Assembly (NCBI GenBank): GCA_965649825.1
Contig: OZ287700.1
Span: 434,001-498,000 of the forward strand
Reading direction: 5' to 3'
DNA length: 64,000 nt
Source: Penicillus capitatus
Taxonomy: Eukaryota > Plantae > Chlorophyta
Positions 1 to 64,000 of this stretch are shown in pieces; the stretch's first letter is position 1; the number at the start of each line of letters is the position of its first letter. The notes below the pieces were generated by a model, which did no database searches, was not told the DNA's origin, and was given only the letters and a program-made list of their open reading frames with translations. A program made the translations under genes and the position numbers.

Positions 1-384
1 GCTGAATTTCTCGACAGCCTCGGTGTCGCCCTCCTCGACCGCCGCCTTGAGTGCGCGTTCGGCATCTGCCCGTCTCTCCAGTCGCTTCTCTAGCTCCTTT
101 GCTTTGCTTTCGGGCGGTTTGCCGTCAAACACGTATATTGGTTTGATCCCCGCCTCTAGCATCCGCACCGTCCGGTAGAACATCCCCTGCAGGTGGCTCG
201 TCTCCTCTCCCGACGCATCCGTCAGCGTCAGCTCCCCAGTCCTTCCAACAGCGACGAGGAACTGATAGATGTGCATACTGGCGTCCACAGCGACACGCCG
301 ACCGAAGTAGTCTTCGAATCGCGTCTCTCGGATACAGGATGGCGCATTGGCTTCGAGCAGCTTGGCTAGATTGTGAATACCCAT
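1..384 (-). CDS. FEN1: Flap endonuclease 1 (5' part; runs off window start)
   Basis: Manual translation from ATG at 384: [15 protein letters not shown]...[16 protein letters not shown]...[29 protein letters not shown], the FEN1/XPG N-domain. Confidence 0.95.
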
Positions 385-810
385 CGCGCCGAAAGCAACG
401 ACACGTGCAACGGATAGAAAGATTAAGCCATTAAGCAAGTAGACGATCTATTGACGCTATTGACGCTTTTGACGTCCTATGTCGCTTTTTAACATTCGTT
501 CTGCTGAGCATGAAGAGTAGTAGTCGCCCGTGTTCGGACCTTTGACGAAGGAGTTCTCTCTTTTCACATAGAAGTCGCGTATCCAAGTTTTTTTATTAAA
601 TCTTGCCTGTTTTAGTGTCAAACTGACCAGTATGGCTAAGAAGTGTACTTACTCTCTTCATCCCAATGCAGAGGCTACATTGAAGGCCCCTTTCCATGAC
701 ATGGCACATATAATCTGCGCCTTATCGGCCAATTCGACTCGGTTAAGAGAGTAACGATATTCAACGAATGGGCGGTGCGCGGACCACTGACTAACTGAGT
801 TTGTTTCTCG

Positions 811-2525
811 ATGATGACCTGCTGTCGCCTTCGGTCTGGCAGGGCGACATACCCGATATCACCCTCTTCGCGCAACGCTTCCCTCACGTCATGCAATGGC
901 GGAAGACGCTACTCTGAATACCAATACCACCACGCACGAAGTTCAACACGTCTGTGCGTCTCATCGGTCGAAACGACACGTCTCACGCTCGACGACATCT
1001 CTTTGGATCTGGATCTCATCGAAAGGGATGGCGTTGACGTTTTCGATTTGGTCATTGCTGGAGCGGGTCCTTCAGGTCTAAGCGTCGGATCTCGTGTCGC
1101 CAAGTCAGGTTACAAAGTCTGCATCGTGGATCCCTATCCTTTGAGTCTCTGGCCGAACAACTACGGAGTCTGGGTGGACGAGTTCGAAGCCATGGGATTG
1201 GATGACTGTTTTCAGAAAGTCTGGTCTAAAGCAGATGTCTTCTTAGATAACAACAAACCTCCAAAGCACGTTCCCCCAACACACTCCCTGTCACGACACT
1301 TCTTCTTCCATGCAGATCACTCAATCGACCCTATGCACGAGTGGACCGTCCGAAACTCAAGAGAAAACTCCTGAACGCTTGTATAGAAAACGGTACGACA
1401 CCGCTATCTGGCCCAATCGATGACTTGGATGGCACCATCTGGTTAGGTGTCTTTTTTCGGCAGGCAAAGGCGGAAGCCGTCGATACGAGTGCATCGCTTA
1501 ATTGTGTCACTTGTTCTGAAGGGCGTCCTCTGAAGGCACGACTCTTTCTAGATGCCACTGGCCACAGTCGAAGGTTCATTCAGTACGATCAGAAATTTGA
1601 TCCGGCCTTTCAGGGTGCTTATGGTTATATCGCAACGGTAGAATCCCATCCCTTCGACAAAGATGCGATGCTGTTTATGGACTGGCGAGATGACTATGCA
1701 CAGGACGATCCAGCATTCCTTCGGCGCATTTCAGATTTGCCGACATTTCTCTACGCCATGCCGTTCTCGGAAACGGAGATATTTCTGGAAGAGACCTCTC
1801 TCGTTGCGAAACCCATTGCACCGTTCGGCGATCTAAAAGAACGACTCGAGAGGCGCTTGCAGCATCTGGGAATCAAGGTGTTGGACAAACGGGAAGAAGA
1901 ATACTGTGTCATTCCAATGGGAGGCGTCTTGCCCAAGAAACCACAGACGGTGCTCGGAATCGGAGGCACGGCAGGGATGGTGCATCCATCGACGGGATAC
2001 ATGATTTCGCGTATGTTGGGTGCTGCTCCAGGCCTGGCAGACACCATCATCGACCAACTGTCACAAGGTAGACACTGGTTGCATTCCCCTCCGAGGACAG
2101 TCCACATGAACAGCGTGCTTTGACAGATACATGGAACGAGAAACAGGCGCAGGCGGTTTCTAAAGTACTGTGGAAAGGGATCTGGCCAGTCGAGCGCGTC
2201 CGGCAACGCGATTTCTATCGGTTTGGAATGGAAGTCCTGCTGAAACTGAATCTCCAAGTGCGCTCGTCGATTTCTTTCTGCTCCTGCCTAAAATGTGTCA
2301 TTGGCATAGGAGACACGGGATTTCTTTAGAGCTTTCTTCTCCTTGACAGAGCACGACTGGCAGGGATTCCTTTCGTCACGTTTGTCTTTTGTGGAGCTTG
2401 TCGGATTTGGATGGCATCTCTTTTTACAGGCAGATAACCCCACGCGGCAGACCATTTTGAAAAAAGGAGCACCATACTTAGCGTTTCTGATCAGCTCTAT
2501 CGGATCATCTCTCTTTCAGGGATAA
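811..2525 (+). CDS. LCYB: Lycopene beta-cyclase (multi-exon)
   Basis: DLVIAGAGPSG FAD motif, WPNNYGVWVDEFEAMGL (beta- rather than epsilon-type), FLEETSLVA, IGGTAGMVHPSTGYM; short introns including GC-AG 1266-1315. Confidence 0.9.
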
Positions 2526-2531
2526 ATGACA

Positions 2532-2978
2532 TTAAACGTCAAAGTAGCGTGCCATTTGAATGCTGCGTCTCTTTAGACCACACTGTTCGTAAAAATGCAC
2601 ATTCTTCTCGTCACAGTCCAGAATCACTTTGTAGCAGCCAGACGTTTCGGCCAATGCGATGAGCCCCTTGATCATCGATTTCCCCAGTCCTTGTCCACGG
2701 TATCCGACATCGACAACCACATCTTCGATGTGACCCACCGTTCCACAGTTATGAATAAACTTGGGTTCGATGAAGAGTGTCCCGCTGGCAATGATACGCG
2801 ACCGATCCACATCCTCCATCACCCGAATATGAATGCACTTGCTAGACTGGATTTCTCCCAGGCGTTCCCGAAGGGCGTCGGGAGAAGGTTCTCCAACGGT
2901 GGTCAACTGCGAGAGAAGTGAGAGATAGCCTTTGTCGAGGTCGGATGGTTCAAGGGGACGCAGATCGAAGCTCGGCAT
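2532..2978 (-). CDS. GNA1: Glucosamine-6-phosphate N-acetyltransferase
   Basis: Single exon; EPKFIHNCGTVGHIEDVVVD, YRGQGLGK, GCYKVILDC motifs. Confidence 0.95.
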   Translation of the reverse strand: MPSFDLRPLEPSDLDKGYLSLLSQLTTVGEPSPDALRERLGEIQSSKCIHIRVMEDVDRSRIIASGTLFIEPKFIHNCGTVGHIEDVVVDVGYRGQGLGKSMIKGLIALAETSGCYKVILDCDEKNVHFYEQCGLKRRSIQMARYFDV

Positions 2979-3010
2979 GAGAGACGTCGCATCACTTCAG
3001 GGCCGACGGC

Positions 3011-4374
3011 ATGAGTCTTCGACCGCCATACTTTGAGCTTCTGGCAGCAGACCGTCTATCCAGTGGCATCAAAACCGCCGTCAGCTTTGCCCTACGAGTA
3101 AGGCCGTCGAGATGAGGTCTGGAGAAATGGAATGGGTGCCCGATTTCAGGTCTATTCTCAGAATCATCCTCGCATCCGACGTCTGCTAAACCATGAAGAC
3201 GAAGTTCTGCTGGCGATGTCGTTACTTCTGGAAACGGGAAGCATCTTTCAGCATGCCGCGTCGTTTTCGGAAGCGCTATATGGACTTACGAGACGTCAAG
3301 CAGGGACACCACCAAAGCGTCCTTCAGCCACGCAGCTGACCTTATCCTTCGCCGCCATCGTGATCAAACACTCATCCACTATGACATGACAGAAAGGAGG
3401 AATTGGTGGATAGGTTGGATGGCCTTACCTCAAGGCCCGGCTTGCTCGGTGGCACTCCCATCTGTTGGCCAATCCTGCCGCGTTACGGGCAAATGTGTGA
3501 GATGAGTGACGTCTGACCTTGGCTTAATCGGTGGTTTAGGATGATCATATGACGTGGAAACTGATCGCTTTGCGTGCGTTTGCGCACATCTATCCTTACG
3601 GCAAGATGATGGCAGATTTCGTGACATCGTGTTATCAGATTCTCTATCTGGCTGGAGGAACGGATTATTTTTCGCCTCTTCTCCATCTTCTGCAGCTTCA
3701 GATCTACGCGATCTCTCCAGAAGAACTGGTACATACACTCTTCTGTGCAAATCGCTGAAATTCTTACCACGCATGTGATGTGACTTCTCATAGAGGAAAG
3801 AAGAGAAGATGCGAATCCTCAAGACTGTTCTTTCATTGGAGAATCCACAGACACGGGCATCACTCTCTTGGATGCAGTACTTCTGTGCGACGGCACTTAG
3901 ATCTTATCGAGTTGCGTCGGCCGGTCTGCGCAAGGCCCTTGTATTTGCCATCTTCTTCTTCAAAGTCATCATTACACACAAAAAGAAACGTGGCAGATGT
4001 TGTGTGTATGGTCGTCTAGGCCCTGGAGTGGTGGTACTATGTCGGCGAGGAACAGCTCAAGGAACAAAGGAAACTGCCAATTCCTCCGCCGCCGCCAGCG
4101 CCGCCACCGCATCCCAACGGTGTTCAACTACCTTTTGAGCGACACCTCTGTCCTCTGTGCAAGTAATCCTACCATCTGTCAGACCACCTCGCATCCCTTC
4201 CATGTGTACAGACGCGAGCGAACCAATCCAACACAGTTAACAGCATCTGGGTATGTCTTTTGCTATGGATGCATTATGAGTTATGTGCGACGGCATAAGT
4301 GCTGTCCCATCACTTTGTTTCCAGCCAATCTCAACCAACTCAGGAGACTTTACAGAGGCTCAACATCGGGATGA
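3011..4374 (+). CDS. PEX12: Peroxin 12 (RING peroxin), multi-exon
   Basis: N-terminal RPPYFELLAADRL, ASFSEALYGLTR, C-terminal CPLC...SGYVFCYGCI...CPIT...LRRLY. Confidence 0.9.
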
Positions 4375-4408
4375 TAATATGTTACTGTTGTGTCCAAGTG
4401 TGAACGGA

Positions 4409-4915
4409 CTACGGGGAGAAATTTGATTTGAGCTCATAGAGCCCCAACACTGGTCCCACGAAACGGAAAAGGATCCAAGTAACGCCGATAGCGAAGATCG
4501 ACGCAAAGGCAGTCCTATTCACCCAATAGAGGAGTCCCTTGTCACCGACGTACAGCTCATAGATCTTTTCTGAAGCGGTGAGATTGTCCCAGTCTTCCGG
4601 TAACGCCTCGCCGTCTTTCCAGCGACGTCTGGTTAAGGGTGGCTCGATCTCTGGGGCCTCTTCTGAGAAGAAGCGACGCCTTGGTGCTGATGACCCTCGA
4701 GCTGCAGCTTCGAGTTTGGCGATACGTTGTTCTGCATCATCGTCGGCCATCCCTTCGGTATCTTTTGGATCGTAGCTTCTGCAGCGAATGGGACGCAGTC
4801 GGCTTCGTGCGATGGGGGAGATCCGTCGCAATGGTCGTCCGACGGAGCGCGCCGGAAAGGCCGTCCTCGAAACCTTCGACATCGTCGAGATCGGATGATC
4901 GATACGATGATGCAT
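4409..4915 (-). CDS. Conserved membrane protein of unknown function, probably plastid-targeted
   Basis: Arg/Ser-rich transit-like N-terminus; C-terminal YVGDKGLLYWVN...WILFRFVGPVLGLYEL resembles a green-lineage conserved membrane protein (from memory, not searched). Confidence 0.6.
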   Translation of the reverse strand: MHHRIDHPISTMSKVSRTAFPARSVGRPLRRISPIARSRLRPIRCRSYDPKDTEGMADDDAEQRIAKLEAAARGSSAPRRRFFSEEAPEIEPPLTRRRWKDGEALPEDWDNLTASEKIYELYVGDKGLLYWVNRTAFASIFAIGVTWILFRFVGPVLGLYELKSNFSP

Positions 4916-5890
4916 CGCAATCGGCGCTTGATGAGATGTCAGTGGATGTTTCTAGAATGTTGAGAGTATCTTAATGGAGGATGCGCCAGCGTCTGATTGT
5001 TAAGCAACATGATTCCGTTCCTGTCATGTCGTTTGCAGCCTCCTCATCCTGCGGAAGCAGGTTCTGCCGTTTCTGCATCTGAGTGAGTTGGGTTTCGCCG
5101 CTTCTTTTGAGGTGCCGGATCATTTGGGTTGGTGTTTGGGCGGTCTACGCGACAACTGCTCTGTGTGATCGATTCAGTGGCCTACCTAGTCTATCCCTAT
5201 AGCTAGATCTTATTGTTCTGCTGTTCGTTAGAGTGCTCTGAATTCGATTGTCTATCCCAATCAAGACAGACACAGTGTCCCTTTCTTTCTCTTTCATCCC
5301 AATCGCTAAGCTCCATTGCCGCTTTGAACCACATGTTCAGAATCTGAGTGAGAACGGTGTCGCGCTGGATGCTGGCAGCAATATGTTAACCCATTCAGGC
5401 ATCATCACACCGATAACCATCGCAAGTCTGCTGTTCTTCATCCGGCATGGATTAACTAAACTGGTGAATGGATGCCATCCTTGCCATATGGACACAGATA
5501 GAAATGCAACGCTCTTTCGGCGAGATGAAAAGCTGATAGATACCCTTCCTCCTCCATGTACCTGTTGAAACAGACATTCTCGCATATCTCCTAGACCATT
5601 CATGCACCTCTCTCAGTCTTGCAGTCCGTCAACGCCTAACGTCCCTCTTCTTCATTTCTGTCAGATCACATGTCTATCGGCACTTCTGCAGAACTCGGGT
5701 ATCGATTCTTCTTCGTGCTTTCGTTATACGACTGGTTAATTTATTCGAACTCAGACATACTCTTACTCGATCTGCGTAACATTAAAGTTTCTGGAGACTG
5801 ACTGTCAATGCTTATCCACAACGAACGTCAAAATCACAGACACTCGAACGATTCAATTGCACAGGGGCTCAGTTACTGTCCATAGATGTT

Positions 5891-5966
5891 CTTTTCAGAA
5901 GAAAAGAGTTCCAATGTGTCGAGATGATCTTTTCAGAAGAAAAGAGTTCCAATTTGTCGAGATGAT
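5891..5966. repeat. 38-bp tandem duplication
   Basis: CTTTTCAGAAGAAAAGAGTTCCAAT(G/T)TGTCGAGATGAT twice, one mismatch. Confidence 0.9.
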
Positions 5967-6318
5967 CTAAACGAACACAGCAGGTGGACTCTGCCCAGCT
6001 CAATGCTCGATAACCTTTAACAATACAAAAACAGAGGCGAAATGTGGTAAGCATTCCTTTGCATGTTTTCCTTGATGGTTTTGGATTTGTTATGTGGCCT
6101 TACACAAATGTCATGAAACATCCACAGCGCTGAAGATTCTAAGTTGATAATGATGGAACTATACACAGCTGCCTTCAGCAGATCTGCAGTCAAAAAACAC
6201 TCGCTGAGCCCAACAGAGAATCCGGTCGTTGTCTTGTTGCACACCGTCAACACAAGGCCCAGCCAGTCAACACACGATGACATGATCGAGATATACTTAT
6301 CACAACACCACCCCCAGA

Positions 6319-8076
6319 CTACAGTTCAACTTCGTTGTGCAGTAAAGTGCCGTTCAGTTCATTCAGTGTGTCTGTGTAGTATCCTCTGTGCACCGTCGAT
6401 TCGTTCAACATGTCACAGAGATTGTAAAACACTCCCCCAAGAAGGCCGCCGATGAAGGGGCCGACGATGGTAATCCAACCGTAGTACCATTCAGACGGTC
6501 CCTTTCCTGCTATGGGCAAGACCCAATGTGCCAATCTGGGTCCAAAGTCGCGGGCAGGGTTCATCGCAATGCCCGGTCCGCCAAGGCAGAGGACAAGAAC
6601 AACGACCAGAATGCCGACCCAGAAACTCTTCAGTCCATGCATGTATACTTCTTTGTCGCCTTCCCAGATCATGGCGCCACGTTGGTTCAGCATCAGAATA
6701 CCAGAGGTCAGCAACATAGCAGAGATGATTTCATTGATCAGATTGCAGATTGGAACAAACGACGCAGGGCGAGTGGCAAAGACAGCTAGTTTTGCGTTCT
6801 GATCAGCCTTGACACTGGCTTCGTGTAAACGCTGAGATTTCGTTGCCTTCTTGTGTTCGCCTTCCGGTTCCTCAATCTTCTCACTCTTGGACCTCTCTAG
6901 CATCGCCGGTGTAGGCTGAAGAAAACTCGACCCAGCTCCGTTCCTCACTTTCGGTCGTCCTGCATGACGATCATCACCCGATCCGCCAGAATCCATAAAA
7001 TCTGATCCTGGATCTGAACCGGGCTCATAGAACAGTCCACTCTGGGTGTCATGATTGGCCAAGGCTTGCAGACTTCGCATACTGACATCATGATGGACAC
7101 GGCTACCGCTTGCCGGTTTCTTCGTAGACGACTCTTCTTGGATGGTGACAGAGGTTTCATGGTGTCCCATGGCTTCTTTGATCGAGGGAGAGTTCCCTTG
7201 GAGCAGCGGCTGATGCAGATCTTCTTCGTCAGAAGACATCGGCCAGTCCACAGTGGGCTTTGCTGGATCCCTCGTCGCGCGTGGAGTGCTCTCTGTCTTC
7301 TTCGAAGCCCGAGATTGTGCATTCGAAGCTTGCTTCTGTTTGCCATGCTCCTGTCGATGGCGCATCAGGCGTCCATGCAAATCGCTCTCATTCACTGACC
7401 GGCGACGTGTCACGCCGCTGCGACCCACCAGTGAATGTCGTCCCAAGATATCTTCGTCCTTATACGCTCGAAAACGGCGGCTGCCGGCGATGACTCTTTT
7501 GAACTGCTGAAGTCCCTGCGATAGACTGCTGACGTCTGGTTGGTTTTCAGTACTGTATGAAGCGTAGGCGAGAGAGGACGTGTTAATATAGTCACGCGTT
7601 CGCAGAAGCTCGTCCGTAACCTTGGGCGGAGGCGGCTCCGGGACGGTGGCGAAGTGCGGCAGGTAAAACAACCAAACCGTACAGCCGCCGAGGAAGGCCC
7701 CTGCGATTTGACAGACGGCAATCGGCAACACGTCGAACCAGTCGATGACATCCGCCACGGCGTTCGCCAACGCCATCGCCGGATTGACCATCGAACTGAT
7801 ATACCCAAAGTACTGCACAGGAAGAAAGCAAGCCAAGCCGACCCCCAGGGCAACCCATCCGAATCCGATATCGTGCCCCTTCGTTTTCGGCAGCAGCTTG
7901 TTGGCTAACACCGACTCCAGTAGAAACACAAACATCCACGTAGCGACGAATTCTGAGGCGCATCGCTGCGTCAGTGAGTATGGTCCTTCGTACCCCATCG
8001 TCAACAGCACAGACACTCCGTTACGGAAAAGATACTCCCTTTGCAAGATTTCGCTCCGGAGCTTTTCTGAAGACAT
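6319..8076 (-). CDS. Major intrinsic protein, GlpF/GIP-like aquaglyceroporin with long loop-C insertion
   Basis: Two NPA boxes (VNPAMA, MNPARDFGPR with the aquaglyceroporin Asp), AKLAVFATRPA, six hydrophobic segments; likely start at the second Met (MGYEG). Confidence 0.9.
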   Translation of the reverse strand: MSSEKLRSEILQREYLFRNGVSVLLTMGYEGPYSLTQRCASEFVATWMFVFLLESVLANKLLPKTKGHDIGFGWVALGVGLACFLPVQYFGYISSMVNPAMALANAVADVIDWFDVLPIAVCQIAGAFLGGCTVWLFYLPHFATVPEPPPPKVTDELLRTRDYINTSSLAYASYSTENQPDVSSLSQGLQQFKRVIAGSRRFRAYKDEDILGRHSLVGRSGVTRRRSVNESDLHGRLMRHRQEHGKQKQASNAQSRASKKTESTPRATRDPAKPTVDWPMSSDEEDLHQPLLQGNSPSIKEAMGHHETSVTIQEESSTKKPASGSRVHHDVSMRSLQALANHDTQSGLFYEPGSDPGSDFMDSGGSGDDRHAGRPKVRNGAGSSFLQPTPAMLERSKSEKIEEPEGEHKKATKSQRLHEASVKADQNAKLAVFATRPASFVPICNLINEIISAMLLTSGILMLNQRGAMIWEGDKEVYMHGLKSFWVGILVVVLVLCLGGPGIAMNPARDFGPRLAHWVLPIAGKGPSEWYYGWITIVGPFIGGLLGGVFYNLCDMLNESTVHRGYYTDTLNELNGTLLHNEVEL

Positions 8077-8722
8077 AACACGAATTCAGTACGTGTCGGA
8101 GAGGGTCAGAAGTCCAACAGGGCGCTAGGGCTGTACCTTAGCGGGCAAGGACGTCCGAGGCGTTTGTGGTCTCTTCTGCAGATAGGCACGTGTTCAAAGG
8201 ACTGACGAGATGAAGGGTTTAAAAATGCGCAAAGGTCAAGAAGCAGAGACTTTGACAGTGAACGAGTCCGGTACGAAGAACGCACTGGGATATGCCTATC
8301 GCCAGGAGCTTATCAACTTCCACGTCGACGTGACGTGAAAGCGACGGACGATCAGCCATCGGATCCCGCGGATTTCGCTGCGGTTGATACCATTATCAAC
8401 AGTCGATGTAACGAATTAAGATCGACACGGTCCAGAATGCAAGGCGGGGATGTTTGCCGTCGATTGAATGTTGTCTATGCCACGTATGGTCAGTAAAGAT
8501 GCCTCCACTTTGTAGGTGTAGGAAAAAGAATAGGTACAGAATGAATGTTGTGTTTGTCGCCAGCAGGGTAGAAGTGACATCCTACATGCTAACAACACGA
8601 TTGGAGTCTTGTACCGTATCCCAGTCATGCTGGAATCTGTAAACTCATGATCCATTTTATTCGTTCGTCAACAGAAACAACTACACGTTTACTTACAACC
8701 AACCACACAGATACGCTCGGCC

Positions 8723-9648
8723 TCAGATGCGCTTATACGGCATTCTAGCAAATCTGAGGGTAATTTCAGATGGTACACAGTTGACTGAAGTTCTAAACGG
8801 AAGCAAACAAGCTTCGGCGATGTCTTTGGGGACCAAAAAATGCTCCGGAATGGCATTCGGTACTTCCCTGTAGGCAGCACAGCACAACACAGCACGGTTA
8901 CTGCTGAGATGTGAGAGATGCGAGGCATACCGAGCACGGTCTGTCAGAGTACCGGCGGGGTTTAACAAGCAGACCTTTACTCCATACTCCTTTAACTGAT
9001 TGTGCAAACTGAGAGACCACCCACGAATTCCCCATTTAGTGGCACAATAGGATCCCATAGGGCCAACTGCATCCATTCCGGCCAGACTGCCCATATTGAT
9101 AATGACTCCGTAACCCTTCTCCGTCATCGCAGGAGCAAACTTTCTTGCAAGATGCATTGGAGTGACTAAATTCAGATTTGTCATCTACGAGGCAAAAATG
9201 CGAGGCGTGATGCTGTGTGGAGGACATGGATGGTATCCTTTGTTACCTGCTCCCATTCAATCGGATCACCCTTCAGGGCAGTCATGCCACTCGCAGATGC
9301 GATTCCAGCATTGTTGACGAGCACATCGACATGGCCGTGATCCTTAATGACCTCCTCAGCCAAATTTTCAACGTCCTTGCGAAGGAAAAGGTTAACAGAG
9401 TAGGTATGACACGCGGCGGCTCCTTTTTTCCGGCATTCAGCTGCAACGCGTTTCAGGCGTTCATCGTCTTGCGCGACAAGAATGAGCGATGCCTTTCGTG
9501 CAGCAAACGCCAAAGAAATCTGTTCGCCGATGCCACGAGAGGCGCCAGTTATGAGGCAGACTTGCCCTTTGAGGAGATTGGGCATATCTTCATTCAGCTT
9601 CTTCTCTGTGGACTTCCCCCGTCCCAGTCCAAGCACATTCCACAACAT
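8723..9648 (-). CDS. Short-chain dehydrogenase/reductase (two introns)
   Basis: ITGASRGIG, VNNAG and catalytic YCATK motifs. Confidence 0.9.
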
Positions 9649-10035
9649 CGTAACGCTTTCACAACGTTTTTCCTAAACAATGTCAAAATCTGAGGTCCAG
9701 TCTTAAACGGACGGCGCTGCAGCTTATCCCGTTCGATCGATGTCTCATCATCATCACGTTATTGTGTGGCCATGTGGACTGTGCGGTCCACGTCCTGCGT
9801 GTGAGTCATCAACGACGTGGCGGACAGATGGTGATTGTTCGACAGCTACGGTCCCGCGGCATCTCCATGTCAGCTCAGCTGTCTCAAATGTACTTATACT
9901 CCGAACATGGACAGCTCGGACATTCGTCTATCCAGTTGCATAAATACGAAGTTGTTGCCTCAAGTCTTCCTATAGAAAGCGCTAAGCCGGAAAGAAAAAG
10001 TACTTATCGTTTCTGCCATCGAGAAACGCCCCGCA

Positions 10036-11051
10036 ATGAAGTCCATCGCTGTTGCTACTTTTGTTGGCCTGCTCCTCATCGCCGTGGCCGGTCGCGACCT
10101 GCGACAAGTCTCTATCTCGGCGACCGCTGTTGCCCAAAGTACAGGTGGCGGAGTGGCATCCGCCGTCGTGGATACGTCGGCGTCGCCTGCTCTTATGGTA
10201 GCGAGTGAAGCGCCTGTGTCGACGGAACCAGCTCCGCCTCGTCTCCTCGATGTCTATTTCCTTGTGGATTTGACCGAAACCTCCACGAGCTTCATCGCAG
10301 AACTCGCTCAGGATGCATCGATAATTGTGAACGAGTCCTTCGCGGTGACCGAGACAGTCTATCTCGGCGTGGGTACGTATCAGGACACCCCCGATGCGTC
10401 CTCGTTCACAAATCTTGTCAATGTCTCGGGTGCATTGAACTTGACAGAAAGCACTCTATCTAGGTGCGCTTCGGATGAGAAGGTTCATAACGAATGACAC
10501 GTGTGCTTCGTTGTAGTTTGTCTGCCATCGCTGCGGATGAAGGCGAGGAATCTCAGTTCCTTGCATTGGAGGAGGTGGCCACGAACGAGACCTTCGGCTT
10601 TCGCCCGAACTCGACAAGAATTATCGTCTGGATCGGCAATGCCCCTGCCATCGATCCTATCGATAGCATCACCGAAGAGACCGTCATCGATGCCTTGCTC
10701 GCACAAGGCAGCATGATCGTCGCCATCGATACAGGAGATCTCGATGCCGAAGGACAAGTGACGCGCATCATCGAGGCAACAGGCGGCATGTACGTTCCCA
10801 ATGCTCCACCGTGTGCTCGATGATCTCGTGCTTGTGTGTCTAGTCTGTTCAGCGCAGATGCGGATGGGGCCTTTACATCAGTCGATGTCGCGACGTCGAC
10901 GCCTGAAGTGATGGCTTCGGTTAGTGGCACCGCCAGCGGGGACATCACTGCTGTGACCGCTACGGTGGATGGTGTCGATGTTCAAGCCACTTCGGCCACC
11001 AACTTGACGGAGACCATCATCCAGGGCATTTCTGAACTGTTCGCGCCTTAA
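10036..11051 (+). CDS. Secreted vWA-like domain protein (multi-exon)
   Basis: Signal peptide MKSIAVATFVGLLLIAVAG; DVYFLVDLT, YLGVGTYQD and GFRPNSTRIIVWIGNAP resemble vWA strands. Confidence 0.6.
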
Positions 11052-12254
11052 GGGTCGCGACAGAAAGATCACTTCATTGACTCTGTTTCGTTTGTCAACC
11101 TTATCTCTTGCCAGCACATTGGTACGAGAGCTGCTCTAGCAGTGACTGCTGATTTCGTTGTGTATGGACGGATGGGTCTATTCATAGCTGTATGATGTCT
11201 TCATCGCCACCCGGTTGATAAGTGGCAGTATGTAAGATCTATCTGAAACGTTATTATCGAGATCAATTCACGAGCGATCGGATGCGGAGGCAGATGCATC
11301 GCGCGTCTAACAAACGCCACACGTCTGTCGATGGCCTACGAGGACCGTCGCCTGTGTTCGGGTAGGACGTGTACTGTTACCATACGTTTCTCTCAGGAAT
11401 AGTGACATCAGCTGGTGCGTATCGACCAAAGTGCAGATGGCTGCACATCTGCCAGACGGGTTGGATGCCGCTCCGTTGTCGACGACAGTGCAGCAGGCAA
11501 GAGCCACGGCGCGTAAACGGTTGGTCAGTCGCACTGGCGGCGCATCATGTCACCATGTACAGGAAAACGTGTGCTTCCGCCTCTGGACCTCGCCGAAGCT
11601 CTGAAGCATAGAGTGACGATGGCGGGCACGGCCAGAAGGAATAGCTTTGGCGAATGGTATCTGCCGCCGACGGAATGGAATACCGTCCATACGGCACGGT
11701 AGGTCATACAGAGGCCAGGAGGAGGTGCCTTTCGTTCTAACCTTCTAGAACGTGGGCGGAACTTCATAAAGTGGAACGTCCGATGCTGAATGCAATGATC
11801 GAACGGGGGAGAAACAAATCGAAGGCGTCTGGAGAGTCATCGCATTTGAAAACGCTGGAGCGCGAACTGCAGAGGAAGATCAAATCGGAGGGATACGTCG
11901 TTGCCGCGTTCAAAGGTCAGACGCACCGAGCCGAGAACTCTCACCAACAATCGCGAGTTCTTGCAGAATTCACCAAGTCGCACGGATATCGACAGCCACG
12001 ATTCCTGCAGCGCATCAAGACGCCTTCCAACGCTGCCCTCGAAAACACAAGGTAAAGATCACGGTTGAAGTGCGAGCCTCTCGACACAGAGATCCTTTTT
12101 AGAAAGAGCATCCAGTACGCGGCAACGCATGCCATTCCTCTCAGTCAAGGCACTTCCTTACCGGAGCTCGCCGAGTTCCTGACCATAGAAAGCTGCCAAC
12201 GGATGTCTAAACACCTCGCCTGGTGAATGGCTGCCATGGCCAGCTGCTTTCCTT

Positions 12255-13139
12255 CTAGGTATACACATCGGAAACGCAGTGTTCCTCGATGCGTGTTTCG
12301 GCTTCGGTACTGTCTGAACGCTCCTCTGCTGTGTCCGACGGGATCTCTTGAAATGCGTTGGTCTTCAGACCAGCCGTCACGTCGCCGTCATGACTGGTTT
12401 TGTCCGCGAGATCCATATACACGGGTCTTTGGCATTTGAGTAAGCGAATGAACTCGCCATAGTCGATCGCACCGTCGCGGTTCGTGTCCATCAATCCAAG
12501 GAACTCATCCATCTCAGCTTCGCTCAAGAGATTGCCCAGCTCTTTCATCGTCGTCTTAAACTCCGCCGTCGAGATTTCGCCGTTGCCATCTTTGTCAAAG
12601 AAATTGAACGCGCGTTCAAGGATGCCCTCCTCCTCGTCTTGGTTCTCGAGCAACGCGTGCCAGAGATGCAAGAAATGCACAAACGCATATGGGGCGACGG
12701 AGGCGAGTCCGAGGGCACGGAGCTTTGCCTCGATCACATATTCCGGTGGGTTCATGCCGACTGAGTAACAGAGGAAAACCAGATCCTCCAGCGACATACC
12801 ATCCGACTGCTCGTGCATCCCTAACGCATGCAACGTGCATCGAGCCAGATGTATCTGCTCCGTCGATAGACCACAGTTCTCGATGGCGAACTCAAACGAC
12901 GGCTCCTCTTTTCTCGTTGGCCACCACTGCCGAAGCAGCTTTCGCAGATACTCCATCATGTGCCGACGTCGGGGCAGATACAACACGTCAACGTTTGTCA
13001 CGAGAGCGACGCATCGACGATGAACGGCGTCACGATCATGATCGCACTCGATGCTCGATCGATCGTCGCCGTAACGATCGAGTGCACGACGCAAGATATC
13101 GCGCTCGTTGTTCGGCGCGGTGATGTCTTTGTTGTCCAC
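12255..13139 (-). CDS. Calmodulin-like EF-hand protein (start uncertain)
   Basis: Two canonical EF loops, DKDGNGEISTAE and DTNRDGAIDYGE; the ORF begins at GTG, so the true start is unresolved. Confidence 0.8.
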   Translation of the reverse strand: MDNKDITAPNNERDILRRALDRYGDDRSSIECDHDRDAVHRRCVALVTNVDVLYLPRRRHMMEYLRKLLRQWWPTRKEEPSFEFAIENCGLSTEQIHLARCTLHALGMHEQSDGMSLEDLVFLCYSVGMNPPEYVIEAKLRALGLASVAPYAFVHFLHLWHALLENQDEEEGILERAFNFFDKDGNGEISTAEFKTTMKELGNLLSEAEMDEFLGLMDTNRDGAIDYGEFIRLLKCQRPVYMDLADKTSHDGDVTAGLKTNAFQEIPSDTAEERSDSTEAETRIEEHCVSDVYT

Positions 13140-13234
13140 GTGTCATCCGTCGTGCTATTCCATTGCTTGGTCACCCTTTCTACGCGGATGGTCGGTTGCA
13201 TTTCTCGTGAAAGGACGCGTGCGTTTGTGCAGAC

Positions 13235-14872
13235 GTGATACAGAAGCACAGCCGTTCATGCGGTGAATGCCACACCTGCGCTGCCTGTCTCCAGCGATGG
13301 AATGCTCTGTGCAGTTTCTTCGTCGAACCGCGCAGCTTGGCACTCGGTCTCTTCGTGGGCGCCGCCGCAGGGGGTGCTACCACACTCATCTGTGTCCGCC
13401 CCGATATCCTCCCCAAAAAACGTACCCTCTCCTCATCCATGCACAGAGATCCTCACAAACCATCTCTTCGCAGTGACAGGAGACCGCACGCCTGTTCCCA
13501 TACCCTCTTCAGAAAAGCTACCCGAGAGACGCGTCCCTCCTCTGGAAGCCACATACGATCACCCTGCCCTCAAATACGGTATATTTGTCAGCCCGCATTG
13601 CCGAGACAGTCCATAGGCATCGGAGACGTGTGAGCAGGTGTACCGACTCCTGGCTTCGGTCTACAGAATCTGAGGTTCTTTGATGGATTTGTGGCCGCTT
13701 TCGATAGCCGAACGCGCAATCCAAGTTGGGTACTGGAGCGTTTGATTCGGGGAGAAGAACGCGAGGCAGATGTGGATCGGTAGGATCTGATATGGGACGC
13801 TTTCGTCCGGCCATGCGTCTCCTTGTAGAACGCGATCCGTGTTTAGCGAAGATCCGTTGATCGACAAGCGATTCCGCAACAAACTCGACGATTTCCGAGA
13901 TTCGGGATACGATCGAGGACACATGGCACCTGCTGCCAATCACCGACGCACTCAGAAAGCCATGGATGATACATTCACCCTCACGTAACAAACCCACCCA
14001 TCACGCACGCTCTCCCCTGCCCTGATGATCACCTGCAGGAACATCAGCCCACAAGTCGGAAAAGGCTTCAACAGGTCCGTGCGTTCAGAGATGTGTGCTC
14101 TCGTTGATAGATGTGACCAACAGAGATTATTGGGCGCGTTTTGAGAAGTTTGTGCGGGATCTGGCGAAAGTGAGTGCGGCTGTGTTTGTGACGACCGGTC
14201 CCCTGTGGTTACCCGAGAGAAAAGCCGAAGGGAAATACATGATGAAGTATCCCATGATTGGCCACCCTCCTGCACTGATCTCTGTTCCCACACATTTCTA
14301 CAAAGTCATTTTGGCCGAGCCAAAAGATCAGCTGCTGGTGGAAGACGGAGAGGAGGAAGATCTCGCCCTCATGAACTGTGCCGTCGCCGCCTTCGTGATG
14401 CCCAATCGTTCCATCCCCGAAGACGTGCCGCTCACGCGATTCGCCGTTCCCATTTCGGATCTGGAGAGTGCCACGGGATTAACATTCTTCCCAAAGTACA
14501 TGACAGCAGAGAAGAGAGCTTTGCTCGATCGAGCCGCCCTCATCTGGAGATCCATTGGTCGTGCACTGCAAGGCAAATCCAACATCTCTCTTTTGGAAAC
14601 GCTGGACGGAGCCGACTCGGAAAACAACTCCAAAAAGAAACCCGTCGATATTGCTCAAGTAAAAAAGGATCAGCTTCGGCCTATCAGAGGTATAGATGGA
14701 TGGCGTTTGCGACCACCCTTGATCGTTGCCTACGAATGCTCTAGGCAAGGAATGTGCGATGGAACCGCATCTATGTTATCATGCAGAATGCACACTGCCC
14801 CCGCCCAATTTCTGGAAGAAGAGTGAGGAGAGACAACAGAAGCCGCCGCCGCCGCCATCATCCAAATCTTAA
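13235..14872 (+). CDS. ENDOG: Mitochondrial endonuclease G / Nuc1 (multi-exon; start approximate)
   Basis: Spliced exons give GYDRGHMAPAAN, TNISPQVGKGFNRDYW, TGPLWLP, VPTHFYKVIL, LESATGLTFF. Confidence 0.9.
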
Positions 14873-14881
14873 GAGACTTAT

Positions 14882-15719
14882 TCACAGTGTCAGAGATCGC
14901 TTTATCTTTTTTGTTGCATCACAAAGTGGAGAATGTCGATGATGTAGCGAACGCCTTCTGGCGTCATGGCCAAGACATCTCTTAAGTAACATTTCTCTGG
15001 GGAGAATCGCAGTTCTTCTATCGACCTGCGAGAATTCCTTGAATAACGAAGGAGGGAGGGGTCTGAGATGAATGGACGAGAGAACTGGACCTGTAGTTTT
15101 GTCGAATGAATTGCATGCATTTGTCTGCAAGGGCCGTCTGCTGATACTGTGCGGCAAAGGCCAGCCATTTCAGTACATAGTCATTCTTAACACGCAGCGT
15201 GCTAAACACTGTCCGTGGACTGAGCAAGAACGCATGACATCGCTCCATCACACCCTGCATCCCGTACTTATCCGCCAAGGCAAAGATCCGAGCTGCATTC
15301 TCCTGTACATCACACAGCTGTCGAGATCGAGAGACGTCACATCATAAAGTGTGTGTGACCCAGTTGATATCCGTCACAGGTGTGATGGGATAGATAACGC
15401 CCAAGATTTCTGTCCAATCCGCCGAACTCTCTTCCACAGCAAATTCCAACATGCCTCCCTCGCTCTCGGCGTTTTTGGTCGCTCCGGGGCATTCGCGGAA
15501 GACGCTCGACCACTTGGATAGAATCAGACGATGGACATAGAGGCGTTCATCGTCATTGCAGATAATACACTATGCAAGGAGGTCCGCGTCTCAGCCGATG
15601 ACGCCAGTGTCAAGAGGGTGTACCATATCGGCATCGCACGTGAGGTCATCCTTCCCTGTGAAAGATTTGACGCGTGCGGGACTTTCGTTAGCCGATTGCG
15701 ACGAAGCACACGTGTTCAT
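14882..15719 (-). CDS. BTB/POZ domain protein (multi-exon)
   Basis: Spliced translation ERLYVHRLILSKWSSVF...WTEILGVIYP...ADKYGMQGVMERC. Confidence 0.75.
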
Positions 15720-15915
15720 TTCTCAAATGCCGGACATTTGTTTCATATGCGCTAAAGCGTCTGCTAAACTGTCGGTGGACGTCTCTTCATGTGCTTTCTC
15801 CTCCGCCCGCAGCTACGTCCGAAATACGCTGAGTGGCGAGAGCGTTGTGTTGGAAACGATCTTACGCGTTTCTTCCATTCGAGACGCAAACGCTCTGCTC
15901 TCTGTCTGCTCTCCT

Positions 15916-17475
15916 TCATACGTTCCAACCGGCGTGCCCGGCGTCGTAACCTACGCTCCGCCGCAGCCGCCGAAGATCTAGATCACTTGGATCATCTGAG
16001 AAGGGCGATCGTATGCTGGACGCCCACTTCTTGAGTCGTTCCATCGCATAAGTGCCAAATTTCCCATAGTACCCTCCATCTGTCTGTGCAGGTCGCAAGA
16101 GACGTGGCGCTTCCATACACGATGCACAGCAGCAGCCTTGTAAACGTGCTTTGCAGGCATCGCATGCGATAAAGAGTCGATTGCAGTCGACATTGGCGCA
16201 GTTGACATGGGGCACATGACCTGGACCATTGCACACTTGACAGCGGATGGACGAGGGCAGACCTTCGGCCGTTTCCTTGACATCTAGTCCAGGACGATCG
16301 CATAAGGAGGGCCACGATTTGGACGTACCTTCGGGGACGATGGCCATACGGCCGTCGAAAACGAAGAGACTGCCATCCCATAGTGCACTCCCTTCTTCCT
16401 TAAAGTACTTTTGGACGCCGCCTTCAAGGGAATAGAGATTTTGGAATCCGTTCCTGCGCAGAACGGTCGAATAGATATCGCAACGGATGCCGCCTGTACA
16501 GTACATCTGCAAATTTGTGAGCCGTACAGGATCCAAAAGATCACTGTGTTCATACCAGTACAGGGGTGTCCTTATCGGCAGCCACGAGTGGCTCTGGGAC
16601 GGTATCGGCCACTGGCGTCTCACTAAAGGCGTCTTCGCTTGGTCGAACCGCCCCTTCAAAATGACCCGCATCCCATTCGTAGCCATTTCGCACATCCAAC
16701 ACGATCGGCTGAAGATTCTCACACATCACATTCATGGACGTCCGTCACATCATCATGTGATGTGGGTGAGGACTTTGGCGGCGCAGGTTGGCGCGGTGAT
16801 TGCCTCCTTCAAGCGTGCTTTCCATTCGACAGGGGTCAGTGGAGTGGCGCGTTGCTCTGCCTGTGTGATGGGCAGCGATGCCAGGCCGCCTTGAAGCTGT
16901 ACCAGATTCGGCTTCACCTTCAATCTGAGCTTAGGAAACATATGCTGATCGACCTCATCGCAATTCCACTGTAGCTCCTATCGATCCATCCGACACCATA
17001 CGTCTGACCCATCCTCCTTCAACCGAATCTCACTTCAAAGGCGGACTGATGTCGCACCCAATACACATAGGCCTCTGTATCCGACACCGATCCCGTAAAC
17101 TGTGCGTTCACACCCTGCGAGGAGAAGTAGATGCGTCCCCGGATATCACGCCCTTGCATCCATTCCTTATGTTCTTGCACCACCTGTCACATCACCGCTA
17201 TATGACCACGCCTTTAGAGGCAGCAAGCAATACACGTCGACCTGATCAGGCCGGTCAATGTCCACAAGATGATAGAAATTCACGATCCGATAATCCTTCT
17301 CCTTCACGATCGGCTCCGTCCTTCCCACCTCTGCCGTCTCCCTCGTCCAGCGATGATCACGGTGCGTCGCGCTCGGCCATGTCATCCGTTGAGGATATCG
17401 CCCAATCCACGGCCGACCAAAGATACGCGACGCGCTCGGACATGAACGTAAAGCAACGCGTCGCATCGACAACAT
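15916..17475 (-). CDS. Rhodanese-domain protein, UPF0176/TrhO-like, organelle-targeted (multi-exon)
   Basis: [58 protein letters not shown], and a C-terminal Cys cluster. Confidence 0.85.
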
Positions 17476-17542
17476 TTGATAGATAACGTGCAGCACGTCG
17501 TGAATTTTTCTCGCTCTTCTTCCTACGCGTTTTCGCAGTCAT

Positions 17543-18733
17543 ATGGCGTCGGCCATCTCGATACCACCTACGAAGACGGAATCGCTTCCCGCAGATGTTA
17601 CCGTGCTCCCTATCAAGCTGACGTCTGACAATAAACACACCGACGCCGTCCACGCGCAGAGCTGCCGTCCACGTTTCTCAAAGAAAGACGTGTCGGCGCT
17701 CTGTAGTGTTTTGGCCTTGACGGCGTCGCTTATGATATACGGAATTCTGCAAGAGCGTATCATGACTGTTCCATTCGGTCCAGACAAACGACGATTTCGG
17801 CATTCTCTTTTCTTGGTTCTCTGCAACCGACTGGTCGCCTGTTTCCTGGCGCTGCTGACAGTCTACTTCACCGGAGGGAAGGTGGAGCCCGTTGCTCCTC
17901 TGCATAGCTATGGATTGATCAGCATCGCCAACGTTGTCTCCTCCGCCTGCCAGTACGAAGCGCTGAAATATGTCTCCTTTCCTGTACAAGTACTGGCCAA
18001 GTGCACGAAGATGATCCCCGTCATGGTCTGGCAGTCGATCATTGCACGGGCGCGCTATTCTGTGAGGGAATACCTGGAAGCGACCGTCGTTGCTCTCGGA
18101 TGTGCTATTTTTCTACTCACTGGTGAAGTGAGCTCATCAGGAACGGCCCACGCCTTCCATCGAGGTGCTGTGTACTTCATGGGCGGTGGCATTCTCGTGA
18201 TCTATCTCGCCGTGGACGGTTTCACATCGACTTGGCAGGGCTGGCTCTTTACTGGCTATCAAATGGACATTGGAAATCAAGTGCTCTATACCACGCTCTG
18301 CTCGATCTGTCTCAGCAGTTGTGGTCTGCTGGTCTCCGGAAAATTTCAAGCGGCTCTAGAATTCGTGAGGGATTACCCGGAGGTGTGGTGGTGGATTGTG
18401 GGTATCTCTTTGGCAAGCGCTGCCGTTCAGTTCCTCGTCACGCATACCATCAAAGAGTACGGCGCTCTTGTTTTTGCGACAGTGATGACGACGCGACAGT
18501 GGTTCTCGATCCTGCTTTCCTGTCTTCTCTTTGCCCATCCTCTCACATCTGGGCAATGGTATGCCTCGATGCCGGTCAGCAGAGAATCGATGTATACGGT
18601 GTCGCTGTTTCTAGGTTGGGTACGGTGTTGGTCTTCGGGGCATTGTATCGCCGGTTTTATGAGAAGCACCAATATCAACAACAACAAGCAACAACAACAA
18701 CAGATAATCTCATTAGAACGCAATAACACGTGA
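17543..18733 (+). CDS. Nucleotide-sugar/PAPS transporter (SLC35B/UAA family)
   Basis: YGILQERIMT, QYEALKYVSFPVQVLAKCTKMIPVM, DGFTSTWQ, YGALVFATVMTTRQ; last exon boundary uncertain. Confidence 0.9.
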   Translation: MASAISIPPTKTESLPADVTVLPIKLTSDNKHTDAVHAQSCRPRFSKKDVSALCSVLALTASLMIYGILQERIMTVPFGPDKRRFRHSLFLVLCNRLVACFLALLTVYFTGGKVEPVAPLHSYGLISIANVVSSACQYEALKYVSFPVQVLAKCTKMIPVMVWQSIIARARYSVREYLEATVVALGCAIFLLTGEVSSSGTAHAFHRGAVYFMGGGILVIYLAVDGFTSTWQGWLFTGYQMDIGNQVLYTTLCSICLSSCGLLVSGKFQAALEFVRDYPEVWWWIVGISLASAAVQFLVTHTIKEYGALVFATVMTTRQWFSILLSCLLFAHPLTSGQWYASMPVSRESMYTVSLFLGWVRCWSSGHCIAGFMRSTNINNNKQQQQQIISLERNNT

Positions 18734-19176
18734 TTGATTTCTTGAATGGATGCGGAGAGCAAAGCTGACAGAAAATAGCTGCTTCTTAAATGCAATGCAT
18801 CTGTCACCGCGAAAGATTGAGAGCCACATCTGTCTGACGTATCTTATCCGTTTCTGTTCCATACGTAAACAGGTGCAAAAAGGCAGGATCGGGATGTGGC
18901 TGTCATGTTATTGTATCTCATTCTTTCTCGCAAATAGAAAATCAAAGTGCACAGAAAAACGAAACGAGAAGAATTCCAATGGAAGATTTGCAAAACGGAC
19001 ACCCCTTGTGCCACGCGCTTCTGCTTGATGGGTGTTTTGTGCTGCACGGAAGAATCCTAGTTGAGCAGACTAGGGGCGCTCTTGGTATGGTTCTGGGGCT
19101 TGCTTGGAAAAGAGCGGAGAAAAAATCAAACATTGGACACGACGAACGCAGGGCGTTGCCAGGTACGTACGTACGC

Positions 19177-20483
19177 TTAATAAACACGGCCTCCTCCATT
19201 CACTCGCGGAGCTCCGCTTCCACTCTCAGACATTCCAACTTTTTGGCAAACCAGCAAAACAGCCAAATGAACACTCTCTAAGGATCCAGAGATTGTCACT
19301 TTACGATATCCTGTTTCGGGAGCAACGTCTTCACGATCAGAGACCTTGACACGCGCTCCAGAAATCTAAACAGATCAACACCGGCGCCTTCTCTTATCGT
19401 TTATGGGCAGCATCGGCGTTTACTTGTGTGATTTCGGCAATGTTTTTACCCTTTCGACCAAGAATCGCACCCGTATCCGCATTGGTGACGTCCAGAATGG
19501 TCGTGCAATTTGCGTTTGCAAGCGGAGCCACATGTTGTGAGAGCGAGGCCATGGTTGAGAATCCGCTGCGTTGACCTGACCCCGGAGACAGCGGTTGTTC
19601 TGCATACTCATCATACTTTGGATCCTCTGACAGCTAGAGCAACACCAAAACACAGATCATCATCACCATCTAATACCATCCATCCCCCTCTACTTTGCTC
19701 AGAATGAGACCAAATGCACGCATGATTTGAGAAGTACTGCCTTTGACGGTTACCAAGCGCTCGCTGACTCCAGGCAACAAAGTATCCTGTCCTTGAATCC
19801 TATCGCACATATCACTCTTATGGATGAGTCATATGGCAGGATGCTGTCCAATGCCTCGTTATTACCTAATGTCGGCCTTACAGTCTTCCATGAAGGCACG
19901 GACCGTCGATCCTCCCTTCCCAATAACGGCACCACACAATCGAATCGGAATACAGAGCTTCACACGGAGGTTGCCGTCTTCATCTGTGGCTGGTTCATCA
20001 TCTTCACTCCCAGCTGTTTCTTCTTTGATTTTACCGAGCACCAAATGCACAGCGGTCAGCACAGAATGCAGCGTTCCCGATATCACTGCGATTCTCTCTT
20101 TAGTGCCTAACAAGCGACGCCGACGGTCACAACACAGCACAGGGTCATTACCTCCTTACCAGCGAAATACTCCCCAGCCCTCGACAGCTGAATCCGTGCT
20201 TGTGAAGATAACTGAAATTCGCTGATGGTCGCGCCGCCCTGCGCGCCGACGTCTTGTGTCCGGAAAATAACGTCATGCGTACTTTGCCGATGATGGAGCC
20301 GGCAACGGAATTCGACACAAGGAGCTTCAGGACCGCTTTCTGGTCGCCGCTCGGAACTGAAAGCATAACGCGACCGTCGTGCTTTGCTCGTCGACGGATG
20401 GTGCACGCACCTTCTTGTACTGTCAGTTTCTCTTCGACCTCTTCGACGAGCGTCTCTCCCTGAAACCGCACGCACACACGCAC
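19177..20483 (-). CDS. Triple-KH RNA-binding protein (NOVA/BTR1-like), multi-exon
   Basis: Three GxxG KH motifs: AGSIIGKGGATI, CGAVIGKGGSTV, GAILGRKGKNI; 5' end uncertain. Confidence 0.85.
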
Positions 20484-20755
20484 GGTCGTGTCCCTTACGC
20501 CGTCAAGAGCCTATCGCGCACCTCCATGACGGGTATGGCGTTGCTTCAATGGTACAGAGATTTATCGTCCAAAAGCGATACGATTTGGAACGAAGAACGA
20601 CAACAGCTACAAAGCAAAAGGAACGGGATCGCTTTGAATCAGCTCGAGACGTGATGATGTGACGTTCTTGAGGGCCATTGTGCAAAACTTAATAATAAAT
20701 GCGTCATGGATACGCTCGAGTGCGATCCACAAAGAATCTCCATAAGTGCGAAGGG

Positions 20756-22654
20756 TCAGAGTTCGATAGGCATGGCCTCCATCGTCTGTGCCATCCGTTC
20801 TTTCCACGGTTTAGGCAGAGAAGCTTTCAAGCGATCCATGATGCTGATGTCGGGGTTCAGCTTGGTAGACCATCCCTCCAGAACCAATGTCGTGGCCATC
20901 AATGTACAGACGGACCCCTTCAACGTCACATCATGTTCGCGAACCGTACTGAGCATGTCTTGGATGATTTCAGAAGTGTAATGACGAACGGTCTCGAAAT
21001 CGAGTTGATCAAAGAGCTGCTTCATATCGCGCACGAAGGCTTCCGGATTGGGACACTTGGGATGCACCGTCATATCGAGAATCGCCCGCGCCACGTCGGC
21101 GCCGTCGATTCGGGTCAGCGCCTGAAAGAAAGACAGCACGTGTTGCTGATCTTGTTTCGACAGCTCTGCCACCATTCCCGCATCGATGAGGACCAGTTTG
21201 GGCCGATGGACTCTTCTCCATATCGGCCTGTCATCTCGAACTAAGATGTTGCCGGGATGGAGGTCAGCATGAACGAAGTTGTCACGCATGAGCATTTTGA
21301 GGTAGACATCCAGGCCTGTCTGCGAGACGGCGACACTGGTGGCGTAATCCGGATCGTGAACAAGGTCCGATATCAGAACGCCGTTTTCAAAACTCTCGAC
21401 CAGGACAGAAGAGGAGATGAGTGGGTCGATCGGCTTTGGAAAGCCAACGGATTTCCATCCGCGAAAATTCTGCCGAAAGCGTTGAAGATTTTCGGCCTCC
21501 AGTCTCAGATCTAACTGCTCCTGCAGCGGTGCTCCAAACTGACGCATCGATTCTTCGAGACGCAAGCCGGAGAAGAGGTGCGAAAATTTCGAAGAGAGAA
21601 TGCAGGCACGCATCATGAGTTTGAAATCACGCGTCATCAGTTCCTGAACGCCTGGATGTCGTACTTTGACGGCAACCCATGTACCAACGGGGCGCTTTGT
21701 CCGTGCCGCCGCCACTTCGCCCAATTTCGCCCGATGTACTTGAGCAATACTTCCCGATGCGACGGGCTCCGGATCGAATTCGAGGAAGAGTTCTTCCAGA
21801 GGCAGACCGAAAGAGGCCTCGATTTCTTCTCGTGTATGTGCAAAGCTGTGGCGAGGTGCTTGGTTGTGCAATCGCTCCAGTGCTCGACAAAGATCCCGAG
21901 GGAGCAGATCTGGCCGCGTTGCGCCCCATTGTCCCCATTTGATAAAAGCCGGTCCCGCATGCTCCAGTGTCCATCGCACACATTCCACCCACCACTGTCG
22001 TCCCCAATCATATCCCAGCGCAAAGGGAGCCCAGAGAATGGATGGTAAAAACAGTAAAGACAGCACGAGACATCGCCACCACAGATGCCACTCCTCTTTC
22101 ATCATCTCGTAGAGGGACGGTGATGTGACAGGCGATTGTCTCGTGACGGCATCGTGGACATGACGGGAGAAGGACTGTCCAAGAAGTGGATGATCATGCA
22201 GACCCCATGTGCCCAGGAGCGTCGGAGCACACCAGTAGAGAATCTGCGCACCGGAGGGACTGATATTGATCGCATTGAGCAAAGCCACACTCCGCCGTTC
22301 AAATACCAAGCGTGTCTGCAATGCCTCGTCTATTGCCGCCTGTCGCGCCCTTTTGAGTTTCCAGAGGACCTCCTCGAATTCCTGCTTCAGTGGCGTGCCT
22401 CGATGACAGAGTCTGTCAACGTGCGACACCAGAACGGACCTCCGCTTGGAAAAGAGCGCCGTCCATTGAACAGGTGAGGGCCCCAATGAGAAGAGAGGGA
22501 ACTCCACGTGTCGGTGCCTAAGAACGAGGCATGATTCTGGGAACGTGCAATGCGGATATGTTACGTAAGGGACTCGGACAGGACAGTGGGACGAATGGAC
22601 TGCCAGGCCGATCGCAGAATACGCGTCAGGCGTCGTTTCATCGCTGAACAGCAA
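20756..22654 (-). CDS. ABC1/ADCK (UbiB-family) atypical kinase
   Basis: GPAFIKWGQWGATRPDL, VASGSIAQVH, VAVKVRHP, NFVHADLHPGNILV, LIDAG; true start probably downstream of the ORF start. Confidence 0.9.
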   Translation of the reverse strand: MLFSDETTPDAYSAIGLAVHSSHCPVRVPYVTYPHCTFPESCLVLRHRHVEFPLFSLGPSPVQWTALFSKRRSVLVSHVDRLCHRGTPLKQEFEEVLWKLKRARQAAIDEALQTRLVFERRSVALLNAINISPSGAQILYWCAPTLLGTWGLHDHPLLGQSFSRHVHDAVTRQSPVTSPSLYEMMKEEWHLWWRCLVLSLLFLPSILWAPFALGYDWGRQWWVECVRWTLEHAGPAFIKWGQWGATRPDLLPRDLCRALERLHNQAPRHSFAHTREEIEASFGLPLEELFLEFDPEPVASGSIAQVHRAKLGEVAAARTKRPVGTWVAVKVRHPGVQELMTRDFKLMMRACILSSKFSHLFSGLRLEESMRQFGAPLQEQLDLRLEAENLQRFRQNFRGWKSVGFPKPIDPLISSSVLVESFENGVLISDLVHDPDYATSVAVSQTGLDVYLKMLMRDNFVHADLHPGNILVRDDRPIWRRVHRPKLVLIDAGMVAELSKQDQQHVLSFFQALTRIDGADVARAILDMTVHPKCPNPEAFVRDMKQLFDQLDFETVRHYTSEIIQDMLSTVREHDVTLKGSVCTLMATTLVLEGWSTKLNPDISIMDRLKASLPKPWKERMAQTMEAMPIEL

Positions 22655-22696
22655 ATAACGTTCGTCGACGTCACGAGTACATTTAGCTTCATCACC

Positions 22697-23291
22697 ATGG
22701 ATGTCTTCACAAGGCTATGGGGAACGGACCCTTCTCACGAAGCACGGAACATCGTGCGCAAGATTCCGATGCGCGTCGAACCAAAATCATATTACTGTAC
22801 ACCCACTCCGCCCTCGACGACCCCTCGACGCGTTTCGACTGTAGCGAACGAACGCACCTTCCTAAGCTGGCTGAAAATGGCAGTGGCCCTGGGCGGCGTC
22901 TCCTCGGCTGTCTTCGGCTATAAGGTCCATTATTGTGTACCCAACGTCTCCATGTCAGCCAAACGATGCAGAAATCGAAGGAGGAGGACGAGGACACTGA
23001 AGATGAAGAGAGGCTCATCTCGGCCACCACCATCGACATGATTTACACATGCATGCTGCCACTGTCCATGATCATGATACTCTATGCCTTAATCATCTGT
23101 CTTCGCCGTCGCTACTGTCTGAAGACCAAAACGGTGACCGCGCCTGTCTTTTCACACGACATCGATGAAGCAGGCAGCTCTCATAGGTGACCGTCTTCTT
23201 CAATGACCGCATTGGACCGACCTGTATTGCCGCCACTGTTGTTGGTGTCCTGTTGGCGATCTATGGAAGTACATTAAGAGACCTTTGCTGA
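22697..23291 (+). CDS. VTC1: Vacuolar transporter chaperone 1-like (DUF202), multi-exon
   Basis: KIPMRVEPK, NERTFLSWL, three TM segments, DRIGP. This is the polyphosphate VTC1, not the plant ascorbate gene of the same name. Confidence 0.75.
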
Positions 23292-23341
23292 CACATATGA
23301 TGTTTGGTCTCCTCCTTTCTTTGAGAGCATCATCATCACCA

Positions 23342-25218
23342 TCAGTATATGAGTCCTTGTCTCTTGAGATCATCATAGGTTTTGCGATTGTAGACGTTGC
23401 CATCTGCATCTTCAAATTCTTCATCGAGCTCTGAACGCCATCCGCCTTTGTCTCTCTGCTTCATGTTCTCTGCCAAGGCCACGGCATCTTCGATCTTGGT
23501 GATCTCATAGAAGTTCTTGTTGTTAGGTATCCCCAATGCTCGCATTCCGTTCTGATGACGCCATTCTTTGAAGTGCTTCTCAAATGCGCGACGACCCCAG
23601 TAGCTGTAGTTCCCACAGATCTCGCACTTGAACTCTTGATTCAGTCCATGCAGCTTATACAGCCAATATGGAATGGGCTTTCCATCCCAACCTGCATAAG
23701 AGCCGTATATGAAACAACAAAGACTGGGAGACAAGTGCACCTAGAGGGAGTTTGAGAGGATTGTAGATGTATTCATCCTCTTCTTCGCTCTCCTCTTCTT
23801 CAATGATCTGCTGCTCTTGTTCGAGAAGCTCGGCCTGAAGCTCTTCGATTGTCTGGGCCTGTTTTCGCTGGACCTTTCCTTTGGTGTCTTCCAAGATATT
23901 CCCCAAGAGTTCGATAACGCGATGGATCTTGGCTTCAATCAACCCCACTTCTTTCACCTTCGATTCCTGTTCTTTGCTTTCCTCCGGCCTCCTGGGAGGC
24001 ACCACACCTATGACATGACCCATGCCTTCTTCCAAGTGAAGAGAACTGAGGAAGCAGACCTTTGGCAAAGTGTATCGGATCGAGATCTTCTAGAGAACGT
24101 CCCTTGAGGAGATACAGTCTCTCGGCTCTCTGTCGCGGTGTTCCGCCGCACTTGAGTCCAAGAGACTGAAGAGCCTGCTTCAATCGATCGGCACCAACAG
24201 ATTCCAAATCGTCGATATCGATGAAAGCGTTGACGTCGATGATGCTGGCGATGTTCTGCACAGGAGCCTTGCCAATTCCACGATCTTCCCATCCCTTGAC
24301 CTCTCCTCTGTCCCATTTCCCATCGAACTCCTCCATCAGCTGTCACATCACAGCATTCTCCCACATCGCACTGTGACAAGCGCACCTTGCTGTATTGCTT
24401 GGAGAGGGATGCCAATGGATGTGTGCGCGTATAGAAGGATTCAAGATAAGCCAGCAAGCCTTCCACATATTCCCTGTCACATCAGAAGCCTCTCGCCTAA
24501 TGTGGCTGGATTTCTGTGAGAGATAGATGCCTGTATTGCTTTGAAAGCTTCTTTTTTCGCGGAATCTTATCAAACTCCATGAACGACGTCAGATATTCGG
24601 CGTACTCGATCTGCTCTCCAAAGCTCTTGTTAACAAAGCTGTTGTACTGCTCGTGGAGATCCAGGTATTTCCCAAAGACTTCTTCTCCCGAAAACTCCAC
24701 AGGCGGCTCATGGTTCAACGCCGCTTCATCGTCTTCTGCTTCTGTCACATCAGTATTCGGGTAACGTCGATGATAATCGCGGATCTCATTCAATCGCTGG
24801 TGATAGTTCCTATGACAGCGACAACCCATCCAGGCCACTGTTATCGCTATCAGACGCCTCACGCGAAGACGGCGTCTCCTCCCAGCGCTGCGATCTCATC
24901 TTTCCTTGCATTGTCAGTGTCTTCATAGATTCGGATCTGCCAACGCACAGGCATGGCACTCATGTTGCTCGTGGACCAGTCCCACGTACGAGTTTGGTCG
25001 CTCGGTCCTCCGTCGTCTCGAGCAGTTGGCGTATGCGATGTCCCTGAAAGAGCTTTTCCTGATGCGTCAAGGCATCGCGTTTCATATCTTTCACAGCGAG
25101 GCGCTCGCATCGTTCGATATCTTCATGCAACGCTGGACAGGACGCGCATCGTATGCCGGCCGTAACGTGGAGAGCGCTGGAACGGACCTCGCGTCAATTC
25201 GAGAATGGAATTGGACAT
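23342..25218 (-). CDS. SF3A3: Splicing factor 3A subunit 3 (Prp9), multi-exon
   Basis: [66 protein letters not shown]. Confidence 0.95.
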
Positions 25219-25270
25219 CGGAAGGAGGCAACACCAACAAAAGCCGTCACATCACACAAGGCAATGGCGT

Positions 25271-25945
25271 CTAGGCAGCTGCACCGCCATCCACTTCCTT
25301 AATGGCCTTTCTTCTGAGATCTCGAAGTCTCTTTTTCTTTTCATAGAACACGCGGGACTTCACTTTGCGTTTCTCTTCCAGAGCGGCCACGTTTTCGCGG
25401 TATTTCCAACCAACTGTTTCGGCCAAATCCGCCAATGAACAGTGCTTCCTGGTGAAATCCATGCGGACGACTTTGAGTGCCTTCGGCACAACCAGGCGTT
25501 TTTTCTGATCATATGGCGGCGGGATGCCCTCGAATGTCTTCAATCGCTTAAGGGCGGCAGCACCTCTCGGCAACTTATGTGGCAGCATTCCGCGAACGGC
25601 TCTCCAGAAGATGCGTGCAGGGGATCGGTAATGAATGGGTCCATGAGATGGCTGCGTATTCATGCGTTTCTTCAGAAAGCGTTCATACTTCATACGCTGA
25701 CGCACGACGCCCCCAGATATCTGGATCTCTTCGCAGCGCACAATCACCTGCGAGATCGATTCGTCAGCCACGGTTGCGATGTATTCTGTGAAGGCCTTAC
25801 TATTTCGTAGCCGAAGAGCAACTGCTTTGCAACGATGGAGGCCAAACGGCCGAGAAGGTGACCTCGAGCATCGATCACAATGACCTGCGCACGCGGCGTC
25901 ACGAACACGGAGATGAAATGGAGATAGCGTACGTACCTTACCCAT
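25271..25945 (-). CDS. RPL13A: 60S ribosomal protein L13a (uL13), two introns
   Basis: [43 protein letters not shown]. Confidence 0.97.
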
Positions 25946-26030
25946 GATGCAGACGGAACAAGAAACGCCGCCGGCGAGAAATGACGGACATTAGATGCGA
26001 TCAAGCGTCAGGAAATGACGCCGTGAGAAG

Positions 26031-27552
26031 ATGACTTCGTCGTCGAAGTTGACCTGCACGCTCCTGGTGCTGTGGTGGTTGGCCACACGTATGTCTTTGC
26101 GTGTGATGTCAGTGAATCCATAACTGCAGCGATGCCTCGCAGTGCTGCACGTCCACGGGGAGTTCATCGGGTGGGATGGAGAGACATACGACCCTGTCAA
26201 AACCTGGGGAAGAAATGCCGTGTTTCCGGGACAAGGCGAAGTGATAGAGGACGATTTGCCGATATCCAGCAATAAGCCGAGCGACGTCGCCGTCAACCGA
26301 GAGGCAATGGAACGCAGCAGAACAGCAAACGAGATTCAACGTTCGCAAGACGATGTGCAGCGCGAAGCAGAGACGACTCAAGAGGCCGATCGTTGGATTG
26401 AGCAACTGTCATGGACACCCAGGTCTTATCTGTTTCACTCTTTTTTGACGACAGCAGAGTGTGACCATATCATCAATGTCTCACGGCCACTGGTATGGCG
26501 CTGTTGACTGTTTGCCTGGTTTGTGATGTTATCGTTCAGATGAAGCCATCGACTGTCGTGAACGAAAACGGCGCCGATGAGGTGAACAGTATCCGAACGA
26601 GCTATGGAGCATTTCTGCCGTTTGGCTCAGATCTGTCCAACTGTTCAGAGGCGAAGTTGCACATCTAGGAGACTGCGCGACGAGGTGATAAGGCGCATTG
26701 AGGACAAGGTTGCGAACTGGACACATTTCCCGCTGTCACATCAAGAAGACATCAACGTCTTGCGCTATGCATATCAACAGAAGTATGAAACACACCTGGA
26801 TGTGTTAAGCGATCAGAATAGCCAACGATTTGCGACAGTTTTGATGTATCTATCAGGCATCTTCGTTTATCATGAAGGCCAATGGACAGTGTTCGGTATC
26901 GACTGTAGATGTCGAAGAAGGTGGAGAGACAGCGTTTCCATTGAGTAATCAGTGGATCGATTTTGCGAAAGCGGATCAGCATTTTTCGGATTGCGCTAAG
27001 GATCACGTCGCCGTGCATCCAAAGAAAGTGTGATTGTTAAGAAGAAGGGGAGAAGGGGAGATTCTGTGTGAAGGGAGACGCGCTTCTGTTCTTTTCGCTG
27101 AAGCCGGATGGAGGCATCGACGAGATGTCTTTTCACACGGGCTGTCCAATTTTGAAAGGCATTAAATGGACAGCCACCATCTGGATACGCGCAAAGGCAT
27201 TTCGAGGTCTCTCCATTCGTACCGTGCTGATCTGGATCGTGAATGGCGGCGGGTGATGATGCAGAGGAGGAGTTGCTGCAGAAAGGCGAAATTGTTTTGG
27301 ATGCTGACCCAGGAATTTGTGAAGATTTAGAAAAAGAATGTGTAGATTGGGCATACGACGGAAAATGCACTGAGAGCAAAGAGTACATGGTAATCTCACC
27401 CCCTATCGAAATGCACGCATGCTTGGACTTTGTAGATGCGACGTTGTCGTTTGAGTTGCCACCTTTGCAAACCCTGTGAGACGGCAGATGATGGTTGCTA
27501 CGCAGAAAATCGTCAGAGAGCGGGATATCCTAGAATCGAAGATGTCTATTAG
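26031..27552 (+). CDS. P4H: Prolyl 4-hydroxylase with C-terminal ShK-like domain (multi-exon)
   Basis: Signal peptide; [27 protein letters not shown] (after splicing), [39 protein letters not shown]. Confidence 0.9.
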
Positions 27553-29784
27553 CGGCAGTAAAATGCGTCCGAATAATGAATTATGTGTGTAAACGACGAA
27601 CAAGAAGAGATCGGTATAGCTTTGCACTGCAGATGGACTTACTTCATGGCTTACCCATACCTCAAGAGCATTGATATGCAGAAAGCACCCACCCCTTAAG
27701 TCGGAGGTGTCGGCAAGGTCGACTGAAGATTTCTCTCTCCCTCTTGCAAGCAAGCCAGTTGTTGTCCGATGACACGTCAGTTTTCCGGCGAGTCAAAGTT
27801 TCGTCTCTTGTTTTCAAAAGCATATTCATAAGGAGAAGTCGTATCTTGCCCAAAGAAACGAGCAGACAAAGACAGACGACGGTTTCACAGTGGCTGGCGG
27901 CTCGTCGGCGCCTCTCCGAGCATTGTGCTATAATGGGGTCATTTCGGTCATTATTTTGTCCATTTTTGCGTGTACTGCCGCCAAACGTCCCATCGTGAAG
28001 TTCACAATGTCACATCACTGAAGGTCGCCCGCAGCCAATCAGCTCGCGCCGTTTCCTGTCACATCAGTCACATCAATACCCTAGCATTTAAGCAGAACGC
28101 GCAAACCATAATCGCGTAAACCCGACAAGCCTCGCCTATTCGTTTGTGGATCCCCCCAGGACCCACGGTTTGTTGACGCCCTCGTTGCGCAAGACGGTTG
28201 CCTCGTGCAGTCTTCTTTGCAATTCGGGGGAAGAGACAACGCCGGCGGGCCCTGCGCGGTGCAAACGGACCGATGCATTTCCGGCGGCGGCAAAAACGTC
28301 ACGCGTCTTCGGATGCCTGGCGCGTCGATGGCTCGAAGCTTGTCGCGGTCAGCAACCTACGCCTAGTCGACCTTGGAGCCCACCGACGTTTTTTCTGTTC
28401 TTTTTTAATTATGACGGACTTGCGAGGCCGGTCTCCGGCCGTGGTTCTGGTGGTTTTCATACTTTTTCGTTATGTCGACTATATCTTCGTGGGCAAGGTC
28501 GCTAGCTCCGTGGGTAGTTATTGTTTTTTTTTTTCTTTTTTTGATCTTTTTCGGATGGATTAGGGTTTGACCTGACTCGGTTCCACCGGCAATGATTTCC
28601 TCTGATCATTGTCGGGCCGCGCCTTCTCGTGGCGGAACTGGTTTATACTAAGTCGGCATTTGACAAGAGGAATTAGCTACTTCCGGTATCCACGGTGACA
28701 ATCTTCTTTTCGGATGGATGATCTTTTTTCCGCGCCGTGCAGCTAGCTGCGTTTCCTTTAGGCGAGTGGATAGAACAGCTGCTACGTTCCTCACGCAAAG
28801 CAGACGAAGCTTAACGGTGCGGAAAAAAGAACATCCGTACTAGAAGGAGATTTGACGAAGGCCATCGGGGGAATAGTTCGGGATGTACACGGACGGCGTT
28901 ATAGTCGACGGTGAGGCAGTCATGGTTGGTTTCGGTGGCGGTCCATTCGCAACTGATTTCCGGTGTGTGCTGCTATAGGTTTTGGGCCGATTGAGCAAAA
29001 TCGTACTAAAGATAGTCGACAGAGAACGAACTCCCTTGATGGCATGCGTCTGCTCTACTCGCGACTTCCACCGCTCTGGATGGCAACCCACCTTTCTCAT
29101 TCGAGGTTAATTTCTTCTTTCTCTTCACACTTGTGTTCTATCCTAGGTAGCTGAGCCGAAGCCAACTAGTCGCTGTCCCTCCCATCAGTCAGTAGCATCA
29201 GGTAGCGAGCGCAGCGAGCTTCTTGGACAGAGTTTGGTGTCCTCCCTGCTCAAGGAAGCTGTGGTGATGGATTGGAACAGAGAAGTCGTTGACAGTCGTC
29301 AGCGTAGGCGCTTGACCTGCCTGGTTTTTGCTAGTTTACACTCTGCTAGCGACATTCTCTGTATCCTTTCCTAGGTGCAGCCAACGAAGGCTGGGTCTGG
29401 AAGTCTTCGGGGCCAGTGCAGCCGACTGTGGACGCTGGATTCGGAGTGTCTAGGTAGTTAGTTGCGGGGCTTCCCGCTTTAGATCTGGCTCCGACCGTGC
29501 GTCCAGTGGTCGCTGCCACCCATATGCTCGAGTTACCCGTCTGTTTACTCGACTAGGCGGCATGGGAAATTGCGTAAACAGAAGGTGTTTAGTGTCTTCG
29601 AAGAGATTCTCCTAGAAGCATTGAGAACAAGGATGGTTAACGGCTTCGTTATCACTTGTTCACCTGCATGCGTACAGGAAGAACGCCTTTGTAGCCTCTC
29701 TTTGTCTTTAAGTCCTTTTTTAATAATCCCTTCTTCTGTTTACGTCGACATTACAACGTTTATTTAAACGCCTACTGGCTTTTA

Positions 29785-29873
29785 GCGGTCATCCTTGCCA
29801 CTTTTGTGCGGCGTTGCGCTTGCGACGTCGCGAACAAGGGGTCTGATGAGACGGGTGGCGCCGTCGAAACCGC
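29785..29873 (+). ncRNA. Hammerhead ribozyme A, type III topology
   Basis: Core CTGATGA 29843-49; stem II GACGG/CCGTC; GAAA 29866-69; stem III GCGGT(29785-89)/ACCGC; GTC site cleaving after 29790; stem I ATCC-TTG/CAA-G-GGGT enclosing two hairpins. Confidence 0.88.
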
Positions 29874-30337
29874 ATCGTTATGTACTGTAGCAGAAAGATT
29901 GATTAACGAGTGTGCACCTGATGTATATTACGTTGCAACTGACCTAACTGTTGGTAAGTAAGTATCAAGAACAACAACATCTTTGATGGCTTTGGCTTTG
30001 TAATTATTCTTCCGTTCAAAAAAGCGATTCTCCATCTTACAGCAAGTACAACGCGACAAGCCCTTCTTCGCCTCGCTTAATGTTATCCCGTATCGAGAGC
30101 AGCTTATAAGATAACGAGGCTTTACAAGAACAACAACCTGCCTTCCCCAGAGAAAAATCAGTGCAAGGCGGCGGTAGACTGCGTGAACTACACAGAGTTA
30201 AAAATCGCGAGATGCGTGCGCGGTTTACTTATAAACTGGGTTACTTAGTTCATCACACTTATTGTCTGAGGACGAGGAATTAAAGAAAGAGAACCACGCT
30301 GCAAAGTCGACAGGCTAAGGAGAAAAAACATTCGGCT

Positions 30338-30404
30338 AGGGTGACCGCTGAACGCGACGTAGCACTCGGCGGTTTCGACGGCGCCATCCGTCTCATCAGA
30401 CCCC
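30338..30404 (-). ncRNA. Hammerhead ribozyme B, type I topology
   Basis: Minus strand reads GGGGT CTGATGA GACGG atggcg CCGTC GAAA CCGC [hairpin] GCGG TC^ACCCT; cleavage between plus coordinates 30343 and 30342. Confidence 0.92.
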
Positions 30405-30594
30405 TTTTCCGCACTGCGGCATTGAGTGGAGCGTAACAGCGGCGCACCGGACGCGCCAAAAAACCGCGAGACGGCGAAAGGTGTCGGGAGACTAGCAGCG
30501 CGTAAGACATCGGTCGAGATCCGACACGGAGAGCGAGAATAAAACGCGTAAATCGAGCGCGCGCAGTAACGACGACACGTCAATATAAGACCTA

Positions 30595-30695
30595 AGGGTT
30601 TCGACGGCGCCACCCGTCTCGTCAGACCCCTTCGCGTCGAGGCACCAAAACCCTCGACGCGGTCCGGAAAGATCCGGAACGGCTAGGATGACCCC
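30595..30695 (-). ncRNA. Hammerhead ribozyme C, type III topology
   Basis: Minus strand reads GGGGTC^ATCCTAGCC, hairpin TCCGGA/TCCGGA, hairpin GCGTCGAGG/CCTCGACGC, then GAA GGGGT CTGACGA GACGG gtggcg CCGTC GAAACCCT; cleavage between 30690 and 30689. Confidence 0.85.
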
Positions 30696-31014
30696 AAGCC
30701 CACCCTTCCCCGCTGGACCAATGAACTTCGCCACCAGCATGGGTGACGGCCACTGCGCCCAACGAGGCCGGCCTCCCGTCGCAACAGAGGCGCGCACCTC
30801 GAAGCCAGATGTGGAGGTCATTGGCACCCCCGGAGGGACGCCTCCCAACTACCTAGACACTTCGAGGCTACCCCTTACCCGTCACGGCAAAAGACGAAAT
30901 GCGCGTCGCGGTGCCCCTTAAATACTTGGATGTTGATGCGACCCTGTCAACGTCACCTTGAGGACGGTTAGACTGCCAAAGATGCGCGCTGAGTGGCTGA
31001 ATCGACGAAAAACC

Positions 31015-31088
31015 GATGTGACAGATGGAGATGGAATATTCTGACGTGACAGATGGAATATTCTGATGTGACAGATGGAATATTCCGA
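31015..31088. repeat. 22-bp tandem repeat, three copies
   Basis: GTGACAGATGGAATATTCTGA(C/T) at 31018 (with an extra AGATGG), 31046 and 31068. Confidence 0.85.
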
Positions 31089-31096
31089 TACTGCAA

Positions 31097-31236
31097 CGTG
31101 ATTGGCTATCGGCTGCATCGACGCCTTCCTCCCAGCTTCTTCTTCCGACGGTTAGTATTCCGAATTCGCGTCGTGATTGGCTGATTGCGCGACAAAACGA
31201 TGTGACGCTGTCACATCATCTGAAGGGGTATATAAG
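31097..31236 (+). promoter_or_regulatory. Candidate Pol II promoter (two inverted CCAAT boxes and a TATA box)
   Basis: CGTGATTGGCT at 31097 and 31172; GGGTATATAAG with TATATAA at 31229-31235, about 25 nt before the start of the 300-bp repeat unit. Confidence 0.5.
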
Positions 31237-31261
31237 TGATGACGCGTACCATTTTTCGTCT

Positions 31262-31836
31262 TTCTTTCCGGGAGATACTCCCCCGTAGTTGCGCAGCTCC
31301 AGTCCGGATGCGTCGAACGCGTCGTTCGGTTGTCCGTCATATTGAAGTATTGTACTATCGAAGACCTTCACACAGCGCATGAGACGCTGCCGAGAACGGC
31401 GGCAATCGTGCGGCGGTTGTGGCGGGGGCCGTTGAGCGGCTTCTGCGGCGTCGGGCCCACCCGTTAGTCCCGAAGGCGGGGTAAGGGTCGTCTCCTGTAG
31501 GCGGCCTTTGCTTCGACCTGGTTGAGGAATCTCGGATTGGGGGGACATCCTCGGATGGCCCTTCTTTCCGGGAGATACTCCCCCACAGTTGCGCAGCTCC
31601 GGTCCCACTACGTCGAACTCGTCGTTCGGTTGTCCGTCGAAAAAGATCCTTTCACACAGCGCATGAGACGCTGCCGTCGATGGCGGCAATCGTGCGACGG
31701 TTGTGGCGCGGACTGTTGAGCGGCTTCTACGGCGTCGGGCCCACCCGTTAGTCCCGAAGGCGGGGTGAGGGTCGTCTCTTGTAGGCGGCCTTCCCTTCGA
31801 CCTGGTTGAGGAATCCCGGAAGGAAGGACATCCTCG
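31262..31836. repeat. Direct duplication, ~300-bp period (31262-31553 and 31562-31836)
   Basis: Both copies begin TTCTTTCCGGGAGATACTCCCC and end GGACATCCTCG, sharing long identical blocks such as CGGCGTCGGGCCCACCCGTTAGTCCCGAAGGCGGGGT. Confidence 0.95.
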
Positions 31837-32422
31837 TGATTACCCAAGGCACTTTCGTGATTACCCATTTCATTTCGTGATTACCAAAAATGGCATTTCA
31901 TTTCGTGATTACCAAAAATGGCATTTCATTTCGTGATTACCAAAAATGGCATTTCATTTCGTGATTACCAAAAATGGCATTTCATTTCGTGATTACCAAA
32001 AATGGCATTTCATTTCGTGATTACCAAAAATGGCATTTCATTTCGTGATTACCAAAAATGGCATTTCATTTCATTTCATTTCGTGATTACCCCACCAAAA
32101 GAATGGCATTTCATTTCATTTCATTTCGTGATTACCCCACCAAAAGAATGGCATTTCATTTCATTTCATTTCGTGATTACCCCACCAAAAGAATGGCATT
32201 TCATTTCATTTCATTTCGTGATTACCCCACCAAAAGAATGGCATTTCATTTCGTTTCATTTCATTTCGTGATTACCCCACCAAAAGAATGGCATTTCATT
32301 TCGTGATTACCCCACCAAAAGAATGGCATTTCATTTCGTGATTACCCCACCAAAAGAATGGCATTTCATTTCGTGATTACCCCACCAAAAGAATGGCATT
32401 TCATTTCGTGATTACCCCACCA
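31835..32422. repeat. Satellite built on CGTGATTACC and ATTTC, with 28-, 45- and 35-bp sub-arrays
   Basis: 18 copies of CGTGATTACC; spacings of 28 (31876-32044), 38, 45 (32082-32217), 50 and 35 (32267-32407). Confidence 0.97.
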
Positions 32423-32519
32423 AGTTGTGGTCCCAACGGCGGTGCGTTTGCCAACGCATCGTCGAGCCGTGCCTCCTCGTGGCGGGACTGGATAACGCTA
32501 AATCGGCAAATACTCTTAA

Positions 32520-32582
32520 GGGGTCTGATGAGACGGGTGGCGCCGTCGAAACTGTTCGGTCACTCGACTGAGCAGTCACCCT
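32520..32582 (+). ncRNA. Hammerhead ribozyme D, type I topology
   Basis: GGGGT CTGATGA(32525-31) GACGG gtggcg CCGTC GAA ACTGTTCGGTC actc GACTGAGCAGT C^ACCCT; 11-bp stem III; cleavage after 32577. Confidence 0.93.
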
Positions 32583-33570
32583 AGCCACGAAGCTGCCGAC
32601 GCGTAAAGACTGCGTCGGTTGATGTATCATCATCGTACCTTCTTTTTTCCTGTTTGCCTTGTTTACATAAAGCAGCATAAACCGTCGCCTGCTGTTCAAA
32701 CGTTTTGTTTGTACTTTTACAGGTAACAACCGTTCGAGCGCTCCTTTTTCGTGTATGTCGTACGTCTTCGTGTCCACAGCGAAACAAAAGCACAAATGAC
32801 ATCCCAGGTAGGCCTTCCCTCATCAAACGCTAATCAAGCGGGGAGTGAATGCGTGACACTAGTTTTTCTTTATCTAACGACCCATACAACAAGCTGTCTT
32901 CCCAGTATTAATATATAGGAGCCTTCACGCGGAACACCTTATGTGTCATTATCACGCCTTGCACGTTAGCATCTTCACCTTTCGTACTCTTGTGACGTCG
33001 TCCCTCGTCCAAAGCACGCTTTCGCTGCCTCGATGACCCGCGCACTGTTTGTTGCCGGTCCGGCTGTGCACCGAGAGCGATAACAATCCAAGATTTTCCG
33101 ACTATGAAGACAAAGGTCACGAAAGATTTAGACTGTCTCCACTAAATACTCGCTTGCTGCCGTGTCTCTAGGACCAAGAATGGGAAGCTACGTGTAGGAA
33201 ATGAACCTCTAACTGTCATCTGTGTAGCCACCGGAAGCGGTGAAGCCGTCACATAACCATCCAGGCGCGCTGACCATCGGTCGCGACGGATGTCGGCTCC
33301 CGACCTAACTTCCTCATAATGTAAGGGGTGTGGTTATTCTGCATGCACTAGGAGTTCGCAGCTGTTAGGACGTAAGGGTAGGAAGTCCATGACCACCTTG
33401 GGTATATAAGGTCGACAATTCACTTTGTAACAACTCCTGTTCGTATTGCCTCAAATCTGATTGTGTTTCTGTCGTCTCGACGCGCAAAGACTCAGCTGCC
33501 TTATGAACCACTATTCCATTTGATTCCCGACGCTACGTCTCTTCCTTAGCCTCAGGCACGTTTTGACCTT

Positions 33571-34180
33571 TTAGAAAAAGGTCGACAATGGTCGTAAGCC
33601 TTTTGCGTTTGTCCGTTTTACGAATGTCTCGCGCATTTCTCCCGGTATCCTTGATTCTCCACATCTGCCTGCCTTCTGGGTCTCATTCGACAGCCAATCT
33701 TGTCGTTGATGGAACAAAGTGGATCTTCTTGGCGCTACAAGATGAACTTTGTGACTGATGCCGTTCATGACTACTGTGAAATCTTGATATTCGCAACGCC
33801 CTTTCATCCATTGCTTCGTGCGAAACGCCTGAAATAAGTACAGCTTCGTTAAGTGAGTGTGTATCTCGACAAGAACGAATAGAACAGAGATCGATCCATT
33901 CGCTTTCTCCGCCGCCATTTCGCGACAGAAAAGAGAGAAAAGGGTTTCGGTTTCCAAATCGTCACGAGATGATCTCGTCGTTTCTCTCGGCAACCGTTCT
34001 GCGACCAATAAATCTTTGGAAAAGCATGCATCTCTGTGTGCATTTTACAAACAGCTCTGATTTCAGTTTCACGTGTGTTCGTAGAGAGATGGCAAACTGG
34101 GTTGATGGCAGGAGCCGACGAACATTTGGTGCATCCAAGTCTACTTCGCTGCCTGTCACGTCAAAGCCCGGGTGTCTAGA
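33571..34180 (-). CDS. Hypothetical protein (structure uncertain)
   Basis: Two overlapping frames of ordinary-composition ORF head-to-head with ESF1; no recognised motif. Confidence 0.3.
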
Positions 34181-34216
34181 CTGAACTCTGGCGGCTGTTG
34201 TTTCTGAAAAAGCACG

Positions 34217-36270
34217 ATGGCGCCGAAGAATTCGGCAAAGTCCCGCGCCACCGTCGATGACGCTCGCTTCGTCAAGATTAAAACGGACCCACGGTTTCGA
34301 ACGTTGAAGAGCAAGAAAAGGCAAACACAACCCATCACCGATACTCGCTTTGCTCGTATCTCTCTTCCACGTCTAACTCCGTTCGCTTTGAGTTTCTACA
34401 GGCGCTCTCGAGGATCCCGCCTTTCAGGAAATCCCTCAGATACCCATCGACAAATATGGACGCGAGGTAGGTTGGATGACCCAAACCTTCATCAACCTTT
34501 GACGACATTGCTCAGAATCGCTCTCTCTTCCGACGTCCGACTGGGGAGCATCTTAATGATCACGAGCCGAAAGGGGCACTGCTCATGCAAAGGATGCTTG
34601 GACTCTGCCCATCTGATTCGGAAACGGAATCTTCATTGGCATCTCTCTCCGAAGAAGAAGATAGAAAGGAATGGGGCGCTGGTATCTGGGCAGCCAATCC
34701 AGATGAATCGATCTCCGAAACGAACGCGACAAGGAGAATTGCCGTTGTTGACATGGACTGGTCCAAAGTCTCTGCGGCGGCGTTGCTTGCTCTCTTTCGA
34801 TCTTTCGTCTCAGAATCTCCTGCATCGGTACAGAACGTCACTGTCTATCTGTCAGACTACGGAATAGAGCGGCTTCCAAAGGAGGACCGACAGGGACCCA
34901 GTGCGCTCGGTCTCTTCAAACCCGAATTATCGACCGAGAAAGATGAGAGCGGTGATGATCACATTGATCCAGAAGAACTGCGACGGTATGAGAAGTCCAA
35001 GTTGCGCTACTACTATGCCGTCGTCGAGTGCATCTCTGTTGATGTCGCAGAACGACTCATGAAGGAACTGGACGGCAGCGAATTCGAAACCTCTCGATGT
35101 ACATTGGATCTGAGATATATCCCAGACGAAGAATCTTTCCTCGGTCGTCCCGTACGGGATTCGGCAGAAACGGTACCGGGCGATTTCGAGGCGCCCGAGT
35201 TCGAATGCAACGCTCTTCAAAAGACGAATGTCAAACTCTCCTGGGATGATGACGACGAACATCGGCTGAAAGTCGTCCGCCGCCGATTTACAGAAGAGGA
35301 GCTACAGGATCAGGACTTCTCGGCCTATCTGGCTTCAGAGAGCGATGCCGACAGCATTGATGGCGACCGAGTGCCAAACTACGAAGCTCTGCTGAAGGAT
35401 GTCCACTCCGAGCCGAACGCAAGGAAGGGATCCAAGGCCACAATACGACAGAACAGCGCATCGGATGTGTCTGATACCGATTCGGATGACTGTCTGGCTT
35501 CGGCTCTTGTGCTCGATCGACGAAGAAAGGCTCGGAAAGACGGAAAGAAAATCTGGGACAAGTATGAGAAGCGTCGGAGTGAGAAAGTGCAACGGCAGAA
35601 GCGCCGAGGACAGTTCAAGGTTGACGGTAGCGCATCGGATTCCGACTCTGGTCTCAGCTCCGTCGAGGACAACGATACAGACGGTCTGTTGATCGAGATG
35701 CCCGAACAAGAAAAAGACATCGTCATGACACTTCCAGACTCGCCCAAAGAGAAACCTGCACCCACATCACCAATCAACGATCAGGAGGAAACGAGAAGAG
35801 TCACGTCCAACATCGAGCTGCTGATGATGGATGACCAAATGCTCAAAGTACTGGCCGCCAAATCATCATCCGACCTCTTGTTGTGCTATCGGTTGACAGG
35901 AGGCACGTGTGGGTCAGTGTGTGGACGGGGTGGCAGCAGTGCTTGGTGTGAAGAAGAGTAAGAAAAGACTGAGTCACCGGGAGCGTGTGCGGCAAGGCAT
36001 CGCAAAGAAAAAACAGAGAGCCGTAACAAAAGAAGAGGGCGACTTGACAGGCTTCAAAGTTCTTCTATACTACAGACGTTCGTGTGTCGAACATTTTATT
36101 ACATCTAGGTGAACGTAGAGGATCCTCGTTTTGAGGAATTGCTGCAATCCACGGACTTTGCCATTGATCCAACTGATCCAGCATTCAAACGCACTTCCGG
36201 TGCAGAAACCATCTTGCAGCACGTACGGCAGAAAACCAAATCCTGTGAGAAACGCCTTTCTTTGTACTGA
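34217..36270 (+). CDS. ESF1: Pre-rRNA processing protein ESF1 (multi-exon)
   Basis: DDARF...DPRF, DKYGR, TRRIAVVDMDW, RYYYAVVEC, LDLRYIPD, C-terminal NUC153-like DPRFEELLQSTDFAIDPTDPAFK. Confidence 0.92.
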
Positions 36271-36306
36271 CCTCTGTTCTTGCTTGACACGTCAGCCATC
36301 GACGAT

Positions 36307-37888
36307 TCAAGTCTGCGAGTCTGTTGTACGATTCGAATCATGCGATAGCATGAGGCCGTTGAGTGGGATGTCTCCTATCGTCATGTAGTAATCCTGATTC
36401 CAAACCAAAAAGGGATCACTGATGAGCTCCGGTAGAGGGATGGTGTCCGTCACCGACAGCAAAGAGGGATGAAATCCAGTCACCGTTCTTGACATGGTCG
36501 GCGGATCGGAGAACGTGAACTTCTGTGGCACGGGTTGCATGACAAACAGCGGATAGTGCTGCTCTGCAGGCTGATACGAGACGGCACTCTTTTGATTCGC
36601 TTTTCGCTGCTGGCTATCTCTGCTGGGAGGAGATGAAGGTTCAAGTGCTACCGAATTGGGCTCTGTCCCGTCAACAAGTTTTCTTCTCTTGGGAGAAACA
36701 GGCGATTCTATATAAGACGGACTCTTGCTTGCAGGTCCAGTCGTCTGCCACGGCAGTTTGCATGTCAAGAATGGGTATCGTGACATCTGGGCGCACTTTG
36801 CTACGTGTCATGATCGTTTGATGTGGCAATGGCATCGGATGACGTTGCCCCGCGGTGCAACTCGTATCTTGGACACCATCTGTGCAGCTTCCCGTTGATG
36901 ACAAGCCCTCATGACTGAAATCGACACTCTCGGATGCTGTCAAGCAATCGCCAAAGAGTAGCCTCTTCTTTGGACTTCCGTGGACAGTTTTCCTCCACAG
37001 CACAGATTCGGCGCCCAAAAACCCAGAACAGTTATCCGATCCGCACTGACATCTGGAAGAGATGGTATCGGTAGAGTGAGAGCATCGATGTCTTACCTGA
37101 CTCTTCTACCTCCATTCCAGTCAAGATTATAGTTGTAAGTAATCTCTTCCCCCACAGTGATATCTCTCGAGGCAAAAATGGCGATGCGTTGCTCTCCCTT
37201 AACCGTCCACTTCTGGCATTCAGAGTTTGGATCGCATGAGTGGTTGATGAAACGCGAGTAATTGCCGAATCTCGTCGCGTCAATCACTTCGTTGGGACTG
37301 CAAGAGAATATCGATAGGGTCATTCATCTCTATTCATGTCTGACTTTCAGTCTGCCTACTTTAGATTCATGATATATGTGTTTCGCAGTCCTAGTTTCTC
37401 ATAGTGATGCGCCCGTCGCTCCACTTCTTTGAGATCACATACTTCCCCTAGAAACAAACCCAGATGACGCTCGGACTCCCAAATCCGCGATGGAAGAAAG
37501 ACCAATGTACTCTACAACGAGCTGCCCAGCTGTTAGCGGTTCCTCGGCGACGACACCCCATCCCTTCTCGCCAAAATACTGTAAACTGCCACAAACACCG
37601 TCCGTTTTCAAAGATGCAAGCAGGCCAGGGAGCGAACCTCGTTTTGACCCAAAGACGCTTTTGGAGACGTTGGTTTTGGCAAGCCTCGCCGCAGGGGCAC
37701 GTTCCTTCGACGCATTCGGTAAAGAGGGATCGATTGAGACACGACTCTGTGCATCCGATGCCGTCCCCGACGCGACACTGGCAGATATCCGCCTCTTCGA
37801 ACGAAAACTTGGCCACGCCTCCGCGGCGATGGACATAGGTGTTCTCTGTTATCTGTTGAAAGGACGGTGGACGGCGATGGAAAGCCAT
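36307..37888 (-). CDS. AWS-SET-postSET histone methyltransferase (H3K36, SETD2/ASHH-like)
   Basis: CLNRSLFTEC...CQNQRLQ, KGWGV, VVEYIGEV, IDATRFGNYSRFINHSCDPN, GEEITYNY, CQCGSDNCSGFLG. Confidence 0.9.
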
Positions 37889-37952
37889 AGTAGATATGCG
37901 AATCGACGTCGCCTTCGTTTGGCACGTGAAAAGACGGAAGAGGCCAAGAAGC

Positions 37953-39579
37953 ATGGAGACCTTCATCGACGTCGCCCGTGACTCGGACTTCCCTCTGGAG
38001 AATCTCCCGTTCGGCATTTTCTCCGACAGAGAGACGACGAGGCCTCGCCCCGGCGTCGCTCTCGGAAGACAGGTCGTGGACGTGGCGAAGCTCCACGAGA
38101 AAGGACTCCTGACGGGTGCCGAGTTGAACAGACGGGACTGTTTAGCGCGGGTCGTGCGTCTTGGATCTGGTAAAGCGGTGCGATCTGGTGTGCGAAGGAG
38201 ACATTGAACGCGTTTATGGAATGCGGAGAGGCGGCGTGGAGCGAGGCTCGACAGACCCTCTCCCGTCTGCTGAGCGACAAAGAGGGCGTCCTGCGAGACA
38301 ACGAAGAGCTCAAGAAGCGTGTCCTCTATCCACAGGCGTCTCCGAATGCGGCCCTCGTCTGCGTGTGTGAAGCGGAGATCTGTAGGACGAGGTGACGATG
38401 CATCTGCCGGCAAGCATCGGGGACTTCACGGACTTCTATGCATCGAAGGCGCACGCCTCGACGGTCGGCGCCATGTTCCGCGGTCCAGAGCACGCGCTGA
38501 GCCCCAACTGGTGATCTCGGTCGGTGCTTCGCGAGTGAACAACTTCCTTTCCCTCCCAGGGTGCACATGCCGATCGCCTACCACGGCCGCTCCTCTTCGA
38601 TCGTGGTCTCGGGAACCGACATCCGCTATCCATGGTGCCGCCCAGACGCTCGGCGACCGCGTTGCATGTCTTGCCGTCTAGCGGCCAGTGGAAACCGCCC
38701 GGTGCAGATCGACCCGTCTTCGCACCGTCGACCAAAGTGGATTTCGAGCTGGAGATGGTGCATCCTCTCTCGTCCGTTTGCATCCTACTGTATCCGCGAT
38801 TGGACACAGGGGTTGTTCGTGGGTCCCGGAAACGCCTTGGGTGAGCCCATTGACGTCGGAGAGGCGCGAAAACACGCGTTCGGCTGCGTCCTGCTGAACG
38901 ACTGGTCGCTCAGAGACGTCCAGGGATGGGAAGGCCAGCCGCTGGGGCCCTTCACCTCGAAGAACTTCGTCGTGCCGCTCCGTCTCGGGGAGCTCTTCGA
39001 CGCCTGCTGTTTAGGCATCGACGATCTCGCCGTGGATCGTGACGGTGGAAGCGCTGGAGAGCTTTGCGTGCGATCTCCCTCCTCAAGATCCCCCTGCCCT
39101 GCCCTACCTGTGCTCGGACGCGCCACGGCGGACCTACGACATCCAACTGCAGGTCGACCTGCAGGCAACGGGGGAAGGACCGGTGACCGTCGCCACGTCC
39201 AATCTCAAGAACACGTAACATCCATCCTCTGCGGCCGGCAGAAAACGAACGGCGTACTGTGTGCAGCTACTGGTCGTTCCCTCAAATGCTGGCGCACCAC
39301 ACGGCAACGGGCTGCAATCTGCGTCCCGGGGATCTCCTTGGCACCGGAACGCTCAGCGCCGACGACATCGGCATGCGTGGCTGCCTGCTGGAACGCACAA
39401 AGAACGGCTCAGATCCGGCGACGTGGATTCCTCCAGGCGGTTCGCCCGTCACACGTTCCTACCTCCAGCAGGGCGATCGCATCGTTCTGCGAGGCTGGTG
39501 CGAAAAACCGAACGCGAAGCGCATCGGGTTCGGCACATGCGAGGGACGCTTGATCAACAACAGCCTTAAACTGGGATGA
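37953..39579 (+). CDS. FAH: Fumarylacetoacetase (multi-exon)
   Basis: [86 protein letters not shown]. Confidence 0.95.
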
Positions 39580-39651
39580 GCGGATAGAGACATTTCGAAT
39601 TGAATCCCACCATACACGATCTCGGAACAAATAATGCAAAACAAAGAATCC

Positions 39652-40892
39652 TCAAAGAATGATCTTGGGTTCGTGTACAGATTCCCTTATCTCCTTGTGC
39701 GGCAGAATGATGCCGCCGTTGACGTGCAGTTCGTTTCCCACGGCCACATCCTTGCCTATGACGGATCCGTTCTCGACGCGTGCCCAGTCTCCGATGCTGG
39801 ACTGCCACCCGATGATAGAATTCAGACAGACTGCGAAGTTTCCCACTCTGACCCCCTTCATCACCACGCAGTTCCGCAGCCGCACGCCGTTTCCGATGAC
39901 ACATCCTTCTCCGATGCACACGTCCGGACCGATCTCGCAGTTCTCGCCGATCTTCGCCGTCGCGTCCTTCAGCACGTTTCCTCGAAAGCCCGTTCCGCCG
40001 CACAGCTCCTGAGGATGGTGAATCCTCAGGCTGTTGAGATGGAGATGCAGGCCGGTGAGGTAGTCTCGGGGTTGGCCCACATCCATCCAGTATCCGGACA
40101 GGCACATCGAGTAGAGACGCCCGTCAGCCGCGACGCTGGGAAACACTTCGCGTTCGATGGACGTGGGACGCAGCTCGATCCGATTCAGCACCTCGGTACT
40201 CAGACAGTAGATTCCGGCATTGATCCGGTCGCTGACGAACTCCTTGGGCTTCTCCACGAAGGCGTTGATCTTTCCGTCCGGATCGGCCACGACGACGCCG
40301 TACTTCGAAGGATCGTCCACCCTGGTCAGCAGAATGGTCCCCTCGGCCTGGCGAGCCTTGTGGAACTCCAGCAGGTCGCGGAGAGGATAGTCGCAGATCA
40401 CGTCGCTGTTCAGGACGAAGAACGGATCGCCCGAGCCGTCGTCCAGCAGACCGCGGGCAAGAGCCAGCGGGCCTGCCGTCCCCATCGGCTCCGTTTCCTG
40501 CGTGGACACACACACCTTCATCATCATGAGAGGACGGAAGCGAGGGTCACGCGCCTGAGAAAGAGTGATCTTGATGCTCAGCTTCTCGGACCACTCGTCC
40601 ACGAAGCTCTTCATGACCTGGGTGGGATCCGAGAAAGGGCGTTGGAGGGTTTTGAGGCGAGCTCGGCGGTTACCTCGGGTTGGTAGTTTATGGCGAGAAT
40701 CACTTCGGTGCAACCCGCGTACTTGAGTGCCTGAAAGAAGGGTGAGGGAAGAGCGAACGCGTTTGCCTGCTGCACCTCTATCTGGTGAATGACCATCGGC
40801 TTGTTCGCGAACTCGACGAGCGGTTTGGGGCAGGAGAGTGTCAGCGGACGCAGACGGGTTCCATACCCACCGACCAGAATCAAAGCCTTCAT
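39652..40892 (-). CDS. GMPP: GDP-mannose pyrophosphorylase (mannose-1-phosphate guanylyltransferase)
   Basis: [57 protein letters not shown]-terminal hexapeptide repeats. Confidence 0.95.
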
Positions 40893-41014
40893 TCTCGACG
40901 CCCTCGACCGTGAAAAGAGAACGGAAATCGCTGCTTCGAAGAACCTCTGGCGGTCGGTGCAAATGCTCTGAAGACGCGCCGCGCGGTGCCGTCACGTCCA
41001 ATCAAGCGCCCCAG

Positions 41015-41790
41015 ATGAAGAGAAATGCATTGGTTGCCTGGCCAGTACTACTGCTCGTGGTCCATCGAGCGTCGGCGGAGGAGTGCTCCCGCGAGGCGTC
41101 CCGCCACGCACGCGGCGTCATCGAAAGCGTCCGGCGACTGTCGCTTCTTCTGCTCGCGACGACGGCGGTGTGTGTAGTACATTCAGCCGAAGGTGGCGTC
41201 TCTCGGCTACGTGTGGCCCGACGACTGTCCTCTCAATCCAGAGTCCGACCTGTACCTCTGGCAAGAAAGACACAAGAGCCAACGCGGCGACGGCAACTGG
41301 AGATGCGGTTTCTGTGGGAAAGTGAGAACCACGTCCACTCGCTTCCGCGTCGAGGCACAGTTGACAGGTGTTCGAGTCCGAATCCTATCTGGATCGCCAC
41401 CTGAAGCTGCGCCACGGCAACGAATTCCGTCCCAACGCCACGCGATGCCTGGCCACCCTGTGCCCTCTGCTGCACTGCGACTACTTTGCACACGTCTCCT
41501 CCGCCTCGAACGACTGTCACGACGCGCCGGCGCGTCTGGAGAAGATCCAGTGCGAAGTGCTCATGCACAAGTGCTTTCCGTCCACCGAAAGCGCCGAGGC
41601 GGCTGCGCTGTACGCCTTCGCTCGGCAGACGCTCTGCGAAGCGCACGTGTGCGATGCCATGGAGCGTCAGCGCGTTCTGCGCGATCTCGATCGCCGCGTG
41701 CGGCCGAAGCGGTTTCTCTACGATCTCTATGCCATGATCATTATCCTGTCGGTTGTCGTATACTGGACGGTGCTGTTGTGTCGCCCGTAA
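41015..41790 (+). CDS. C2H2 zinc-finger protein with N-terminal signal and C-terminal TM segment
   Basis: Spliced WRCGFCGKVFESESYLDRHLKLRH; CLATLCPLLHC; hydrophobic N- and C-termini. Confidence 0.75.
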
Positions 41791-41857
41791 CGACGTGCCA
41801 CGACCTGTCACATCGTGCAGTGTCTACCCTTGTCGCGGAAACGAACAGCCTCAGCGC

Positions 41858-43275
41858 ATGAACGAGCAACGGAGGAGGCGACACGGCCATCGTTCCCTTC
41901 AGACACTGGGCCAACGCTACCTCGTCGGCGGAACCCTCGGAGAGGTGTTCGTTCGCATCCGAGGCGCTCGTGCGCGCGTTCGGTCTGTTCAGGGATCCTT
42001 CGCAAAGGTCAAGTATGCCGAACACAACATCACGCGTCAGCCTGTCGCTATCAAGATCATCTCGAGGAAGCGTCTGACCCGTGAGGGTCTCTGCGACGCC
42101 GTTGACCAGGAGATCGCCATCGCACGTCGCCTTGAGCATCCAAACATCGTCAACATTCAAGACGCATCTCTCCCGTTTCTCACATCCGTTGTCGACTGCT
42201 CGTTCCCACTAGGTGCACGTGACAGACGAGAAGATTTGTATTATTATGGAGTACGTGGACGGTGGCACCCTGTTTGACAAAATCGTGAGAGAGGGACCGC
42301 TGAAGGAACCGGCAGCTCGCTCTATATTTCGGCAGCTGCTCGACGCCTTGATCCATTGCCACGGTCAAGGTGTCCTTCATCGGGATCTCAAACCAGAAAA
42401 CGTGCTGCTCGCCAGCAATGGCGACGTCAAGCTCTCGGATTTTGGTCTCAGTAGTTTTTTAACTGAGCACGATGGAGAAAACGGATCCGACCGGAAGATC
42501 TGCGGGACGCCGAACTACACAGCTCCAGAGATTCTTCAGCGACAGGAGCACCAAGGATCCCCTGTCGACGTCTGGTCGCTGGGTACGGGAAGTCCTTTGC
42601 ACGCACGCATCGCGCAGGGCCTGCTGGATGGTGCAGGGGTTGTATTGTATGTCATGGTGGTTGGGAAATTGCCTTTCCAAGAGAGATCGTTGACGAGACT
42701 CGTCCGCAGGATCGTCTCGGGAGCGTACGAACTGTCAACGTCCCTGTCTCCGACGCTCCGAGACCTCCTGCAGAAGATGCTGAAAGCAGATCCCGGCGAA
42801 CGAATACGACTCGTCGACATCGCGAAGCACAAATGGGTTGCTTCAGGCAGTTCTCGGCATCCAGATGGCGCCGATATTGACAGCCGCCGTGTGTGGTTAG
42901 ATGCAGAGAACGATGCTGTCGAGGAGGAGAATGGAGAACTCGCGGTCTTGGACGACATCAGCGTGCGAAAGAAGGGTTTCGCTTCGCATGGCGGCGACCG
43001 TTCCTCGATGAGACATTTCAAAATCGATGCGATCGATGGAAGCAGAAGAGCTGCTGCCGACGATGCAGAAGTGGCGGCAGTCTCTGCACACAAGCAGACA
43101 TGCACCGCCGAATGGTAGAGCCGTCGTGCTTTCCTTCTTCTGATCTCTGCGGCGTGTTCTGGCAGCGAAGTGGCCCGCCGCTCGAATTCCGTACGCTGCT
43201 TGGTATCAGTGGTCCGTGAAAGCGACGAGACAGCTCGTGTGGATCCAGCTCACTGAGCAGCTGGCCGATTCTTAA
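41858..43275 (+). CDS. SnRK/CIPK-like Ser/Thr protein kinase (multi-exon)
   Basis: LGEGSFAKVK, VAIKII, HRDLKPENVLL, KLSDFGLS, CGTPNYTAPE, DVWSLGV; 3' end approximate. Confidence 0.9.
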
Positions 43276-46200
43276 TTTTTATTCGGTGAAGATGTGTACT
43301 GACGCGAAACAAACTGCGTTTGTGGGGGGGGAGTCAATTGCCTTTCATGCCCGACCTCTCGCATGTCTCACCGTCCTTCTGTGAAATGCATCGTCGTGTT
43401 GTGCAACAGTGTGTCCGTGCTTCATTTTGAAGTGATGACAGTCGAAGAGTGGATTGTTCGGTCTCTTCCTCGACTGCCGATTGTGTAAACGTGCAGATTG
43501 CCGTTGTCTCGATCTAGCTCCCTTTGCATCTTCGTCCACACGACCGCTGCAAGTCTATCACTCTTTTGTCTTCCTGTACTCGGACTCGAGACGCTGCACA
43601 TCTTCTCTGGCATTGCAGAGCTCAGAGCTTGGTATCTGAAACAGGCCGGCCTCCGAGATCAAGGTACTGCAAGGTCACCCGACACTCGAGTGCAGGTCTC
43701 TCGGACAGAAGGTCGTGTACGGTAGTGATAGCAGACAGCAGCATCGCGACACACGACAAGCTGAGCTGTCCTCCGCCTTGTCTCTCGGCGGGACAAGATT
43801 CACCAAAGAGATCTGTGGATCTCAGACTTCTTCGGCCAACAGATGGCGGACGTGATCGACGACGCAATGCGTCCCAGATAGACACGCTTCGCAAGAGCCA
43901 CGCAGGCATCGGAGATTTAGTGTTTCGTGGCCATAACATGCGCAACGTTACAGGATTTGGGACTAGTTGCTTGAACAATGTTTGGAAATGCTACTTTTCA
44001 GAAAGAGTAACATCCAGTAAAGAGTGTTAGAACAGTGGTTGGAGAGAATTCGTAAATGGTCGCTTTTTTGTACAGGGTGACATTCCATTAAAAAGTCTCA
44101 GAACGGTTGGTAAGCAAGCTTGTAAACTGTAACTCTTCAGAAAGTGTGATGTTGCGACGTCCAGTAAAAAGTGTGACATCTCGAGAAAAAGTGTCATGTT
44201 GGTGGAGCACAGAAGAAAAGATGCCCACCCCGCCACAAAGTCTGCATGCAAAGAATAAGTGAGAAACTGTGACTTTGCCATAGAAGAACTTACGGTCGGC
44301 GAGCGGCGCCTCGCAGTGCGGCGCGGGCGGTCACCCCGAACGAGCACTGGCACCGATTCCAGTCAGGGTGCGCGAGGAGAACGAGATGCAACCGATGATC
44401 GACTACTGGGAGGCAGGTCGTGCGGCCCTCGATGCGGCGACGCGCAGCGCGGACATGCAAGAAAGGGGTCCATGACATGAAAGGAGGAAAAGGGGGACCC
44501 GAGAAAAACACAGGCACAACAGGGAAACATCAAAGAGAGCAAACGAACACATGCAGGTGAGAAAACAGACAAGGAAAGGGAAACGACTGTTAAGAGCAAG
44601 AAACGCAGGGGAAACAGGCAAACAGGCAGCGAGGAGAGCACACGAGAGGAAGAGATGAAAAAACGGACAGGGGGAGACACAAGAGACACCCGGGAGGGAG
44701 GAAAGAGGAAGAAAATTCGGTCCCGGGTGTCTGAGAGCTGCACGTTACCTCCGTTCATCTACAGTGTACACCCGCCTGCCCCATGTGCGCGACCCCGAAA
44801 GGCGGGCAGGTCGCCAAGGCCCTACCCGCTGGTGCCGCGAAAGGGGTCGACGCCGCTGCCTCGGGGTGGGAGGCGGATGCAGTTGGCTGGTGGACGGTTT
44901 CTGGTTCTCTGGGGTCTGGATGTTGATTCGGATGCGCTCCACGCTCCAAGGTCCATCCGACCTGCAGCCTGTCTCAGAGTCTGGATTCTCTGAGTTCTTG
45001 AGTTCTCGGCAGCTCTGCCCTCTCCAGTCCATCATTCTGCTCTTCGCCTTCTTCCAGAACTTTCTCGGGAACTTGTTTGTCTGGGTCCTTTTGCACCACA
45101 GTCACGTGTTTTCATGTTGTGATCTTCGCTGTTAATCACATGTATAAGCAAGAACAGAGATGGATGGTCTTACTCTTGATGCGTGGATTCAGCAATAGTT
45201 GGTCTCTTGACGGTGTGGAAGACAGAAGTCAGGACTGAGACCATGTCGATTAGCGCACACTTCGTGGCAACACTGAGAAATCAGCTGACGAACTCAGGCA
45301 GGTTTCCAGGCTTGTCTTCTATGTTCTCAATGACCATCGGCTTCGATGCCTCCAGTCGACGTCAATTCAACGAAGAACGCGGGAATCCATGAATCACTGG
45401 AGTCCTGATAGTGGCTCTTCCCTCAGCTATGTATGCCGGGACGTATCTCTCTCAGCAGAAAATGCTTCGTCCTATCTCAGGACTGTGACATCGTTTAGAG
45501 AGGAGAGTGTATAAAGGATAGGCAAACCTTTCGATTGCATCTTTCCAGTGGATGCTGTTGATCCCTTAAGCAGCCCAAAATCCGACTGCTTGCATCAGCT
45601 CCAGTCCAGGACTGCATTAGTTGACAGCTCCCTTTATGAACTCGCATCCCTTCCAGTGGTGTTGGTAGCCAGGGAAGACGTTCTGCTTCTTCAGATCGCA
45701 GTCCAGCAGACAACCCATCGACGCCTGGCTGAGAACCCTCATTCAATTGGGACACATCACTTCTATTCAGTAGATAGTAATGCGTCAGTCTTCAGCAGAC
45801 ATCCGTCCACTGCCTGACAGAACGTGTTCAAGCGCACTCTAAGACTCTATGGATGACCTACCTCGTTAGTGGTGAGTCTTTACTGGGAGGACGATGTGGA
45901 CAGATCCTTCCTGTAGATTCTGTCGATATGTCTTGGCGGTCACACTGATGCGAAGCTCCACGAGCCCCAGAGAGCCACCGTGGCAGATCACTTTTCTTCG
46001 ATGGCCATTGACCACTTGTCATGTCTTGAGAGGTCGGGCCATCTCCTCAGCAGCACCCTTATCTTCGACAGGGTCTAGAGATCAAACGTCGTTTAACCAC
46101 TGGACTCCTTTCGGTGACCTCGCCTATTGGACAGAGGGTTGTTGTCATTTCATCCAGGCTTCTTGAGATGTGCTCTCCAGACACATTCGGAAAGAACTCC

Positions 46201-47439
46201 ATTCCAGTCAGCACATTGGATTCTGATGGGCAGGTGTGGCATCTCCACACTGTCGATTTCTTCTCTTGTGTACAGGTCACTTTTAAAGGCCATCCAGTCT
46301 CCGCTAAATGCTGAATGCCCGCGAAACGGAAGAAACTGCGCTTGCGTTTACTGAATGGATGCTAATGTGCAGCAGCTGGATTCTGCATGCTCCGGCAAGA
46401 TCAACTACATCTGTACTCGTCTTGGACACTTCGTTTTCGATCTTATTTTCTGACGTGATTGAGAATGGCTCAGACCTGACTTGTACAGACGCTCTTTCTC
46501 GGACTCTTTCGAAAAAGGATTTCGTGTCAGTCACACAAGAGATGATTCGCCTGTATGGCATCTGCAAACTGACGAGAAGCTCCCTTTCTGGCGGATCCAT
46601 CATTTTTGTATTCGGTTTGATCCAGGTTCTCTGTGGAATTCTGGTACTCCATGACGTTGAACATGCACCAGTTGCCTGCAGATGAACGTTTCCACACATC
46701 TTGATGTATCCAAAGACGCCAGGGAAATCTGCTCCAGCTTCATTCTGAAAGACCGATTCTGTTTCTGGGGACGATCCAAATTATTTTCGGATGTCTTGTG
46801 TCCTGCGCCGACGTGTGAGCACGAGATGCTCGGTCGACTGGATCCCCGTGACGTACAGTTCTTTCTCCATCTCTCACAAGAAAGCGAACCGGATCCTTGT
46901 TGGAGCATCATCTACACTAACTGGATCACAATACATTAGAAGAACAAGATAGGCCTTACGGTAGAGGATTCATGAATGTCTGTTCATGATGGTCTTCTGG
47001 CAGAAAACGGTGTGCTCCAGAACAGAGTCTGTATTCAGAAGACCATCTCTCTTCATCGACATCGAAACATGAGCCTCCTCACTCTTTTTCGTGAGCATGT
47101 GCAGTCCATGCATTCTCTCGGCCACTGTGATTCAACTGCTGCCCATTTGTTGACAACGCAGAACGAGGTCCATCCGGACTCGCACGAAACACCGAAGGAT
47201 GGTTTCTCGCTTCCGATTCAACGGCTTCCATGCAAACGGGTTTGCTTCTCATGACCTTTATAGAACGAAAGAGAAATCAGGGATGTGAACAACGAACAAA
47301 GACGGACTCACTTTCTTCTGTCAGCAGTCCAAATAGCACTTCCTCAGCACAGTCTTCGGGACGACAGTCTGCAAGCCCTGTCTTATCTTACAAAGGGCAG
47401 CGATTGGAAAGGAAAATCCAGAAGATGAAGTGATTTGTT

Positions 47440-48041
47440 GCAGCAGCACATGCAAAGTGACATATAGCCAGTCTCCATCAGCAAATGACAGCAAGTATGA
47501 CCATTAGTACCTCCAGCCATGGCAGACAGTAAGTAGGACGACGACAGCCTCAGAGTACAACGCGGCAAAAAAAGAACCGCGGCACTCTCCGAACATTAGA
47601 GAACTGCAAAATAGCAAGATCGTGAGAGCCTCCATCTGTGAATAACAGTAAATCAGACCGTAAGAGCTAGCCTCCATGCATCATAAAACGGCAGACAGCA
47701 AGTAGTGCGACAGCTTCCAGCTATTGTAGACAGCAAATAGGATGGTAACAGCCTCAGTGCATCAAGAAACAGCAAAACAGTGAACTAAACGAGCACGACA
47801 GCCTCCACTGACACCAAAATAGAAAACAGGACGATGACAGCCTCCAGCAATGGCAGACAGCCTCCAGCCAGTAAGGCAGAGAGTAGGTCAGCGAGAGCCA
47901 TCCGGCAGCAAAGCAGACAATGGGACCACAGCCTCCAGCCAAGGTAAACAGAGAGTAGGACGATGAGTGCCTTCGGACAACAAAGCAGCAAACCAAACGA
48001 CCATGACAGCCTTAAAACAGCAGGATAATAGGTAAGACTAT
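47440..48041. repeat. Degenerate minisatellite (ACAGCCTCCA[G/T]C + CAGCAAA motifs) within repeat R; resumes 52067-52400
   Basis: More than ten GCCTCCA-centred units at ~35-45 bp spacing; same array at 63270-64000. Confidence 0.8.
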
Positions 48042-51000
48042 CGTCGGGCGCGAGCATGCGTGGTACCGTGGTACCCTTGCACTTCGCGAGCAAAGTTGAC
48101 TCAGCTTTTGAGCAGCGCGTCCGAATAGATGCATCTGCCAAAAACGACAACTACAGTGGCTTTACCTGTTGTCCTTTCTGTAAGCCAATGACTCCACAAG
48201 CGATTGCAAGCGCGTGGTGAGTTGTTCGCGTGGGTTGAGCTCCTCCGTCGTCGTCTGTCGAATCGTCCTTTGACCGTGCGGCATCGTTCTTGGTCTCGTT
48301 TGGCAGTCCAGACGAGAGCAAATCCAACTTCAACGCAAGCAGAAGCGCAAAGATATCAAGAACAGCAGCGAAGGTCGACTTAGCCGAATCTACCTTTTTT
48401 GATCGACGAATTTATTATTTGTCAATTACCATAACGCGTCTTCTGAGCGATTTGCCTCAACGTGGCAGTGAGTGTCCTTCATGGACTTTCATTTTTGCGA
48501 TACACGACGCTTGTGACAAATCGAGAATGTCGTCGGCGCCTTGCAATTTTGTGCAAGGTAGCTTAAATGATAGAAACTGGAAATCCAAAGAGCAGTAGGT
48601 CCGCAGAGAGCTCTATTTATGAGCATTTGAGCAAACACATTGTTCTTGCGTCCTCAAGTGTTTGACTTGCTGAGCTGCTCCGCCAGTTCCCAGATCGCGA
48701 GCTTCTTGTCTCCCTGTTGTCGCAGGCGTTCCACTTGACTGACGGCTTCATCAGTAGTCATGTGTCGTTCGAACTCTTCCACCTTGTTAGCAACAATCTG
48801 AATTCTTCTCACGTATGATCTCTGGTCCTTCGTGAGCATCCTTTCTTTAACCGGTCTCGTAGCATCTGACTCCCTGACTGCGTGTAGTCCTCCTTCAAAG
48901 TGAACGCCTTCAATCGTCACCTCACTTCTCCACAAGTGTACGACATCCTTCACTTCCATTTCTAGAAAGAACACAAACTTATAGATAAGTGACCGCAGAA
49001 GGAAACCGTGACCATTGAGCGGGCGAAGTCCTCTCTTCTTGGAGCACCGAGGTCGTATCGTTCTGTTGTTCAGAGGGCACTGTCCAGTTGGATTGGGGGC
49101 CACTGCCGGCTCCGACATTTGCTTTGTCACATGACTCAATAACTGATTTGTTGTCGAGAGCGCTTCACGGATTTGTCCCATCTCGTTCGAATGTATAAGC
49201 GACAAGGTAGCATCATCGCCCAGCGCTCCAACTGTAGGATTTGTTTCTTGAGAGAAGGACTTCACGTATTCAATCCACTTGTTCAGGACTTCTTCGTTTC
49301 GACGAAATAGCTCCGTGGAAAAGATGCGCATGGAAGGATAGTGTTGTTTGTAATAACCGATGTCCTGCCAGAATGTCTCTTTGAGCACGCGAAGAGTTCG
49401 CAAGACTGAAATCGGGGTTCGCTCTTGTCGATGTCTCAGTTCCAGAGCTTTTTTCTCCACCTCTGGGTCATCTACAGAGCTCAAGAATGCGTCAAATAAC
49501 GCCTCGCTTCCAGGATTTGTGGCAACGAAGTCACGGACACGTGCCAGAGAACGAGGCATCCAGAACGAACCCATGTTCCGGTAACCTGCCAAACGGGCGA
49601 CGAGATCTGCCTCATAGACGAAGAAGTAGTGGCATCTGTTAACATCCACCGACCATAGCCCCAGCTGGGTGATTTCGTCATCACTCAGGTTGCACATTTT
49701 TCCTGCATTCACCCACGAGTTACAATGGATTGAAGGGATACACTTTGTAAACAGTCGATTTGGGCCTTACCGATGTAAGTTCCGAGTTGTCGAGGCATGT
49801 GATTGACCAGCCCACTGACTCCCGTATCTGTGGTTTGCCCGAGTTCCAATCTTTCTTCCCGCAATGCACTAGCACTGGGCGGCGTCGTCCGGTTCTTTCT
49901 AGACCGCATCATCATAATATCATACCTGTCAATGACCACATCATTATTTGTTTTTGTTCTTGTGAACTCACCAATCTTTCGGCTCGGACAAAACATCAAC
50001 CTCCTCCTCGCCATCCATGAAAAAACGCTCAAACAGCCACATGGCCATTGATGACTGGGGACAAATAGAAGGACATGATCTTCGAACGATCAACTTTTTC
50101 TGCGGCTTCTTAGTCTTGGATGCGTTAGATCTTGATGTTTTGTAACGGAACTGCAGAAAATAGATAGGCGTCATCGCCATCCTCAATCCCGGGTTAGCCT
50201 CCGTGGTGAATGTATTCGAGAAGAGGTCGCAAAACTTCCATCGGGCAAGCTCATCAAACCTGCTTATACTCCAGAGCTGTGATAAAAGAAGACACCTGAG
50301 TCGATGGCTGCTCCAATTATCTCGTCGCAAGAGTAGATCAGATTGACGCTTGATAATCGAAAACGGGTCATCGATGAAGATGTCTCTTTGCCGGTCCGTG
50401 TATGACCTAAAGAATAACACCTGCAAGATGCATACTTCAAATGCAAAGCTCACTTCTCCCTGTTGTCGATTTCGCTATTTGCCACATTCTGTAGCCACGT
50501 GGCAATCAAAGGAAAATCTCGCAGACCGGGAGTAGACGGCTTTCCAAGAAGCAATCTTTGCTTCTTGAATAAGTCAGCTATGGCGCTGACAAACTTAGTA
50601 GCGTTTGCAGAAGTGAAACGTTGACTGCCTCTTGAAGGAGCATACTCAGCAATGCCATTGACAAAGCTGTAAAAGGAGGGTTCTCCACCGGTAAGGCACG
50701 TCTCCTAAAGAATCCTCGTCTGCGAAGAGCAACTGGAGAGGACATGCCTGGTCGAGGGCCGCTTGGAAGAACTCGTGTGCTCGAGTCTCCGTGACGAGAA
50801 TCATCGAAGAGTCCGACCAAATCGAGGGATCCTTGTGGTGAGTGAAAAGCTACAGAACCCACAGCGCTCTCACTCATTAGTGTGATGATCACACTTACCA
50901 GAAAGAGGTTCTGGACAGTCACCCATTGTTTGAAAGTCGACGAACGGTTCTCCACGTCCTTGACAATCTCATTCTTCCGCATATGAACGTCCGAAGACAT

Positions 51001-52066
51001 CTCCGCGTCGGGAGATATGCCTAGCGCAGTCAATGGATCCTTCTTGAACATCGCAACTATGCTTTCTGTTTTCTTCGCGCGAGGTCCGTTCTCCTCAGCA
51101 ACAGCTGTGCACGTGTGTCAATGAGGCTATAGGGGAGAGAGGCGCTTGCTTGTTGGCGTGAAGTCCATAGCGACATCGGTGTCATGTGTTCTTTGTTTGG
51201 CGGCGGCGAGTTCTTCAAGCTCAGAGACGGCACTCTCGAACGTTGTGCGCAAAAAGGGATCGAAAAACCCCGAGCATCTTCCATAGATTTGCTTCAAGTG
51301 CCGCACACCATTCATGATCGCACGCTCGTCACCATGAACACCAAAGACGTCGGCAACAAATGTGTCCCAGTCGAAAGACGAGTCTCTCTGTGCAATGTGA
51401 AGAGTTACGTAGCACCTAAGCACAAAACAGTCTGTATCCTAGTGTGAAATAATCGACAGACATCACCGAACATAGTTCACGTGTCGCTTGATCTTTGGCG
51501 CCAGCGAGATCTGTTTTCTGTAATGCTTCTCCTGGAGTTTGGACTTACAGTTGACAGATTCCTTGACCATGCCTTCGCGACTCATGATTTCCTCGAGTGC
51601 TGCTCCGCATACAATTGGTGTAGAAGTGCACAGACAACAGATGCCAGTTTTACCTGATTTGCTCGTTCCATAAGAAGTCAGGAAGGCAGTAACTTCGCAG
51701 TCTTTTATCCATACATACCTAGAATCGATAGCAGAGTTAGAAAACGAAACATTCGCTGTCCAGAACGGCTGAGTGACGGGCACAACAATCTCAGACATCG
51801 AATAACCCTTCGTTCTTTGGAGAAGGCAACTTAAAATGTCTAAGTCGGATTATCTTGTTTTGCAAAGCCAGATATCTCAGTTCCTTGACTGTGGTGTACG
51901 TGGTACCATTTACGAGACCCGTCATTAAAAGTACCACGGCAGATATTTGCAGTACCACGGCAGATATTTGCAGTACCACGGTGGTACCACGGCGCTCGTG
52001 AGCAATTTGCGTAAAGTACGTGACAGCTCGTACGACAACTCGCGCAAGTGGATATAGTCTGAATAT
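48042..52066 (-). mobile_element. Crypton-type (tyrosine recombinase) DNA transposon, ~4.0 kb
   Basis: Encodes a YR protein; removing 48042-52066 restores GGTAAGACTATAAAGCCTCC, matching the uninterrupted host motif GGTAAGACCATACAGCCTCC at ~63610; TAT lies at both junctions. Confidence 0.8.
48654..51798 (-). CDS. Crypton tyrosine recombinase (NDC10-II-like catalytic region plus GCR1_C-like C-terminus), multi-exon
   Basis: LVTETRAHEFF, FVSAIADLFKKQ, SISRFDE (R), YKT, RRSCPSICPQSSMAMWLFERF, NHMPR (HxxR), LGLW, CHY, RLAGY; C-terminal VVHLW...YVRRIQIV...EAVSQVERLRQ; 5' exons uncertain. Confidence 0.8.
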
Positions 52067-52584
52067 AAAGCCTCCAGCCAGGGTGGACATCGAGTAGGAC
52101 CACAAAGCCTCCATCCAGTCACAACAGAGCGCAAGTAAGACGACACAGCCTCCAGCCAGGGTAGACAGCAAATCAGAACATAGCAGCCACCATACCCAGC
52201 AAAACAGGAAGTAGGACATGAGTGCCTCCATCAGCAAGTAACAGCAAACCGTACCGTGAGAGCCTCCATGCATCAAAAAATGCCAAGACAGCAAACTAAA
52301 CGAACATGACAGCCTCCACTACTCAGACCATGACAGTCTCCATCCACAGCAAAACAGCAGGTAAGACACTAAGCGACCTCCATCCACAGCAGACAGCAAA
52401 AACCCCACCAAAGTCTCACATCCAAAAAAATACACAAGCCAACCACAACAAATCGAAGGTGGAATGGCAGAAAACAAGACAAGAAAGAAAACAGCCCCGG
52501 GAATTGTTTTTGTTTTTTAATTTTTTGCAGAAAATCTCACACAAAAAGGTGTGAGATGTGTAGAATATAAAAATTTTTGTCCCT

Positions 52585-53690
52585 TTAAAGATTTTTTCCA
52601 GCCCCCCGAAATAAAACAGCTTCCAAAACAGGTCGAAAGATGAGGCCCTCTTGAGCTAATCCCGAATGGGAACCTACACAAAAAGCAACATAAGAAGAGA
52701 TTAAGAAAAGAGAGTGACTTACACATTCCCCGGAGAGGAAGAAGAGGCGCTCCGGGATGGCGCTGTGAGACACGGGCACACACTCGCCAGACATGAAGTA
52801 TGGACGGGGAGGAATTCCGAGTGGGCCGACAGAGAAAATGAAGGGCCGTAGGGGGATGACTGGGGGGCTGGTGAGAGAGAAAAGGGAGGTGCGTTTCGGA
52901 AAGGCCGGAGGATGGTAGGGAAGGGAGTACAGCAAAGGACGGGGCGGGATGAGGGGTGGAGGTGTTGCGGGGATGCAAAAGACACGGGGACGAGGTGGAA
53001 AGAGAGGAGAAGGCTGGATGTTTTGCAGGGAAGGAGGCGAAAGTGAGGGCTGGGGAGGTGAGGGGGTCCACTGCATTGTCGGAAAGGATGGAGGACACGA
53101 CGGAGGCTGGGACGGTGGAGCTGAGAAATGCGGCTGGGGCGGTGAAGCAGTCCACTGCATGGTCGGCGAGGATGGAGCGGACGACAGATGCTGAGACGTT
53201 GGATCAGAGGAAGGAGGCTGGGAGGACGCTGGCTGGAACGGTGGAGGCTGAGAGCACGGCTGCTGGCTGGGTGGCTGCGATGCAATGGGCGGGGGACATG
53301 GCTGCGGCGAGGACGAAGGCGGATTGCACGGAACGGGTTGTTGTTGTGCCTACGAAAGACAAACCTGTTACGTGATCCTGGATGGAAAGAGGTTTGCTTA
53401 CCTCTCCGCCCCCGTTGCCTGTGGCAGACTGGCCCTCTTGGGCCAGTCGTTCTCTCCTCTCTTGAGAGGAGAGAACTCTCGCGCGCCGTGCCTGCCGAGG
53501 CTGTTCGGTTTGGCCCCTATTGGGGCCAAATCGAACAGGAGGGGCCTGCTGCTGTAGCAGCTCGGTGCCCCTCTGAGCAGTTGTCTGGGCCTTTAAGACC
53601 CAGAACAACCGCTCACGCTCGGCCTCCTCCATGTTTCGGAAAGCCCTGGGTGGCCGATTGCCCAGGACTTCCTGCAGCGTTACCTGTGCA
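52585..53690 (-). CDS. Pro/Gln/Ser-rich hypothetical protein (spliced; may belong to repeat R)
   Basis: Open frame QQQPVPCNPPSSPQP...MQWTASPPQP...MQWTPSPPQP with an upstream GTAAG...TAG intron; no family motif. Confidence 0.35.
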
Positions 53691-54962
53691 AATCTAGGAG
53701 AACACACAGAAGAGTCAGCTACAGAGCAGCATAAAGACCAGCGCCAGACAAGACAGTTAAAAGATGCTAAAGACAAAAAACAAGAAAAAGGAGATGCGTC
53801 CAGGAAAGCAGGACGACAGTTGCGTTCCCGGGAGAACGCAAGCGCGAACGAAAGAGTCACAGCCGGACGCATGCATGTGCATGCAAAATCGTCCACGCTG
53901 CAGACGCAACAAGCTCCGTGGCGCGTAGAGTGTCGTCGCATGGCTGCAGGACTTACGGCTTTCCCGGATAGCCGTAGTCGTCCTCGGTCATCATGTGAGC
54001 GTCCGCCATCTCGTCGCCAGTAGCTCGCAGCAAAGAAGAACTCGGAAACTCGAGTGCGAAGGGGTCAGCGACGGGACCTTTATAGGCCGCCTCGGTTGCT
54101 GTCCCGCGGACGGCGAGCGGAGGATCGGAACAGTGACAGTTTGGCGGCGCCTGCATGCGCCGTCGGACAGAGAAGCGGCCGCCATAGGGCCAGAAAGTGA
54201 GCATCTTGTCGTCGGGGCGCGCGACGCGAACGGGAGAGCGTTTGTGGAAGCTCGGAAGAGTGCTTTACAGGCGAAGTGTTTTACAGAATTCCCGCTGTGC
54301 TGTTCTCTAAGTGTAACCTGAGACGCTTCTTCTGCAGCCGTTGCAACGCGACCTCAGAACGACGAACCGTTCGAGCCAGCTCGGCGCTGCCCGGGCAGAA
54401 CGAAGAGGCAGGCGTTCTCTCTGGCAAAAGCGGCAAGGACTCTGCGTCGAGGCGGCCGCCTGTTTCGGACGCCTTCGTCGCTCGCCCCGTCGGTAGGCTG
54501 TTCTGCGACGGTGTAACGCGAACCGGTTGCAGGAGTTGTCCATGGCGCTAACTCCCTCGAACATGGAAGGCGGCACAGAACGGTCGACCTTCTGCGACAA
54601 CCAGACGGCCCTGAAACCGCGGTTTCAGTTCGCGTTCGCGCACTGTGCCGGTGTTTCGGAACTCGCCGTTCGCTCAGGCCAGTGAAAGTCGGTCGCGTTT
54701 CACGTAGCAGTGGATAACTGACGCTCTGTCTGCGAAGACATTGACGACTTGCCTTCGCTCAAAACCGCGGAGGAGGAGCGGAGTATAGGAGTTCGCGCGA
54801 CGAGAGAACCGGGCCTTTCTACGGTGCTACGGCAAGGCAAGAGCGTCGAATACAAGCCGAACGACCGCGTGAACGATCCCGATCAGCCGAAGACTACAGC
54901 TGGAGCGGCCTGATGTCTTTCTTCGGCCGAAAGGAAGTGTACGGCAACGCCAGAGAGGACGC

Positions 54963-56612
54963 ATGAAGTGTGTTGTCGTCGGCAGTCGGCGTTGCAGTTC
55001 TCGGAGAGGCGGCCGTCGTGAGATGGCACTTCGCAGCGGGTCAATGATCTTCGACGAAGGCTTTCTGTGGAGTCTCTACCCCTTGTACCAGGACGAAGCT
55101 CTGTCTCGGGAGAAACCAACGGACGCTCAGGTCCACCCCATCGAAATCCGCTGACCCCTGCAGGTGCACACCGCCGACCAGAGGCACTGGTTGTGGTCTG
55201 CTTTCCGCTGATGCGTCGATTGATGTTGGCAACGAAACTCGCGGAGGAACACTCTCCGGCGTTCTCACACGTCCTTTCCGGTTGCGGACGCTATCGTCTT
55301 GACGAGTGAGGATGCGTCGTCAGGCGACGAACACCGCTGTCGCCAGAGGCGCGTTTCTCAGCAAGCACGGCGACTGTAGGCTGGATTCGATGCAGGTCGC
55401 GGCAGAGGGATTCTGGGCTCTTCGCCCTTATGTGATGGCATAGCGTTGTGTAATGTTGTGTTGTGTCTTTGCGGAACAGCGAAGGATTCTGTTAAAAAAC
55501 ACATCCATCCATGGCCATGAACGTGCAGCGCGGCTGGAAGAGAGCTCTGGCACATCTGGTAGCTTCTCTGACGGCGAGTCCCGACGTCGGTATCATATGG
55601 AAAGTCCGAGAAGAGAGAGCAACGATGGCGCGCACGACCATCTCGTGATTGGATTCTCGAAGGCAGCTGACGTGATCGCAGAGGCACACGACGTGTTTTA
55701 CCTGGACGCCCTGAGGAAGGACGAAGTCAATGAACCCCCAACAAGCGACGAGGACTCCGAAGCGTCGGAAGATTCGGTCTTCGACGCTCGATGTTCAGAG
55801 GAACATCTCAGTCCGGCGGCTTTCCTCGGACTGCATCAGGACTAAGGACAGCGGAGATAAGCGGCACGCCACGATGGCTCTGCCAACGAGCCCAGTCCTT
55901 TCCCTGTATTCTGCTCCGACGTCCCTGTTGGTCACCCGGCTGACCTAGAGGACGCGTCGCTCCGCATCCTCCTTCGCGTACAGCACATTCTCTGGAGGAA
56001 CTGGTGCGTGATTCGCCGGAGACAGCACGAGACGACGACGCAGCCGCGAGCGACGGAAGTCATTCGAAGGACTCCGCAGACGTCGATGATCTGTCGAAGA
56101 ACGACAGCGTCGAGAGGCGTCTCGGATGGTGGAGATCTCTGATGTCAGAAAACCCCGCCGTCAAAGGAGGGTGAACGAGAGTCGACCAAAGGCATCTGCT
56201 GTCATACACTGCCCCCTTCGATAACGCGTGTTACTAGATCCGTTTCGCTCTTGTCTCAGGGCAACAGGATCTGCAGACTGCAAGTACGTTTTTCGATGGG
56301 TTCTGGCCGGTCGTCGCTATCCGAGGTGTCGAGAGATCCTTGGGTCGCAGAAGCTGTGCTGACGATCCGCATGTCTCCCGACCCACGGGTGGTAGAGGAC
56401 GCATTCGATCTGGATTCTCCCTGGCTCCTGTACGGCAGCTGAACACGCATCGATCCATATCTGTCCGTCTCAGAGGCACGCGCCTTCGAGATCAGAACCT
56501 GCTCGCCTACATCGACTTTGGGTTCCCGAGGAATGCAGATGTCGACCCGACGGATCCTGTAATAAGTTCACAGGGGGAGTCTGATCTGCGCGTAGAATTG
56601 GAAGACACGTGA
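54963..56612 (+). CDS. Hypothetical multi-exon protein
   Basis: Chain of same-strand ORFs (54963, 55067, 55453, 56340) separated by intron-sized gaps; no recognised motif. Confidence 0.3.
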
Positions 56613-56919
56613 TCACTCCAATTGCCCACACGCCAATCTCACCTCGCAGCCGGTACTAATTCCTGTGTGCTGCCACCACGTGCACCTTGTTTACAGGCCG
56701 AAAGCGGCACGGACCATTGAAAGGCGGCCTCTCTTCTATTTACCACCTCGAGGTGGTGACATGCTTCCGCTGCTGGGTGATCCACGGCGTGCACAAACGA
56801 CGAACGCTCTGCAATACGGTGAGCGTCGAGATCGATGAGTATACGTCTGCAAAGTCAGCAGCGTTTTAATGCGTGTTCGTCACATGCGGTGTACCACGCC
56901 ATGCCACAAAGCGGGCACG

Positions 56920-57279
56920 CTATTCGCTCGTCTTGCTCTTCGGCTGAGGGCCCAGGGAAAGGGACCAGACGTAGAACAGAGACATCGCTCCGCAGAGGAT
57001 TGCGAACACCCCAGCTGGAAACACCTTCCTGTTTCTCTGGAAGCGTGAAGCCATGAACACGGTCAGCGCAACCGAGACCACCAGTGAGATGAATGTTCCC
57101 GTCTTCCACAGCTTCCCGGCACGGTAGTAGCGCAGACTGATATGCGCGAGAAGAAAGAGAACGGCACCAGAGCCGACACCGCCTTTGAGCGAGCCGGTGC
57201 TGCCCTTAGTCACGTAGCCGAACAATCCGCCCAGTGCCATCAGCACCGCGTAGGGATACGTGAAACAGAAGTCATACAT
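56920..57279 (-). CDS. TMEM14/FAX family small membrane protein
   Basis: MYDFCFTYPYAVLMALGGLFGYVTKGSTGSLKGG, four TM segments, KVFPAG. Confidence 0.9.
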   Translation of the reverse strand: MYDFCFTYPYAVLMALGGLFGYVTKGSTGSLKGGVGSGAVLFLLAHISLRYYRAGKLWKTGTFISLVVSVALTVFMASRFQRNRKVFPAGVFAILCGAMSLFYVWSLSLGPQPKSKTSE

Positions 57280-58699
57280 CCTTTGGCACTTGGACACCGA
57301 ATACACACTGCCTTCCTTTAATGGCGCATGTCTCAAGATTGAACCGATCGTCGAGGTTGTCGTCGGGCAGGAATGTCGGTACACCCTCGAGACTCCGTCG
57401 AAGGGTCGCCCCAATCAGACGTTCGATGCGAGTTCTCCGACTGTCCCCGAACGGCAATCGGGAGAGAAGCAAACGGGGAATGCTGTTGCCGACACCGATA
57501 CGCTGCACTCATTAACGAAGAAGACGGGGGACTGCTTATTCCGAGGCGTTTCGTCATTGACCTCCGCTTTCGGAGTGGAGACTGGCACCATCTTGCGCAG
57601 CGGCGACCTTGGAAATCTCGTGCCGTGTGCCATGATGCGGTTCGCGAACAGGGGCACCTGCCTGCGTCGGCAGCCTGATTTGGGTTCGTGATCTGGTCGA
57701 CCAGATCATCCGCCGTCCATGTCCGGTGCCGCATCGACCCGGTCCAACTGTCAGAATCTCCGTGCGCGCGTCTTAGAGTTCAGCGAGGAGTCGAGCACGA
57801 ATGAGTCTAAGGATCGCCTCAATGCTACTGCTGAAGTTACACGGTTGCACTCGGTCAGCATCTCAGCTGTCCGCGTTCATCAAAGCGGGAAGAGGTTCAG
57901 GCGAATGCGTTACCGCGAATGCTCTCCGTCAAACGATTTCTTAGTTGATGCGACCGTCTCTCTTTGCGTGTCGTTTTACGCCTCGTTCCGACGATCTTGT
58001 CGAAATCGAAGAACGCGCGCGGACACACATCGACCTCGCTGTCGTGTCAGGAAAAGCTAAACGCCGAGCGATTTCCCAGGCCTCGTAAGAGAGGTCCGTC
58101 GAACGCGAGCAACGCGGACAGGCGAAAGGCGGATCTTCCAGATCAGGGGACGTTTTAAACGTGGGGCAGCAGATGTCGTTAGATGCACCGACTGTTTAAC
58201 CATCCGGCAGTCGACGCCAACTGAGCCGTCGAACAGGCTTTCCTGGAGGCTCGGCGCTCGATGGCTGCTCTCGACTGTGTCCTCTCCAGAGTTCGCACTG
58301 TTCTTGCCTCTGTGCGTCTCTTGTCAAAGTTTTTTTGCGTTCCTCTGTTGCGCTTTGCTTGAACTGCGTAGCCGCCAAGGCGATGGATCGAAAAAGGCAC
58401 ACTTAGTGATGCCGATGCGCATACTCTTCTTTGTTCTGGACATCAACACGAACTGTAATGCACCCCGATCACGGTGGAAGGAGTCCACGCTGAATCACGG
58501 ACGATGCACAGCGGTGCAGACAGTTTCGCCGAAAGATCGTTCTTTTGGCGCTCCTCTCTTCGGTGTCGTTGCCGGTTGTCGACGACAAGCAGCGACTCTG
58601 TTTTGCCACGGGCGAACGTGCCGTCACCCTTACTGAGCGACATCCGAACTGCGATGTTTCGAATCGATTGACGAGCCAAAGAGGTGAGGTGTGACCGCT

Positions 58700-61600
58700 T
58701 TAGGGTTTAGCATATCAACGGGAACCTCGTCTATCACTATCCCGTCGCCACAGACGCCACAAATCTATACTAATACTAATCTGCTTACACGCTTCCGACA
58801 TCTCGGGCTCTACACAGACACCCGACCCTCAAGTGCAAGCCCCTCGGACAGAAGACTATGCATTGTTGTTTTCGCAGACAGGCTGCATGCGACACATGAC
58901 GAGCCGAGCCACCGTCCTCCTTGTCTATCGGCGGGACAAGATTCACCGAAGAGATCTGTAAATCTCAGTTGCCTTAGGCCAATAGATGGCGGACGTGGTT
59001 GACGACGGAATGCGTCCTGGAACACCTTTCGCAAGAGTTTAACAGGCGTCGGAGATTTAGCGTCGCGACACAAATCATAGCTCGCGTAACGTAATGGAAG
59101 TGAGGATAGACTGCTTGACCAATTTTTGTAATCGTCACTCTTCTATACAGTGTGGCATCAAATGAGAAAAGTGTCAGAACAGTGGTTGGAGAGAATTCGT
59201 AAACGGTCACTCTTTTGAACAGTGTGACATTTCATTTAAAAAGTTATAGAACGGTGTTTAAGAAATCCTGTGAATTGTCACTGTTTTATACAGTGTGATG
59301 TTGCGACGTCCAGTGAAAAGTGTGACATCTCAAGAAGAAGTGTTATGATGGTGGTGCACGGAAGAAAAGATGCCCACCCCGCCACAGAGTCTGCATGCAA
59401 AGAATGAGTGAGAAACTGTGACTTTGCCATAGAAACACTTACGGTCGGCGAGCGGCGCCTCGCAGTGCGGCGCGGGCGGTCACCCCGAACAAGCACTGGC
59501 TCCGATTCCAGTCAGGGTGCGCGAGGAGAACGAGATGCAACCGATGATCGACTACTGGGAGGCAGGTCGTGCGGCCCTCGATGCGGCGACGCGTGGCGCG
59601 GACATGCAAGAAAGAGGTCCATGACATGAAAGGAGGAAAAGGGGGACCCGAGAAGAACACAGGCACAACAGGGAAACATCAAAGAAAGCAAACGAACACA
59701 TGCAGGTGAGAAAACAGACAGAGAAAAGGAAAACAACTGTTAAGAGCAAGAAACGCAGGGGAAACAGGCAAACAGGCAGCGAGGAGAGCACACGAGAGGA
59801 AGAGATGAAAAAACGGACAGGGGGAGACACAAGAGACACCCGGGAGGGAGGAAAGAGGAAGAAAATTCGGTCCCGGGTGTCTGAGAGCTGCACGTTACCT
59901 CCGTTCATCTACAGTGTACACCCGCCTGCCCCATGTGCGCGACCCCGAAAGGCGGGCAGGTCGCCAAGGCCCTACCCGCTGGTGCCGCGAAAGGGGTCGA
60001 CGCCGCTGCCTCGGGGTGGGAGGCGGATGCAGTTGGCTGGTGGACGGTTTCAGGTTCTCTGGGGTCTGGATGTTGATTCGGATGCGCTCCACGCTCCAAG
60101 GTCCATCCGACCTGCAGCCTGTCTCAGAGTCTGGATTCTCTGAGTTCTTGAGTTCTCGGCAGCTCTGCCCTCTCCAGTCCATCATTCTGCTCTTGCTCTC
60201 CATCTTCTTCCAGCTCTCTCTCCGGAACTAGTTTGTCTAAGTCCTTTTGCACCACAGTCACGCGTTTTCACTCCTTTTGCTCTTTTCTGTTAATCACATG
60301 TATAAGCAAGAACAGAGATGGATGGTCTTACTGTTGATTCGTGGATTTAGCAATAGGTGGTCTCCTGGCGGTGTGGAAGACAAAAGTAGAAACTGAGACT
60401 TTGTTGACTGGCCAACGCTCCACGGCAACACTGAGAAATCAGCTGACAAACTCAGGCAGGTTTCCAGGCTTTGTCTGTTTTATCCTCAGTGACCACCCGA
60501 TTTCATGCTTTCAGTTTGCGTTCGTTCGAGGAAGAATGACTGCGTCTGTGAATGACTGGAGTCCCTACAACTAGCTTTTTCTCCAGCCACGTGCTTGGAC
60601 GCATCTTTCCAGCAGAGAATGCTTCGTCTTGTCTCTGGACTGCAACATCGTTTAGAGAGGAGAGAGTGCAGAGGATGGGCTAACCTTCAATTGCATTCTT
60701 CAAATGGGTGCTGATGATCTCTGGGGCAGCCTGAAATCCGACTGCTTGCATCGGGTTCAGTCCAGGACTGCCTCCGTTGACAGCTCTCTTTAGGAGCTCG
60801 CGTCCCTTCCAGTGGTGTTGGTGGCCAAGGATGGAGTTCTGCCCCCTCAGATCGCAGTCCAACAAAGTACACACTGACGCCTGACAGAGAGAACCCTGAC
60901 TCAATTTGGACACATCACTTCTCTTCAGTAGATAGTAATGCGTCAGCCTTCAGCACATCCGTCAATTGCCTGGCAGAAAATGATCAGACGCACTCTAAGA
61001 CTCTATAAATGGCCTGCCTCATTAGGGGTGAGTGAGTCTTTACCGTGAGGACGATGTGGACAGATCCGTCCTGTAGATTCTGTCGATATGTGTTTGTGGT
61101 CACACTGATGCGAAGCTCCACGAGCCCCAGAGGGCCACCGTGTCAGATCACTTTTCTTCGATGGTCATGGACCCCTTGTTTTGTCTTGAAAAGTCGGGCC
61201 CTCTCCTTAACAGCATCCTTATCTTCATTGGGCCTAGAGACTAAACATCATTTAATCACGGGACTTCTTTCGGTGATCTCACTTATCAGGTGGAGAATTG
61301 TTGTTATTCCATCAAAGTCTCTCGACATATACCTTTCTGACATGCAAAAAAGAACAGTATGCCAGCCAAGACATTGGATCCTCGTCAGGCATGGCATCTC
61401 CAGACTGATGGCAAACTTTCTCTCTCGCAGCAGCGATTGCTCCCAAAGGCCATAGTCTCTGCTGGATGCTTAATGCGCGCGATGATGAAGAGACTGTGCT
61501 CCTTGTCCGCAGATGGATGCCTCGACACATGATGTTAACTAGACTTCTGACACTCCAGAGAGATCAACCACTCTGTCTTGGCAGATTTCGGACAGATTGG

Positions 61601-64000
61601 TCGTTGTCATTCTCCCAGAATGTCGAGTGAGAATCACTCGGAAAGACTTCTTTCGACGTGTTCTCTAAATTCTGAAGAAGCATGACATCTTCAAACTGAC
61701 AAAAGGCTTATTCTTGCACACACCACCCTCGACGACGAACCGCTTCCTTTGTCATATGATCCATGTCATCCTTCGTTGCTGTAACTGTCGGCTTGTTTTC
61801 CTTTTGGTTGATGCTTTTGTGCGCCAGCTGGATTTGAAGATCCCGCGAAATCAACTGCACCCATGTTCATCTTAAGCAGGAGGGTCTTTGATTTTTGTTT
61901 TCCGGCAGGAACCAGGATATCTTAGACCAGACTTGTCCACGAGTGCTTTTCAAACTCTTCCGAAGAGAGCTTTCATCTCAGACAATCGACGGGCTTCTGC
62001 AAGATGTCACATCTTCAAGCCAGAGAAGAGCTCCTTGTTGCAGAGATCTGTCCGGAAGATGATCCAGTTCCTCTGCCGAGTGTTCAGTGCCCGTGATGTC
62101 AAAGAACGGCGATCGTTGACTCAGGATGGATGCCTCCACACGTGATACCGGATTCCAGGAGTGCGGACGAGATCGACTGCATCAGCTGGGCTCTTCTTGA
62201 GCAGATGACTTCTGTTCTTAAAAAGATCGAGGATGCCTTAGGTCAGACTTCTCAGAAGATGCACTCCAGATTCCTTCGGCGCACTTTCAACACGAGGCAG
62301 CAAACCAGATTCTTCTCATGTGCAGAGCCTTCAAATTGACAAGGGGCTCCCTTTCTTGATGGCTCCATCGCTTTTGTAAGCGATCGATCCAGGTTCTCTA
62401 TCGAATTTTGAGACTCCAGGTGGGTGAAAACACTCCACTTGCCTATATGCATGCAACGACGTTTCCAAGCATCAAAATGGATCCAAAAACATCAGCGAAA
62501 AACTACTCCAGCCTCGTTCGGGAAGATCAATCTTGTTTCTGTGGACGATCGCATGTAAAGATGAGGTTGGTATCCAGTTGTCCTGTGCTCATTGATGCAT
62601 GATCCTCTACTTCGTCAGCTGCTTCTCCTCGACATGTTTTTTCTTCATCTCTGGCATGAACACTAGCCGGATCCTTGTCGGAGCATTCATTTCCTGTATT
62701 GTCTAGATCACAACACGCTAGAAGAACATGACAGGCCTTACGGTAGAGGATTCAATAAATGACTGTCCATGTCGGTTGTCTGGCAGCAAAGTATGCTTCA
62801 AAAGAGAGTCCACACTCGAAAGACCATCTCTCTTCATCAACATTGAATCATGGGTCTCTCCACTTCTCTGGTCAGCATGTGTAGTGTAGTCCGTGCATTC
62901 CCTAGCCACAGTCAATGCTCTCGGCCGATGTGATACGACCGCTGCCCATTGGTTGACAACAAGAACGGGTCCAGACTCCGACGACCATCATAAAACGGTC
63001 CATCGCCTTTGATTGGATGAAGTCGATGCAAAACTGGTTGCTTCTGATGACCGCTATAGAAGGACAGAAGAGTCAGGGATCTGAACAATAAACAAGAGTG
63101 ACTCACTTTCTTCGTGTCACCGAAGGATCCATCCAAACAGCAGTTCTTCAGCACAGTTTCAAGGCGACATGCCACAGGCTTTGTCGCACAAAGGGAAACA
63201 ATTTGAAGGGTAGATCCAGGAAAGGAAGTGATTTCTTGCAGCAGCACATGCGAAGCGGCATGTGGCCAGCCTTTAGCAGATGACAGCGAATCGGTCCATG
63301 CAGAGTGACATGCAGCCAGCCTCCAGCAGCAAATAACAGAAAATAGGACGAGGATGGCCTCCGGGCAGTAAAACAGCAAAAACAAAGGACCATGACAGCC
63401 CTCCATTCACAGTAAATAACATAAAATCGGTTCGGGCAAAGTGACAAGTAGCCAACCTCCAGCAGCAAATAATAAAAAGGACGACAGCCTCCAGCAACAG
63501 CATACAGCCTGACAGCCTCCAAGCAGCAAGTCAGAGAGTAGAACAACGAGGGCCTCCGGGTACAAAACCAAATGACCATGACAGCCTCCAGCCACAGCAA
63601 AGTAACAGGTAAGACCATACAGCCTCCATCAGTAAGTGATAGCAAATCGGACCGTGAGAGCCTCCATGCATCATAAAAAGGCAGACAGAAAGTAGGGCGA
63701 CAGACACCAGCCAAGGTACACAACAAAGCAGACAATAGGACGACCAGCGCCTTCGGGCAGCAAAAGAGCAAACCAAACGATCATGACAGCCTCCGGCAAA
63801 TCAGAACATGGCAGCCACCATCACAGTAAAACAGCAAGTAGGACATTAGTGCTTTCATGAGTAAATAGGCAGCAAGTCGGACAGTGAGAGCCTCCATGTG
63901 CCAGAAAATAGCAAAATAGCAAGACCATGAGTGTCTCCATCCACAGGAAAACAGCAAAGAAACCCGCTAGTCCTCATACCCAAAACAATGATAAACGAGC
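58700..64000. repeat. Dispersed repeat R, copy 2 (no Crypton; runs off window end)
   Basis: Collinear with copy 1 throughout, including the GCCTCCA minisatellite at 63270-64000. Confidence 0.85.

Follow-up and report, generated by a model that had tools for sequence, protein, structure and literature searches.

Predicted hammerhead ribozymes of one private family, in two circular permutations, clustered in a gene-free island of a green-alga genome

To our knowledge, nearly all hammerhead ribozymes of eukaryotic nuclear genomes trace to retrozymes, Penelope-like elements (PLEs) or satellite repeats, and a cellular role has been argued only for a few intronic or 3'-UTR hammerheads of amniotes. 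The literature searched yielded no report of natural hammerheads in chlorophytes. Four predicted hammerheads lie within 2.8 kb of the window studied here, the whole 64-kb stretch of DNA that was analysed. With the hammerhead class as described for types I and III (Perreault et al. 2011, PMC3088659) they have in common the core, the G10.1-C11.1 and A15.1-U16.1 pairs, the three helices, the GUC site and a likely 4-5 bp pseudoknot between stem I and loop II. They depart from it in being a private sequence family that the Rfam models do not report, in using one core for type I as well as type III layouts over that short distance, and in the branched loop 1 of 39-53 nt in the type III copies.

Four described systems come close to this arrangement. 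Plant LTR retrozymes (Cervera et al. 2016, PMC4918200) are likewise noncoding, carry type III hammerheads in nuclear genomes of the plant lineage, and have pairs of cleavage sites a few hundred nt apart with potentially ligatable RNAs between them. Their two direct LTRs of about 300-400 bp each contain a type III hammerhead, and they have a tRNA-Met primer-binding site, a polypurine tract and multiple dispersed copies with target-site duplications. The copies described here share only 35-44 nt, without LTRs; in addition, the same-strand pairs consist of a type III copy with a type I copy downstream, one copy is syntenic between species, and dispersed copies are lacking in the sequence examined. 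The metazoan non-LTR retrozymes and satellite-DNA hammerheads (PMC7229834) resemble our locus in the use of type I, and the 347-nt spacing of two of our sites falls in the range of their repeat sizes. However, they consist of 150-400 bp units in tandem array, each carrying a type I hammerhead, and are found in another kingdom, whereas here no tandem unit contains the ribozymes, the units are non-homologous outside the ribozyme, and the 347-nt interval has a type III copy at one end and a type I copy at the other. PLE hammerheads (PMC8557442) share the inverted and direct arrangement of hammerhead-bearing pieces, but our locus has no RT/EN, a full helix III and both permutations. Finally, in prophages and bacteria several hammerheads of one family may flank genes and bracket transcription units, apparently for transcript processing and not for replication (PMC3088659); the present case differs in being a eukaryotic nuclear locus in which the bracketed units are noncoding.

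The 28-nt core with helix II, CTGAYGAGACGGRTGGCGCCGTCGAAAC, has exactly four matches in the whole window, all without mismatches and all where the first-pass annotation had placed them, and it is absent from 100/100 shuffles. The 12-nt site block GTCAYCCTWGCC occurs window-wide only at 29788 (+), 30345 (-), 30692 (-) and 32575 (+), which bears out the claim that each copy has its own cleavage site, with cuts as had been given; GUC site, helix I and helix III form a separate set in every copy (4/4). The four motifs are:

29785..29873, + strand: HHR1, type III hammerhead, core 29843-29870; C17 is 29790 and the predicted cut lies between 29790 and 29791; helix III GCGGU 29785-89 / ACCGC 29869-73; helix I AUCCUU(G) / (C)AAGGGGU, enclosing a 39-nt loop 1 with an 11-bp hairpin; tail GCCAC at 29797-29801
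30332..30406, - strand: HHR2, type I hammerhead, core 30399-30372; AAGGGGU at 30406-30400, C3 at 30399, closed helix III; C17 is 30343, with the predicted cut between 30343 and 30342 and ACCCUA plus tail GCCGA past the cut
30595..30695, - strand: HHR3, type III hammerhead, core 30625-30598; C17 is 30690, with the predicted cut between 30690 and 30689; helix III GGGGU 30695-91 / ACCCU 30599-95; 53-nt loop 1 with two hairpins
32518..32588, + strand: HHR4, type I hammerhead, core 32525-32552; AAGGGGU at 32518-24, 11-bp helix III closed by ACUC; C17 is 32577, with the predicted cut between 32577 and 32578 and ACCCUA plus tail GCCAC past the cut

One family thus comprises two circular permutations, type III in HHR1 and HHR3 and type I in HHR2 and HHR4, a feature that the first-pass annotation overlooked. 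Outside a core region of 36-44 nt and the 12-nt site block the copies have no sequence in common, and a self-BLAST of the island found their flanks unrelated. The core residues C3 U4 G5 A6 N7 G8 A9 and G12 A13 A14 and the pairs A15.1-U16.1 and G10.1-C11.1 are present in HHR1-4 and in an orthologue of HHR1 (see below), i.e. each of five independent copies keeps 13/13 core positions, N7 being U except for a C in HHR3. In the four copies helix I has 5-7 bp, helix II 5 bp and helix III 5-11 bp. As had been noted before, the strands of helix III differ between copies and nevertheless pair: ACCGC/GCGGU, ACCCU/GGGGU and ACUGUUCGGUC/GACUGAGCAGU, with ACCGCcGAg/uUCaGCGGU in HHR2.

With a generic descriptor (CUGANGA, helix II of >=4 bp, GAAA, helix III of >=4 bp with A15.1-U16.1, H17, and helix I of >=4 bp) four complete motifs were found in the window, against a mean of 0.010 in 200 dinucleotide shuffles; cores alone had a mean of 0.21 per shuffle. 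When the core was kept fixed and the flanks were shuffled, each copy still acquired a minimal site by chance in 4-14% of trials. The hammerhead-constrained folds of the four copies lie 0-6 kcal/mol above the minimum free energy (MFE); for HHR4 the MFE structure is the hammerhead, and for HHR2 the constrained fold is within 0.5 kcal/mol of it. Pairing is seen in 92% of the helix cells, compared with 27-54% once the partners are slid. The covariation that had been claimed for stem III proved weaker than stated: two compensatory pairs are indeed seen in helix III (C-G to U-A and G-C to C-G), together with several one-sided changes, but among six sequences they are not significant, the signal not exceeding that of column shuffles (99/500 and 155/500). 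Beyond helix I, the conserved tail GCC(R)N can pair with (G/A)UGGC of loop 2 in a 4-5 bp pseudoknot, for which 23/24 cells are paired over the four central pairs. Such pseudoknots are frequent in natural hammerheads and are required for fast cleavage (PMC3088659).

The Rfam models, which had been named beforehand as a possible refutation, do not call any copy: at the gathering score there were 0 matches in the whole window to Hammerhead_1, Hammerhead_3, HH9, HH10, type II or RAGATH-1. At E<=10 the only match in 29600-32800 was that of HHR2 to RAGATH-1-hammerhead, with 19.5 bits against a cut-off of 56.3, and 27900-29800 and the island of the congener gave nothing useful, the HHR1 orthologue being unreported as well. 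We attribute this to the limited sensitivity that family-specific models have for loop 1 insertions of 39-55 nt and an 11-bp helix III, and do not take it as a rejection of the fold. The hammerhead call consequently rests on the descriptor and the comparative evidence. Descriptor, helices and invariant core agree with the earlier assignment to one hammerhead family, and the best reading is that the four copies are genuine cis-cleaving ribozymes of a private family, their cleavage being a prediction from sequence.

HHR1 has an orthologue at the syntenic position in a congener, on two haplotype contigs, with 88.8% identity over 80 nt. This compares with 70% for the 5' region of unit A (see below), 86% for the coding DNA of ESF1, and neighbouring noncoding DNA that is about 70% identical or unalignable; the earlier claim that the family is under selection is upheld in this respect. 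The core of the orthologue is unchanged and helix II has one change, C-G to U-G. In one congener haplotype, however, there is a mismatch in helix III and a change in loop 2, so the constraint on HHR1 there is not absolute. Homology to the congener ends about 20 nt past HHR1, and HHR2-4 are absent from its locus. The comparison indicates that these three of the four copies are lineage-specific and arose after the split from the congener, a point not recognised in the first-pass annotation; the greater part of the cluster is thus of recent origin, a pattern that fits a gene family and a duplicating element equally well.

Further copies were found neither in the remaining 58 kb of the window nor, the HHR1 orthologue aside, in the 20-kb loci of two relatives. 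A more distant relative lacks the island and the hammerhead core at this locus, and a protein search with ESF1 gave no further close relatives; among named organisms the flanking genes match chlorophytes best, in accordance with the proposed green-algal origin of the DNA. Pattern scans of viral contigs (two patterns) and GTDB genomes found no family member. Among metagenome contigs there was one match, contig L002, where the same core and helix II adjoin a trypsin-like ORF and have no workable site in cis.

The island, at about 27.6-34.2 kb, is flanked by a prolyl-hydroxylase-like gene and by ESF1 and has no coding capacity. A six-frame Pfam search of 29500-34200 gave no domain at E<=0.1 apart from one noise match, and neither RT nor GIY-YIG, so that the description as gene-free and without a helper ORF stands. 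The hammerheads sit downstream of three TATA/CCAAT promoter-like stretches, likewise overlooked before, and of conserved structured RNA modules. The island can be divided into three putative units, A (+), Z (-) and Y (+):

27985..28095, + strand: promoter-like stretch P_A of unit A, a putative promoter with GTCCCATCGTGA, TGTCACATCA and CCAATCAG; TATA-like CATTTAAG at 28085-92
28100..29790, + strand: body of unit A, putatively noncoding and a single transcript, which would end at the HHR1 cut
28578..28640, + strand: three-way-junction RNA module, 63 nt, unit A copy
29440..29495, + strand: R hairpin UUCGGAGUGUCUAGGUAG ... AGAUCUGGCUCCGA of unit A, 290 nt upstream of the HHR1 site
30323..30328, - strand: U6 run, 6 nt past the HHR2 site block, a possible terminator
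30343..30689, - strand: predicted 347-nt RNA between the HHR3 and HHR2 cuts, with 5'-OH AUCCUAGCC... and ...GCGGUC 2',3'-cyclic phosphate as ends
30797..30867, - strand: R hairpin, unit Z copy, some 105 nt before the HHR3 site
30917..30924, - strand: TATA-like TATTTAAG, putative start of unit Z
31000..31240, + strand: promoter-like stretch P_B, between the divergent units Z and Y, a putative promoter; three 22-nt repeats with GATGTGACAG, two ATTGG boxes, TGTCACATCA, and TATATAAG at 31229-36
31262..32577, + strand: putative body of unit Y, with two 290-nt repeats (84% identical), minisatellites at 31834-32423, junction module and HHR4
32428-32490, + strand: three-way-junction module, unit Y copy

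P_A contains a run of 37 nt that is identical in the congener. The first 600 nt of unit A are about 70% identical between the two species; a coding gene was rejected here because the indels are not multiples of three and long ORFs are lacking. A telomerase RNA was also considered for unit A and rejected: the congener has AAACCCTAA at or before the predicted start, where the window reads AAACCATAA. The body of unit A holds the three-way-junction module, which differs from the unit Y copy by 4 compensatory pairs, and one R hairpin. R hairpins lie upstream of both type III copies and occur as five tandem copies in the congener; their arms are invariant over about 20 nt, the loops vary, and compensatory changes are seen, such as G-C to A-U in the outer stem of the unit Z copy relative to the others. 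An Rfam search for another ribozyme class gave no match for this hairpin. Two readings of parts of the island as mobile or viroid-like units were dropped as well. A MITE with 44-bp terminal inverted repeats formed by HHR1 and HHR2 is contradicted by the congener, in which the left arm is orthologous and the right arm missing, and no target-site duplication is visible; the 347-nt RNA, taken as a viroid-like rod, is no more stable than shuffles (z about -1).

The explanation we favour, to which we assign a probability of roughly 0.5, is that the island comprises three noncoding units, each with promoter-like elements, that are processed in cis by one private hammerhead family. Each cleavage would follow the standard hammerhead reaction, in which in-line attack by the 2'-OH of C17 leaves a 2',3'-cyclic phosphate and a 5'-OH, the core being held by helices I-III and probably also by the pseudoknot of loop 2 and tail. 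Unit A would run from the TATA-like box at 28085 through a structured body to HHR1 at its end. Being of type III, HHR1 has its cleavage site immediately upstream of the ribozyme itself, and the cut after C29790 would separate the ribozyme, together with any read-through, from the body, which would end in ...GCGGUC 2',3'-cyclic phosphate. The 3' end made in this way has no obvious protective structure, an observation that counts against this explanation. Unit Z would lead from the TATA-like box at 30924-30917 through the R hairpin to HHR3, then 347 nt on to HHR2 and to the U6 run. Unit Y would lead from the TATA box at 31229 through the repeats and the three-way-junction module to HHR4, with the cut after C32577, and its RNA would retain the ribozyme at the 3' end. 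Units A and Z are convergent, with their cut sites 552 bp apart. The likely role of such processing would be to give non-polyadenylated noncoding RNAs their 3' ends and to control read-through, the genome being compact.

The type III and type I pair of unit Z would also release the 347-nt RNA, which retains both ribozyme cores. Since its 5' end AUCCUA can re-dock on AAGGGGU of HHR2, ligation to a circle may be possible. We only tentatively extend the favoured explanation to a host-retained system independent of retroelements, in which one family in two permutations makes 3' ends and terminates transcription for a small family of structured Pol II noncoding RNAs of a chlorophyte, and in which the type III to type I pair is a natural ribozyme-flanked cassette releasing a 347-nt RNA whose self-docking ends a host ligase could join into a circle.

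The main rival, which we regard as possible rather than probable, is a retrozyme-like origin: a type III hammerhead upstream and a type I hammerhead downstream would excise the RNA of a non-autonomous element from its transcripts, a host RNA ligase would close it into a circle, an RT encoded elsewhere would reverse-transcribe it into new copies, and the cluster would be a nest of copies, some of them domesticated. The excised RNA would be that of 347 nt (-), with the junction GCGGUC/AUCCUAGCC, and possibly one of 2,787 nt (+), with the junction GCAGUC/AUCCUUGCC. Hammerheads in eukaryotic genomes are as a rule associated with retrozymes and PLEs (PMC7761336; PMC8557442), and the order type III then type I is found on both strands, so that both cores lie inside the excised RNA. 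The helix I strand and tail are common to all copies, which means that every type I core can accept any of the 5' ends. The change from type III to type I is most simply made via a circular or head-to-tail intermediate, which again points towards this rival, and the youth of HHR2-4 relative to the split from the congener and the lack of an ORF in the island fit it too. What speaks against it is that long terminal or tandem repeats are missing, the shared sequence being so short, and that the island has no RT, endonuclease or tRNA-Met primer-binding site: TGGTATCAGAGC with <=2 mismatches has no match in 29785-32582, and 6 matches window-wide where 4.6 are expected. Nor was an extra copy found in the remainder of the window or in the relatives' loci, HHR1 and its promoter-like stretch are syntenic and conserved between species, and the 347-nt RNA is not unusually structured, unlike the circles of retrozymes and viroid-like RNAs. 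A PLE remnant, with tandem or inverted partial copies and hammerheads in pseudo-LTRs, is far less credible still. PLE insertions do make such copies, with hammerheads in their pLTRs, and some Chlamys elements of streptophyte algae have canonical hammerheads (PMC8557442), but the hammerheads of PLEs are of a minimal type I form in which helix III is all but missing (PMC7761336), in contrast to the 5-11 bp and the two type III copies found here. With no trace of RT or GIY-YIG in the six frames and no repeat >44 nt around the ribozymes, this alternative already fails in its defining features.

Two further alternatives concern what the ribozymes do. An unlikely one takes the R hairpins as the product, in a small-RNA or hairpin-RNA precursor that the downstream type III hammerhead trims in place of polyadenylation. 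The position of the hairpin before both type III copies, its tandem array in the congener and its invariant arms with variable loops agree with this, but the paired stem is short and interrupted, no R hairpin immediately precedes the type I copies HHR2 and HHR4, and the proposal refines the favoured explanation rather than excluding it. It is more doubtful still that the copies are inactive relics, or a hammerhead-like motif for protein or DNA binding that does not self-cleave in vivo. The silence of the Rfam models, the related core without a usable site in L002 and the G-rich helix I strand, which when fixed finds minimal sites by chance in shuffled flanks, would fit such a view. Against it stand the intact cores of all five copies, the compensatory changes in helix III, the conserved HHR1 orthologue, and the fact that the site block occurs only where the fold needs it, which is upstream in one pair of copies and downstream in the other.

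The family lies in a compact green-alga genome without hallmarks of retroelements, beside promoter-like stretches and conserved RNA modules. If cleavage and expression were confirmed, the locus would be a clear case of a host shaping its noncoding transcripts by hammerheads. The same ribozyme sequence would then work side by side as type I and as type III, an arrangement that would bear on the origin of permuted ribozymes.

The 28-nt core CTGAYGAGACGGRTGGCGCCGTCGAAAC is present in the window in four exact copies (+ 29843, - 30399, - 30625 and + 32525) and was absent from all shuffled sequences. The 12-nt block shared by the cleavage sites, GTCAYCCTWGCC, has just four occurrences in the window, one adjoining each core. 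The first-pass annotation had placed four hammerheads of one family here, an observation that is confirmed, and the cut sites, as read from the sequence, fall where it had put them. A generic hammerhead descriptor (the core; helices I, II and III each no shorter than 4 bp, helix III beginning with A15.1-U16.1; non-G at 17) recovered four cores and four complete motifs, compared with means of 0.21 and 0.010, respectively, in 200 dinucleotide shuffles of the window; no further hammerhead-like core was found in the 64 kb. The hammerhead reading is supported.

Hammerhead copies (HHR1-HHR4) in the window
29785-29873, + strand: HHR1, type III; helix III open, 5 bp; cut after C29790
30406-30332, - strand: HHR2, type I; helix III a closed hairpin, 9 bp with one mismatch; cut 30343/30342
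30695-30595, - strand: HHR3, type III; helix III open, 5 bp; cut 30690/30689
32518-32588, + strand: HHR4, type I; helix III a closed hairpin, 11 bp; cut after C32577

In the type III copies the core is preceded by the site and the 5' strand of helix I, and the loop closing helix I (39 nt or 53 nt) has hairpins of its own; in the type I copies the helix III hairpin is followed by the site and the helix I strand. Helix I is formed in every copy by AAGGGGU and AYCCUW, and helix II by GACGG/CCGUC. The tail GCC(R)N, made up of the three to five bases that follow helix I, is conserved despite its position outside the helix and can pair with (G/A)UGGC of loop 2, the four central pairs forming in 23 of 24 cells. 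Such pseudoknots between stem I and loop II are frequent in natural hammerheads and are required for fast cleavage (PMC3088659). According to ViennaRNA, whose energies leave out tertiary contacts, the minimum-energy structure of HHR4 is itself the hammerhead; the hammerhead fold costs 0.5 kcal/mol over the minimum in HHR2, and 3-6 kcal/mol in HHR3, HHR1 and the orthologue of HHR1 in a sister species (the congener).

We estimate the probability that the four copies are true hammerheads at about 0.9. No copy has lost any of the invariant core positions, and the site block is located where the fold requires, in two different permutations. Shared sequence between the copies is confined to the core (36-44 nt) and the 12-nt block, and each copy still closes its own helices. 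Helix III changes from C-G to U-A in HHR4 and from G-C to C-G in HHR3. Of the stem III covariation claimed in the first-pass annotation, the maintained pairing and two compensatory pairs stand, but among six sequences this is no more than column shuffles give (99/500 and 155/500). With the G-rich helix I strand held fixed and the flanks shuffled, a minimal site arises in 4-14% of the trials for each copy. The covariance-model check proposed earlier turned out negative: at gathering score Rfam called none of the four copies, and at E<=10 the only match was that of HHR2 to RAGATH-1-hammerhead (19.5 bits); the congener orthologue was likewise missed. We take this as failed membership in those curated families, the class itself not being rejected.

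The genes in the window are eukaryotic (aquaporin, ABC1 kinase, UAA transporter, ESF1, GDP-mannose pyrophosphorylase), and since their best named relatives, at ~50-63% identity, are chlorophytes (Tetraselmis, Ostreobium, Chlamydomonas, Bryopsis), the source is a green alga, as had been assumed. The ribozymes lie in a 6.6-kb noncoding island between a prolyl-hydroxylase-like gene (end near 27560) and ESF1 (start 34217). The earlier statement that no helper ORF is recognisable there holds: a six-frame Pfam search of 29500-34200 at E<=0.1 gave one noise match only, and reverse transcriptase, endonuclease and transposase are absent from the island.

The congener is represented by two haplotype contigs in ERZ26696514 (L003 and L004, 99.2% identical to each other), with the same gene order flanking the island; its GMPPB and ESF1 proteins are 94% and 87% identical to those of the window, and its ESF1 DNA 86%. 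Its single hammerhead core occupies the position orthologous to HHR1. The two are 88.8% identical over 80 nt, compared with ~70% for the alignable upstream noncoding DNA; the differences lie in loop 1 (one of them a 12-nt indel), helix I and one helix II pair (C-G to U-G), whereas the core is unchanged. Haplotype L004 (18153-18323; L003: 18150-18320) has a helix III mismatch (GCAGUC) and a loop 2, GUGACG, that breaks the proposed pseudoknot. Homology stops ~20 nt past HHR1, and 29894-34130 holds nothing common to the two species. HHR2, HHR3, HHR4 and the intervening DNA are specific to the window lineage; the congener carries 1.8 kb of other sequence there (L003 16352-18156), with a 137-aa ORF (+ strand, about 17380-17783) that matches no Pfam family and is without counterpart in the window. 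In a more distant relative both the island and a hammerhead core are missing. A 1.2-kb metagenome contig (Ga0099817_1511750) contains the same GGGGUCUGAUGAGACGG-N6-CCGUCGAAAC at 358-389, upstream of an ORF whose end resembles a trypsin-type protease; as this core lacks a helix I partner and is mismatched (C-U) at 15.2/16.2, it is no complete cis ribozyme.

Promoter-like stretches, RNA modules and the ribozyme layout together suggest three noncoding units in the island.

Putative units and R hairpins (a recurrent hairpin module) in the island
Unit A, + strand: putative; terminates at HHR1
Unit Z, - strand: putative; R hairpin, HHR3, HHR2, then a U6 run (30328-30323)
Unit Y, + strand: putative; two 290-nt repeats, minisatellites, three-way-junction module, HHR4
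29440-29495, + strand: R hairpin, 290 nt before the HHR1 site
30867-30797, - strand: R hairpin, about 105 nt before the HHR3 site

Upstream of HHR1, a promoter-like stretch (27985-28095) contains a CCAAT box, TGTCACATCA and a TATA-like box, and 37 consecutive nt of it are identical in the congener. A second one (31000-31240), between HHR3 and HHR4, has three 22-nt repeats, two ATTGG boxes, TGTCACATCA, and TATATAAG at 31229; TATTTAAG lies on the minus strand (30924-30917). With 23 copies in the window, against an expectation of about 2 for an 8-mer, the octamer GTCACATC probably represents a promoter motif in general use in this genome; its positions (e.g. 28009, 28058, 28067, 31015-31022, 31199-31217, 24342, 25246) cluster in intergenic promoter-like stretches.

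The ~600 nt downstream of the unit A promoter-like stretch are conserved and noncoding, with indels of lengths not divisible by three. They include a 63-nt three-way-junction module (28578-28640, +), built of a 7-bp outer stem and two hairpins, with an orthologue in L003 (about 19835-19895, -). A diverged paralogue (32428-32490, +) lies 9 nt before the HHR4 helix I strand, and the consensus fold has four compensatory pairs between module copies. In the R hairpin (UUCGGGGUGUCUAGGUAG ... CUUCACAUCUGGCUCCGAA) the arms are invariant and the loop varies, and Rfam gave no match; the hairpin occurs once per strand in the window and five times in tandem in the congener (L003 18483-19015, -), and is possibly a small-RNA precursor or protein-binding site. 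Its arms GUGUCUAGGUAG / CAUCUGGCU enclose a variable inner hairpin, and the outer stem shows a G-C to A-U change. Unit A also holds a 45-nt inverted repeat (28700-28744 / 28808-28852; 80% complementary, 63-nt spacer) forming a long hairpin, with only a weak, sub-threshold miRNA-precursor-like match in Rfam. The direct repeats of unit Y (31262-31553 / 31562-31836; 290 nt) are 84% identical, and its minisatellite (31834-32423, about 590 bp) has 28-, 45- and 35-nt units (CATTTCATTTCGTGATTACC...).

Beyond the motifs and their layout, which are observed directly, we infer a mechanism in which the type III copies would cut upstream of themselves, thus freeing a finished RNA body from ribozyme and read-through, and the type I copies would cut downstream of themselves and remain on the RNA. 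Since the convergent units A and Z have cut sites 552 bp apart, cleavage would also restrict antisense overlap. In unit Z, the pair HHR3/HHR2 would free a 347-nt RNA that spans 30689 to 30343 and carries 5'-OH and 2',3'-cyclic phosphate termini; its 5' end, AUCCUA, fits the HHR2 helix I strand. Because all copies have the same helix I strand and tail, ends and cores would be interchangeable, as circularisation requires; the RNA is neither unusually stable nor rod-like (z about -1).

The copies conform to the hammerhead class in chemistry and fold, but not to its usual carriers in context. The main rival explanation is a retrozyme-like history of the cluster: a change from type III to type I is easiest via a tandem or circular intermediate, and three of the four copies are young. 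However, plant LTR retrozymes need ~350-bp LTRs and a tRNA-Met primer-binding site, whereas 35-44 nt are common to the copies here and the island has no such site; metazoan retrozymes are tandem repeats, and no tandem repeat here contains HHR1-4. Penelope-like elements combine an RT and GIY-YIG ORF with minimal type I motifs, none of which is present. The nearest functional analogy is with the hammerhead clusters that bracket genes in prophages and bacteria. Within a known ribozyme class, the four copies form a new sequence family, and their setting is unusual, with both permutations side by side, predicted promoter-bearing noncoding units and one syntenic orthologue, and without retroelement features.
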